A DNA stretch of 46,955 bases from an uncultured Candidatus Saccharibacteria bacterium. Its GTDB lineage: Bacteria; Patescibacteriota; Minisyncoccia; Phycocordibacterales; UBA2100. Below, in pieces: positions 1 to 46,955 of this stretch (positions are counted from its first letter, which is position 1; each line of letters begins with the position of its first letter). Where the stretch lies: the NCBI GenBank assembly GCA_964623775.1, contig CAZUVH010000001.1, positions 106,790 to 153,744 on the forward strand, written 5' to 3'. The position numbers and the translations under genes are program-made. The notes under the pieces were generated by a model. It worked only from the letters and a program-made list of their open reading frames with translations. It had not been told where the DNA came from and searched no databases.

Positions 1-809
1 TTTTATATGTGACATCAGAGCGTTTCGCTGTTGATTATATTAATGCGGTACGTGCAGGACGGGCCAATAGCTTCAAGGATCAGTACCGCCAATATGACGT
101 CCTTATCATGGATGATGTGCAGTTTATAGCCAACACCGAGAAGACCCAGGAAGAGTTGTTTCATCTCTTTAACGCTCTTCACGATAACAATAAACAGATT
201 GTTTTTTCTTCCGATAAACACCCATCTCTTTTACCTGGTTTTGAAGATCGTCTGAAAGGGCGCTTTAGTGCGGGAATGATTGCAGAGATACCAGAACCAG
301 ATGTGGAGTCTAGAATAGCTATAATTAGAGCCAAATTAGAGCAACACGGCTTCTCGATTCCTGATGATGTAATTCAATACATTGCAGAGAATGTACGTGG
401 AAACATTCGTGAATTAGAGGGTGTTTTAAACATGATTGTTTGCAAATCCCAACTCAAAGGAAAGGCGGTTTCTCACACAGATGTGCGATCTCTTATAAAA
501 CACAATATAAAACCAAATCGAGGAATTTCTGTCGATGAAGTAGTCCGTCGCATCGCACAATATTACGAAATTGCGGAAAAAAGCATTTATGAGAAAACTC
601 GAAAGAAGGAGGTGGTAAAGCCGCGACAGATAATTATGTATATTTTACGTGAAGAGTTTGGTGTCTCATATCCTTCAATAGGGGAGAAGCTCGGTGGACG
701 CGACCACACAACCGTTATTCACTCCTGCGAGAAAATAAAAGAGGAGATTAAGACAAATAATTCCCTTGAACAGGAGCTCGATCATATCCGCACACTTATC
801 CACGCATGA
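1..809 (+). CDS. dnaA: Chromosomal replication initiator DnaA (5'-truncated by window edge)
   Basis: Walker B DVLIMDDVQF, QEELFHLFN, sensor NIRELEG and domain IV GGRDHTTVIH; lies upstream of dnaN. Confidence 0.98.
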   Translation, partial: LYVTSERFAVDYINAVRAGRANSFKDQYRQYDVLIMDDVQFIANTEKTQEELFHLFNALHDNNKQIVFSSDKHPSLLPGFEDRLKGRFSAGMIAEIPEPDVESRIAIIRAKLEQHGFSIPDDVIQYIAENVRGNIRELEGVLNMIVCKSQLKGKAVSHTDVRSLIKHNIKPNRGISVDEVVRRIAQYYEIAEKSIYEKTRKKEVVKPRQIIMYILREEFGVSYPSIGEKLGGRDHTTVIHSCEKIKEEIKTNNSLEQELDHIRTLIHA

Positions 810-1050
810 TCTGTTGATTACCTGTTAATTATCTGTTGATTGAGTATTGAACTACCGTGTTGATAAGAAAAGGAAAACAATCTCATAAACACAAATATAA
901 AAACTATGGCCGCAAAAAATCACTATTCACAGATCGCCACGAATCTTATTAGTGACTTTTCAACACTTTTTATAGACTCTAAAACCTTTTATTTAAGCGT
1001 TAAAAAGGTTTTATACACAAATCCACACCGCTAGTAGTAATAGTAAGATT
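796..1050. other. Replication origin oriC (dnaA-dnaN intergenic region)
   Basis: AT-rich, with several DnaA-box-like 9-mers (TTATCCACG 796-804, TGTTGATAA 858-866, CTATTCACA 923-931, TTTTCAACA 957-965, TTATACACA 1011-1019, AAATCCACA 1019-1027), followed by NTA trinucleotide repeats. Confidence 0.85.
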
Positions 1051-1064
1051 TTATATCCAAAAGT

Positions 1065-2162
1065 ATGAAGATGAGTACAACAAAAGAAAAACTACTTCAG
1101 GCGGTGTTACTCGCAGAACGTCTGACTGAGAAAAAGGAGTCTCTCCCATTACTTTCATGTATTTATATCGAGTGCGGAAAAGACTGTGTAATAAGCGCAA
1201 CGAATCTTGAAGCGGGTATTGAAGTTGTTGTCCCAGGCGAGATATCAGAAAAAGGAGCGGTAGCAGTACCTGCGGGTGTACTTTCACAAACGGTTCGCTC
1301 GATCAGTGGAGATAAAATCACACTTAAGACAGAAGACAGTAATCTTCTTATTGAATCCCGAGGCACCAAGACTCTCATAAAAGCCGTGCCACATGATGAT
1401 TTTCCAAAACTCTCTCTTAATTCTAAAGAGAGAAAAATATCTCTTTCTCGCGAAAGTCTCCTGTATGGTATTAGTACGGTTTCGTACGCTGCCTCACCGT
1501 CAATGATTCGTCCGGAGCTCGGCAGTGTGTATATATCTATTAAATCAGGTTCTATTACAACTGTTGCGACAGACTCTTTCCGTCTCGCGGAGAAAAAAAT
1601 ACCTGCAGCCGCGGGTAAAAATGATGCAGAAATATTACTTCCTATAAAACACACATCAGAACTGGTTTATATCCTTGAACACACCGACTCAGATCAAATA
1701 GATATTGCGATAGATGATTCTCAAATAGTTGTAGAAATTCCAGGAACGGTCTATATGTCCCGTGTCGTAGATAGTTCGTTTCCAAACTATAAAGAAATTA
1801 TGCCTAAAACATTCAATACTGAGGCAACGATCTTAAAAAGCGATTTTACCGAAATGTTGCGCAAAGCACGGGTGTTTTCCGGCACTGATCAACATATCGG
1901 ACTCCATGTATATCCTAAGAAAAAAATATTCAGCGCGACCGCACGTAGTAGTGACGTAGGAGAAATGTCTGATTCAATTGATGCGGCGCTCTCCGGTGAG
2001 GATATGGATATTAATTTTCATATCGGATATCTCTCCGACTGTCTCTCAAGTATCGATTCAGAATCAATCACACTTAAATTCTCAAGTGTCGGGAGGCCAC
2101 TTATTATCCAAGGAGTCTCGGACTCGAGTTTCACGTATCTCGTGATGCCCCTCAATAGATAA
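1065..2162 (+). CDS. dnaN: DNA polymerase III beta sliding clamp
   Basis: ATNLE, VATDSFRLAE and C-terminal YLVMPL motifs; 365 aa; synteny with dnaA. Confidence 0.97.
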   Translation: MKMSTTKEKLLQAVLLAERLTEKKESLPLLSCIYIECGKDCVISATNLEAGIEVVVPGEISEKGAVAVPAGVLSQTVRSISGDKITLKTEDSNLLIESRGTKTLIKAVPHDDFPKLSLNSKERKISLSRESLLYGISTVSYAASPSMIRPELGSVYISIKSGSITTVATDSFRLAEKKIPAAAGKNDAEILLPIKHTSELVYILEHTDSDQIDIAIDDSQIVVEIPGTVYMSRVVDSSFPNYKEIMPKTFNTEATILKSDFTEMLRKARVFSGTDQHIGLHVYPKKKIFSATARSSDVGEMSDSIDAALSGEDMDINFHIGYLSDCLSSIDSESITLKFSSVGRPLIIQGVSDSSFTYLVMPLNR

Positions 2163-2195
2163 CTGTTTTCCAAGTAAGGTGTGTGGGAATGAAAA

Positions 2196-4634
2196 CTACT
2201 GAATCATGAGGGTTATTGTTTGTTCAGATATACCTCCGTTAATTTTCTGAGCCACAGCACGCAAAGATGCAGGACCATGTGTTATTGGTGAGATCGTATA
2301 AAAATATGGTGGTTGTGTCGCTATACCCGCGATATTTCCATTTAAGTAGTAGGTGACCGAACTGAGCGGCACGTTTGCTTGTACGGTGGCATTAATCACT
2401 GACCCCCAAGGAATCATCGCCCCTTGTTGTGGTGAGGAAATCGAAAAATCATTATTCACCTGAGGTATGAGCGGTGTAGATGTCGACTGTAAACCAAGGA
2501 GTGCCCCAGGGTTCTGATTCGCCCACAACTGCACAGGATATTCCCAATATGCGAACTGTGGATCACTCGCGGGGTTTAATGGTTTGCCACCACGAGGATT
2601 GTTTTTGTCGAGCCAATACAAAATTTCATGAACACCTTGTGACGGATCTGTGTTCCAATTTCCTGTCAAAACCGGCGGAGCAGCGTATGGATTGTTCTCC
2701 GGTGCCGGTGCAATGAATGAATCCGAGGGATATTTTTGTATCGCGTACAGCACAAAATCATGCCACATGGGCGCAATAATGAACGCCGCGATCTTTTTTT
2801 GCATAGGGCTATTGTCGTTATTTCCGGCCCACGCGCCTACGGCGATACCAGGTGTATACCCAAGTACCCATACGTCGCGATAATCGTTTGTAGTACCCGT
2901 TTTGTCGGCAACATTGTATCCGGGGAAGTAGAGCGGTGAATCAGCCCCGAATTCTGGAGTGCGTGCGACATTGTCGGAGAGAACGTCGTTAGTGAGGCGG
3001 GCAATTTGTGGATCGAGTATGCGCACACTCTGCTCCTCGTATTGTTCAAGTATGTTTCCGCTATTATCTTCAACCTTCAAAATACCGGTTACTGGGTTTT
3101 TAACACCGTCGTTCGCAAACACCCCGTATGCACCAGTAAGTTCAAGAAGGTTGACCTCACCACCCCCAAGTACGAGCGTGAGACCATACCGATTTGGGTC
3201 GCCGAGAGTGGTGATACCCATGTTTTCAGCTAAGGTTATAGATTCTTTAATACCTGCCAAATACAATGTCTTAATTGCAGGAATGTTTACCGACTGTGCG
3301 AGCGCGTTACGCAGAGTTATTGGACCCTGGAATTTTCCATCGAAGTTTTGTGGACTATAACAAGGTGGCTCGTTGTTGGTGGTGTCTTCTGGCCTACAAT
3401 TAGTAGAAAATTGGGTCTGTAAATCAAACACGATTGTGTCAGGAGTATATCCTTTCTGATATGCAGCCGCGTACACGAAGGGTTTGAAAGATGATCCAGG
3501 CTGACGATTCGAAACAGCAACATTCACTTTTCCATCAATTGTTTCATCAAAGTAACCCTTTGATCCGATCATGGTGAGTATGTGTCCGGTCTTTGGGTCC
3601 ACCGCAACCATCGCCTGATTAGAAGCATCAAAGTTTGCCAACATACCAGGCGCATAGTTCGTCACAATTTCCTCCGCCTTTTTTTGCAGATCATAATCAA
3701 GTGTGGTGGTGACCTTGAGGCCCCCACTCTGGACGGCGTCAACACCATATTTTTGTTCCAAATATTCACGGATATAAAAGACAAAGTGCGGGGCCTTGAT
3801 ACCGGCGTCACTTTCCTTTCTGAACGTAACCTTTTCCTCCTTTGCCTTCTGATAATCCTCCTCGGAGATAAAACCATTCACCTTCATTTGCTGGAGCACG
3901 AAATTTTTTCGCACATCGAGCGCATCCTTGTGATTGCCGTACGGCGAATAGTATGTAGGACGTTGTGGGAGCGCCGCAAGATATGCTGCCTGTGCAAGAC
4001 TGACATCTTTTGCATCTACACCAAAGAAGTACTGACTTGCTTCCTGCACACCGTATATAGTGCCCCCATAGGGAGTTTCGTTGAGATATGTATTCAGAAT
4101 TTTATCCTTTGGATATATTCGTGTGAGCCTAAGAGCAAGAATTATTTCTTTAATCTTTCGAATCGGAGTCTTTCTCTGAGTTAGGAGGGCATTTTTCACA
4201 ACCTGCTGAGTAATGGTTGATCCCCCCTGGCCGATAATGCCCGGAATAATACGGAGATTTACGAGGACGGCACGGAGGAATGACTTGGGGCGAAATCCTG
4301 CGTTGGTATAAAACGTGTTGTCTTCAACAGCGATCGACGCCTGCTGGATATAAGGGGAAATCTGATCGAGCGGTACGGCAGTGCGACGCATTGTCCCATG
4401 CACATCATAGAGCACGATATTTCCGGTGCGATCATAAATTTTTGTAGATTGTGCAACCTCGCGATTCTGGAAGTTGTCGATTGTGGGGAGGGGAGCAAAT
4501 GCGGCCCAAATAATTCCAAAACTCAGAAATAGAAAAAAACCGGCCAATCCCGCGAGAATTGTTATTTGCAACCAGTGAGGCAGTTTGGGAAGGCGTGCAA
4601 ACAAAGCCCTCACACGACGCTTTGGTGAATTCAT
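2196..4634 (-). CDS. Class A penicillin-binding protein (transglycosylase/transpeptidase) with C-terminal Ig-like domain
   Basis: N-terminal TM; EDNTFY, GGSTITQQVVKN and RKIKE transglycosylase motifs; SSFK, SVN and KTGT transpeptidase motifs. Confidence 0.95.
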   Translation of the reverse strand: MNSPKRRVRALFARLPKLPHWLQITILAGLAGFFLFLSFGIIWAAFAPLPTIDNFQNREVAQSTKIYDRTGNIVLYDVHGTMRRTAVPLDQISPYIQQASIAVEDNTFYTNAGFRPKSFLRAVLVNLRIIPGIIGQGGSTITQQVVKNALLTQRKTPIRKIKEIILALRLTRIYPKDKILNTYLNETPYGGTIYGVQEASQYFFGVDAKDVSLAQAAYLAALPQRPTYYSPYGNHKDALDVRKNFVLQQMKVNGFISEEDYQKAKEEKVTFRKESDAGIKAPHFVFYIREYLEQKYGVDAVQSGGLKVTTTLDYDLQKKAEEIVTNYAPGMLANFDASNQAMVAVDPKTGHILTMIGSKGYFDETIDGKVNVAVSNRQPGSSFKPFVYAAAYQKGYTPDTIVFDLQTQFSTNCRPEDTTNNEPPCYSPQNFDGKFQGPITLRNALAQSVNIPAIKTLYLAGIKESITLAENMGITTLGDPNRYGLTLVLGGGEVNLLELTGAYGVFANDGVKNPVTGILKVEDNSGNILEQYEEQSVRILDPQIARLTNDVLSDNVARTPEFGADSPLYFPGYNVADKTGTTNDYRDVWVLGYTPGIAVGAWAGNNDNSPMQKKIAAFIIAPMWHDFVLYAIQKYPSDSFIAPAPENNPYAAPPVLTGNWNTDPSQGVHEILYWLDKNNPRGGKPLNPASDPQFAYWEYPVQLWANQNPGALLGLQSTSTPLIPQVNNDFSISSPQQGAMIPWGSVINATVQANVPLSSVTYYLNGNIAGIATQPPYFYTISPITHGPASLRAVAQKINGGISEQTITLMIQ

Positions 4635-4675
4635 ATCCAAATTTCACTCATTGTAACTTTTTTTCACCCCCAAAG

Positions 4676-5149
4676 CTAACCTCTTACGTGCGCGAGATGT
4701 GTGATACCGATCGCGATAGCGTCATACTCGTCATCGTGCTTAATTTTTTTATCGATCTTTAGGAGTGTGTGCAACATCCGTGCAACAGCGATTTTATCCG
4801 CTCTACCAGAACCAGCCACGGCGCTTTTCACCTGACCAGGACCGTATTCCGATACAGGTACTCCGAGGCGCGTCGCCGTTTCGATCAGTGCGCCACGTAC
4901 CTCCGCGACGCGCATCGCCGTCTTCTGATTTTTCTGAAAATAGAGTTTTTCGATCGCGAGCGCCTGTGGCCGATGTTCTTGGATCAGTCGCGCGCACGCG
5001 TTAGCGACTGCCGCCAAGCGATCTGAAAACTCATCCGTACCGGATGTTTCGACACAATCCGAGAATAAAAGCACCTCTTTATTATTCTCACGCTCAATCA
5101 CGGCCATTCCGCAGCGGCCATATCCCGGATCGATTGCGAGCACCTTCAT
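4676..5149 (-). CDS. ruvC: Holliday junction resolvase RuvC
   Basis: LAIDPG, AIEKLYF, AEVRG, DDEYDAIAI motifs. Confidence 0.95.
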   Translation of the reverse strand: MKVLAIDPGYGRCGMAVIERENNKEVLLFSDCVETSGTDEFSDRLAAVANACARLIQEHRPQALAIEKLYFQKNQKTAMRVAEVRGALIETATRLGVPVSEYGPGQVKSAVAGSGRADKIAVARMLHTLLKIDKKIKHDDEYDAIAIGITHLAHVRG

Positions 5150-5207
5150 TAAATAAGTATAGTACGTACAAGAAGGGCTCGAACTGTGGTTCGAGCCCTT
5201 TACATAC

Positions 5208-5600
5208 TCAGAGATACTCTAATGAAAGCGCATTGATCACTATATGTAGTGTGTTGTCGATAATGATCATGAGCCACACGGCGATGAACGGCGGCACGTC
5301 TTTAGAAAGTCCAGTCTGAGAGCACTCAGTCCACTGCCTCCATTCGGAAGGTGGTGCGAGGAACTCCTTTGCATACACCACATACCGCGCAAGTCGCCAA
5401 CGATCGATGGCGAAATGTGTTCCGACCATTATTACCGAAGCTGTAAACGACGGATGAAACATGATCAGGAACGGAATGAAGTAGACGAGCGCATGAACAG
5501 CCGCGGGGAGCGAACGTTTTGTCTTATTGTTCGCCATCCAGCCCGACTGCAACACATAATCGCCGATCACATGAGCGAGCACTTGTGCACCTGTAAACAT
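5208..5600 (-). CDS. DUF3307-like membrane protein
   Basis: AHVIGDYVLQ..WMA..K, HFAID and DNTLH pattern; hydrophobic; strong GGAGG SD. Confidence 0.75.
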   Translation of the reverse strand: MFTGAQVLAHVIGDYVLQSGWMANNKTKRSLPAAVHALVYFIPFLIMFHPSFTASVIMVGTHFAIDRWRLARYVVYAKEFLAPPSEWRQWTECSQTGLSKDVPPFIAVWLMIIIDNTLHIVINALSLEYL

Positions 5601-5674
5601 TTTTACCTCCCTATCTCTCTGTCAACGAACCTAGTCACAGTGTGAGGGACGGGGACATAAAAAACAATGTTCTT

Positions 5675-5691
5675 TGTCGAACTTTTCGACA
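5675..5691. promoter_or_regulatory. Palindrome TGTCGAA-ctt-TTCGACA, candidate operator of the adjacent TrmB-like regulator
   Basis: Perfect 7-bp arms between divergent genes, just upstream of the predicted -10 of the regulator. Confidence 0.5.
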
Positions 5692-5720
5692 CTTTTCCAT
5701 CCGCATGATATAGATACCCT

Positions 5721-6473
5721 ATGAGTACGAAAAACGGGGCTGAAATTGATGAGGCAATCAAAGGAGTGGGTCTCGGTGAAAAGGGTGCCCGGGTATATCG
5801 AGCGGCGCTTGAGCTCGGTGAGTCCAGTGTTCAGGAGGTTGCGCGCAGAGCAGCACTGAAGCGCACCACGGTCTACTACATTCTCGAAGAACTCAAGGAG
5901 GTTGGGACACTGCAAGAGGTTCGTCGAGGGAAAAGGGAATACATTGTAGCGGTTGAGCCACGTGAAGTATTGAGGCGGGCGCGAGAACGCGTCGACGCCT
6001 TTGCGAATGTGCTGCCTGAGATTGAGTCGCTCAAGCTTGCAAAATATAAAAAGCCGGGCGTCTATTTTCTCCACGGACCTTCCGGATTCAAGCAAGTGTG
6101 GGACCGTGTTTTTCAGTCAAAAGAAGATGAATATTACATCATCACCTCGGCCGAGCATTTTCTCGACTTCGTAACGGAAAAATATATCGTGAGCGAGATC
6201 ATAAAAGGGAAGCGGCTACGAAATTTTAAAAGCAGACAGCTCATCACTGACTCTCCTTATGCACGAAAGGTCGTAGCAAAGGATATGTCTGAAAATCGTA
6301 CCTCAAAATTCCTTTCACCGCGTCACACACTGCCATACACTGAGGTCGTGGGGGATGTGTTTTGCATACTCATATCGCCACGACCAGATAATCTGATCCT
6401 CGTGATAGAGAATGACGCACTCGCAAAAACTCGCCGATCATACTTCGAGCTTCTATGGAACGCATTACCGTAA
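5721..6473 (+). CDS. TrmB-family HTH transcriptional regulator
   Basis: GLGEKGARVYRAALELG...VARRAALKRTTVYYILEELKEVG winged HTH plus a C-terminal effector-type domain. Confidence 0.85.
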   Translation: MSTKNGAEIDEAIKGVGLGEKGARVYRAALELGESSVQEVARRAALKRTTVYYILEELKEVGTLQEVRRGKREYIVAVEPREVLRRARERVDAFANVLPEIESLKLAKYKKPGVYFLHGPSGFKQVWDRVFQSKEDEYYIITSAEHFLDFVTEKYIVSEIIKGKRLRNFKSRQLITDSPYARKVVAKDMSENRTSKFLSPRHTLPYTEVVGDVFCILISPRPDNLILVIENDALAKTRRSYFELLWNALP

Positions 6474-6474
6474 A

Positions 6475-7002
6475 TCACTCTGCGTTCGTATACACATCCT
6501 GCACGTCGTCGTAATTGTCGATTTTCTCCAAGATTTCCATAAGTGCTTTATCATCCTCTTCAGAAAGAGGGACCATGGTCTTTGGTGCGTACCCCTCGGC
6601 TGTCTTCTCGAATGCCCACGAGGCGCTGCCGGGGGAGGCGAGTGCAAGACCCATTTCACCCAAGAGGTGTTTGATCTCCTGCGCGGTACGATTGCGGCTA
6701 TCAGTGAGGCAGTCGATCATGATCGCACAGCCGCCCGGGCCGTACGTCTCGTAGAGGATTGATTCAAGTACTGCGTCAGTGGATGTACCTTTCTGCACGG
6801 CGCGATCAATCGTGTCCTTCGGCATATTGATCTTCTTGGCATTTTCGATGAGTGTACGAAGCGTGGGAGAATTTACGTCGCCATTCGCCTTTTTACTCTC
6901 AACGGCGATGCGTTTACCCATCTTTCCCCAGGCAACCGCCTTCGAGGCATCCTCCTTACCTTTCTGCCTCTTGATCTGCGCCCATTTGTTGTGTCCGGCC
7001 AT
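6475..7002 (-). CDS. yebC: YebC/PmpR family protein (short, 175 aa)
   Basis: MAGHNKWAQIKRQK, YETYGPGG, TDSRNRT and DDVQDVYTN motifs. Confidence 0.95.
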   Translation of the reverse strand: MAGHNKWAQIKRQKGKEDASKAVAWGKMGKRIAVESKKANGDVNSPTLRTLIENAKKINMPKDTIDRAVQKGTSTDAVLESILYETYGPGGCAIMIDCLTDSRNRTAQEIKHLLGEMGLALASPGSASWAFEKTAEGYAPKTMVPLSEEDDKALMEILEKIDNYDDVQDVYTNAE

Positions 7003-7013
7003 AGGCTGACAGT

Positions 7014-8024
7014 TTACAACATCGCTTGTGTTTTGGGCATATCAGCGCCGACATGGTCGTAACCTTTTTTAGTGACGATGCGGCCGCGCGGTGTCCTTTC
7101 AATCAGGCCGAGCTGCATAAGGTAGGGCTCGTGGACTTCCTCTATCGTGTCTTCTTCTTCAGATAGGGAGGCCGCGATAGTTTTCAAACCAACAGGGCCA
7201 CCTTTGAATTTGTCGATGAGGAGAAGAAGGATGTCGCGGTCGATTTGATTGAGCCCTCCTTCATCGATCTCGAGCATTGCGAGCGCTTTCTTAGTCGTCT
7301 TGATGTTGAGCGGTTCGCCATTTACCTCGGCAAAGTCGCGTGCGCGCTTGAGGAGGTAATTAGCGGTACGCGGTGTCGCCCGAGAGCGGCGTGCGATTTC
7401 CTTGAGAGATTCGTCGTCGATCTTGATGTTAAGAATTTTAGCGGAGCGTTTGAGAATTTCGGCGATATCTGCATCCGTGTAGTACTGCAGGCGGAACGTA
7501 CCACCAGAGAAACGGCTTCGAAGTGGCGCAGAGAGCATTGAGATGCGTGTAGTAGCGGAGATGAGTGTGAATGGCGGGAGCTCGAGCTGCACGGTACGCG
7601 CGGAGGGGCCTTTGCCGATCACGATATCCAAGACTCCTGCCTCCATAGCAGGGTAGAGCACCTCTTCGATGGTGCGATTGAGTCGGTGGATCTCGTCGAT
7701 AAAAAGCACGTCGCCCGGAGAGAGGTTGGTAATGATAGAGGCGAGGTCACCCACGCGCTCGATTGCAGGCCCCGAGGTCGAGCGCAGGCTTGCACCGATC
7801 TCCTTGGCCATCAGATGGGCCAAAGTAGTCTTGCCAAGGCCCGGGGGGCCATACAAAAGCACGTGCTCTGGCTGGTGGTTGCGGCCTTTGGCGGCCGTAA
7901 GCAGGATGCGGAGGTTCTCCTTGATGGAGCTTTGGCCTATGTATTCAGCCCAATTTTCGGGTCTGAGCGCTTGGTCGAGGGTGCGCCCAGCACTATTTTT
8001 TACACCGTCCGAATTACGATTCAT
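7014..8024 (-). CDS. ruvB: Holliday junction branch migration ATPase RuvB
   Basis: [39 protein letters not shown]. Confidence 0.98.
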
Positions 8025-8120
8025 TAGTGTAGCCTAACCCCTTTTAAGGTATAAACAACTATCCTATATCGTTAAAAAATGGTGCTGGGTGGGATGCCGC
8101 ACCGTCTTGTTTGTTCATAC

Positions 8121-8148
8121 TTGACAATGGTATCTAATATGCTATACT
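8121..8148 (+). promoter_or_regulatory. Near-consensus sigma70 promoter
   Basis: TTGACA-16 nt-TATACT with extended TG; no convincing ORF follows before a terminator. Confidence 0.75.
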
Positions 8149-8183
8149 ATCCATTAGTGGCGCTTTCAGGCGCCTTTCTCATT

Positions 8184-8328
8184 ATTTAGAGACGCATAGC
8201 TTCGGGCGATGGTGACTTTGGCAAGGACGGTGGTGGGTACAACCCTTGGGTTGTATCACTGCCCCTATCCTCAGCTTCCAGTTGCAACATTTCCATAATG
8301 CATCGCCCGAACTTGTGCATCTCTAAAT
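8184..8328 (+). ncRNA. Rod-shaped structured RNA, 6S RNA-like
   Basis: 8184-8211 pairs with 8301-8328; apical stem 8229-8263; unpaired central region; own promoter and terminator. Confidence 0.6.
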
Positions 8329-8351
8329 CGAAAACTATTTGAACCATACCA

Positions 8352-8379
8352 CCCGCTTTGCGCCCAGCAAGCGGGTTTT
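8352..8379 (+). terminator. Intrinsic terminator downstream of the ncRNA candidate
   Basis: cccgctttgc-gccca-gcaagcggg followed by tttt. Confidence 0.6.
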
Positions 8380-8481
8380 GTGGTGTAATCGGGGTACCGA
8401 TTGCAGCTCCTCGGCTCGCAAATACAAATTTGATTAAATTTGCATTTGTCTCTCGCTACGTCGCTGATAAAATTATCGTTC

Positions 8482-8961
8482 ATGCTTGAGCGACCAGAAA
8501 ATAGTCTCGAAGGTAATGTGCGCACCCGCTATCGATATTTGAAACAAGAGCTAGAAAAACAAGGAATTATCCTCGACAGGAATACAAAAGTGCTTGAGAT
8601 TGGAAGCGGTAACGGTCTAATGCTCCAACAATTTAAAAACGACGGTGTCGACGCGATTGGTGTTGATCTGCGTCCACGAGGAGGGGAGGAGGTCTTGGAA
8701 GTGAAGGCTGTCGCAGAGCAACTTCCGTTCGCAAGCGGAGTTTTTGACGTTATTGTTTCGACACAGGCTTTTGATCTCGCCTCGTCACGTCACCAGGATC
8801 AGAAACAAATGGGGGAGGAATTAGTGCGTGTACTGAAGGATGACGGGATATATTTTGGATTCTCAGAAATGATGGAGGACAGGCCTGAGGGCCTCGTACT
8901 TGTCTCAGATCCGATGGATAGTGGCACGGCCGCGGTCTACAAAAAAGAAAAGACGGACTAA
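8482..8961 (+). CDS. Class I SAM-dependent methyltransferase
   Basis: VLEIGSGNG motif I, GVDL, AEQLPFASGVFDVIVS, RVLKDDG. Confidence 0.85.
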   Translation: MLERPENSLEGNVRTRYRYLKQELEKQGIILDRNTKVLEIGSGNGLMLQQFKNDGVDAIGVDLRPRGGEEVLEVKAVAEQLPFASGVFDVIVSTQAFDLASSRHQDQKQMGEELVRVLKDDGIYFGFSEMMEDRPEGLVLVSDPMDSGTAAVYKKEKTD

Positions 8962-10655
8962 TTGCGGATATTCTCAAGCATTACTTCGTCGTGGAGATCC
9001 ACCATGCGGCCGAGCTCTTCGAGTGAGGTGACACCCTGCAGTACCTTCACTGCGCCATCTTGTGCCATACGACGGATGCCTTGGTGTGCAGCGGCCTTCC
9101 AGATCTCGCGCTCGGAAGACGTGTGACGCACCGTCTCCTCGATCTCTTTATCCATGAGAACGACTTCGACGACTGCGATACGGCCTTTGTAGCCGAGGCC
9201 ATGACACTTCTCACATCCTTTGGGGAGATACATTTTGGTGCGATCTTCAGGCAGCGATTCCGGATGCGGAATGTTGCGTAGGAGTGGTTCCATAGTCTTC
9301 AAATCCTCTCCCTCTATGGTCACCTGCACGCGGCAGTGCGGGCACAGGCGTCGCACAAGACGTTGTGCCATCGCCACGGTGACGGCGGCGCCCAGGATGT
9401 CGGCATTGACTCCCATGTCGATGAGACGAGGGAAGGTGCCCGCGGCGTCGTTGGTGTGAAGTGTGCTAAACACGAGGTGGCCGGTGAGCGACGCGTTGAT
9501 CGCGGTCGAAGCGACTTCGCCGTCGCGGATTTCGCCCACCATGATGACATCGGGGTCTTGGCGGAGTGTACTGCGGAGACCTTCGGCAAAAGTGTAATCA
9601 CGTGAGACTTGTGTCTGTACGATGCCGTCGAGGTGATATTCAATCGGATCTTCGATCGTGACCACTTTGATCTCCGGTGTCGTCACACGACCCAAGAATG
9701 CGTAGAGTGTCGTCGTCTTTCCGGAGCCGGTCGGACCAGTGTTGAGGATCATGCCGTTGGGTTTTGCGATCTCGGTGTTGAAAATATCCATAAGATATTT
9801 ATCAAAGCCGAGCGCCTCCATCGGAAGCGCGATGGTCGACGGGTCGAGTACGCGCATGACGATCGTCTCGGCATAATTGCCGGGCAATACAGAGGCGCGA
9901 ATCTCGATCTCTTTTTCATTGACCATGATCGAGAATCGGCCGTCTTGCGCAGCGTTCTTAATGTTGAGTTTCAAGCCTGAGAGGAGTTTGAGGCGCGCGG
10001 AGATGAGTGCGTACGTAGGAATATCGAATTTGGTGACCTCGATCAAGACACCGTCGAGTCGGTAGCGCATGCGCACATCCTCCTCTTCTGGTTCCAGGTG
10101 TATATCGGATGCGCCGAGTGCGAGTGCACCACCCATGACTACCTCAAGAATGTGCGAGACACGGTGCGAATCCTTGCTCCCTACGTGTTTCACAATTTCT
10201 GTGCGCACATCTTCCACCGTCTTCAGTATTTGGAGCATTTGCTGGATCGTTTCGTTCGAGAGTGTGAGCATGCCCGCCTCCGTCTCGGTAGCGTATGAGA
10301 TGTCGTGGTAGCGATCCCACGCGTGCTCAAGCGAGGCGCGCGAGACGATCATACGACGCACTTGGTAGCCCATTCCTTCGAGCGCCGCGATTTCCTGCAG
10401 AGAATCCTGGCGCTCCGGAGCGCGCATGGCCACATACAGTACCTTGTTCGCTTTACGGAAAGGCGCGATCTCTGCGGAACGTGCCTGGGCTTCCGGCACG
10501 AGTCGAAGCGCATCGGTACTGATGGATTTTGAAGTGAGGTCTACGTACTCGACACCGTATTTTCCGGCAAGCATTTCCGCCAACTCCTCCTCCTCTTTTT
10601 TGTGGAGTTCCTCCAGGCGTTCCTCCTGCTTTTTCTCATTAAATTGTCCCGACAT
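8958..10655 (-). CDS. pilB: Type IV pilus assembly ATPase PilB/GspE family
   Basis: ASDIHLEP, GPTGSGKTTTLY, TIEDPIEY, LRQDPDVIMVGEIRD, GHLVFSTLHTN, tetracysteine motif. Confidence 0.92.
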   Translation of the reverse strand: MSGQFNEKKQEERLEELHKKEEEELAEMLAGKYGVEYVDLTSKSISTDALRLVPEAQARSAEIAPFRKANKVLYVAMRAPERQDSLQEIAALEGMGYQVRRMIVSRASLEHAWDRYHDISYATETEAGMLTLSNETIQQMLQILKTVEDVRTEIVKHVGSKDSHRVSHILEVVMGGALALGASDIHLEPEEEDVRMRYRLDGVLIEVTKFDIPTYALISARLKLLSGLKLNIKNAAQDGRFSIMVNEKEIEIRASVLPGNYAETIVMRVLDPSTIALPMEALGFDKYLMDIFNTEIAKPNGMILNTGPTGSGKTTTLYAFLGRVTTPEIKVVTIEDPIEYHLDGIVQTQVSRDYTFAEGLRSTLRQDPDVIMVGEIRDGEVASTAINASLTGHLVFSTLHTNDAAGTFPRLIDMGVNADILGAAVTVAMAQRLVRRLCPHCRVQVTIEGEDLKTMEPLLRNIPHPESLPEDRTKMYLPKGCEKCHGLGYKGRIAVVEVVLMDKEIEETVRHTSSEREIWKAAAHQGIRRMAQDGAVKVLQGVTSLEELGRMVDLHDEVMLENIRN

Positions 10656-10728
10656 GTGTCACTATTGTATCGCACTTAAAATAAAAAGCGGCACCCCTCC
10701 ACGAGGGGTCAAATGATACAATCGCGGC

Positions 10729-11130
10729 ATGAGTATTGAGCCTCAAAACTTCGTCGCAGAGCTCTTACCAAAGGCGGAGCGCGCGACACTTGTGACACTT
10801 TCGGGCGATTTAGGAGCGGGGAAGACCACCTTTGTTCAAGGTATAGCTGCGGTGCTCGGCATCACCGAGACGGTAACAAGCCCAACGTTTGTCATTGAAA
10901 ATGTCTACGCGCTGACTGATCAGAAATGGAAGCGGCTCATACATATCGACGCCTATCGGCTGGAGAAGGGCAGCGAACTGGAACATCTAGGGTGGAATGA
11001 AATCGTCGCCGACCCAGAGAACCTTATTCTCCTCGAATGGCCGGAGAAAGTGGCGGAAATTATCCCCGAAGATGCAATTAAGCTGCGATTCGACTTTGAC
11101 GGCGAGGAGCGTATCATCAGCAGGACGTAA
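10729..11130 (+). CDS. tsaE: tRNA t6A biosynthesis ATPase TsaE
   Basis: LSGDLGAGKTTF, VTSPTF, HIDAYRL, LEWPE. Confidence 0.95.
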   Translation: MSIEPQNFVAELLPKAERATLVTLSGDLGAGKTTFVQGIAAVLGITETVTSPTFVIENVYALTDQKWKRLIHIDAYRLEKGSELEHLGWNEIVADPENLILLEWPEKVAEIIPEDAIKLRFDFDGEERIISRT

Positions 11131-11133
11131 TCC

Positions 11134-13602
11134 ATGGCAAAAAAAAGCGAAAAAACCGAAGTAAAGTCTGAGCGACCCTCGGCCGTAGACCGGCCACGGG
11201 CGAGGCTAGTGATTCTGGACTCGCACGCGATTCTGCATCGCGCGTATCATGCGATCCCCGCAGATTTCCAGACATCCAAAGGCGAGCCGACCAACGCGCT
11301 CTACGGTCTTTCATCGACGATTCTCAAGATGATTGCCGACCTCAAGCCCGACTATATCGTCGCGACGCGCGATTTACATGGCCCCACCCACCGACACGAA
11401 AAATACGAGGCATACAAGGGCACGCGCCAGAAGACCGACGACGAGCTTATCGCACAACTTGAGCGTGCCCCCATTATTTTTAAAGCTTTTGGCATCCCGC
11501 TGTACGAGGCAAAAGGCTACGAAGCCGACGATGTGATCGGCACCATCGTCGAGAAATTGAAGAAACAAAAAAATATTACGACCGTCATTGCATCCGGAGA
11601 TATGGATACGCTCCAGCTCGTGTCTGACAACGTGAAGGTATACACGATGCGCAAAGGACTCATGGACACCGTGCTCTACGACATTGAGATGGTAAAAGAG
11701 CGATACGGTTTCGGCCCAGAGCACGTCGTCGATTACAAAGCACTTCGTGGTGATCCGAGCGACAACATCCCGGGCATTCGAGGTGTGGGTGAGAAGACGG
11801 CGACGGAGCTCATCAAGGAATTCGGTTCGATCGAAGAGATGTACAAGGCATTCAAGAAAAACGAAGCGGCGGTCGCAAAAAAATTGAAGCCGCGTGTCTT
11901 CGAGCTCGTAAAGGGAGGGGAGAAGGATGCCAAAATGTCGAAAGAGATCGCAACAATCCACCCGGGTGCACCGATCACCTTTGAGAAGCCGAAAGAGAAA
12001 TGGCGTCTCGCCGATCATCTCGACACGGTGGTCGCGATGTGCGACGAGCTTGAATTTCGCTCACTCAAGGAGCGCGTCCGCGGCCTCGTGGAGAAAAGCC
12101 CGGCAAAAAAATCCGCCGACGCCAGTGCAGCACTCGAGGTAGTACCCAAGGCGCCGGTATCCGACATTGACCCGCTCGTATTCAAAGAGGTGTCCGTGGC
12201 GACGTGGCTTTTGCATTCGGACACGACCAATCCGAATCTCGAAGATGTTTTGAATTTTGCGCACACCGATAATTTTGAAAAAGCACGCGAATACATTTTT
12301 ACGGAGCTCAAGAAGACGGGACAGCTGCAGAAAGTTTTTGATGAGATAGAAAAGCCGCTCATTCCCATATGTCTGCGTATGCAAGAAGACGGCATCATGC
12401 TCGATGTGAAATATTTGAAACTTCTCGCCAAGGAATACAGCACGGGTCTTGCAGAAATCGCCGGGCGTATCTATGCGCACGCGGGACGTGAGTTCAATAT
12501 CAATTCGCCCAAGCAGCTCGGTGTCGTCCTCTACGATGAGCTCAAGATCAATGCGGGCGGCAGGCAGAAGAAGACGGCGGGCGGTGCGCGCACGACGCGC
12601 GAAGACGAACTGCTCAAGATGAAAGATTTGCACCCGATTATTGCCGACGTGCTCGCATTCCGCGAACTACAGAAGCTCCTCTCGACCTATATTGAGAAGA
12701 TGCCCGAACTCGTCGACAAAAACAATCGTCTGCACCCCGAATTCCTCCAGGCAGGCGCGGCAACGGGGCGCATGGCCTCACAGAATCCAGGCATTCAGAA
12801 TATCCCAATCAAGACAGAAAATGGCCGGCGCATTCGTACCGGATTCATTGCCGCGCCCGGATACGATCTCGTCGCGATCGATTATTCGCAGATCGAGCTG
12901 CGCATCGCCGCAGGGCTCTCGGGCGACAAAAAATTGGTGCAAATTTTCAAAGATGGCGGTGATGTGCACACGGCCGTCGCCTCGGAAGTCTTTGGAGTGC
13001 CAAAAGATAAAGTGGATAGGGAAATGCGCCGCCGTGCCAAGGTGATCAATTTCGGGATTCTCTATGGTATGGGCGTCAATGCGCTGCGCGGTAATCTCGG
13101 CAGCGGTGTGTCACGCGAAGAGGCCGCAGCGTTTTTGGCGAAGTATTTCAGCGATTTCTCCGGAGTCGCCCAATATATAGAGAGCACAAAGGCTGAAGCG
13201 GCCCGACTCGGATACACCGAGACGCTCTTTGGCCGCCGCCGCTATTTCCCGGGATTCAAATCGCAGCTCCCGAATCTGCGCGCAGCTGCCGAGCGTATGG
13301 CGACCAACGCGCCGATCCAAGGGACGCAAGCCGACATCATCAAAATGGCGATGATTGAAGCCGACAAACTCATCGAGAAAAACGGCTGGCGTGAAAAGGC
13401 GCGACTTCTTCTCCAAGTGCACGACGAACTGGTCTATGAGATCAAAAAAGAAGATGTCGCTGAAATTATGCCCCAACTCAAACACGTCATGGAATCCGTC
13501 GTTGATCCCAATCTCCTCTCGGGCGTGCCGATCATTGCAGAGGCAAATGTCGGCCCCAACTGGGGGAATTTAAAAAGAGTTGACCCAAGTCAATTTAAAT
13601 GA
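11134..13602 (+). CDS. polA: DNA polymerase I (5'-3' exonuclease and polymerase domains; 3'-5' exonuclease region reduced)
   Basis: YEADDVIG, GDPSDNIPG, DYSQIELR, AKVINFGILYG, LQVHDEL. Confidence 0.97.
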   Translation: MAKKSEKTEVKSERPSAVDRPRARLVILDSHAILHRAYHAIPADFQTSKGEPTNALYGLSSTILKMIADLKPDYIVATRDLHGPTHRHEKYEAYKGTRQKTDDELIAQLERAPIIFKAFGIPLYEAKGYEADDVIGTIVEKLKKQKNITTVIASGDMDTLQLVSDNVKVYTMRKGLMDTVLYDIEMVKERYGFGPEHVVDYKALRGDPSDNIPGIRGVGEKTATELIKEFGSIEEMYKAFKKNEAAVAKKLKPRVFELVKGGEKDAKMSKEIATIHPGAPITFEKPKEKWRLADHLDTVVAMCDELEFRSLKERVRGLVEKSPAKKSADASAALEVVPKAPVSDIDPLVFKEVSVATWLLHSDTTNPNLEDVLNFAHTDNFEKAREYIFTELKKTGQLQKVFDEIEKPLIPICLRMQEDGIMLDVKYLKLLAKEYSTGLAEIAGRIYAHAGREFNINSPKQLGVVLYDELKINAGGRQKKTAGGARTTREDELLKMKDLHPIIADVLAFRELQKLLSTYIEKMPELVDKNNRLHPEFLQAGAATGRMASQNPGIQNIPIKTENGRRIRTGFIAAPGYDLVAIDYSQIELRIAAGLSGDKKLVQIFKDGGDVHTAVASEVFGVPKDKVDREMRRRAKVINFGILYGMGVNALRGNLGSGVSREEAAAFLAKYFSDFSGVAQYIESTKAEAARLGYTETLFGRRRYFPGFKSQLPNLRAAAERMATNAPIQGTQADIIKMAMIEADKLIEKNGWREKARLLLQVHDELVYEIKKEDVAEIMPQLKHVMESVVDPNLLSGVPIIAEANVGPNWGNLKRVDPSQFK

Positions 13603-13643
13603 TATAATCACACTAGTGTAACGCACCATAAAGGAGAACTACG

Positions 13644-14270
13644 GTGCATGAGGAAACCCTTAAAAAGATAGAAAACGCTCGGCGAACGAAATCCTACAAT
13701 GACATGATCCTGCTCGGAGCGCCGCTCAAGGAACAGCTTCTTGGCGACGACTCGAAAGAGTCATGGGCAGTACGCGCCCGAGTCGACTACGAATGGAGCA
13801 TGGCGTACTACCAGCGGACACTCGATCCTCACGAGATCTCTACGGAAAAAATTTTGAAGGAATCTATGCGACTTGCGCAATCATCCATGGATGCGGCAAA
13901 GCGTGCAGACGATCGTGTGGGTGTCCTTTTCGCCCAGATGAACATCGGCGGACTCCTTCTCCCTGCGCTCGGTCGGCTGCAAGAGGGCTTCGACCTCTCG
14001 CAAAGCGTCCTCGCGAAAGCTTTCGCGATCGTCAGCGAACAGGGCAGTAGTGCCGAGCGTAAGCGCGCGAATCAGGTCGCGATGAACTGCTGTATGCATC
14101 TGATCAAGAACGGCATCGATCTTGGTTTCGCGAAAAATGCAATACGCATGTGGTCGGTGAAGCTGGTCACAAACCCGATGTTTCGTGACCACAGGACTCG
14201 CGACCCAAACTTTGCTGAAGATCTTCTGAAAAGAGCTCACGATTACTCGATGGGCCCCTTGGGCGCCTGA
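13644..14270 (+). CDS. Hypothetical helical (TPR-like) protein
   Basis: 208-aa ORF with TTGACC...TGATATAAT promoter and AAGGAG SD before GTG; amphipathic helical pattern. Confidence 0.65.
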   Translation: MHEETLKKIENARRTKSYNDMILLGAPLKEQLLGDDSKESWAVRARVDYEWSMAYYQRTLDPHEISTEKILKESMRLAQSSMDAAKRADDRVGVLFAQMNIGGLLLPALGRLQEGFDLSQSVLAKAFAIVSEQGSSAERKRANQVAMNCCMHLIKNGIDLGFAKNAIRMWSVKLVTNPMFRDHRTRDPNFAEDLLKRAHDYSMGPLGA

Positions 14271-14324
14271 TCAGAGTCGGACCTTCCCGCTTCGGCGTGA
14301 AGGTCCTTTTGATATGATGACCGC

Positions 14325-14996
14325 ATGATCCACCTTTATAGCGGTACTGATAGAAAGCGGGCGCGAGATGAGATGAATGCCACGATACAAAAAATTGCTA
14401 AAAAAGGTGTTGAGGTCGTGCGCATCACTGATGCACATACGGTGGCCGATCTGCAATCTGCTTTGCAAGGTGCGGGGATGTTTGGCGGAGAGAGGATAGT
14501 TGTGCTGGAGGGCGTGTGGGGCAATGAGGAGATGCGCGCCGGAGTGGAGGCGCGACTCAAGGAGATGCGCGATTCGAAAGAGCAATTTTTTATTTTTGAA
14601 GATAAACTCGATGCGGCGACGCGCAAATCGATCGAGAAATATGCGGAGGATTCAAAACGATTCGATTCCAAATCCGCCCAAGGCGGATCCGCCTTGGGCG
14701 GAAAAGGAGGGAGTGTAATATTTACTTTGGCAAATGCTCTGCAAAGAGGGGACAAGAAAGCACTCTGGGTCGGCTACCAGCGCGAGCTGCAGACGAGCGA
14801 TCCCGAAGCAATACAGGGCGTGCTCTTTTGGGGAGCAAAACAGATGCTCCTCAATGCACGAAGCGATCGCGACAGATCCCGCGCGGAAAAAATCGTAGCA
14901 CAGCTTGCCGAACTTCCACACGAATCACGCCGTCGGGGCGTCGACCTTGAATATGCACTTGAGAAATTTGTACTCTCTGTGGCGCCTGCCCCGTAG
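14325..14996 (+). CDS. holA: DNA polymerase III delta subunit (HolA-like, short form)
   Basis: MIHLYSGTD start, GMFGGERIVVL, IFTLANAL, LEYALEKFVL pattern; near polA. Confidence 0.7.
   Translation: MIHLYSGTDRKRARDEMNATIQKIAKKGVEVVRITDAHTVADLQSALQGAGMFGGERIVVLEGVWGNEEMRAGVEARLKEMRDSKEQFFIFEDKLDAATRKSIEKYAEDSKRFDSKSAQGGSALGGKGGSVIFTLANALQRGDKKALWVGYQRELQTSDPEAIQGVLFWGAKQMLLNARSDRDRSRAEKIVAQLAELPHESRRRGVDLEYALEKFVLSVAPAP
14673..14702. repeat. 30-bp perfect palindrome in frame within holA
   Basis: tccgcccaaggcgga-tccgccttgggcgga; encodes SAQGGSALGG. Confidence 0.85.
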
Positions 14997-15057
14997 CAAA
15001 ATCAGCAAACTTCGTTTCTACTTATACAGAGGTAGCGTGAGATTTTTGCTACCGGGG
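14989..15057. repeat. REP/MITE-like inverted-repeat element overlapping the holA stop codon
   Basis: ccccgtagcaaaatc ... gatttttgctaccgggg imperfect terminal inverted repeats. Confidence 0.55.
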
Positions 15058-15079
15058 TGATATTATTTAAGATATCAAT

Positions 15080-16507
15080 ATGAGCGTACGAAGCACCTCA
15101 TTGATCGTTGTTGTGCTGTTTTCTGCGGCATCCATCTTTGTGATTACTCCCCAGTTCGTTTACGCAGCTTTTGGACAGGCAAATGAACAATGCATACCCG
15201 TTGTAGACGAAAAATGCCCATGTACGCAGAATTGGTTTTGCGATAAAAAAGGTTGCGGCTGCAAAGGTCCGATCAAAAATAAATGGATGTGCAAGTGTGT
15301 CGATACGACGGCAAACGGGGTCACGACAGGCCACTGTGTCATGGGCAGTATCTGCCACGGTGACTCAAATTCAAGCGACACCGGTCAGCAGGGTGGTGGA
15401 CTCGGAATGGAACAGCTCATGTCCGCAATGAAAGGCATCATGGATGCACTGAAAGGCGGAGGTGGTGGAGGAGGAGGTGGTGGCGATAGTGGCGGCGGCA
15501 TGGGTTCGCAAGGCTGCACCACGTTCTATCAGACCTCTATCCAAGGCAACCCAGATCCATGCTCTTACTACGTGCCATCTCCCCTCGATTTCACTATCCC
15601 CGGCGGGACGACTACGTTGCCAGGGTTGACGTGCACCACATACACGCCTACAGCAGTCCAAAACGACCCGACGCCGTGTACATTCTATGTCCCCGGGGGC
15701 GCGACTGGTAGTGATGCGTGCGCGTCGTATACCGCGACAGCGATCATCAATGATCCTACCCCGTGCAAATTTTATTCGCCGCTCGCAGGGAATAATGCAG
15801 GATCGAACACAGCGGGATCCGGAAAGTCGTCCACAACCGTCAATGTGTTTGTAAATGCGGCGGCGCAAGGGCCCGCCTTTTTCTCAAATATCTTGAACAG
15901 TATTTCCGGCATGGGAGGCGGTGGAGGTGATATCGATGTTCGTGACAGTGGAGCCACAATTTATGCCGGCAATGCGGATACAAAAACGAATTCTGGCATC
16001 GCGGGATTCTTTGGCGGCGATGCAACCAACGGCCAGACGGGCAGCGGGATAATCACGCGGCTTTGCATTTCTCGCCCATGGGCCGGGGCACTTCTCTCGA
16101 TACTCATCCCGCCGACATTCTTTGATACGCTCTGCAAATTGCGCGGATATCAGGTCGGTTCAACACCCCCACCACCTGTGAAGACAGTGTCACAAACGGT
16201 GACGCCGACGCGGTACACTCCTCCTCCGGCAACCATCAAGGGAAGCGCGCAGACTGTCGCACCCCAGGCCGACATCTGGGCAGTGCCGCTCAGAGTACCG
16301 ATCGGTGCACGCACATCAATATTCTGGAGTTCGAAGGGTGTAAAGTCGTGTACCGTATCAAGCCCCGACGGCAATTTCCACGAGACAGCACTCTCTGGCG
16401 GCGGCTCCACCGTGCCGATCGTTACCGCGACCACCTTTACGATTTCCTGTATTGCGCACGATGATTCGCATGTCACGAACAGCGTGACCGTGTATTTGAA
16501 GATTTAA
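15080..16507 (+). CDS. Secreted Cys-rich surface protein with three disulfide repeats and a C-terminal Ig-like domain
   Basis: Signal peptide ending VYA; Cys-rich N-domain; poly-Gly; three C-x14-C repeats. Confidence 0.8.
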   Translation: MSVRSTSLIVVVLFSAASIFVITPQFVYAAFGQANEQCIPVVDEKCPCTQNWFCDKKGCGCKGPIKNKWMCKCVDTTANGVTTGHCVMGSICHGDSNSSDTGQQGGGLGMEQLMSAMKGIMDALKGGGGGGGGGGDSGGGMGSQGCTTFYQTSIQGNPDPCSYYVPSPLDFTIPGGTTTLPGLTCTTYTPTAVQNDPTPCTFYVPGGATGSDACASYTATAIINDPTPCKFYSPLAGNNAGSNTAGSGKSSTTVNVFVNAAAQGPAFFSNILNSISGMGGGGGDIDVRDSGATIYAGNADTKTNSGIAGFFGGDATNGQTGSGIITRLCISRPWAGALLSILIPPTFFDTLCKLRGYQVGSTPPPPVKTVSQTVTPTRYTPPPATIKGSAQTVAPQADIWAVPLRVPIGARTSIFWSSKGVKSCTVSSPDGNFHETALSGGGSTVPIVTATTFTISCIAHDDSHVTNSVTVYLKI

Positions 16508-16630
16508 GGGTTTTTTGAAAATCGCGCGCTGCTTCGTTGCGCTTCACAAAATTCCACTCACCATATACTCGATACGGCTTGCGGGATTTTGTTTGTGCGC
16601 CTCGCATCTCATCGATTTTCAACAAAACCC
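16508..16630. mobile_element. MITE-like non-autonomous element (about 123 bp)
   Basis: Terminal inverted repeats gggttttttgaaaatcg / cgattttcaacaaaaccc with nested internal inverted repeats; no ORF. Confidence 0.55.
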
Positions 16631-16688
16631 CAGGAAACATCGACGGATTCGCGGAAATGTGTCGTGAGTGTTATATTCTTGAAGTTAT

Positions 16689-16761
16689 CCGCCCATAGCT
16701 CAGTTGGTAGAGCAGGTCCCTTTTAAGGACAAGGTCGTAGGTTCGATCCCTACTGGGCGGA
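16689..16761 (+). tRNA. tRNA-Lys(UUU)
   Basis: Cloverleaf: CCGCCCA/TGGGCGG acceptor, anticodon loop CTTTTAA, GGTTCGATCC T-arm; CCA not encoded. Confidence 0.95.
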
Positions 16762-16893
16762 CAAGACCAAAAACAGCACCTGCGTGCTGTTTTTGCGTAC
16801 TTGTCCGAGCCGGAGCGATGTCGCGCAAGCATGTGCGACCGCGAGGAGGGGTCGCGAGAACTCGCTTGCGACGGCAAGCGAGTTACTTGTGAC
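16762..16893 (+). repeat. Structured mini-element attached to the tRNA-Lys 3' end
   Basis: Three nested hairpins including a C(GACG)G-capped stem; same architecture as 31390-31564. Confidence 0.6.
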
Positions 16894-16895
16894 GA

Positions 16896-17297
16896 CTAAA
16901 GAGGCAAGTCGAATGCGAATGCACCAGCGCCGGTAAAGATAAGTGAGACACTCATGACAAAGAGCAGCACGTACGCGCCGGCCGAAAACGGAAAGATCGC
17001 TGGGTATTTTCGTGACCAGAAGGCGTGTTTGGCAGCAACAAGGGCAGCCAAGATCGCCATCGGCTGCGTCCATGCTCCGACAAAAAGTGCAGCTCCGATC
17101 AGTCCTGTCGCCGAGGCACCGACCACGATCATCCAGTTGTGCATGTGACCAATAATAGGGAGCCGAATCGCGCCCACTTCCCGCGATGACGAAAAGAGGC
17201 GGTATGCAACATATATAAGCGCGATAGCGACCGTGACCCGTATCATGCTCGTCGAGAGAGGTGCTAGGTAGAGCATTGATGGGAAGACCGATAACAT
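16896..17297 (-). CDS. DoxX-like membrane protein
   Basis: Four hydrophobic segments, GAWTQPMAIL, C-terminal TGAGAFAFDLPL; start moved to ATG 17297 after TGGTATACT. Confidence 0.75.
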   Translation of the reverse strand: MLSVFPSMLYLAPLSTSMIRVTVAIALIYVAYRLFSSSREVGAIRLPIIGHMHNWMIVVGASATGLIGAALFVGAWTQPMAILAALVAAKHAFWSRKYPAIFPFSAGAYVLLFVMSVSLIFTGAGAFAFDLPL

Positions 17298-17332
17298 GTC
17301 AAAAAGTATACCATTCATGATAGTGTGCCTCC

Positions 17333-17809
17333 ATGTCGGAAATTGCCATACTACTTCACAATATTCGAAGCACTCATAATGTCGGATCAATTTTTCGTAC
17401 ATCCGACGCGGCGGGCGTGGCGAAGATGTACCTATCGGGGTACACGCCGACACCCATTGATCGTTTCGGGCGACCGCAAAAGGATATTGCGAAAACCGCA
17501 CTCGGCGCGGAAAAAACGACTCCATGGGAATATTTCAAAACTCCACAGAAACTGATTTCCAGATTAAAAGGGGAGGGATGGATGGTCGTCGGTGTCGAGC
17601 AAGACAATCGATCGATCGACTATCGAAATTTCAAACCTACATCGAAGACTCTCCTCATATTCGGCAACGAAGTGCTCGGCATATCACCCGTGCTGCTCAA
17701 GCAATGCGACACGATCGTCGAAATCCCCATGCACGGAAAAAAAGAATCACTCAATGTATCCGTCGCGGCGGGAATTATCTTGTTTCAAAATCCCAACACT
17801 TCAGAATAA
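17333..17809 (+). CDS. TrmH/SpoU family RNA methyltransferase
   Basis: HNIRSTHNVGSIFRT, IFGNEVLG, EIPMHGKKESLNVSVAAGI. Confidence 0.93.
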   Translation: MSEIAILLHNIRSTHNVGSIFRTSDAAGVAKMYLSGYTPTPIDRFGRPQKDIAKTALGAEKTTPWEYFKTPQKLISRLKGEGWMVVGVEQDNRSIDYRNFKPTSKTLLIFGNEVLGISPVLLKQCDTIVEIPMHGKKESLNVSVAAGIILFQNPNTSE

Positions 17810-17830
17810 CTGAAGTATTGGGATTTTAAA
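17783..17830. terminator. Long hairpin, likely bidirectional terminator, overlapping the TrmH stop codon
   Basis: aaaatcccaacacttcag-aataa-ctgaagtattgggatttt between convergent genes. Confidence 0.6.
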
Positions 17831-17859
17831 TACGAACGCAGCATTTGTCCTCGCGAATA

Positions 17860-18849
17860 CTAGTAGGTGAGTACGTCCACGGTGCGACCTCCGGCATCGA
17901 GTAGGCGGATGATGTCGTGTGAATTGCTCCACAGCGGCGCGGTCGAGTTGAGGAAGAGACGCCACACGTCTTTTCTGAAGTCAGTCCTGTATTGGTACAT
18001 GTTGACGCAGCCGTTGTAGGTGTAGGTATTGGTGACGAACGCCTTGCATGCCGAAGAGAGCGATGAGGGTGTATGCCCCGGGAAGGTGCACGACGTGAGA
18101 TTGTCTACGAATTCAAAACAGGCTGCTCCGTATCGCTGGAGGTTCTCCGGGATTTTAGGCATCGCATTTTTCGGGTCAGGGCATGCGCGCTCGATATCAG
18201 GGACAAATGTCTGAAATTGCGCGAGGTAGCCTGAACACATGTTTTCTCGAAACGATACGCCGACGGGCGAAGCTCCGGAGATCACGACTGCCGTCTGACC
18301 AGGATTCAGCGAAACACTCGTGACCGGATTGACGACACCGAGGACAAAGAGATTTGAGGCGGCAGGAAGTGGGACGCGTTTTCCGGTGAGTACACTCTGA
18401 AGCGACCAGCCCGAGAGCGACACGGGCGCTGTGTTGGCGCCGCTTGCATGTACAAAAATATATTCTTCGAGTGCAGAGCCATCCACCGGACTTTCTCTAC
18501 CTGAGAGCGTCACCATGCTTTTAAAAGGGGACGGCGTACCAAATGTTTTTGCCTGATTGATCTCACGTTGCAGGTCGTCAGCTTGCCTCTGTATTTCCTC
18601 CGGAGTCGTTGGCACGGATCGACCGTCGGCGCTTTCGTATTGCGAGAGATCGGCACCGATGGTGAGCTCCTCGGGCTGCCATGGTAGGCGTATTGAATAG
18701 CCGCTTTCGCCGCCTGTGATGAGATCGATCGGACTGCCGAGCGAATTTGCTATGCGAGAAACATTCTTGGTGCCGCCCGTGATAAACCACAGTGCCGTAA
18801 GCGAGAACAGCATCAAAAGACCCACTATTATGAGCACCCGCTTGATCAT
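17860..18849 (-). CDS. Membrane-anchored protein with a lamin-tail-like domain and Cys-rich insert
   Basis: N-terminal TM; EEYIFVHASGANTAPVSLSGWSL and WSNSHDIIRLLDAGGRTVD are LTD-like motifs. Confidence 0.65.
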   Translation of the reverse strand: MIKRVLIIVGLLMLFSLTALWFITGGTKNVSRIANSLGSPIDLITGGESGYSIRLPWQPEELTIGADLSQYESADGRSVPTTPEEIQRQADDLQREINQAKTFGTPSPFKSMVTLSGRESPVDGSALEEYIFVHASGANTAPVSLSGWSLQSVLTGKRVPLPAASNLFVLGVVNPVTSVSLNPGQTAVVISGASPVGVSFRENMCSGYLAQFQTFVPDIERACPDPKNAMPKIPENLQRYGAACFEFVDNLTSCTFPGHTPSSLSSACKAFVTNTYTYNGCVNMYQYRTDFRKDVWRLFLNSTAPLWSNSHDIIRLLDAGGRTVDVLTY

Positions 18850-18864
18850 GCTTCTATTATACGA

Positions 18865-20136
18865 TTACTTCGAGGCACGTTTTGCGAGTTCTTCTCTCGC
18901 GACCTCGGCGTCGCTCCACGGAATTTTCTTCCCATGCGCAGCGGCGATGTTTGGATCAGTCCCTTTGCCAGTAATGAGGACGGCGTACTTTTTCTGCTCA
19001 TCGGGCGTGAGGAGAGTGACGATGTCGAGCGCACGCGCGATCGCGGCACGCCGGTCGAAAACAATCTCCGGCACTCTTTTCATACCGCGCGCGACCGACT
19101 CAATGATCGATTTTGGGTCCTCGTCGTACGGATCTTCATTGGTGAGGATGACGTGCTCGCATTTTTCATCCGCGATCTTGCCCATGACCGGCCGTTTCCA
19201 CATATCGCGGCCGCCGCCGGTCGCGCCGAGTACGCAGACTTTGTGTTTTGATGCATACGCGTCGTAGAGAGCGATAAGCGAGTCCGGAGTGTGTGCATAA
19301 TCGACGACTACGTCAAAATTCTGACCCGCGTCGATTCGCTCAGCGCGTCCGGGAATAGTCGTGAGCTTGTTGAGCGCCGCGGCGATGACGGGTGTTTTAA
19401 TGTCGTACGCGTGCGCGAGAATCGTGGCAGCGAGCGCGTTCTTGAGTGAAAATTCTCCCGGAAGCTGCACTACGATATCGATGTTATCAAAGCGGAAGTG
19501 CCCGCCGCGCTCATCGGCAGCGTACGGCTGATTGCCGGAGAGAGAGAAGGGGATCGAGTGTTCGACCGGAAGCGTGATGTAGCGCGAAGCAGCCGGATCG
19601 TCGGCGTTGGCGACAACGATCCGAGGTCGCTTATGCGATCTCATGAGTGCTTTTGCGATTTCGAATTTTGCATCAGCGTACGCTTCGTACGAGCCGTGCG
19701 ACTCGATGTGTTCGGGAGAGAGATTTGTAAAAATGAGCGCATCGAGTGCGATCGCGCGATGGCGCCCCTGCGCAGCGCCTTCCGATGTCATTTCAAGGAT
19801 AGCGACCTGACAACCGCGATTGCGTGCATTCGCGAGGAATCTCTGGATAGCGAATCGTCCCGGCATCGACATGCGCGTGCGGTTGGGCTTTGAAATGTCG
19901 GCGGTTTTGAAACGAATTGAATTCATAAGTGCCGTCTTGTATCCGGCCTCTTCGAAAATTGCACTCACCATTTCAGTCGTTGATGACTTGCCCTTGGTAC
20001 CAGTGACGCCGATCACGATGAGTTGGTGTGATGGATATCCATAGAGGAGTGCGCCGAGATGCGCGAGGGAGAGATGATAGAGGCGCATCACTGGAGCGGG
20101 GATAAGCGGTCGGATGAGCTGCTTCAACGTATACAT
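18865..20136 (-). CDS. murE: UDP-N-acetylmuramoyl-tripeptide synthetase (MurE family)
   Basis: GVTGTKGKSST, EMTSEG, FTNLSPEHIESHG, VDYAHTPDSL, TNEDP. Confidence 0.9.
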   Translation of the reverse strand: MYTLKQLIRPLIPAPVMRLYHLSLAHLGALLYGYPSHQLIVIGVTGTKGKSSTTEMVSAIFEEAGYKTALMNSIRFKTADISKPNRTRMSMPGRFAIQRFLANARNRGCQVAILEMTSEGAAQGRHRAIALDALIFTNLSPEHIESHGSYEAYADAKFEIAKALMRSHKRPRIVVANADDPAASRYITLPVEHSIPFSLSGNQPYAADERGGHFRFDNIDIVVQLPGEFSLKNALAATILAHAYDIKTPVIAAALNKLTTIPGRAERIDAGQNFDVVVDYAHTPDSLIALYDAYASKHKVCVLGATGGGRDMWKRPVMGKIADEKCEHVILTNEDPYDEDPKSIIESVARGMKRVPEIVFDRRAAIARALDIVTLLTPDEQKKYAVLITGKGTDPNIAAAHGKKIPWSDAEVAREELAKRASK

Positions 20137-20139
20137 AAA

Positions 20140-20712
20140 TTAGCGTGAGCCCAAAATACGCAGTGCTTCGCGAAGACGATCATTGACGCCTTCAATTGTT
20201 GCGGGCACTTTGCGCAGCGCATCGCGCGCCTCGCCCTGCGAATATCCAAGTGCTCGCATCGCTTCGAGTGCGCCCTCGTCGCTCGAGAGCGAGCGGGTGC
20301 CTTCCTCGGTACCGAGGCCGACCTTGTCCTTCAATTCGAGCACGATTTTTTCAGCAGTCTTTTTTCCGATACCGGAGACTTTGGTGAGGTAGCCTGCGTT
20401 TGATCCTGATATCGCGCTGCGGAGTGTCTCAACATCGGCGATGTCGAGAATCGCGAGCGCGGATTTGGGGCCGATGCCGGACACAGTGAGTAGGAGATCA
20501 AAGAAGCGCAGCTCTTCCTCGTGTACGAACCCATAGAGATCGAGGATGTTTTCGCGCACCGCAAGATGCGTCCAGAGGCTCGCGCGGGCGCCCGCTTTAA
20601 GGGATGCGAGCGTGTCCTTCGTGCAAAACACTTTGTAGCCGACGCCGCCAGCACTCACGATGCAGTAGGTAGCCCGTATGGCGTGCACGTCTCCCTCCAG
20701 GTGTCCGATCAT
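20140..20712 (-). CDS. ruvA: Holliday junction branch migration protein RuvA
   Basis: MIGHLEG, GGVGY, LYGF, VSGIGPKSAL, GIGKKTAEKIVLELKDK, ALGYS. Confidence 0.97.
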   Translation of the reverse strand: MIGHLEGDVHAIRATYCIVSAGGVGYKVFCTKDTLASLKAGARASLWTHLAVRENILDLYGFVHEEELRFFDLLLTVSGIGPKSALAILDIADVETLRSAISGSNAGYLTKVSGIGKKTAEKIVLELKDKVGLGTEEGTRSLSSDEGALEAMRALGYSQGEARDALRKVPATIEGVNDRLREALRILGSR

Positions 20713-20769
20713 GCGCTTATCATACCGCGATTGCAAAATGGCGATACTTCAGGTACTATCCCGTGCAAT

Positions 20770-21036
20770 ATGGCAAATACGAGTTCAGCCAAGAAGGCAC
20801 AGCGAGTCGCGAAGCGTCGGCATGTTTTCAATGCACGCCGCAAGAAGACCATGAAGGACTCGGTCAAGGCGGCCAATAAAATGATCCTCGCCAAGAAGAC
20901 GGCGGATGTCACCAAGGCGCTCCCCGAGCTCTACCAGACTATCGACAAGGCTGCCAAGAACAACACTATCAACAAGAACACCGCGGCACGCATGAAGTCC
21001 CGTATTGCGAAGCGTGTCGCCGCACTCTCCAAGTAA
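20770..21036 (+). CDS. rpsT: 30S ribosomal protein S20
   Basis: MANTSSAKKAQR...IDKAAK...INKNTAARMKSR. Confidence 0.95.
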   Translation: MANTSSAKKAQRVAKRRHVFNARRKKTMKDSVKAANKMILAKKTADVTKALPELYQTIDKAAKNNTINKNTAARMKSRIAKRVAALSK

Positions 21037-21090
21037 TTATTTTCAGTACTCAAAACAGAAAGACCTGCCGGACGGCAGGTCCTTCTGTCT

Positions 21091-21165
21091 TGGTGCTCTC
21101 GGTAGGAATCGAACCTACATTGCATCCTCCGCAAGGATGCGTCCTATCCATTGAACGACGAGAGC
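21091..21165 (-). tRNA. tRNA-Arg(GCG)
   Basis: Minus-strand cloverleaf GCTCTCG/CGAGAGC, anticodon arm CATCC-TTGCGGA-GGATG, CCA encoded. Confidence 0.93.
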
Positions 21166-21336
21166 TATGGAGGAGCGAAATGGGAAAGCGTGCCTTCACA
21201 TTTCCTCCGACTGACGCTCACGGAGCCGGAGGCTCACGAGAGCATTAACGCGCAATGTACCACTATTTCGCGGTTTTTCCACATTTTGAGCGCGCAGCCA
21301 GACATCGATGACATGAAAGCGGGATATGATTGCCGT

Positions 21337-23625
21337 ATGTCTATTCTCCAGAAGAGGGGAAGCCGCGGCGCGTCTGTGCTCGCAGCTGTCGCCTTTGTCG
21401 CAATATTTGGGCTCGTCACGATGGTCGTTATCAATATCCCATCGACATCGGACCGCCGTGCACTGACTGCACAGGCAGCCGCTACGGAGCCGGATGTTCC
21501 ACCGCAGCCAGCAGCCGCGCAGACAAAACAAGAACAAATTTCTTCAGAGTGCAAAAAAGGCGAGGTACATACAGTCAAAGAGGAGTTGAACAACGAGAAG
21601 CCGAGCGGTCTCGCAGTACAGGCAGGGATTAATGACATTGGAAGCAAGGGGGTAAGCGGCAAGACCGTCGAAACGATCACAAAGTGCTGGATTCCTGATC
21701 CGAAAAACCCTCTGATAATGAACAGGAATCCTGAAACAGTTAGTAATCCCGCATGTAAGGTTGCTGACAAAAATAAATGCGTTGTGCAGTACTGTCCTCT
21801 TAAGGGCATGATGGAGAAGGAGGGCACGTGTTTCGTTGTGTCGTGTACACAAGGTGATCTTCAATGTTTGCAAAAAAGACTCACCTCCGCGCGTACCGGT
21901 GGCGTCCAGGGTATTGCCGATTTCCTTAATCAGGGTGGTGGTGTGCAAGCGTACAATCCTTCTACAGGCGCTCTTAGTACAAACATCCAATCCCAATTCA
22001 GTCCCGATGCATATAGCGCAGTAGATACACAAGTAAAGCTTCTCAAAAAAGAAAACGAAATACTGCAGAACGATCTCGCATTCCAGAGTTGCCAGGACTC
22101 ATTCTCAGGCTGTTCAAATGAGGAGGTGAGCAAACTCAATGATACGCGCGAAAGACTTCTAAAAGAGCAAGAAGGTTTACAGAAGACATTATCCACACAA
22201 ATGCAGGCGCTCGAGCGAAGTCAGGGGAGCCTCACTTCCGATATTACCGGCTCAATCGATCCAATCACCGGCTTGCCGACCAAGAGATATGGTTCACCGG
22301 CATCGACGGGAAGCGTCGATCCTGTCACGGGCCTGCCCACAGATACGTATCGTCCGAAAACGTCGACGGGTTTTTCGGGCCCGTGTCCGAACGGACAAGC
22401 GGTAAACCAAGTGACTGGTATGTGTGGGGGTGGTTCTCCTCCTTACGTAGCACCGTCGCCATCCGCTCCACCATCTTCCGGGCTTGGCTCGCTTTTTGGT
22501 GGCTCTCCAGCGAATCGTGCAGCGACCAATGGATTGTTCTATCAGCTCGGCAATATGATCGGCAATCTCATAAAAGGCAACGGAGTCGGAGGTGCCGGCA
22601 GTAATCAGCAGCAAATGACATGCGCCAAGACACAAGATCAATATCAGCAACAACAGCAACAATACAATCAGCAGATTCAGCAATACAACTATCAATTACA
22701 GCAACAGCAACAAATGCAGATGCAGCAGAACTATGGCGGGGGATATGGAGGAGCAGGCGGCGGACTAACGCCTGTGTATGGATATGATCAATATGGCTCG
22801 TATGGAATCGTCGGGTATCAGCAGTCGCAGCCGTATGGTTCCGCGTACGGGTCCCCATATGGATATGGTAATCAGTACACTGGCGGCAACAGTATGATGG
22901 GCACCTACGGCTATGGTCAGGCGACGCCACCACAACAGCCACCGCAACCTTGTTACAACAATCGTGAGCCGCAGCAATGCTCATTCTCGCCGCAACAACC
23001 AAGTAGCGCGAGCTGCGCGAGCGGCACATGGAAGCCGACTACGAGCGGCAATGGGTGTATCGGCGGGTGGCAGTGCATTCCCAGCGGCTCTGAGGGGACA
23101 GGCGGGACGAACACACCTGTAGGTACGATCTCGTGCGAACCCAAGATCGCAGATATGGGTATGACAATTGCAATCTCCTACGCATGCGCAAATTCAACAC
23201 AAAGCTCCGGAAGCGGATTCAATACCAACGGCGCCCTCTCCGGTTCGGCGACGACGACTATTCAGAATCCTCCGCAAGGCACTAACACCGTGACGTACAC
23301 ATTGACGTGCAAGAATCAGACGACAACGGCAGGGGCAGAGTGCAGTGTGCAGTTCGGCAAACCAGGAATCGTATTCCTTGCCGAACCGGACACGGTAAAG
23401 GCAGGTGGCACGACCACGCTCGGTTGGATTACGAGCGGCATGCAATCGTGCGTCGTCTCAAGTCCTGATTTGCCGAGCTTTAGTGCACAGAACTCAGGTG
23501 TAAAAAGTCCGAATGGAGTCGCCTCTGCGAGCGGCCTTACCTCCAACACGCGCTTTGCATTAAATTGCACCACTGTAGGTGGTGCGAATGCGTCTGCGAG
23601 CACGACAGTCACTATCACTCAGTAG
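21337..23625 (+). CDS. Large membrane-anchored surface protein with Cys-rich, Q/Y/G low-complexity and Ig-like regions
   Basis: Basic N-terminus followed by a TM; poly-Q and GY tracts; two C-terminal beta-rich Cys-paired domains; start moved to ATG 21337 after TATGAT. Confidence 0.8.
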   Translation: MSILQKRGSRGASVLAAVAFVAIFGLVTMVVINIPSTSDRRALTAQAAATEPDVPPQPAAAQTKQEQISSECKKGEVHTVKEELNNEKPSGLAVQAGINDIGSKGVSGKTVETITKCWIPDPKNPLIMNRNPETVSNPACKVADKNKCVVQYCPLKGMMEKEGTCFVVSCTQGDLQCLQKRLTSARTGGVQGIADFLNQGGGVQAYNPSTGALSTNIQSQFSPDAYSAVDTQVKLLKKENEILQNDLAFQSCQDSFSGCSNEEVSKLNDTRERLLKEQEGLQKTLSTQMQALERSQGSLTSDITGSIDPITGLPTKRYGSPASTGSVDPVTGLPTDTYRPKTSTGFSGPCPNGQAVNQVTGMCGGGSPPYVAPSPSAPPSSGLGSLFGGSPANRAATNGLFYQLGNMIGNLIKGNGVGGAGSNQQQMTCAKTQDQYQQQQQQYNQQIQQYNYQLQQQQQMQMQQNYGGGYGGAGGGLTPVYGYDQYGSYGIVGYQQSQPYGSAYGSPYGYGNQYTGGNSMMGTYGYGQATPPQQPPQPCYNNREPQQCSFSPQQPSSASCASGTWKPTTSGNGCIGGWQCIPSGSEGTGGTNTPVGTISCEPKIADMGMTIAISYACANSTQSSGSGFNTNGALSGSATTTIQNPPQGTNTVTYTLTCKNQTTTAGAECSVQFGKPGIVFLAEPDTVKAGGTTTLGWITSGMQSCVVSSPDLPSFSAQNSGVKSPNGVASASGLTSNTRFALNCTTVGGANASASTTVTITQ

Positions 23626-23628
23626 TTT

Positions 23629-24099
23629 TTAGAAACCGAAGAATTCTAAAATCTTGTGTGCGACGGGCTCTTTCATGTGGACCTCCTTCGCGCGCTCTTT
23701 TAGGTATGCACGTACCAATTGAGGGTCGATGTGTTCGATCGGGATGATGAGATTTGGTGAGAGGAATTTAGTAGTGTCGATGAGGAGCAACGGGCGATTG
23801 TGATTCTCATCCTCCACCCAAAAAGAAATGATCTCGTTGTACCGGTGGAGCTTGTCGTGTACACGGACACCTCTGTCGGACAGTTCAAATTCCGTGAGTT
23901 CCGGCGGCGTGCGCGCAAGAAGCGCGAGGACCACCGCAGCGAGAATGATGAGAATCGCGAAGAGGACATTGTGGAAGAGAATGCTCGTGAGTGCCGCCGA
24001 GATCGCGACGATGCCGAGCGCCCAGTACCAGTCGGAAGCACGTTCGATGTGGTCGTGCTCGTACGCGCTCCATGTGAGAGTCGTGTTGGTGTCTGCCAT
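23629..24099 (-). CDS. Conserved hypothetical membrane protein (two TM segments plus a PH-like tail)
   Basis: LTWSAYEH..ERASDWYW, two TM segments, soluble C-terminus; coding-like composition. Confidence 0.7.
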   Translation of the reverse strand: MADTNTTLTWSAYEHDHIERASDWYWALGIVAISAALTSILFHNVLFAILIILAAVVLALLARTPPELTEFELSDRGVRVHDKLHRYNEIISFWVEDENHNRPLLLIDTTKFLSPNLIIPIEHIDPQLVRAYLKERAKEVHMKEPVAHKILEFFGF

Positions 24100-24161
24100 T
24101 TCAATAATGATAACAGGAAAATAAAGAGGCCCGTGGAAGTACACGGGCCATAAGCACTCTG

Positions 24162-24542
24162 CTAATTCTTGCCAAGGAACTCGCGTACCCGATCAATGTC
24201 ACGTTTTTCCTCGTTATTTTTTATCAGCCAACCAAGCCCGACGAAAAAAACGGTCCCCGTCGGGCAGGCATGGCTCGATGTGATTTTGGGCGCAGTGTAT
24301 AACAAGGCCACCATCTGTGATGAGGGAAGGTCACCCAAGACTTTGTACCTACCACCGCTATGGATATCACACGAATCGCCGTAGCGGAGCATTAGATCCA
24401 TGTTCATTGGTCTCCAGATAATAGAATCCGGATTCCGTACCACTACCTTTTCGCTCTTGAATATAGTACCGACCTCTTCTGCTGTCATACCGGTTGATGC
24501 TAAGACAGTGGAGAGCATCACCGCAATGAGAATTGCACGCAT
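24162..24542 (-). CDS. Small secreted hypothetical protein
   Basis: GAGGAG SD before ATG 24542; signal-peptide-like MRAILIAVMLSTVLA; one Cys pair. Confidence 0.65.
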   Translation of the reverse strand: MRAILIAVMLSTVLASTGMTAEEVGTIFKSEKVVVRNPDSIIWRPMNMDLMLRYGDSCDIHSGGRYKVLGDLPSSQMVALLYTAPKITSSHACPTGTVFFVGLGWLIKNNEEKRDIDRVREFLGKN

Positions 24543-24652
24543 TTGATTACTCCTCGCTTGTTTCAACGCTGACGAAAACCTACTTGATGTTGAAAATAAA
24601 GTAAAGCTCAATGGAAAGACCCGCGGTGGCGCACCGCGGGCTTTGCAAAGAA

Positions 24653-25171
24653 TTATCGAGTACGGAGTGTGTCTAGCTCGGCAGGGTATCCGTCCATAAA
24701 CCACCTCGCCCAGGTCTCGCGGTTGACCTTCACCTGATCCGCGTGGATCCACATGCCAAGCACGTGTTCGGTAAAGACCGGATATTCCCGGAGCTGGATC
24801 GTACCTTCCCACACGACTTGGTCCGGATTCTCCTTCGAGAAAATTTTAAGATGATCGCCATCTTTGAGCGGGTAGAGTCCTTCGTAGCTCCACGCGTCGC
24901 CGATAGCTTCTTCGTGCGCATCGGGTATACACTCGGGACGTCTCGGGGCCTTGAATTCACCCGTTGCTTCGTCGACAGAGATTTCGTCGACACTCAGTAC
25001 CATGAGAGCGCCCTTTTGATCTCGCAACCATTTCCCACATTTTTTACAGTAGCCACGCGGGACATTTTTTTGAATGAAGCGTTCGTCTTGGAACGCCCAA
25101 TACCCACCTTCGGTGCCCGTCTCAGAATGGAAACTGAGCACACCTCTTATCGTTCCACTTTTTGTTCTCAT
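24653..25171 (-). CDS. Hypothetical protein with a CxxC insert
   Basis: 172-aa ORF, AGGAGGAGG SD, terminator hairpin at about 24616-24644. Confidence 0.7.
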   Translation of the reverse strand: MRTKSGTIRGVLSFHSETGTEGGYWAFQDERFIQKNVPRGYCKKCGKWLRDQKGALMVLSVDEISVDEATGEFKAPRRPECIPDAHEEAIGDAWSYEGLYPLKDGDHLKIFSKENPDQVVWEGTIQLREYPVFTEHVLGMWIHADQVKVNRETWARWFMDGYPAELDTLRTR

Positions 25172-25263
25172 GTTGTTTCCTCCTCCTAATCTGTCGTCAG
25201 CATAGCATCAATGGCGAGGCTTGAGGGTTTAAGGACCGCAAGCAGCCGTGGCATACTGGATTA

Positions 25264-25725
25264 ATGGTCGAGTTGTACGGTCGGAAACCAAATACAAATT
25301 GTATTGTTTGCGGTGCGTTGGTGTACAAAAGACCTTTTCAGATCGAGAAGAATCGCGGAAGGGTATTTTGTACCCAGGCATGCTTCGGAAAATCGACAAG
25401 AAAAGAAATAGCATGCAGAGGTTGTGGGAAGACAATTCTTTCTGGGCAAAACAAGCAGACATGCAGTAGGGAATGTGCAAATAAATTACGAGCGGGCATT
25501 AGATATGGAATCGGACGTCCTCGCGACAAGATGATGGAACAACGGAGCATGAAGCTTCAGATTATTCGCCTACGCGGGGGATTGTGTGAGCGATGCAAAT
25601 ATGACTGCGTGGAGATCCTTCATGTCCACCACAAAGACAGGAATCGAAAAAACAATAATCCACAGAATCTTGAGCTACTATGTCCAAATTGTCACGCGAA
25701 AGAACATCGCTTAGAAAATTTGTAA
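25264..25725 (+). CDS. HNH endonuclease with N-terminal zinc-finger repeats
   Basis: Two CxxC...CxxxC modules, then CERC...HVHHKDRNRKNN...NLELLCPNCH. Confidence 0.88.
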   Translation: MVELYGRKPNTNCIVCGALVYKRPFQIEKNRGRVFCTQACFGKSTRKEIACRGCGKTILSGQNKQTCSRECANKLRAGIRYGIGRPRDKMMEQRSMKLQIIRLRGGLCERCKYDCVEILHVHHKDRNRKNNNPQNLELLCPNCHAKEHRLENL

Positions 25726-25752
25726 CTCGATGATATTGTAGACCCTTGAAAG

Positions 25753-25840
25753 GGAGGGGTGCGTGAGTGGTCTAAACGAACGGTCTTGAAAACCGTCATG
25801 GGGCAACCCATCGAGAGTTCGAATCTCTCCCCCTCCGCCA
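25753..25840 (+). tRNA. tRNA-Ser(UGA)
   Basis: GGAGGGG/CCCCTCC acceptor, ACGGT-CTTGAAA-ACCGT anticodon arm, long variable arm, G73, CCA. Confidence 0.95.
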
Positions 25841-25861
25841 AATAGTTGTACACTGAGAGGT

Positions 25862-26350
25862 ATGAGCACCGTCCGCAACTGCACGCTCGTCTTCTTGATC
25901 AAGCGGCAGGGTGGCGTTATCACACATATATGCCTTGCGATGAAGAAACGCGGCTTCGGAGCTGGCAAATGGAACGGTGCGGGCGGCAAGGTGGAGAAAG
26001 GTGAGACGATCGAGGAAGCTGCGGTACGCGAAGCAAAAGAAGAGATCGGCGTCGATCTGCACGGAATTTCCAAAATTGGCGAGCTGATGTTTTACTTCTC
26101 GCACAATCCGGCGTGGGATATGCTCGTGCACGCTTATTTTTGTGAAAAATGGAGTGGCGAGCCTCTTGAAAGTGAGGAGATGCGACCAGAGTGGTTCCCC
26201 GTATCGGAAATCCCGTTTGCATCTATGTGGCCGGATGATGAATTTTGGATACCGCACGTCCTGAAAGGGGAGAAGGTAAAAGCGAGTTTTACGTTTAGTG
26301 AAAATGACGTGATTCACGCAAAAGACGTGCAGCTTGTTGAGAATCTTTAA
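25862..26350 (+). CDS. NUDIX hydrolase, MTH1-like 8-oxo-dGTP diphosphatase
   Basis: KKRGFGAGKWNGAGGKVEKGETIEEAAVREAKEEIG Nudix box; EEMRPEWF; MWPDD. Confidence 0.9.
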   Translation: MSTVRNCTLVFLIKRQGGVITHICLAMKKRGFGAGKWNGAGGKVEKGETIEEAAVREAKEEIGVDLHGISKIGELMFYFSHNPAWDMLVHAYFCEKWSGEPLESEEMRPEWFPVSEIPFASMWPDDEFWIPHVLKGEKVKASFTFSENDVIHAKDVQLVENL

Positions 26351-26504
26351 CGTATATGCCCCGCAGTGAAATGTGCCTTAGGCTCAAACAAACTATGAAA
26401 AAAAATCAACGAAATCAACAAAGTGCTCCAGTCGGGAGTTCGTATACCACGCCGCAGCAGGACGGCATGCCGCTTGCTGCAAAGGCACATTCTACTGACG
26501 GGGT

Positions 26505-26927
26505 ATGAGAAAAATAATGATCTTCGGTACGTTCGACATGGTGCACCCGGGGCACGAGGATTTTTTCCGTCAGGCCCGTGCGCTCGTGAACGATCCTTTT
26601 CTAGTCGTTTCGATTGCGCGCGATTCGGCGGTACTTCGCATCAAGGGAGTAGCGCCACGGCGCATAGAGATGGAGCGGCTCCAGATCGTCGGCGCTCATG
26701 CGGCGGTGGATCACGCGATTCTCGGTGATGAAATCGGATACATGGGACACATTAAAAAAATAAATCCCTACATCATTGCTCTCGGATATGACCAAGAGGG
26801 CGAATACGTCTCAGATTTGAAGCGCGACCTTATAGAGGCGGGGCTCCAGACACAGATCAAGCGACTGAAGTCGCACAGGCCTGAAATATATAAAACGTCC
26901 AAGTTAAGCCATAAAATGGCATTGTGA
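26505..26927 (+). CDS. Cytidylyltransferase-family nucleotidyltransferase (archaeal-type FAD synthase-like)
   Basis: [11 protein letters not shown] (HxGH), VSIARD, IALGYDQ. Confidence 0.8.
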
Positions 26928-27025
26928 TAAAATGTACGCGGCCCTTGCTTCAGACCCCGAAGCGGGGGCCATTTCCGTGCACGGAAATGGCCCTTTGAAT
27001 CGAATCCCTTGCTATACTGCCCCAC

Positions 27026-27421
27026 ATGAAATACCTTGGAATCGACTACGGCTCCACGCGCATCGGCCTCGCTGTATCCGATAGCGACGGGAAGATCGCG
27101 TTTCCACGCGGCGCGATCAAGAATGATACGCGCGCGATTTCTCATATTGAAAAACTCGTACAAGAAGAAAAAATCGAAAAGATCATCATCGGCGACACGC
27201 GCACGATTGGTGGTGCCGAAAACGCAATCACCGCACAAGCTGAAAAATTTGCTGCGACGCTCGAATCGACAACTTCGCTTCCGGTGACGCGGGCGTTTGA
27301 AGGATGGAGCTCGATCGAAGCGTCGCGCTACGCTCCAGAATCAGATTCTCACGAAGATTCAGCTGCGGCCGCCATCATTCTCCAGCGCTATCTGGAAATG
27401 AATGAGGGCAAGTTACAATAA
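27026..27421 (+). CDS. ruvX: RuvX/YqgF pre-16S rRNA nuclease
   Basis: YLGIDYGSTRIGLAVSD, DSAAAAIILQRYL. Confidence 0.92.
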   Translation: MKYLGIDYGSTRIGLAVSDSDGKIAFPRGAIKNDTRAISHIEKLVQEEKIEKIIIGDTRTIGGAENAITAQAEKFAATLESTTSLPVTRAFEGWSSIEASRYAPESDSHEDSAAAAIILQRYLEMNEGKLQ

Positions 27422-27425
27422 CCAT

Positions 27426-27755
27426 ATGCCAGAAATTTCATACGATGATTTCGCAAAGCTTGAAATACGGATCGGCACGGTCGTTGCGGCCGAGCTTGTG
27501 CCTGATACCGACAAACTGATCAAGTGCACGGTAGATTTTGGCGAGTTGGGTCAGCGCACGATCGTCTCGGGTATCGCGCTGTGGAAAAAGCCGGAAGAGC
27601 TCGTGGGGAAACAATTGCCATACATTGTAAATCTCGCACCACGTGTTTTGCGTGGTGTTGAGAGTCAAGGAATGCTGCTTGCAGCGAGCGATGAATCCGG
27701 CGTCGCACTCTTGAGCGCCGAGCGACCGCTTCCCCCAGGTACGAAACTCAAATAG
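27426..27755 (+). CDS. Stand-alone tRNA-binding OB-fold (MetRS C-terminal/Trbp111/CsaA-like)
   Basis: ISYDDFAKLEIRIG, RTIVSGIA, VNLAPR..RGVESQGMLLAA. Confidence 0.9.
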   Translation: MPEISYDDFAKLEIRIGTVVAAELVPDTDKLIKCTVDFGELGQRTIVSGIALWKKPEELVGKQLPYIVNLAPRVLRGVESQGMLLAASDESGVALLSAERPLPPGTKLK

Positions 27756-27783
27756 GGTACCGCGAGCGCGTTATACTGTATGC

Positions 27784-28905
27784 ATGGCTTCGAGCCCCAC
27801 ACGCCCGTTGCGTGCTCTTTCAGGTACATTGTCACGCACCTTTCCTACACCGGAATTGATACTGCCGCGATCGGTGGGTGTCGATATTTCTGATGCATCC
27901 ATCAAGTGGCTTGTCCTTGCCTCCGATGGTGATCGCCATCGTGTTGCTGCGTATGGTGATGAGCCGCTTTCTCCCGGCATTGTCGTCGAAGGAGTCATCA
28001 AAGATATTCCAAAGCTTGTCGACTCACTTCGCATATTGAAGAAAAAGTGGCACGGGATCGAGTGTGCGCACGCAGCTCTTCCTGAGGAGGCCGCATATGT
28101 ATTCAATATGTTTGTCCCGGAGGGCACGGGGCGAGAACAGACGCTTCGCATGATCGAATTCGATCTCGAGGGCCGCGTACCGATCCCGCCGAGCGCCGCC
28201 GTCTATGATTTCGACGTCATCCAAGAACGCGGCGAAGCCGGGATGGAGATTGGCGTCTTTGTATTTCCAAGCGAGCTTGCCGAGAGCTACGTCGAGGCGT
28301 TTAGGGCAGCAGATATAACGCTCCTTTCACTCGAAATCGAAGCGAGATCAATTTCGCGCGCAGTCACATGCACAGTGGAGGATCCCGTCACTATGATCGT
28401 CGATTTTGGTCGTGCACGCACGGGGATAGCCGTTGTAAAACACGGCATTCCCATTTTCACCACAACTGTCGGCGTAGGAGGCGACGCGATCACCAAGGCG
28501 GTGGAAGAGAGTCTGGGACAGACGCCCGAGGCAGCCACCATATTTAAAAACGACAGAGGGCTCTTTGCCGAAGATGAACTAAAACCCGAGGCTGCCAAGC
28601 AAATGACCGGCGCAGCCGCCGCGCTCGCAGACGAAGTAGCGAGACACTTTCATTATTGGGATACGCGTCGCGACGAGAAGGATGTGCGCACCACGCCCGT
28701 CGAACGCGTCATACTGACGGGCGGTAGTGCCAATCTAAAAGGCCTCGACGATTTCATTGCAGGTAAGGTGCAAGCCGAGACCGTGCGCGGAAATATTTGG
28801 AGGCACGTCAACAATTTCGACGATTACATTCCGCCGATTGATTTGCGCACTTCGATGCAATACGCGACCGCTGTGGGCCTCGCACTGCGAGCAATATCCA
28901 TATGA
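27784..28905 (+). CDS. pilM: Type IV pilus assembly protein PilM
   Basis: VGVDISDASIKW, IVDFGRART, ILTGGSANLKGL, TAVGLALR actin-like fold motifs. Confidence 0.88.
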   Translation: MASSPTRPLRALSGTLSRTFPTPELILPRSVGVDISDASIKWLVLASDGDRHRVAAYGDEPLSPGIVVEGVIKDIPKLVDSLRILKKKWHGIECAHAALPEEAAYVFNMFVPEGTGREQTLRMIEFDLEGRVPIPPSAAVYDFDVIQERGEAGMEIGVFVFPSELAESYVEAFRAADITLLSLEIEARSISRAVTCTVEDPVTMIVDFGRARTGIAVVKHGIPIFTTTVGVGGDAITKAVEESLGQTPEAATIFKNDRGLFAEDELKPEAAKQMTGAAAALADEVARHFHYWDTRRDEKDVRTTPVERVILTGGSANLKGLDDFIAGKVQAETVRGNIWRHVNNFDDYIPPIDLRTSMQYATAVGLALRAISI

Positions 28906-29423
28906 GTAATGTACTCCCCGTAAAAGAGCAAAAGCGCGTGTGGGCCTCCTACCGGCAGCGGTTCATTGCGCTCGCCTCACGAACACTCTCCGTGCTCGCT
29001 CTGATCGTGCTTGCGACGCTTGCGCCATCGTACATTCTCCTCATGCTCAACCAGCCGCAGTCTCCCGTCGTGAAATCGCAGAGTGCCGAAGCAGACGAGC
29101 GCGCAGAAGCGACAAAGACGCAGACGCTCATCGCATCACTTCTCCCTACTGTTGTCGCCACATCCTCTGCTATGGAAATCATTTCAAGAACACTTGAGGG
29201 GAGGCCCGACGGAATTTCGATCAACAGAATCACGTACAGCGCGGGAGACGGAAAACAAAAAACGATCGTGATAGGAGGGGTCGCACAATCCCGAGAAAGC
29301 ATCAACGCCCTGCGCAAAGGACTCGAAGCGAAGGGGATTTACAAGAGTGTCTCAGTGCCGGTCGGTGATTTGATCGGGGCGACGGGGAATCAATTTACAG
29401 TGACGCTGGTCACCAATCCTTAA
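28902..29423 (+). CDS. PilN-like protein
   Basis: N-terminal NVLP motif, single TM, IVIGGVAQSRESI; overlaps the pilM stop codon. Confidence 0.7.
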   Translation: MSNVLPVKEQKRVWASYRQRFIALASRTLSVLALIVLATLAPSYILLMLNQPQSPVVKSQSAEADERAEATKTQTLIASLLPTVVATSSAMEIISRTLEGRPDGISINRITYSAGDGKQKTIVIGGVAQSRESINALRKGLEAKGIYKSVSVPVGDLIGATGNQFTVTLVTNP

Positions 29424-29425
29424 AC

Positions 29426-29956
29426 ATGAAAACACTCACACCACTTCGAGGTTGGCTTGCGCTTGTCGTCGCTCTCGTATTGTGGGCGATTGCGATATAC
29501 ATCGTTCAGAGTATTGAGCAGCAAAAAAACAACTATGCGGTGCTCGTCTCGGAGATTGAAAAAGAAGCACAGCTCATGGCGCAGGCCACGCGATTGCACG
29601 GGCTGATGAATGACACTAAAAATCCACGCACCGCCCTCAAAGGTTTCGTTTCGGCGGATGTCATCGGGCTTGTTGATGCCGTTGATGCGGTCGGCAAGAC
29701 GATCGGCGTCGATCTGCGGATCAGCAACGTGCAGCCGGAAGCACAAAAAAAGGGAGCACAACCGGGCGCTCCCATACCGGTCAATTTTGTCGTCCAGGCG
29801 AGTGGATCATTTGCTCAAATGGCGAGGCTCGTAGAACTACTGAATACACTTCCAATTCCCGGAACGATTCAACAGCTTGAATTTACGCATCCGGGACAGA
29901 ACTGGAATCTCACTGCGCGTATCCGGGTATTAACAGCGTCAGAAATATCATCATGA
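29426..29956 (+). CDS. PilO-like protein
   Basis: TM, coiled coil, ASGSFAQMARLVELLNTLP; position after pilM and pilN. Confidence 0.65.
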   Translation: MKTLTPLRGWLALVVALVLWAIAIYIVQSIEQQKNNYAVLVSEIEKEAQLMAQATRLHGLMNDTKNPRTALKGFVSADVIGLVDAVDAVGKTIGVDLRISNVQPEAQKKGAQPGAPIPVNFVVQASGSFAQMARLVELLNTLPIPGTIQQLEFTHPGQNWNLTARIRVLTASEISS

Positions 29957-30306
29957 GCTTGGTAGGCAAAATACGGGTAATCGAAGCGTATAAAAATAAG
30001 CGAGAGCCTGAAAGCGTCCACATTCTCGCAGACTTTTTTTGGCACGGCATCCTCATTTTGTCGATAACAGGTGCCATTGCGGCACTTGCATTTAACTTTT
30101 GGGAATTCACCGATGTGAATCGCGCACTTTCCGTACAACCTGCCGGCACATCTGCTGAGGGAGAGAAACTTCCGTTCGATAAAAAAGAATTGCAAACGGT
30201 CGTTGAGGGATTTGAGGCACGAAAGGCAAGGTACGAACAATTCTCGAAACAGACTCCGAGCATTGTCGATCCGTATGTGATGACAAAAGCAAAATCGGCT
30301 CGTTGA
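29953..30306 (+). CDS. Hypothetical single-TM protein of the pilMNO operon
   Basis: Overlapping start, one TM segment. Confidence 0.6.
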   Translation: MSLVGKIRVIEAYKNKREPESVHILADFFWHGILILSITGAIAALAFNFWEFTDVNRALSVQPAGTSAEGEKLPFDKKELQTVVEGFEARKARYEQFSKQTPSIVDPYVMTKAKSAR

Positions 30307-30341
30307 CCCGTCACCTAATGACGGCTAGGATTCAGCTAATC

Positions 30342-30413
30342 GCTCCTGTAGTTCAATGGATAGAACAGGGCTCTTCTAAGGCCTTGATGTAGGTTCGATT
30401 CCTACCGGGAGCA
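30342..30413 (+). tRNA. tRNA-Arg(UCU)
   Basis: GCTCCTG/CGGGAGC acceptor, loop CTTCTAA, GGTTCGATTCC. Confidence 0.95.
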
Positions 30414-30440
30414 CAAATAGCATGTTATAAAGTGGCACAA

Positions 30441-30513
30441 GGGCGATTAGCTCAGTTGGTAGAGCAATCCGTTTACACCGGAAAGGTCACAGGTTCGAGT
30501 CCTGTATCGCCCA
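30441..30513 (+). tRNA. tRNA-Val(UAC)
   Basis: GGGCGAT/ATCGCCC acceptor, loop TTTACAC, GGTTCGAGTCC. Confidence 0.95.
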
Positions 30514-30564
30514 CCGAAAAAGTTGTAATCTCGGAAATCCGGTGGTATAGTGCCGCCACAACCT

Positions 30565-31005
30565 ATGGCCATCACACATTCACCAGTCAATATGGAGGAG
30601 CGCAAAAATCTCGACCTTCGGGTAGGGGATACCGTAAAAGTGCACCAGAAAATCGAGGAAAAGGGTAAGTACCGCATCCAGCTTTTCGAGGGTCTCGTAT
30701 TGGCCCGTAAGCACGGTACCGAGGCAGGGGCCACCTTTACTGTCCGCCGCGTCGCTTCGGGCGTCGGTGTCGAGAAGGTCTTCCCGCTCTACTCTCCTAT
30801 GATCGACAAAATCGAGATCACCAAGCGATCCCGCGTACGCCGCGCCAAGCTCTACTTCATCCGCGAGAAAGTGGCCCGCGAAGCTCGCCGCCAACTCCGC
30901 CGCACCCGCATGATGGGTGGGGGAATGACCGAAGAATCCCGCCTCGAAGCAGAGGCTGAGGCCGACATAAAGGCCAAAGAGGAGCCGGTCGTGGCAGCAG
31001 AATAG
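30565..31005 (+). CDS. rplS: 50S ribosomal protein L19
   Basis: GDTVKVH...RIQLFEG...FTVRRVASGVGVEKVFPLYSP...VRRAKLYFIR. Confidence 0.97.
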   Translation: MAITHSPVNMEERKNLDLRVGDTVKVHQKIEEKGKYRIQLFEGLVLARKHGTEAGATFTVRRVASGVGVEKVFPLYSPMIDKIEITKRSRVRRAKLYFIREKVAREARRQLRRTRMMGGGMTEESRLEAEAEADIKAKEEPVVAAE

Positions 31006-31020
31006 ATAAAACAATAAAAA

Positions 31021-31050
31021 ACAAAAGTCCCCGAAAGGGGATTTTTGTTT
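31021..31050. terminator. Bidirectional intrinsic terminator after rplS
   Basis: acaaaagtcccc-gaaa-ggggatttttgt. Confidence 0.75.
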
Positions 31051-31054
31051 ATTG

Positions 31055-31372
31055 CTAACTTCTCCGGCTCCAAGGGCTGCCTGGAGTATTAAGTTCTTCC
31101 GAAAGTTTCTTCATACTTTTTGATACTATTGCACCGTCAGAACGTCGGAGTACGGCGATATCTCTGTCCGGGAAGATGTCTCCAATATGCCACTGTGCGT
31201 CTGGATCATCTCTTTGTGTAAGTCTCATGTCGACATAAAGCTCTTTAATTTCCCCCGCCGATTTTTCTACTGCTCCTCGCTGCATATCAAGAGATTTACC
31301 CAACAGGCGGGAAGCCTTTTCATCCTCAGGTTTTTTACCAAGTAGTCTGCTCTGCTTCTTTTCCATACTCAT
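31055..31372 (-). CDS. Small hypothetical protein
   Basis: 105-aa ORF with an internal SRLLGK duplication. Confidence 0.5.
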   Translation of the reverse strand: MSMEKKQSRLLGKKPEDEKASRLLGKSLDMQRGAVEKSAGEIKELYVDMRLTQRDDPDAQWHIGDIFPDRDIAVLRRSDGAIVSKSMKKLSEELNTPGSPWSRRS

Positions 31373-31389
31373 AACAAATAGACTACCAT

Positions 31390-31564
31390 GTGCGCAGGAG
31401 AAGCTCGGCCAAGAGCTCGTTTTGATTCCGTCGAATCAAAACTCCTCTCGGCCCTGCTCGTGTCGTCCCGCCTACTGGCGGGTCCCGCGACACTCGCTTT
31501 CTCGTCCTCTCTCGCACTACAAAAAGCAAATCGCCCGACACGTGGTCGGGCTCATTGCTTTTAG
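31390..31564 (-). repeat. Structured mini-element at the tRNA-Leu 3' end, bounded by a 12-bp duplication of the tRNA end
   Basis: gtgcgcaggaga at 31390-31401 and 31564-31575; multiple hairpins. Confidence 0.65.
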
Positions 31565-31649
31565 TGCGCAGGAGAGGACTCGAACCTCCATGCCCTTAAC
31601 GGGCGCTACCACCTCAAGGTAGTACGTCTACCAATTTCGCCACCTGCGC
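31565..31649 (-). tRNA. tRNA-Leu(GAG)
   Basis: GCGCAGG/CCTGCGC acceptor, CTACC-TTGAGGT-GGTAG anticodon arm, long variable arm. Confidence 0.95.
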
Positions 31650-31756
31650 AGCGCTCTCATATTACTTCGACATTGGGCAAAAGAAAAGCGGCTATTTTAT
31701 ACAGCAAGATATACACAAAACGCGCCCCGGGGTGGGGCGCGTAGAGATTTTAGAGA

Positions 31757-32938
31757 TCAGATTTTCTTGAGTGCTTGTTCGAGGTCACAAATGAGATCTT
31801 CGGGGTCCTCGCGTCCGATCGAGAGGCGAAGCATGCTTTGCGAGATGCCCGCACGTGCCAATTCCTCCTCGGAAAGCTGACCGTGAGTGGTCGTCGCAGG
31901 ATGGATCACGAGCGAGCGTGATTCGCCAATATTTGGCGCATGCCAGAAAAGTTCAAGTGCCTGGAGAACTTTCTTCGCTTTTTTCTGCTTACCGCGTACC
32001 TCGAATGCGAGGAGGCCACCAAAGCCGTGTGGCATGAGCGAATGATTTTTTTTCGCATTTGGGCCAAACGCCGGGTAGAACACTCGCCGCACTTTTTCGT
32101 GTCGCGACAAGAACTTACTGACGAAGAGCGCATTTGCGCAATGTTCTCGCATTCTCCCGTCGAGCGACTCGATGTGATAACACATAATGATCGCGTTGTC
32201 GGGGGAGAGGCACGGGCCTGTATCGCGAAACCACGAAAAGCGGATCGCATCCATGACCTCTTGTTTGCCGATGATCGCGCCACCGATCACCTCTCCATCG
32301 CCCATGTATTTCGAGAGCGAGTGCACGACGATATCAGCACCCTGTGTAAGCGGTCGTGCGAGCACGGGGGTGGCGAGGGTGCTATCGACCGCAAGCGGCA
32401 GGCCGTGTACGTGCGCGAGACTCGAGAGTGCGGCGACATCAAACACATCAATGACGGGATTCGACGGCGTCTCGACGTACATGAGTTTGGTTTCCGGCAG
32501 GATGGCCTTTTCCCAGGCGCTCATGTCGGATGGATTGTCGATCAGGGTCACCGAAATACCGAGACGCGGCAGCTCCTCGCTGAATAGATGAAAGACGCCA
32601 CCATAGAGTCGATTCGATGCGACGATATGGCCGCCTGAATGAGCGAAATGGAGCGCGAGAAGTGTGATCGCCGACATCCCGGATGACGTTGCAAGACACG
32701 CCTCGCCCTTCTCGAGTGCCGCGAGGCGTTTCTCGAGGGCGTCCACGCTCGGGTTGCCGATACGCGTGTACATATATCCGCGCGTCTCTCCGGCAAAAAG
32801 TTTGCGTCCGTTTTCAAACGAACCAAGCGGAAAGGCCGCCGTACGATGGAGACCTGGCCGCATACTGGATTCTTCGGTCTTCGTGCCCGCGTGTATCTCG
32901 AGCGTCTTTTGATGCAAGTGCCGATCCTTGGAACTCAT
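31757..32938 (-). CDS. PLP-dependent Cys/Met metabolism enzyme (methionine gamma-lyase / homoserine sulfhydrylase family)
   Basis: YTRIGNP, SSGMSAI, ETPSNP, VDST, HSLSKY (PLP Lys), HPATTTH, LRLSIG.E; SD before ATG 32938. Confidence 0.9.
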   Translation of the reverse strand: MSSKDRHLHQKTLEIHAGTKTEESSMRPGLHRTAAFPLGSFENGRKLFAGETRGYMYTRIGNPSVDALEKRLAALEKGEACLATSSGMSAITLLALHFAHSGGHIVASNRLYGGVFHLFSEELPRLGISVTLIDNPSDMSAWEKAILPETKLMYVETPSNPVIDVFDVAALSSLAHVHGLPLAVDSTLATPVLARPLTQGADIVVHSLSKYMGDGEVIGGAIIGKQEVMDAIRFSWFRDTGPCLSPDNAIIMCYHIESLDGRMREHCANALFVSKFLSRHEKVRRVFYPAFGPNAKKNHSLMPHGFGGLLAFEVRGKQKKAKKVLQALELFWHAPNIGESRSLVIHPATTTHGQLSEEELARAGISQSMLRLSIGREDPEDLICDLEQALKKI

Positions 32939-33024
32939 GGGTTCACCTCTCTTTTCTAGCGCACTTATACCACGCCGCTCTTTCGGGGGCGAGTGATATA
33001 TTAAATACATACCGTTCTTTTGTT

Positions 33025-33588
33025 ATGACCGCTTTTTTTACAGGGAAGGGGGATCAGGGCACGACCAAGCTCTTCGACACGCCCTCTGGCGTACGGATTA
33101 CAAAGTCGTCACCAATTTTTGAGTGTCTTGGGCAGCTTGATGAATTAAATACAGTCGTCGGGTGGTGCAAGGTGGCATGCCCCAAGGACTTTCAAGTGGA
33201 AGGACGAGGGGGAGCTGAGCTTCTTCACGAGGTACAAGATTTCCTCTTCACGATCCAAGCAGAAGCGGCCGGCGCTCCAAAATCAATACCGAAAGAAGCG
33301 ATCGAGACTCTCTCTGCACTCATCAAATCGATTGAGGCATCGTTGCCCGAAGTAAAATCATTCCTCGTCCCCGGCGGCACGGAATTTTCCGCACGTCTCG
33401 ATATTGCGCGCGCCATCTCGCGCCGCGCGGAGCGCCGCTTGGTCACCGTGCATGAATCAGGCGAGCGAGCGATCAGCGAGACGTCGCGAGCGTACGCCAA
33501 TCGTCTCTCGTCACTCTTTTATGCGCTGACACGTCTCGCAAATCATCAGGCAGGGATTTCCGAGAAACCGCCACAATATAAATCATGA
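33025..33588 (+). CDS. PduO-type ATP:cob(I)alamin adenosyltransferase
   Basis: FTGKGDQGTT, GQLDELN, ARAISRRAER, NRLSSLFY; start moved to ATG 33025. Confidence 0.88.
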   Translation: MTAFFTGKGDQGTTKLFDTPSGVRITKSSPIFECLGQLDELNTVVGWCKVACPKDFQVEGRGGAELLHEVQDFLFTIQAEAAGAPKSIPKEAIETLSALIKSIEASLPEVKSFLVPGGTEFSARLDIARAISRRAERRLVTVHESGERAISETSRAYANRLSSLFYALTRLANHQAGISEKPPQYKS

Positions 33589-34685
33589 TACGAAGATATT
33601 TACCAAAAAGTGTTGAAGATCTCGTCTGGTGGTACGAGCGCTACATCTCGCCGCTCGCGCTCGTCGCCGGATTCCTCATAGACCACCTCATTCTCCTGCG
33701 CCGCATCGACGTGCTGCAGACATACTTCATATTTTTCTTCTACCTCATAGTCGCTGGTACAGGAATAATCTTGCTCAACATGATCGAGACGGGGAAGATT
33801 AAGCGGCCGTGGGTTATGAGTATCGCGCCGCTCATCCCGGTTGCTGTGCAGTTTTCTTTCGGAGGGCTCTTCAGCGGATTTCTTTCGCTCTACAGCAAGA
33901 GCGCCGCATTCGCGACGAGCTGGATTTTCGTGGTTGTCGTAGCGGCGCTGCTGATCGGCAATGAGCGCTTTACACGCCTCTATGTACGATTCACGTTCCA
34001 AATCAGTGTGTATTTCGCGGTACTCTTTTCTTTCTTCATTTTTTTCCTGCCAGTCGTCTTTCATCAGATTGGTCCCTGGATGTTTCTCTTCAGCGGCATC
34101 GTGAGCGTCGTATGTATTTCAATATTCTTCTCGATTCTCACGTGGGTCGCGCCGGAGAGAGTGCGTCAAAACTGGACCTCCGCAGTGCGCGCGGTCGCAG
34201 CGATCGCCGTAGTGTTTAACATCCTCTATTTTACGAATGCAATTCCACCGCTTCCGCTTGCGCTTCGCGATGCGGGCGTATACCACTCGATCTCACGTAC
34301 GCAAGAAGGATATGAGCTCACGTACGAGCCGCTCCTGTGGTGGGAGCAGTATCTCCGCTACAACACCGTGTTCCATCAGACGCCGGGCGAACCCATTTAT
34401 GTGTGGAGTGCGATTTTCGCACCGACAAATCTCACCACGACTATTTTGCACGAGTGGCAAAAGTATGACGAGACTGAAGGGAAGTGGGTGATCACCAACT
34501 CATTCTCGTACCCGATCGTCGGTGGGCGCGACGGGGGGTATCGCGGGTATTCGGTAAAGGGCGACGTGACGCCCGGTGAGTGGCGCGTACGGGTCCTCAC
34601 GCGCTATGGCCAGGTCATCGGCCAGGTATCATTTACCGTCGTGCGGAGCGAGACGGCGCCGGAGCTTTCGACGAAAATACAGTAA
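33585..34685 (+). CDS. DUF2914-like multi-TM protein
   Basis: About 7 TM segments, IPPLPL, C-terminal GGRDGGYRGYS.K...GEWRVRV domain. Confidence 0.75.
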   Translation: MIRRYLPKSVEDLVWWYERYISPLALVAGFLIDHLILLRRIDVLQTYFIFFFYLIVAGTGIILLNMIETGKIKRPWVMSIAPLIPVAVQFSFGGLFSGFLSLYSKSAAFATSWIFVVVVAALLIGNERFTRLYVRFTFQISVYFAVLFSFFIFFLPVVFHQIGPWMFLFSGIVSVVCISIFFSILTWVAPERVRQNWTSAVRAVAAIAVVFNILYFTNAIPPLPLALRDAGVYHSISRTQEGYELTYEPLLWWEQYLRYNTVFHQTPGEPIYVWSAIFAPTNLTTTILHEWQKYDETEGKWVITNSFSYPIVGGRDGGYRGYSVKGDVTPGEWRVRVLTRYGQVIGQVSFTVVRSETAPELSTKIQ

Positions 34686-34737
34686 TGCGGGTCGCATCGA
34701 TGATGGTAATCTGGTATAACGTGCGTGTTCGGCAGAT

Positions 34738-34813
34738 GGCGATTATGGTGTAACGGTTAACACTGGAGCTTGTGGAGCTCTCAATCCGGGTTCGATTCCC
34801 GGTAATCGCCCCA
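34738..34813 (+). tRNA. tRNA-His(GUG)
   Basis: Encoded G-1, GCGATTA/TAATCGC acceptor, loop TTGTGGA, C73, CCA. Confidence 0.95.
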
Positions 34814-34853
34814 GATCTAAAAAGAAACCCCGCACGTACGCGGGGCGGGAGAG

Positions 34854-35540
34854 TTATGAGGAGAGACGTTCGATGGAGCGTCGGAGATTTTCGCGTGCCC
34901 TCAGCTCGAATTTTCTGAAGTAATGATCAGTGTAGAAAATCCGATCACGCGCGAGGAAGGGCTTGAGGACGAGTTCGACCCGGCCTTTTTTGTATGCATC
35001 AAGCGAATAAGGGCGAGGTGTGTACTCCTCGGCGATCTGCGCCTCATATCGTTCGAAGGCCAGAGTGTCTCTACCGAGAATCGACAGGTCAATATCGACG
35101 AGCAGCCTCTCGTCGGGGTCGATCGGCTCACTCGCATGTTTCGTGGCAAGGATAAGTTTCCGCACCTTTTCCTTGAGCCTGTAGCAGCTATCGAGCCAGC
35201 CGAACACATACGTATCAAGGTGGCCAAACATCTTGTGAATATATGCAACCGCCACATCCGCGCTTTGCTCCTCGTTGTCTTTTGCACGCGGGTCGTAGCA
35301 TTTGTACACAATGTCGTGGAACCAAATGGCGAATTCGATCGCATCTGGGTCCTGTGCCATGTGCCTCACAGTATCGAATTCATCGAGAAGAGCCTCAATG
35401 TGTTCGAGTGTGTGATAGAAGCGCCATGCTTCCGTATAGTCGTGCTCGATCTTTTCCCAGACACTCTCGGCGATGGGGGACCATGCGCCATGTCGTACAC
35501 ACAGTGCGAGCCAACGGGCGCGCATTTTCTGGATATTCAT
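34854..35540 (-). CDS. HD-superfamily metal-dependent phosphohydrolase (COG4339-like)
   Basis: RFYHTLEHI, AIWFHDIVY, DNEEQSA, ILATKH, DIDLSILG. Confidence 0.88.
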   Translation of the reverse strand: MNIQKMRARWLALCVRHGAWSPIAESVWEKIEHDYTEAWRFYHTLEHIEALLDEFDTVRHMAQDPDAIEFAIWFHDIVYKCYDPRAKDNEEQSADVAVAYIHKMFGHLDTYVFGWLDSCYRLKEKVRKLILATKHASEPIDPDERLLVDIDLSILGRDTLAFERYEAQIAEEYTPRPYSLDAYKKGRVELVLKPFLARDRIFYTDHYFRKFELRARENLRRSIERLSS

Positions 35541-35629
35541 CTGCAATCTCCTGTTTCAAGGTTCAACTTTCGACAGAATATTCTTTTGCTTAGATATTGT
35601 ATATAATGTATAATAATCACTATACAAAT

Positions 35630-36394
35630 ATGCCCAATCCCCGTACGCTCCTCAGGGAAATCGGTCTAACGCAATCTGAAATAGATGTGTATCTTGCGAT
35701 GCGGGAAGGTGTTGTCCGTGTCGCGGACATTATAAAAGTCACCAGTCGTAAGCGACCGACGATCTACTACGCGCTTGCCTGCCTTGAAAAACGCGGCCTG
35801 GTGAGTAAGACAGGCAAAAGCACCGAAGCGTACCAGGCGGAGCCCGCGAGTCGACTTGTTACGATTGTGCAGGAGAAAAAGAAAGAAGCCGATGCCTTGA
35901 TGGCCGATGTCGTGGAGCTGGCCGCGCATCTTGATACAAAAAAGGGCTCCCGCAGAGAAAAACCCTCAGTCGCCTTCTTTGAGGGGGAGGACGCGATCAA
36001 GCATGTCATTATGGAGACGCTCTATTGTCGCGACAAGCACATCGATGTTGTGGCTCCCCATGATAATTTTTTTCAGCAGATTGGCCGTGATTTTGTCGCA
36101 AAATATATTAGTACCCGCGCCAAGCGCGGCATTCGTACCCGGAGTCTCTGGGAGGGACGTGTCGATAAAAAAACACTCAAACGATACTACGAGGGACACT
36201 CTGAGATTCGTATTCTTCCCGAGGTAATGCATGGGAAATTTGCCGGCACGGTATTTCTGTACGATGACAAAACACTATGCATCTCGTCGCTCAAGAACGG
36301 CTATTGTCTTCTTGTAAAATCGCAAGAACATCATGACACAATGAAAGCGTGGTTTGACGGGCTTTGGGGAACCTCAAAGGCTCACAAGGTATAA
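35630..36394 (+). CDS. TrmB-family HTH transcriptional regulator
   Basis: IGLTQSEIDVYLAM...KRPTIYYALACLEKRGLV; PSVAFFEG C-terminal domain; paralog of 5721-6473. Confidence 0.85.
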   Translation: MPNPRTLLREIGLTQSEIDVYLAMREGVVRVADIIKVTSRKRPTIYYALACLEKRGLVSKTGKSTEAYQAEPASRLVTIVQEKKKEADALMADVVELAAHLDTKKGSRREKPSVAFFEGEDAIKHVIMETLYCRDKHIDVVAPHDNFFQQIGRDFVAKYISTRAKRGIRTRSLWEGRVDKKTLKRYYEGHSEIRILPEVMHGKFAGTVFLYDDKTLCISSLKNGYCLLVKSQEHHDTMKAWFDGLWGTSKAHKV

Positions 36395-36433
36395 AAAGAA
36401 AACTCAGCAAGGGGGCTTGCTGAGTTTGTCGCC

Positions 36434-36760
36434 CTACTTGGGCGCATAATCTTCCCATCGAGGAATACCGAGCCATCGTGCGCGCCGACTCCAGAAGGGT
36501 CCACCAAAATAGAGGTAGATTGTCCCACTCCAGGTCTTGTACCACTCGTTACAGTCCTTGTTGAACTTCTCACGGGCCTTACGTTCGGGCTCTTTCGAGT
36601 GCCAGAGAGCGCGTAATTCTTCGAATGTGTGTCCGCTCGCACACAAAGCTGCATAACAGCTCGCACATTTCTCCAGATGAGCGGCCTCCTCATCTGGCAG
36701 ACCATCCCTGATATACAAGTAGATTGACGGGATGAAATCGTAGCATTCTTGCTGCATCAT
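36434..36760 (-). CDS. Small protein with a zf-HC2/ZAS-like motif
   Basis: C...YIRDGL...HLEKCASC; AAAGGA SD before ATG 36760. Confidence 0.55.
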   Translation of the reverse strand: MMQQECYDFIPSIYLYIRDGLPDEEAAHLEKCASCYAALCASGHTFEELRALWHSKEPERKAREKFNKDCNEWYKTWSGTIYLYFGGPFWSRRARWLGIPRWEDYAPK

Positions 36761-36844
36761 GGGGGATTCCTTTCTGCCGAATGTATACAACATTCTTATT
36801 GCATTGCAAAATCCGACACCAGCTATCCGCCGCAGACGGGGAAA

Positions 36845-36888
36845 CTGTACACAACGTGTTGATAAGAGGGGGATAGTGTTGTGGATAA
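36845..36888. promoter_or_regulatory. Cluster of DnaA-box-like motifs
   Basis: TGTGGATAA (36880-36888, consensus), TGTTGATAA (36857-36865), CTGTACACA (36845-36853). Confidence 0.5.
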
Positions 36889-36972
36889 GACCGCTATCTA
36901 TTTACATATACTGGAGTCTAATTAGAATAGTTGCAGTTCTCTGACAGTCGCTTCGAAAGAGAGGAGGTAGGA

Positions 36973-37758
36973 ATGGCCAATCGCAAAAAGCTTATTCGGC
37001 GCGTACAAGATCCGCAAGTGAGCAAGGCACTCCTCGGCGACTTCTTTCCCGAGGACATTCACACATATCGCGTCGATCGTCATAATTTCATCGTATATCT
37101 CGGCGGCGATCCCAATGCACACACCGAAGGCGACAATAGTGAGCCGGGTGTCGAGTTCAATATGGCTGATCGCTTCGAGCGTAATCTCGATATGTTGAGT
37201 GGTATCGACCCCGAGAGGTCAATCCTCATCAAGATGTCGAGCTGCGGCGGATATTGGGAAGAGGGGATGAAGATTTTCGGCGCCATACTTACATGTCCGA
37301 ATCCTGTCACGGTACTCGGCACCAAATGGTGTCGTTCGATGACCTCTATCATTCCGCTTGCGGCAGACAAATTCGTGATCCGTCCACCGGCGCAGTACAT
37401 GTTCCATCATGGTACATACGCGATCAACAAGACCGTGCAGGAAGTGAAAACTGATATGGTCGAGATGGAGAAGCAGACGGAGATGATGCTCCGCATCTAT
37501 GTCGCTCGTCTCAAGTCGCAGGGCATCCATAAGTCGGACAGCGAGGAGGATATTAAAAAGATGCTCTCCGACTATATGGAGAAAAAGATCGACGTGTGGC
37601 TCTCGGCAGATGAGGCGCAGCGTTGGGGTTTTACCGACGGTGTATTCGAGGGCAATCGGAAAACACTCCGTGCCACGAAAGTAAACACTGCGCGCCGTGA
37701 GCGCATGAGAGCGGTACTTCGCGAGAAGTTACGCTTCATACCTTCGAAAATTGGATAA
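36973..37758 (+). CDS. Divergent ClpP-family serine protease
   Basis: SSCGG, CRSMTS (Ser), MFHHG (His), DVWLSADEA (Asp); GAGGAGGT SD. Confidence 0.85.
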   Translation: MANRKKLIRRVQDPQVSKALLGDFFPEDIHTYRVDRHNFIVYLGGDPNAHTEGDNSEPGVEFNMADRFERNLDMLSGIDPERSILIKMSSCGGYWEEGMKIFGAILTCPNPVTVLGTKWCRSMTSIIPLAADKFVIRPPAQYMFHHGTYAINKTVQEVKTDMVEMEKQTEMMLRIYVARLKSQGIHKSDSEEDIKKMLSDYMEKKIDVWLSADEAQRWGFTDGVFEGNRKTLRATKVNTARRERMRAVLREKLRFIPSKIG

Positions 37759-37832
37759 AAGTGTGAGGCCGATCCTTTGGATCGGCCTCTTTCTATTACG
37801 GTTGATTTGCGCAACCGTAGTATAATTTTCGA

Positions 37833-38486
37833 GTGAGAAACGTAATTGCCCACCACCGTCACTATCTCTCGCAAAGGGCATACAAGAGATCCTTTGTGTT
37901 CTCGGCAATTTTTTCCCTTGCGAGCATCTCGGCAAACTATGCCGCCGGTATCTATGCAACGCAGCGCGCGAGCAATCACGTGGAAGACATCATCCTCTCC
38001 AATATCCCTGTGATGGATGTGAGTGCGTATTTTGTGTGGGGCGCGATCGCGCTCATTGTGTTCGTCACGCTCCTTTGCATCATGGATGCGCGCAGAATCC
38101 CGTTTACCCTCTATGCGATGGGTATGTTTTACCTCGTCCGAGCGATGTTTGTGACCCTCACTCACTTGGGGGGATACCCCGATCGCATGCTTATAGATGA
38201 GGGATGGATCATGAATCAGCTCTTCGGTGGTAACGACCTCTTTTTCTCAGGACACACGGGTGCGCCTTTTATGCTCGCGCTTGTGTATTGGCGCGAAACG
38301 GTTCTGCGATTCATTTTCCTCATGTGGTCGCTCTCAATGGGAGTCATCGTGCTTCTGGGGCATGTGCATTACTCGATCGACGTACTCTCGGCATTTTTCA
38401 TCACGTATTCCGTCTTCCAACTCACGTGCTGGCTGTTCCCGCAAGACCGTGAGCGCTTCAACGACGCCGAAGCGGTGGTGAGGTGA
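37833..38486 (+). CDS. PAP2/sphingomyelin-synthase-like membrane phosphoesterase
   Basis: Six TM segments; DLFFSGHTG and HYSIDV catalytic motifs. Confidence 0.82.
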   Translation: MRNVIAHHRHYLSQRAYKRSFVFSAIFSLASISANYAAGIYATQRASNHVEDIILSNIPVMDVSAYFVWGAIALIVFVTLLCIMDARRIPFTLYAMGMFYLVRAMFVTLTHLGGYPDRMLIDEGWIMNQLFGGNDLFFSGHTGAPFMLALVYWRETVLRFIFLMWSLSMGVIVLLGHVHYSIDVLSAFFITYSVFQLTCWLFPQDRERFNDAEAVVR

Positions 38487-38562
38487 GGAGTGTTACCATT
38501 TCTTCACACAAACGTAGTTGAAATGAGAGACACTACATTTATTAGAGTACTATTATAGATAT

Positions 38563-39387
38563 ATGGACCAAAACACAGCAGAAAAGTTTATTGGTGCGAC
38601 CCACTGGATCCGCATAATGGCAGCGGCGGCGCTCGGCGTTCTTGCGCTGTTCTTGCTCGCGGCCACGATTGCACAGCTCAAGGGCATTCGCTTTATCGGT
38701 AGCGGTGTCACCGCGACCAACACGATCACCGTGCAAGGTGAGGGAGAGGTATTTGCGGTACCGGATACAGCCACATTCAGCGTGACGGTGCAAGAAGATG
38801 CCAAAGACGTAAAGACCGCGCAAGCAGCAGCGACAAAAAAGAACAACGACATCGTCGCATACTTGCGCAATGCCGGCGTTGATTCAAAGGATGTTCAGAC
38901 ATCGGATTACAACGTCTATCCCCAGTATGATTACTCTCAAGGAATCTGCCGTGACGGATATTGCCCTCCGGGCAAACAGACGCTTCGCGGCTACCAAGTG
39001 TCACAGACGCTTACCGTGAAAGTCCGCGATACGGACAAGGCGGGAGATCTTCTCGCGGGAGTGGGATCACTCGGAGCCGCTCAAGTGAGTGGTCTCAACT
39101 TCACGCTCGGCGAAGATGATCAGCGCGCGAAAGAGGCTGAGGCACGCGGCAAGGCGATTGAGAATGCGCGCGAAAAGGCCGAAGAACTGGCCAAGCAGCT
39201 TGGCGTGGAGGTCGTTCGTGTCGTCGGCTTCAACGAGGGCGGCGGATACGGCGGCGTCTATTATGCCAAGGCAGAAATGGCCATGGCTGCAGACGGTCGC
39301 GGCGGTGCAATGCCACCGTCTCCGGAGTTGCCCGTGGGACAGAACAAGATCACCTCAAGCGTCTCGGTGACCTACGAAATTCAGTAA
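38563..39387 (+). CDS. SIMPL (DUF541) domain protein
   Basis: TM, ITVQGEGEVFAVPDTA, AIENAREKAEELAKQLGV, SVSVTYEI. Confidence 0.9.
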   Translation: MDQNTAEKFIGATHWIRIMAAAALGVLALFLLAATIAQLKGIRFIGSGVTATNTITVQGEGEVFAVPDTATFSVTVQEDAKDVKTAQAAATKKNNDIVAYLRNAGVDSKDVQTSDYNVYPQYDYSQGICRDGYCPPGKQTLRGYQVSQTLTVKVRDTDKAGDLLAGVGSLGAAQVSGLNFTLGEDDQRAKEAEARGKAIENAREKAEELAKQLGVEVVRVVGFNEGGGYGGVYYAKAEMAMAADGRGGAMPPSPELPVGQNKITSSVSVTYEIQ

Positions 39388-39388
39388 C

Positions 39389-39550
39389 ATGGGGAGCGAC
39401 GTGCCCGGCAAGCTGTTGGTGATGATCGCGCTCGCGATCGGGGGAGGGCTTATGTTCTACACCCCGTCGAACGACATGATCTACTACGGCGCCTGGAGCC
39501 TCGTCGTCACGCTCACTGTCATCGGTCTCATCAATTGGAACGTGAAATAG
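39389..39550 (+). CDS. Small two-TM membrane protein (53 aa, below the ORF track cutoff)
   Basis: Starts 1 nt after the SIMPL stop; MGSDVPGKLLVMIALAIGGGLMFYTPSNDMIYYGAWSLVVTLTVIGLINWNVK. Confidence 0.6.
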   Translation: MGSDVPGKLLVMIALAIGGGLMFYTPSNDMIYYGAWSLVVTLTVIGLINWNVK

Positions 39551-39611
39551 ATTGACTTCGTCGAGTGGTGCCTATAGCTTGTCGGCAGAGCGATCATTAA
39601 CAGAAAGCTTC

Positions 39612-39684
39612 GTGGCGGGATGCCACCTCTTCCACTCCACCTCGCAGGCGGGATGCGTGCGAGTACAAAGCGGCGGGATGCCGC
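39612..39684 (+). promoter_or_regulatory. Three tandem hairpins with GGGAU loops in a 5' leader
   Basis: gtggc-GGGAT-gccac, ctcgcaggc-GGGAT-gcgtgcgag, gcggc-GGGAT-gccgc, then AAGGAG. Confidence 0.75.
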
Positions 39685-39697
39685 AAGGAGAACTACG

Positions 39698-40165
39698 ATG
39701 GTACGTTACAGCAGTAAGTTGGATGCCTTCAAAAAAGAGTTCCCGTTCATCCAGTACTACATTTCGAATCTCGATGTGCGGACAGCGCAGGTCAAGCGCG
39801 TTGATGAGGAGTTGCTCAATCTGACTCGCTACCGAGTCTGGCATGAAGAGCCCCTACTGGTACCCATGTACAGATGGTCGAGGATTTTCCTCTTGAACGC
39901 AGCAGGGAGGACGATCGAAGAGGTCTGTAAAAACGAATCAGTCTGGGAGACGTTAAGACGCCTGATCTTTTTTGATCGTGCGAGAGCAGATGATATTTGC
40001 TTCATCATGGTCCTGAGTCCCGAAGAATACTCGAATTTCTTTGCTTCGACCTGGGAGCTCACTGTCCACAAACTACCAAAGGGCCGCACAATGTCGTCTT
40101 GGCTTGAAGAGCGAAGGCTCGCGGCTGAGGGTGAATTGAGGACCCAGACGGAAGTAGAGGGTTAA
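39698..40165 (+). CDS. Hypothetical protein, probable paralog of 44148-44747
   Basis: AAGGAG SD before ATG 39698; terminator at about 40174-40204; shared motif order with the 44148 protein. Confidence 0.7.
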   Translation: MVRYSSKLDAFKKEFPFIQYYISNLDVRTAQVKRVDEELLNLTRYRVWHEEPLLVPMYRWSRIFLLNAAGRTIEEVCKNESVWETLRRLIFFDRARADDICFIMVLSPEEYSNFFASTWELTVHKLPKGRTMSSWLEERRLAAEGELRTQTEVEG

Positions 40166-40295
40166 GAGCACTACCCGTGCCTGGACTGAAGCTCCAGGCA
40201 CGGGCTTGACTTTTGGCTGGAATGCGCTATCATTCTCACTATCAAAACGCCGCAAGGCGTTTTAAAAATGGCAAAATTATCCCTAATTTATTCCT

Positions 40296-40607
40296 ATGAA
40301 CGCAATCACAAAATACCTTCAAGATACCCGCGCAGAGATGCGACATGTCGCATGGCCGACGCAAATGCAGACGATCATCTACACCGTCTTGGTGGCGCTG
40401 CTCTCTGTCGGTGTCGCGCTCTACCTCGGTCTCTTTGATTACATTTTTACCTCCACACTCGCCCGCACACTCGACGCTCTTCCGTCGACAGGCATTCAAG
40501 TGACTCAGCAGCCGATCGCACCCACAGGCTCTACAGAGACGACTCCGCTTGCACCTGTCGAGAACGCGGGCACGTTTAACATCGTTCCGAGCGAGACCAA
40601 TCAATAA
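40296..40607 (+). CDS. secE: Preprotein translocase subunit SecE
   Basis: YLQDTRAEMRHVAWPT, TM, GLFD; upstream of nusG. Confidence 0.93.
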   Translation: MNAITKYLQDTRAEMRHVAWPTQMQTIIYTVLVALLSVGVALYLGLFDYIFTSTLARTLDALPSTGIQVTQQPIAPTGSTETTPLAPVENAGTFNIVPSETNQ

Positions 40608-40613
40608 ATCTAT

Positions 40614-41159
40614 ATGGCAAAACAAACATACGGCACAGAAAGACAGTGGTACGCGATTCACACCTACTCGGGATACGAAGACGCGGTAGCGCGCAATCTC
40701 AAGCAGCGTGTCGATTCATTCGGCATGGGCGATAAGATCTTCAACGTCGTTGTGCCTTCAGAGAAGAAGATCAAGATCAAAAATGGCCGCAAGACCGAGA
40801 CGAAAGAAAAAATCTTCCCAGGCTACGTGCTCGTCGATATGATCGCGACCGATGAAGCGTGGAGCGTCGTGCGCAACACGCCGCAGGTCACGGGATTCGT
40901 CGGGACCGCCAATCAGGCAGTGCCACTCGAGCCGGCAGAAGTAGACAAGATTTTGAAGCGCGTCGGCGGCGACATTGTGCGCCACGCGATCGACCTCGCA
41001 CTCGATGACGCAGTGATCATCATCGACGGCCCGTTCAAGGATCTCGAAGGCAAGGTAGGGGAGATCGACGAAGAGCGCGGCAAGGTCAAAGTCCTCGTCC
41101 CGATGTTCGGCCGCGAGACTCCGGTAGAGCTCGAAGCTGATCAGGTGCAGCGCGTTTAA
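40614..41159 (+). CDS. nusG: Transcription termination/antitermination factor NusG
   Basis: WYAIHTYSGYE, FPGYVLV, VRNTPQVTGFVG, MFGRETPVEL. Confidence 0.98.
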   Translation: MAKQTYGTERQWYAIHTYSGYEDAVARNLKQRVDSFGMGDKIFNVVVPSEKKIKIKNGRKTETKEKIFPGYVLVDMIATDEAWSVVRNTPQVTGFVGTANQAVPLEPAEVDKILKRVGGDIVRHAIDLALDDAVIIIDGPFKDLEGKVGEIDEERGKVKVLVPMFGRETPVELEADQVQRV

Positions 41160-41214
41160 TTAAAAAATAGTGACATGCTATGCTGACCTCCAGGTAACAC
41201 TGGAGGTTTTTGCA

Positions 41215-41685
41215 ATGAGTGAAGGTGAAAAAGGTTGCGGCGAAGAAGGCCATGTGTGCTCGTGCGCGAGCGATCCGGCGCCTCGTCCTGGCTCGGACCT
41301 CGCAATGTCTCTCGAGGGATGGATCATCCATGAGCTCGGGGTGACCGAAGAGCGATTGCAGATGCAAAGCAGGGATATGGTGAATGTCACGTACGGCGTG
41401 GTGACCGCGATCCATATGTGCATCATGCACGTGGCAATCACCGCGCGGCACGACGAAATTGCGGCTGCATACAAGAAGGCCGTGCTCGATGTTGCCCAGG
41501 CTGCCGGCAGCGAGGACGAAGGAGTTCAATTTCTAAAATACATCGGTCTCGGCGTTTTCCGGAAGCTCTCGCTTGAAAAAGCGGGCAAGTCATCCTTCGC
41601 AGATGACAAGTGGAATGATTACTGGATGGAACTCAATACTGTGGGGGGCAAGTTTGAAGCCGAAATGAAACGAGTGTGGGGATAA
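41215..41685 (+). CDS. Hypothetical helical protein
   Basis: TGCTATGCT promoter, GGAGG SD, ATG 41215, followed by a palindromic terminator. Confidence 0.6.
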   Translation: MSEGEKGCGEEGHVCSCASDPAPRPGSDLAMSLEGWIIHELGVTEERLQMQSRDMVNVTYGVVTAIHMCIMHVAITARHDEIAAAYKKAVLDVAQAAGSEDEGVQFLKYIGLGVFRKLSLEKAGKSSFADDKWNDYWMELNTVGGKFEAEMKRVWG

Positions 41686-41691
41686 AAATAG

Positions 41692-41719
41692 TGCCCCGGC
41701 GTACATGTACGCCGGGGCA
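41692..41719. terminator. Perfect palindrome, bidirectional terminator
   Basis: tgccccggcgtaca-tgtacgccggggca flanked by A and T tracts between convergent genes. Confidence 0.7.
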
Positions 41720-41725
41720 ATTTTG

Positions 41726-43444
41726 TTATTCGAACGGAGGAGCAATAGCCATTTCTGACGCGAACTTCACGCGCCACAGCGTTTTATCCAGCGACTCGAT
41801 GTCTTTCGGCATAAACACGGCGACATTCACGTGCGATACGTATTTCTGCAGCGCTTGCCTCGTGCTCGCACCGACACCATCGCCGGAAGATCCAGAGAGA
41901 GCAGAGCCGCCGAAGGCCATGCCGACCGTCGCACCGGTGATGCGCGTGTTCACGTACTTCTGCGCCGCGCCGCGATAGTGTAGGCAGAAATCGAGCGCAT
42001 ATTCAGGATCGCGAGTGAAGATGCCCCCCGTGAGGCCAAAGAGGCATGTCTCGAAGATCCGCCGTGCTTCATCGCGCGTATCCGTGAACCACAGCGTGAC
42101 GCACATGCCGAAGATTTCGGTCGAGCGAAGCTGCCAAAGCAGCTTGTCGTCTTTGTACGCTTTTTGCTGCGCGACCAGGATTCGAGGTGCAAAATCGAAA
42201 GCATCCCGATTCCTGATCTCCTTAGACCAATACGTATGGACGAGCCCCTCGCCGGTGAGCTGCCGTACCGTTGCGGTACAGCGGTCGGCCGCATCCTTCG
42301 ATATGAGTGCGCCGCACTGATTGGCAAGGTATTTCACATCACCGAAGCTCACATCGAGAAGAGCTTTAATGAACTTGCGCTCAAACTCAACCCGTACTTT
42401 GTTGTCGATGATGAGGTGCCCGAGGTGCGAACACGTCTGACCGTTGTTGTTGATGAGCGAGTCGCGCGCGGCGATTACGGCTGCATCGATGTCCGCATCA
42501 TCAGCGACGATCAGCGCGTTGCATCCGCTCGTTTCGGCCGCGATTTCCTGCAGCTTGCCGCCATGGGGGCGCGGCTTGCTCATGACGTCGCGCTGGATAT
42601 TCCAGTACGCATCGTAGCTGCCGGTGAAAGTATAGCCGTTGACGTTTTCGTTCTCGAGCAGGAATCGTGCCATATCCGCTCCGTGGCCGGAGAGGAAATT
42701 CACGACGCCGTTGTTCTCGAGGCCGCATGCATCAAAGGCCGATTGAACGACCTTGTACATCATGTACGCCTGCAACGGCGTGTGGCCGGATGCCTTCATT
42801 ACAATTGCATTGCCGGTTACGAGTGCCATCGCGATCTTGTCCATCGGGATCGCTTGAGCAAAATTGAACGGCTCAATGTCGACGATGACACCCTTGGGCT
42901 CCCAGACAGTGCCGTTGAAATTGCACATAAATTCCGGCGCGATCGGCGAAGCCTCTGAGTACATTTCTTCCGCGAGCAGTGCCGCGCTGTTGCAAAAATC
43001 AATCACTTCGATGAACTCGCCGACGCCGTTGGGGAAGGGGCGTTTGCCGCCTTCGAGCGCCATGAGTGCGAGGAAGAGCCACATCTGATCACTGATCAGG
43101 TGCGCGATCGTGCGCACGAGCTTCACCCGGTCGGAGACTTTCACTTTTGCCCAGCGGGCCTGCGCTGCTTTCACAGCGATGAGCAAGTCGTTGAGACGTT
43201 CCTGTTCAGCTGGATCCGAAAGATCGTGTTTCGGAAAGAGAACTAAAGGGGCACTTGGATTGTTGGGATCGACTGTTGCGTACGAAACGCTATTGAGAGC
43301 AGTGATTTCTTTACCCGCAATAATATGCGGGTAAATCTTGTTCCTTGGTATGCAGAGTGCGTGCGCCTGCTGCAGGCCCGCATAGAATGCGTCCTGCTCG
43401 AGCTTGCTCTTGCCTGTCGGGTAGACCTTGCGTGGTTCAAACAC
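41726..43444 (-). CDS. Aldehyde dehydrogenase, P5C dehydrogenase (RocA/PruA)-like, divergent
   Basis: [23 protein letters not shown] (Glu), GQTCS (Cys), [13 protein letters not shown]; start set at GTG 43444 after AGGAG. Confidence 0.85.
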
Positions 43445-43541
43445 TGCATTTCTCCTTTTGTTCACACTATTACCTGGGGCCACGCTACATTTTGGACCAA
43501 GTATTGTCAAAGCGGCTGAGACAGGATATAGTAGCCGCCAC

Positions 43542-43964
43542 ATGGCAAAAGAGGTAACCAAAATCATCAAGCTGCAGATTGAGGCCGGCAAGGCTACGCC
43601 TGCGCCGCCGGTTGGCACCGCGCTTGGTCCTGCGGGCGTCAACATCGGCGAATTCGTCAACCAGTTCAACAACCAGACCCGCCCACTCATGGGGAGCACC
43701 CTCCCGGTCCTTCTCACAGTCTACAAAGACCGCACCTTCACCTTCATCGTCAAGAAGCCGCCAGCCTCGCGCGCGATTTTGAAGAAATTGGGCATCGAGA
43801 AGGGCTCGACCAAGCCTCAGAACAAGATCGCAAAGCTCACCAAGCAGCAGCTCACCGAGCTCGCGACCGAGAAGATGGACGACCTCAACACCTCTGACAT
43901 CGAACGTGCCAAAAAGATCATCGCTGGCACTGCGCGATCAATGGGGATCGATTCGGACCTCTAA
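43542..43964 (+). CDS. rplK: 50S ribosomal protein L11
   Basis: [21 protein letters not shown]...[10 protein letters not shown]. Confidence 0.98.
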
Positions 43965-43982
43965 AATTCACAAACAAGTTTC

Positions 43983-44017
43983 AAGAGGCGGCACAGAAAG
44001 GTGCCGCCTCTTGTTTT
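43983..44017 (+). terminator. Intrinsic terminator after rplK
   Basis: caagaggcggcac-agaaag-gtgccgcctcttg followed by tttt. Confidence 0.8.
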
Positions 44018-44059
44018 AGTACAAGAAACATATATAAAGTCGCAAGCTAACGCACCGTC

Positions 44060-44195
44060 GCGTGTCGCTTCGGCGCGGGATAGCGCTCTCCGGAAGCGGC
44101 GTGTCGCCGCTTTCCTAAAACCGGCGTGTCGCCGGAGGAGGATTGCAATGGGAATGAGAGAAATCAGAGCCAAGATCCACATGGGGCGTGTCGCC
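44060..44195 (+). promoter_or_regulatory. Repeated GGC-GUGUC-GCC hairpins plus one GGGAUA hairpin in the leader and early CDS
   Basis: GCGTGTCGC at 44060, 44099, 44124 and 44186; gcgc-GGGATA-gcgc at 44073-44086. Confidence 0.75.
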
Positions 44196-44747
44196 GTAAG
44201 GCGAGCGGTTCGGAAAATTCTCAGGACATCGCCAGCGAGCTGGGACCACGTCGTTCGATTTGCACAAGACAAACGGACTCGCTGGACACCGGACATGATC
44301 CCGCTCGCTCGGCAGATGTATCTTTGGTACGGCCATAAGCCCATCGATCGATTGGGTAATGTGCCGCCCGAGAGTGCTATGCGAGGACATGTGTACCTCG
44401 TGGCGCATGATGGTGAGTTCCTCGCATACGTCGTCTCGCGTTCAGTGTTCGTCGATACGACTTGGGAAGATGTACTTCGGACAATAGTTGAGCTTGAAAG
44501 CCCCGATCGCGTCGCGTACGTCGCGCACGCGTACAAGGATTCTCACTGGGCTCACCCGCTCAGGTACAATTCCTACGGTTACTACGTTTGGAAGATGCCG
44601 CGTGAGCAGAGCCCTCTTGCGTGGGCAGAGTGGCATCTCGATTGGCTTGCAAAAGATCGTGCGGAAAAGCGCAGCGCGCGCGAAGCGAGAGACGCAGAGT
44701 ACAACGCAGCTGTGAATGCGCAGCACAACGCACTGTACGACGTCTGA
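44148..44747 (+). CDS. Hypothetical protein, probable paralog of 39698-40165
   Basis: GGAGGAGG SD before ATG 44148; terminator at about 44763-44790. Confidence 0.7.
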   Translation: MGMREIRAKIHMGRVAVRRAVRKILRTSPASWDHVVRFAQDKRTRWTPDMIPLARQMYLWYGHKPIDRLGNVPPESAMRGHVYLVAHDGEFLAYVVSRSVFVDTTWEDVLRTIVELESPDRVAYVAHAYKDSHWAHPLRYNSYGYYVWKMPREQSPLAWAEWHLDWLAKDRAEKRSAREARDAEYNAAVNAQHNALYDV

Positions 44748-44793
44748 TCTTTACGAAAAGAGAAAAGCCCCGACGAAAGTCGGGGCTTTTAAA

Positions 44794-45906
44794 TTACGGT
44801 CGCCATGCGAGATTGGCGAATGCGCGGTTCGTGTAATTACGGTCACTCGTCACTTCGCGCTCAATGTTGAGGAACGGGGGAAGGACGAGCTTTTGTGCCC
44901 TGTCAGTGAGCTCGATCTCGAGCAGGTAGACGATGTGATTACCGAGCGGAATGCAGTCGAGCTCAAAGTACTGGTTTTCGTACACAAAGCAGTGCCGGTG
45001 CTTTTTCACAATACGTGTGTTCGGCAAGATGAAATCGAGGCTCCACCGGTACTGGTCGGCGGTGATGAACTTTTCGTACTCGATATTTTTGCCAACAACG
45101 ATTTCTTTTTTCACCGTATGGAAGTACACATACTTGCCGTACTGTCCACGCTGGCGCACGCGTGGCGTCGCCTTTGGGTCTGCTGAGAAGAGATATGCCT
45201 GATCGATATCGATTTTCTGTGCGAATACCGGGAGCGATGCGAAATCGACAGGTGCGCAGAGGAATTTTCGCTCGTCTTCGATCGGCACCGGAATCCCAAG
45301 CACCGCGCAGATTTCTTGCTCGATCCTTTTGAGTTTTCCTGCCCAATCGGTCGAGTTGTCGATCACACGCAGGTGCGGATGACCGACCCACGCTTTGAGC
45401 GTGGCCTCATCCATGACACGCGCCTGGTCGACGTCCTCGAGTCGGTGCGGGTTGTTGTGCTTCAGTTGATCGTACAGATCAGGACGATCGTAGGCGAGCG
45501 AACGCAGAAAAATCGCAGCCTTGTAGCGGCGATCTCGCGCCTCAATAGGGTCGAGATTGACTTCGCTCAAAATTTCTTCGTAGAGCCCATTTGGTGAGTA
45601 CGGCTCGCAATCGGGTACGCCGCGGTTGCAAAGCACGAGCGGTAGCGGGTGGTTGCTTTCGAACGCTGCTCGTTTTGCGGCATCCTCAAGATGTACTGTA
45701 GTCAGTATGACGCCGCGCTGGAAGGTTTTCAGGGGTAGGTTGCTCGGCTTCAAATTACTCGACATATGGAGTGTCGCGGATTCTGTCGTGTAGAACGGAA
45801 GGTAGCCGAGGTCACCGAATTTTTGGACGATGAAAGGCTTGCATCCATCTTTACCACTGAGCGGTCCGCCGGGAACTGCTATGACCGGGACTTCTTGATC
45901 CGACAT
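44794..45906 (-). CDS. P-loop NTPase/kinase (AAA_28-like) fused to a CYTH domain
   Basis: GGPLSGKD, ESAT, CNRG, WVGHPHLRVIDNS; CYTH motifs EDERKF, RVRQRG, FELD, LLEIE. Confidence 0.8.
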   Translation of the reverse strand: MSDQEVPVIAVPGGPLSGKDGCKPFIVQKFGDLGYLPFYTTESATLHMSSNLKPSNLPLKTFQRGVILTTVHLEDAAKRAAFESNHPLPLVLCNRGVPDCEPYSPNGLYEEILSEVNLDPIEARDRRYKAAIFLRSLAYDRPDLYDQLKHNNPHRLEDVDQARVMDEATLKAWVGHPHLRVIDNSTDWAGKLKRIEQEICAVLGIPVPIEDERKFLCAPVDFASLPVFAQKIDIDQAYLFSADPKATPRVRQRGQYGKYVYFHTVKKEIVVGKNIEYEKFITADQYRWSLDFILPNTRIVKKHRHCFVYENQYFELDCIPLGNHIVYLLEIELTDRAQKLVLPPFLNIEREVTSDRNYTNRAFANLAWRP

Positions 45907-46003
45907 GACTGACCTCCTTGTTTCAAAGTTCTGTCCGGCCTTGAGAATATCATGAAAATAAAAACCCGGTCACATGACCGGGTTTTAGAAATGAGCGAGG
46001 GGA

Positions 46004-46510
46004 CTAGTCGACGCCAAAGCTCCACTCGATCGCGCGCCGTTTTTTCGGGGCGTAGGTGTCGGGGTGAAGGTCGTGCACTTTGATCAGGCTTTCGCGCCAG
46101 CTCGCTCGTTTGTCGAGCTCGCTTTTTGTGAAGTGACCAGGATCTCCATCTCGCATCTGCTTTTCCAGCCGGGCGATAATTTTTGCGGCATCAAGGAGAT
46201 CAAGGTCGACTGAGTAAGAGATGACTCCGTCATCGGAGGCAACTTCGCCGACGTTGTGCACGATTTCTCCTGTCATGCAGTCGATAAAGAAAGTGCCTCC
46301 TCCCTTACCACACAGAATCGGCCACAGACCATACTTGTAGGCTTTTCCGTAGTCGTCGCTGTATCCGCCGCGCCCGTCGGCCTGGAGTGCAAGCCAAGGA
46401 ACCCGCTGCCAGCTCTTTAGCTGTAAGCGTACGTATTCGCGGATCTTGACCGCAAGTTTCTTGCGATGCCACAGGATTGAGTTCACGGTGCCTTTCAGAT
46501 TTCCACTCAT
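46004..46510 (-). CDS. Hypothetical protein
   Basis: 168-aa ORF with GGAGGAG SD and a downstream terminator at 45961-45986. Confidence 0.65.
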   Translation of the reverse strand: MSGNLKGTVNSILWHRKKLAVKIREYVRLQLKSWQRVPWLALQADGRGGYSDDYGKAYKYGLWPILCGKGGGTFFIDCMTGEIVHNVGEVASDDGVISYSVDLDLLDAAKIIARLEKQMRDGDPGHFTKSELDKRASWRESLIKVHDLHPDTYAPKKRRAIEWSFGVD

Positions 46511-46606
46511 GGATTTTCTCCTCCATATCTGGCCGCAATGTACAGAACGAGGTATTCGAAAGCAAGTGCGGTCGATTCCCCAACCTCAGACTGGTACAAT
46601 GCCCTC

Positions 46607-46955
46607 ATGCAAGAAAGGCTCAAGAAAGTCATCTCTGAAGCTCTCCAAAAGGCGGGCATTGCGGCCGCATCGGAGAAAATCGCACTCGAACATCCTTCGG
46701 AGCTGACAAACGGCGATTATGCGAGCGGCGTCGCGCTCGCTTTCGCCAAGCAGGCAGGGAAAAATCCTCGTGCGCTTGCCGAGGAGATCGTCGCAGCGCT
46801 CGGATCTGTCGATGGAGTCATAAAGATCGAAATTGCCGGCCCGGGATTCATCAATTTCTATCTCGCACCCAATGAGCTTGCTTCGTCCGTAAACGACGCT
46901 GTCTCGGAAGACATGTGGGGGAGCAATCACGAGCTGAAGGGCAAAAAAATAATGG
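46607..46955 (+). CDS. argS: Arginine--tRNA ligase (3'-truncated by window edge; absent from the ORF track)
   Basis: Manual translation MQERLKK...EHP..NGDYASGVAL..AKQAGKNPRALAEEI...IAGPGFINFYL. Confidence 0.93.
   Translation, partial: MQERLKKVISEALQKAGIAAASEKIALEHPSELTNGDYASGVALAFAKQAGKNPRALAEEIVAALGSVDGVIKIEIAGPGFINFYLAPNELASSVNDAVSEDMWGSNHELKGKKIM

Follow-up and report, generated by a model that had tools for sequence, protein, structure and literature searches.

Protein A of the window (the whole 46,955-nucleotide stretch of DNA analysed here) is, by profile comparison, a member of a real and unannotated family, and the genes of this family are preceded by tandem short hairpins, the last of which touches a strong Shine–Dalgarno sequence (SD). 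The same hairpins recur in front of the head genes of many uncultivated phages. We tentatively favour the view that they are protein-bound tandem translational operators, most simply autoregulatory, a reading that could well prove wrong. Overall, the original prediction of a protein family that recognizes cognate hairpins in its own leaders is partly supported.

Two transcription units of one design

The window had been predicted to hold two stand-alone units, each with a promoter, tandem hairpins, a last hairpin at a strong SD, an open reading frame and a terminator. This shared design is confirmed, and a terminator scan calls the terminator of either unit; the promoters are visible by eye as hexamers, but a consensus scan called neither. 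Unit A, on the forward strand, begins with TTGACT and an imperfect −10 hexamer (39552–39580), followed by exactly the three GGC-GGGAU-GC hairpins predicted there: A1 (39612–39626; gtggc-GGGAT-gccac, 5-bp stem), A2 (39641–39663; nine stem positions with one G–G mismatch) and A3 (39670–39684; gcggc-GGGAT-gccgc, 5-bp stem). Each has a GGGAU pentaloop and is present in the minimum free energy (MFE) fold. A3 abuts the SD AAGGAG (39685–39690), 7 nt before the ATG at 39698, and the motif-to-ATG distance is 16 nt; gene A (39698–40165, 155 aa) and a terminator (40174–40204) complete the unit.

Unit B, also on the forward strand, has the hexamers TTGTTT-N16-TATAAA (44011–44038), a hairpin gcgc-GGGATA-gcgc with a 4-bp stem and a GGGAUA hexaloop (44073–44086), hairpin B1 (44092–44115), whose 9-bp stem carries a GUGUC loop that folds as a UGU triloop on a G–C pair, and hairpin B2 (44121–44135; ccggc-GTGTC-gccgg, 5-bp stem), whose 3′ arm runs into the strong SD GGAGGAGGA (44134–44142). 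Gene B (44148–44747, ATG at 44148) encodes 199 aa, the database gene call beginning at residue 50, and is followed by a bidirectional terminator (44763–44790). Four copies of GC-GUGUC-GC had been counted in this unit; two form good hairpins, but the copy at 44060 (2–4 pairs) and the one within the coding sequence (about 44185–44195, forward strand, 3 base pairs) are weak. Folding energies of the whole leaders are not unusual (z −0.99 for A, −0.89 for B), and the MFE fold of each contains the hairpins.

An unannotated protein family

A search with the A2 profile recovered 86 cluster representatives among 1.84 billion at E ≤ 1e-3, nearly all of them matched over most of their length. Family proteins are about 150–215 aa long and share the blocks K..AFFKEFPFL, V.R.D..LL, I.LLD..G, ETV..AL.RL, V.YIL and LYK.PK.FTL..W. 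A protein at a locus picked solely by the DNA hairpin motif (L289) also resembles A (E 0.002). Protein B is a probable divergent member, as judged by its sequence: against the family profile built from the A3 alignment, hhalign matched B residues 79–155 (P 1.4e-4, probability 52.6%), and HMMER gave 12.0 bits, a score reached by none of 2000 shuffles (best 9.4). The motif order in which A and B had been aligned by eye is recovered by the family profile, but a pairwise BLASTP of A and B is not significant (E 0.42).

That the family was unknown has held up: no database family matches it. Pfam gave no credible match to 76 members (two single weak ones, E 0.0035 and 0.0054), NCBIfam none to 10 family proteins and PHROGs none to A or B; among PDB sequences the best E for the family was 0.45, which is not significant. 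The genes stand as single-gene cassettes around which no neighbour or partner gene is conserved, and none of seven family proteins matched a PADLOC defence family, findings that do not bear out the suggested protein/RNA-antidote pair. When 40 relatives were searched, A and B each found only themselves; in a word-indexed protein search, A had one relative at 85% and B had none. Single-sequence structure models were poor (mean pLDDT 46.1 for A and 45.1 for B), and the ESM Atlas gave no usable match. A third paralog considered at 25862–26350 of the window was rejected, since a Nudix-type motif is visible there by eye and the profile E is merely 0.21; homology of the family to phage scaffolding proteins was likewise rejected (probability 1.5%).

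Hairpins in the leaders of family genes

Family loci found by protein alone also carry tandem hairpins with the last touching the SD, as had been expected of homologs. Among 11 such loci (L349–L357, L479 and L481), eight have at least two tandem C(GNRAN)G-type pentaloop hairpins, two have one and one is atypical; two false-positive loci (L482 and L483) have no leader hairpins. Leaders are about 100 nt long, and their last hairpin ends 0–3 nt ahead of a strong SD; counted from the start codon, the SD-proximal loop begins between −21 and −25 in nine of 14 family loci. Near-consensus hexamers of the TTGACA-N17-TATAAT type are visible by eye 100–130 nt upstream in other family loci. The 15-mer of A1 is also the SD-proximal hairpin of L354 and L357, and A3 together with AAGGAG is identical in L289, which belongs to another genome.

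The consensus is C-G-N-R-A-N-G, that is, GNRA plus one 3′ nucleotide; by sequence it fits 23 of 26 aligned hairpins, the misfits being three copies from unit B, whose GUGUC is the outlier. Loops are alike inside one leader, where stems differ, and unlike between loci (GGGAU, GGGAA, GAGAU, GYGAU, GGAAU and GUGUC), a pattern of sequences that fits cognate recognition. Two loop types coexist in one genome, as units A and B illustrate. Proteins behind the exact same 15-nt hairpin are merely ~25–30% identical, and the expectation that loop sequence would track protein clade was not borne out: there is no visible tracking among 12 proteins, in a poorly resolved tree on which the two GAGA-loop loci are not sisters. 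Pairing of the loops with a site in their own mRNA was considered and rejected, as six of 11 mRNAs hold no complementary sequence.

Run against Rfam 15, the window yields only seven tRNAs at gathering scores; the unit A leader at E ≤ 10 yields nothing but noise that falls far short of those scores, and six motif-bearing loci at E ≤ 1 yield no match. Keyword searches of published article text gave no account of the motif, whose letters match only unrelated primers there.

Stem positions pair in 83% of cells over the 26 hairpins, as against 59% in shuffles, and both sides change in 57 cells as against 22, values reached by none of 500 shuffles; the covariation score is 0.67 as compared with at most 0.24 in slid controls, a signal that is partly circular because the hairpins were chosen partly for pairing. 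Three sequencing runs hold the identical stretch and a fourth holds short contigs ~98% like gene B; no leader variation was seen in them, and these data therefore yield no covariation. The compensated stems bear on whether the repeats might be double-stranded DNA operators, 11-mer direct repeats or short palindromes serving a DNA-binding regulator. Such a role is very unlikely. The 11-mers GGCGGGATGCC and GGCGTGTCGCC are indeed partly palindromic, and GTGTC matches in phages are mostly direct repeats without hairpin flanks; however, outer stem changes are compensated around a constant asymmetric loop, the sites, which touch the SD, come after the promoter-like hexamers, and every copy is on the coding strand.

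A small ligand-sensing riboswitch of the mini-ykkC (guanidine-II) type, in which two loops would associate on the ligand and alter access to the SD, has the same architecture of small repeated hairpins with conserved terminal loops adjoining the SD; passages of one paper (PMC2864571) relate that mini-ykkC itself was at first taken for protein-binding owing to that architecture. We see very little room for a riboswitch in these leaders, whose loops are not self-complementary, differ in sequence between loci and vary in copy number from one to five, and whose downstream genes, an orphan family and phage head genes, give no hint of a shared metabolite.

Distribution of the motifs in window and genome

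The 9-mer GCGGGATGC occurs four times in the window against 0.61 expected, and GCGTGTCGC six times against 0.93; none of 100 shuffles reaches either count. In the 1.46-Mb genome, both occurrences of GGCGGGATGCC fall in unit A and three of the six occurrences of GGCGTGTCGCC in unit B; the remaining genome matches of the motifs lie within coding sequence or are at chance level, and a covariance model of the hairpin found no further credible match. The hairpin motifs are confined to units A and B and are therefore not REP-like elements or generic repeats, an origin that the original prediction had raised against itself. The hairpin that it noted at 8081–8103 exists, but it has a U–G closing pair, is solitary with a U-rich run behind it and is not linked to the family.

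Neither pentaloop by itself is common, with 13 and 24 occurrences among 24,226 genome hairpins with stems of at least 5 bp (mean ~24 per loop sequence). An 8-mer is repeated three times inside 160 nt in 68 genome regions, among which units A and B alone have the leader design. A genome scan for at least three perfect same-loop hairpins missed both units, because each has just two perfect-stem copies; a k-mer scan flagged both. Across 400 genomes of the phylum, tandem GCGGGATGC was found only as a 7-nt tandem repeat (G095) and a probable chance pair (G228).

The same hairpins precede phage head genes

At least 120 IMG/VR stretches carry GGC-GGGAU-GCC hairpins in tandem, as compared with eight for the reversed control, and at least 120 carry the GAGAU variant in tandem. 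Head scaffolding or major head proteins are encoded by 19 of the 20 downstream reading frames tested, the scaffold families being phrog_206 and phrog_194 and the major head families phrog_10, 212 and 283. The phage contigs span 43–72% G+C, and the motif lies 13–22 nt from the ATG. At loop position 2, the third copies in G-type leaders carry G, as in the selected copies, in 25 cases and A in three, and those in A-type leaders carry A in 21 and G in none. In one phage (L077) the scaffold gene and the major head gene are preceded by a single loop type, which points to a genome-level rather than a gene-level factor.

Two complete hairpin-bearing phage genomes hold no family member at E ≤ 1, and the hairpin is therefore not read solely by the family. 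The locus-specific loops fit the cognate recognition of the original prediction; the phage findings speak against an exclusive pairing of protein with hairpin. Two peptide patterns did not find the family in IMG/VR, the motif is absent from four cultured phages with related scaffold genes, and Rfam 15 at gathering scores reports only a tRNA in fourteen phage loci. The GTGTC tandem pattern gave 75 IMG/VR stretches, a count without a matched control, which are coding repeats or direct repeats lacking hairpin flanks; the GUGUC loop of unit B has no parallel elsewhere in this tandem-pattern search.

These phage data bring forward the main rival explanation, that the hairpins are a portable translation or mRNA-stability module 5′ of the SD, used by heavily expressed phage head genes and borrowed by the cellular family, whose protein would be only cargo. 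Reading would then fall to conserved machinery of the host, such as the 30S platform, or to a separate factor that the genome or the phage encodes. The recurrence over so wide a range of G+C, the similar start-codon spacing in phages and unit A, the unrelated families downstream, the two complete phages and the single loop type in L077 all agree with this, and we judge it possible, if on the doubtful side. The coexistence of two loop types in one genome speaks against it, and a loop position 2 kept uniform per leader despite diverged stems would be hard to explain by an invariant, N-tolerant partner. Moreover, the four cultured phages argue against a general requirement, and the mRNAs show no consistent loop-complementary sequence.

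Phage association, a 5-bp stem and a pentaloop that is GNRA-like in sequence also recall boxB, so that the hairpins might tether a processive antitermination or elongation factor acting on RNA polymerase and not on the ribosome. Several phage examples, read by eye, lie directly after a terminator-like hairpin, and residues 3–27 of protein B form a predicted arginine-rich helical N-terminus in the low-confidence single-sequence model. Nevertheless, their fixed position against the SD suggests a role in translation, no terminator is called between hairpins and gene in units A and B, and no boxA-like partner element was noted. Nut sites are not known to lie before late head genes, where these hairpins do. 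We consider such a tether improbable, even given the known loop variants cognate to N peptides (PMC12550061).

Discussion

On the reading that we tentatively favour, each gene would be transcribed with a leader of ~100 nt that folds into two or three short G+C-closed hairpins with purine-rich pentaloops that are almost the same, and these would serve as operators for a sequence-specific RNA-binding protein. Protein on the SD-proximal hairpin would block 30S binding. The simplest candidate for the binder is the gene's own product, which would make this autogenous translational repression, and loop position 2 (in B the whole loop) would match each paralog to its leader. According to PMC12550061, solved structures show GNRA-like pentaloops, one base of which is looped out, serving as elements that proteins recognize. 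In favour of a cognate binder are the real family, the fit of B to its profile, the hairpins at loci found by protein alone, the fixed geometry, the stem covariation, the locus-specific loops and the single-gene cassettes. Against it stand the identical hairpins before unrelated phage head genes, the two complete hairpin-bearing phages without a family member, the loop shared by two genes in L077 and the unexceptional leader folding energies; the low identity behind the same hairpin, and loop types that appear not to follow the poorly resolved tree, also weigh against it.

If the family proteins do bind these hairpins, they might be directed at the leaders of phage head genes as an antiviral defence at the level of translation. 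In the cell, decoy copies of the phage operator within the protein's own leader would keep its level down by autorepression; upon infection, the protein would bind scaffold and capsid messages and block head assembly, and paralogs of different loop specificity (GGGAU as against GUGUC) would cover different phages. We regard this defensive role as improbable.

New here are a protein family and an RNA motif, both unannotated, and the link of that motif to genes for head scaffolding and major head proteins in many uncultivated phages. The recurrence before phage head genes suggests an uncharted signal for the control of translation. As operators, if that is what they are, the hairpins would constitute a widespread and simple control point for the synthesis of phage head proteins, and the loop differences between loci would give natural orthogonal hairpin–protein pairs, which are testable and a possible tool. 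Orphan genes in small genomes of the Patescibacteria type can evidently carry elaborate putative regulation.

Among known systems, mini-ykkC (guanidine-II) and the pan motif likewise consist of small hairpins that repeat within 5′ leaders and have conserved features (PMC2864571), but they differ in loop sequence, gene context and the variable copy number seen here, and gave no Rfam match. Guanidine-II is recognized by ACGR loops and guanidine-related genes; the loops here are GNRAN or GUGUC and the genes downstream are orphan or head genes. Like the present motif, the lambda and P22 N peptide–boxB systems have short phage hairpins whose pentaloops are GNRA-like in sequence, and their loop variants are read by cognate proteins (PMC12550061). 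BoxB elements lie in early nut sites, whereas the present hairpins stand in tandem directly against the SD of late head genes or orphan cellular genes. Here the additional nucleotide would come after the A (GNRA+N). Neither an N-like gene nor a boxA was seen, the libraries offering no usable profile for N proteins.

CsrA/RsmA sites comprise several GGA hairpin loops, one of them at the SD, and bring about translational repression. The original prediction likened the GGA loops, but not the GUGUC loops, to CsrA sites. A search of the genome for CsrA found none: PF02599 scores at best 15.8 bits, short of the cut-off of 27, in a frame of 394 aa. In addition, the GAGAU/GAGAA (L355 and L356), GYGAU (L349) and GUGUC (unit B) loops lack GGA, and unlike CsrA sites the family hairpins have conserved stems and closing pairs.

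Ever since the work on P22, scaffolding protein has been known to be controlled post-transcriptionally, and the autoregulation of the P22 protein, which Wyckoff and Casjens are said to have described in 1985, is the classic phage case; we know of no defined RNA element for such control. In autogenous operators such as the levivirus coat protein–replicase hairpin and the ribosomal protein leaders, a hairpin is bound by a protein of the same message or genome. The present case differs in that the same hairpin precedes unrelated genes, in two to five tandem copies, and that its binder is as yet a candidate; what it has in common with these operators is a hairpin placed at the ribosome site.

Leader hairpins of units A and B

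The paired hairpin-leader units described from the sequence are real. Unit A has a small membrane ORF on one side and secE on the other, and carries three hairpins (39612–39626, 39641–39663 with one mismatch, and 39670–39684) whose GGGAU loops are closed by G-C/C-G pairs; as originally described, the last of them touches the Shine-Dalgarno (SD) sequence, AAGGAG, which follows it directly. The 155-aa ORF runs from the ATG at 39698 to 40165, and a terminator was called by scan at 40174–40204. Unit B is flanked by rplK and a convergent gene. Only two of the four GUGUC copies attributed to it are good hairpins (44092–44115 and 44121–44135), the other two being weak (about 44060 and about 44190). 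The second good hairpin runs into GGAGGAGGA, upstream of the ATG at 44148, and the leader has a further hairpin with a GGGAUA loop (44073–44086). The ORF of 199 aa ends at 44747, and the scan called a terminator at 44763–44790. Promoter-like hexamers can be read by eye upstream of the hairpins in both units, as had been proposed, although a consensus scan did not call them. The hairpins of both units are present in minimum-energy folds; the whole leaders were no more stable than shuffled sequences (z of −0.99 and −0.89).

The secE–nusG–rplK cluster is interrupted in the window (40296–43964). Between nusG and rplK are an ORF of 156 aa (41215–41685) that matched no family and, on the minus strand, a long ORF (41726 to about 43450) that by eye resembles an aldehyde dehydrogenase; rplK is then followed by unit B rather than by rplA. 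Two minus-strand genes convergent on unit B (44794–46510) have matches among phage families without known function: one of 370 aa matches phrog_6660, with a weak match to AAA_28, and one of 168 aa matches phrog_25871. Lying between rplK and the ORF at the end of the window, which resembles argS by eye, this segment may be a small island of mobile or phage origin. At the other end, G+C content is 0.39–0.41 in positions 1–2000, as against about 0.53 in the remaining window.

A rare protein family

Neither protein A nor protein B matched Pfam, PHROG, NCBIfam or PADLOC, and their similarity to each other by BLASTP was not significant (E 0.42). With A and B as queries, neither was found in 40 relatives, of which 24 are same-genus genomes. 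Among 5.8 billion clusters, a word-indexed search returned a single 85% relative of A and no match for B. Species-representative genomes were also scanned for two copies of GGCGGGATGCC. The matches listed were mostly coding repeats of G+C-rich genomes; among them was also L289, a locus of 39% G+C in a record titled Candidatus Paceibacterota. It has two GGGAU hairpins, the second of which, together with AAGGAG, is identical to the third hairpin of unit A, and the ORF downstream aligns with protein A end to end (E 0.002 in a single comparison). The family gene of L289 stands beside two ORFs that by eye are IS30-type transposase-like and Fic-domain protein-like (3965–8000), which suggests that it is placed in a variable region.

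A profile made from protein A, its 85% relative and the L289 protein was searched against 1.84 billion representatives. At E ≤ 1e-3 it recovered 86 proteins; almost all are 150–220 aa long, with the match spanning most of the protein. The 76-row alignment of the family around protein A, A3, displays conserved blocks (among them ETV..AL.RL and V.YIL), and matched nothing credible in Pfam and no sequence in PDB. The protein family proposed originally is upheld at the profile level. The by-eye alignment of A with B, which BLASTP did not support, reappeared when B was compared with A3: hhalign gave P 1.4e-4 across residues 79–155, with the motifs in the order first drawn, and HMMER gave 12.0 bits, a score that none of 2000 shuffles of B reached. 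On this sequence comparison, B is probably a member, though a very divergent one. Family members are rare: in 400 further genomes of the phylum, A3 gave a match in five, of which two were accepted as full members, one was a fragment and two were apparently false.

Hairpins at independent family loci

We inspected 130–170 nt upstream of 11 independent family loci, nine from metagenomes reached through protein patterns alone and two from genomes reached through the profile. Tandem hairpins (two or three) preceded the gene at eight and a single hairpin at two; L351 is atypical, having by eye a single hairpin with a GGAGA loop. With units A and B and L289 included, the tandem arrangement is present at 11 of 14 loci, and at nine of the 14 the last hairpin has its loop beginning 21–25 nt upstream of the start codon. 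Near-consensus −35/−10 hexamers were seen by eye ∼100–130 nt upstream at most independent loci. Two false-positive loci had no hairpins of the family type. The link between hairpin and family is confirmed on independent loci.

The loop is GGGAU in unit A, L289, L353, L354 and L357; GGGAA in L350 (where one of three hairpins has GGGAU), L352 and L481; GAGAU or GAGAA in L355 and L356; GUGAU or GCGAU in L349; GGAAU in L479; and GUGUC in unit B. When 26 hairpins were aligned on their loops, leaving out two A+T-rich candidates without G-C closing pairs, stem covariation was strong against both controls; because the hairpins had been chosen partly for pairing, the fair test is that of the outer pairs only. 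L355 and L356 each have an extra hairpin of their own loop type (GAGAU at 2936 and GAGAA at 2965, about +450 to +480 from the gene start), placed within the family gene towards its 3' end or close to that part; unit B, too, has a weak copy within its coding sequence.

The 9-mers of both units are over-represented in the window. Across the entire 1.46-Mb assembly, the only two copies of GGCGGGATGCC are those of unit A, and three of the six copies of GGCGTGTCGCC fall in unit B; hairpins bearing GGGAU or GUGUC loops are uncommon genome-wide. A genome scan found 68 regions in which some 8-mer occurs three times within 160 nt, and among the six candidates inspected only units A and B had the leader-hairpin design. 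A covariance model built from the 26 family hairpins ranked the unit A copies highest on the genome, the next match falling within a 475-aa coding frame. With copies so few and the leader design confined to the two units, we reject the alternative that the hairpins are generic REP elements scattered through the genome.

A further GGGAU hairpin noted originally, at 8081–8103, exists, but it stands alone, away from any family gene, and looks like a terminator: it has a U-G closing pair and is followed by a U-rich run and then by promoter-like TTGACA...TATACT. Elsewhere in the assembly, contig C16 (27080–27255) has a repeat array of 30-nt period with many same-loop hairpins, and contig C7 (22250–22800) has dense direct and inverted repeats of TTGTTCCAAGCATTCCAAGCA around a ∼200-nt G+C-rich core, which look like iterons at the origin of a plasmid or phage.

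The same hairpin in phage head-gene leaders

The hairpin motif is far more widespread than a first reading of the sequence could show. Two copies of GGCGGGATGC 6–36 nt apart occur in at least 120 IMG/VR stretches, compared with eight for the backwards pattern. Part of these matches are Gly-Gly-Met-Pro coding repeats; at 53 of 107 non-redundant clusters, among the matches listed, there is no open reading frame. In many non-coding clusters each copy sits in a hairpin whose complementary flanks differ from copy to copy, the last one ending 13–22 nt upstream of an ATG with an SD. Ten of 38 listed downstream ORFs were checked: nine encode head scaffolding proteins (eight phrog_206, one phrog_194 with PF06810) and one had no match. 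The GAGAU variant likewise occurs in at least 120 stretches, with 50 non-coding clusters among the matches listed; nine of 14 downstream ORFs and the second gene of one phage, L077, were checked, and all 10 are head proteins (seven scaffolding, three major head). In L077 the scaffold gene and the major head gene are both preceded by hairpins. Each of two complete phage records has exactly two copies of the 9-mer, both of them in the scaffold leader.

A third copy per leader was not part of the search pattern. Such copies agree with the selected pair at loop position 2, with 25 G, 6 U and 3 A where the leader is G-type and 21 A, 3 U, 2 C and no G where it is A-type; these counts are not independent, since many of the phages are related.

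Rfam has no model for the motif, and four cultured phages with related scaffold genes all lack it. Both the motif and the protein family are absent from the libraries searched, and literature searches found no published description of either. The family profile had no match in five phage records that bear the motif (two are complete) or in the collected phage stretches, and two family peptide patterns had none in IMG/VR. Kinship of the family with phage scaffolding proteins was rejected by comparison.

Two other repeat types were seen in IMG/VR. A conserved ∼130-nt element (L044, L045, L053, L066, L096, L101 and L117, about 70% G+C) has three GGCGGGATGC copies at fixed spacings of 46–48 and 29–30 nt, with no SD or start codon close downstream; it may be a larger structured RNA made from the same hairpin unit. 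Direct repeats of tcgGGCGTGTCGC (L142, L143, L151, L153, L160, L161 and similar, 35–45% G+C) have no complementary flanks and look like DNA-binding sites rather than hairpins.

Possible mechanism

The coding strand carries all leader hairpins, and promoter-like hexamers lie upstream of them. This placement, the fixed contact with the SD, the compensated stem changes and the constant, asymmetric loops argue that the hairpins would act as RNA at translation initiation; a reading as DNA operators receives a smaller share of our confidence, as does one as a riboswitch. Loops are uniform within a leader despite diverged stems and differ between loci, with two types in one genome, a pattern that points to a partner varying with the locus. 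Since family genes are single-gene cassettes without conserved neighbours, the simplest such partner would be the gene's own product. CsrA was excluded as the reader in this genome by a genome search.

Autoregulation, the model first proposed, accordingly ranks highest as a mechanism, as a tentative choice. We hold it less firmly because the same hairpin precedes unrelated genes in genomes without the family, so that a single hairpin type would be recognised by several unrelated proteins or else by a different factor. A portable control module, read by something other than the downstream protein, would account for a hairpin that serves unrelated phage genes where the family is absent; we rank it second, as a somewhat less likely reading.

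In sequence the loops, apart from the GUGUC of unit B, fit GNRA with one nucleotide added on the 3' side. Pentaloops of this kind in solved structures have a looped-out base exposed to proteins, and variants of boxB are read by cognate N peptides (PMC12550061); a boxB-like reading of the leader hairpins takes a smaller share among the explanations considered here.
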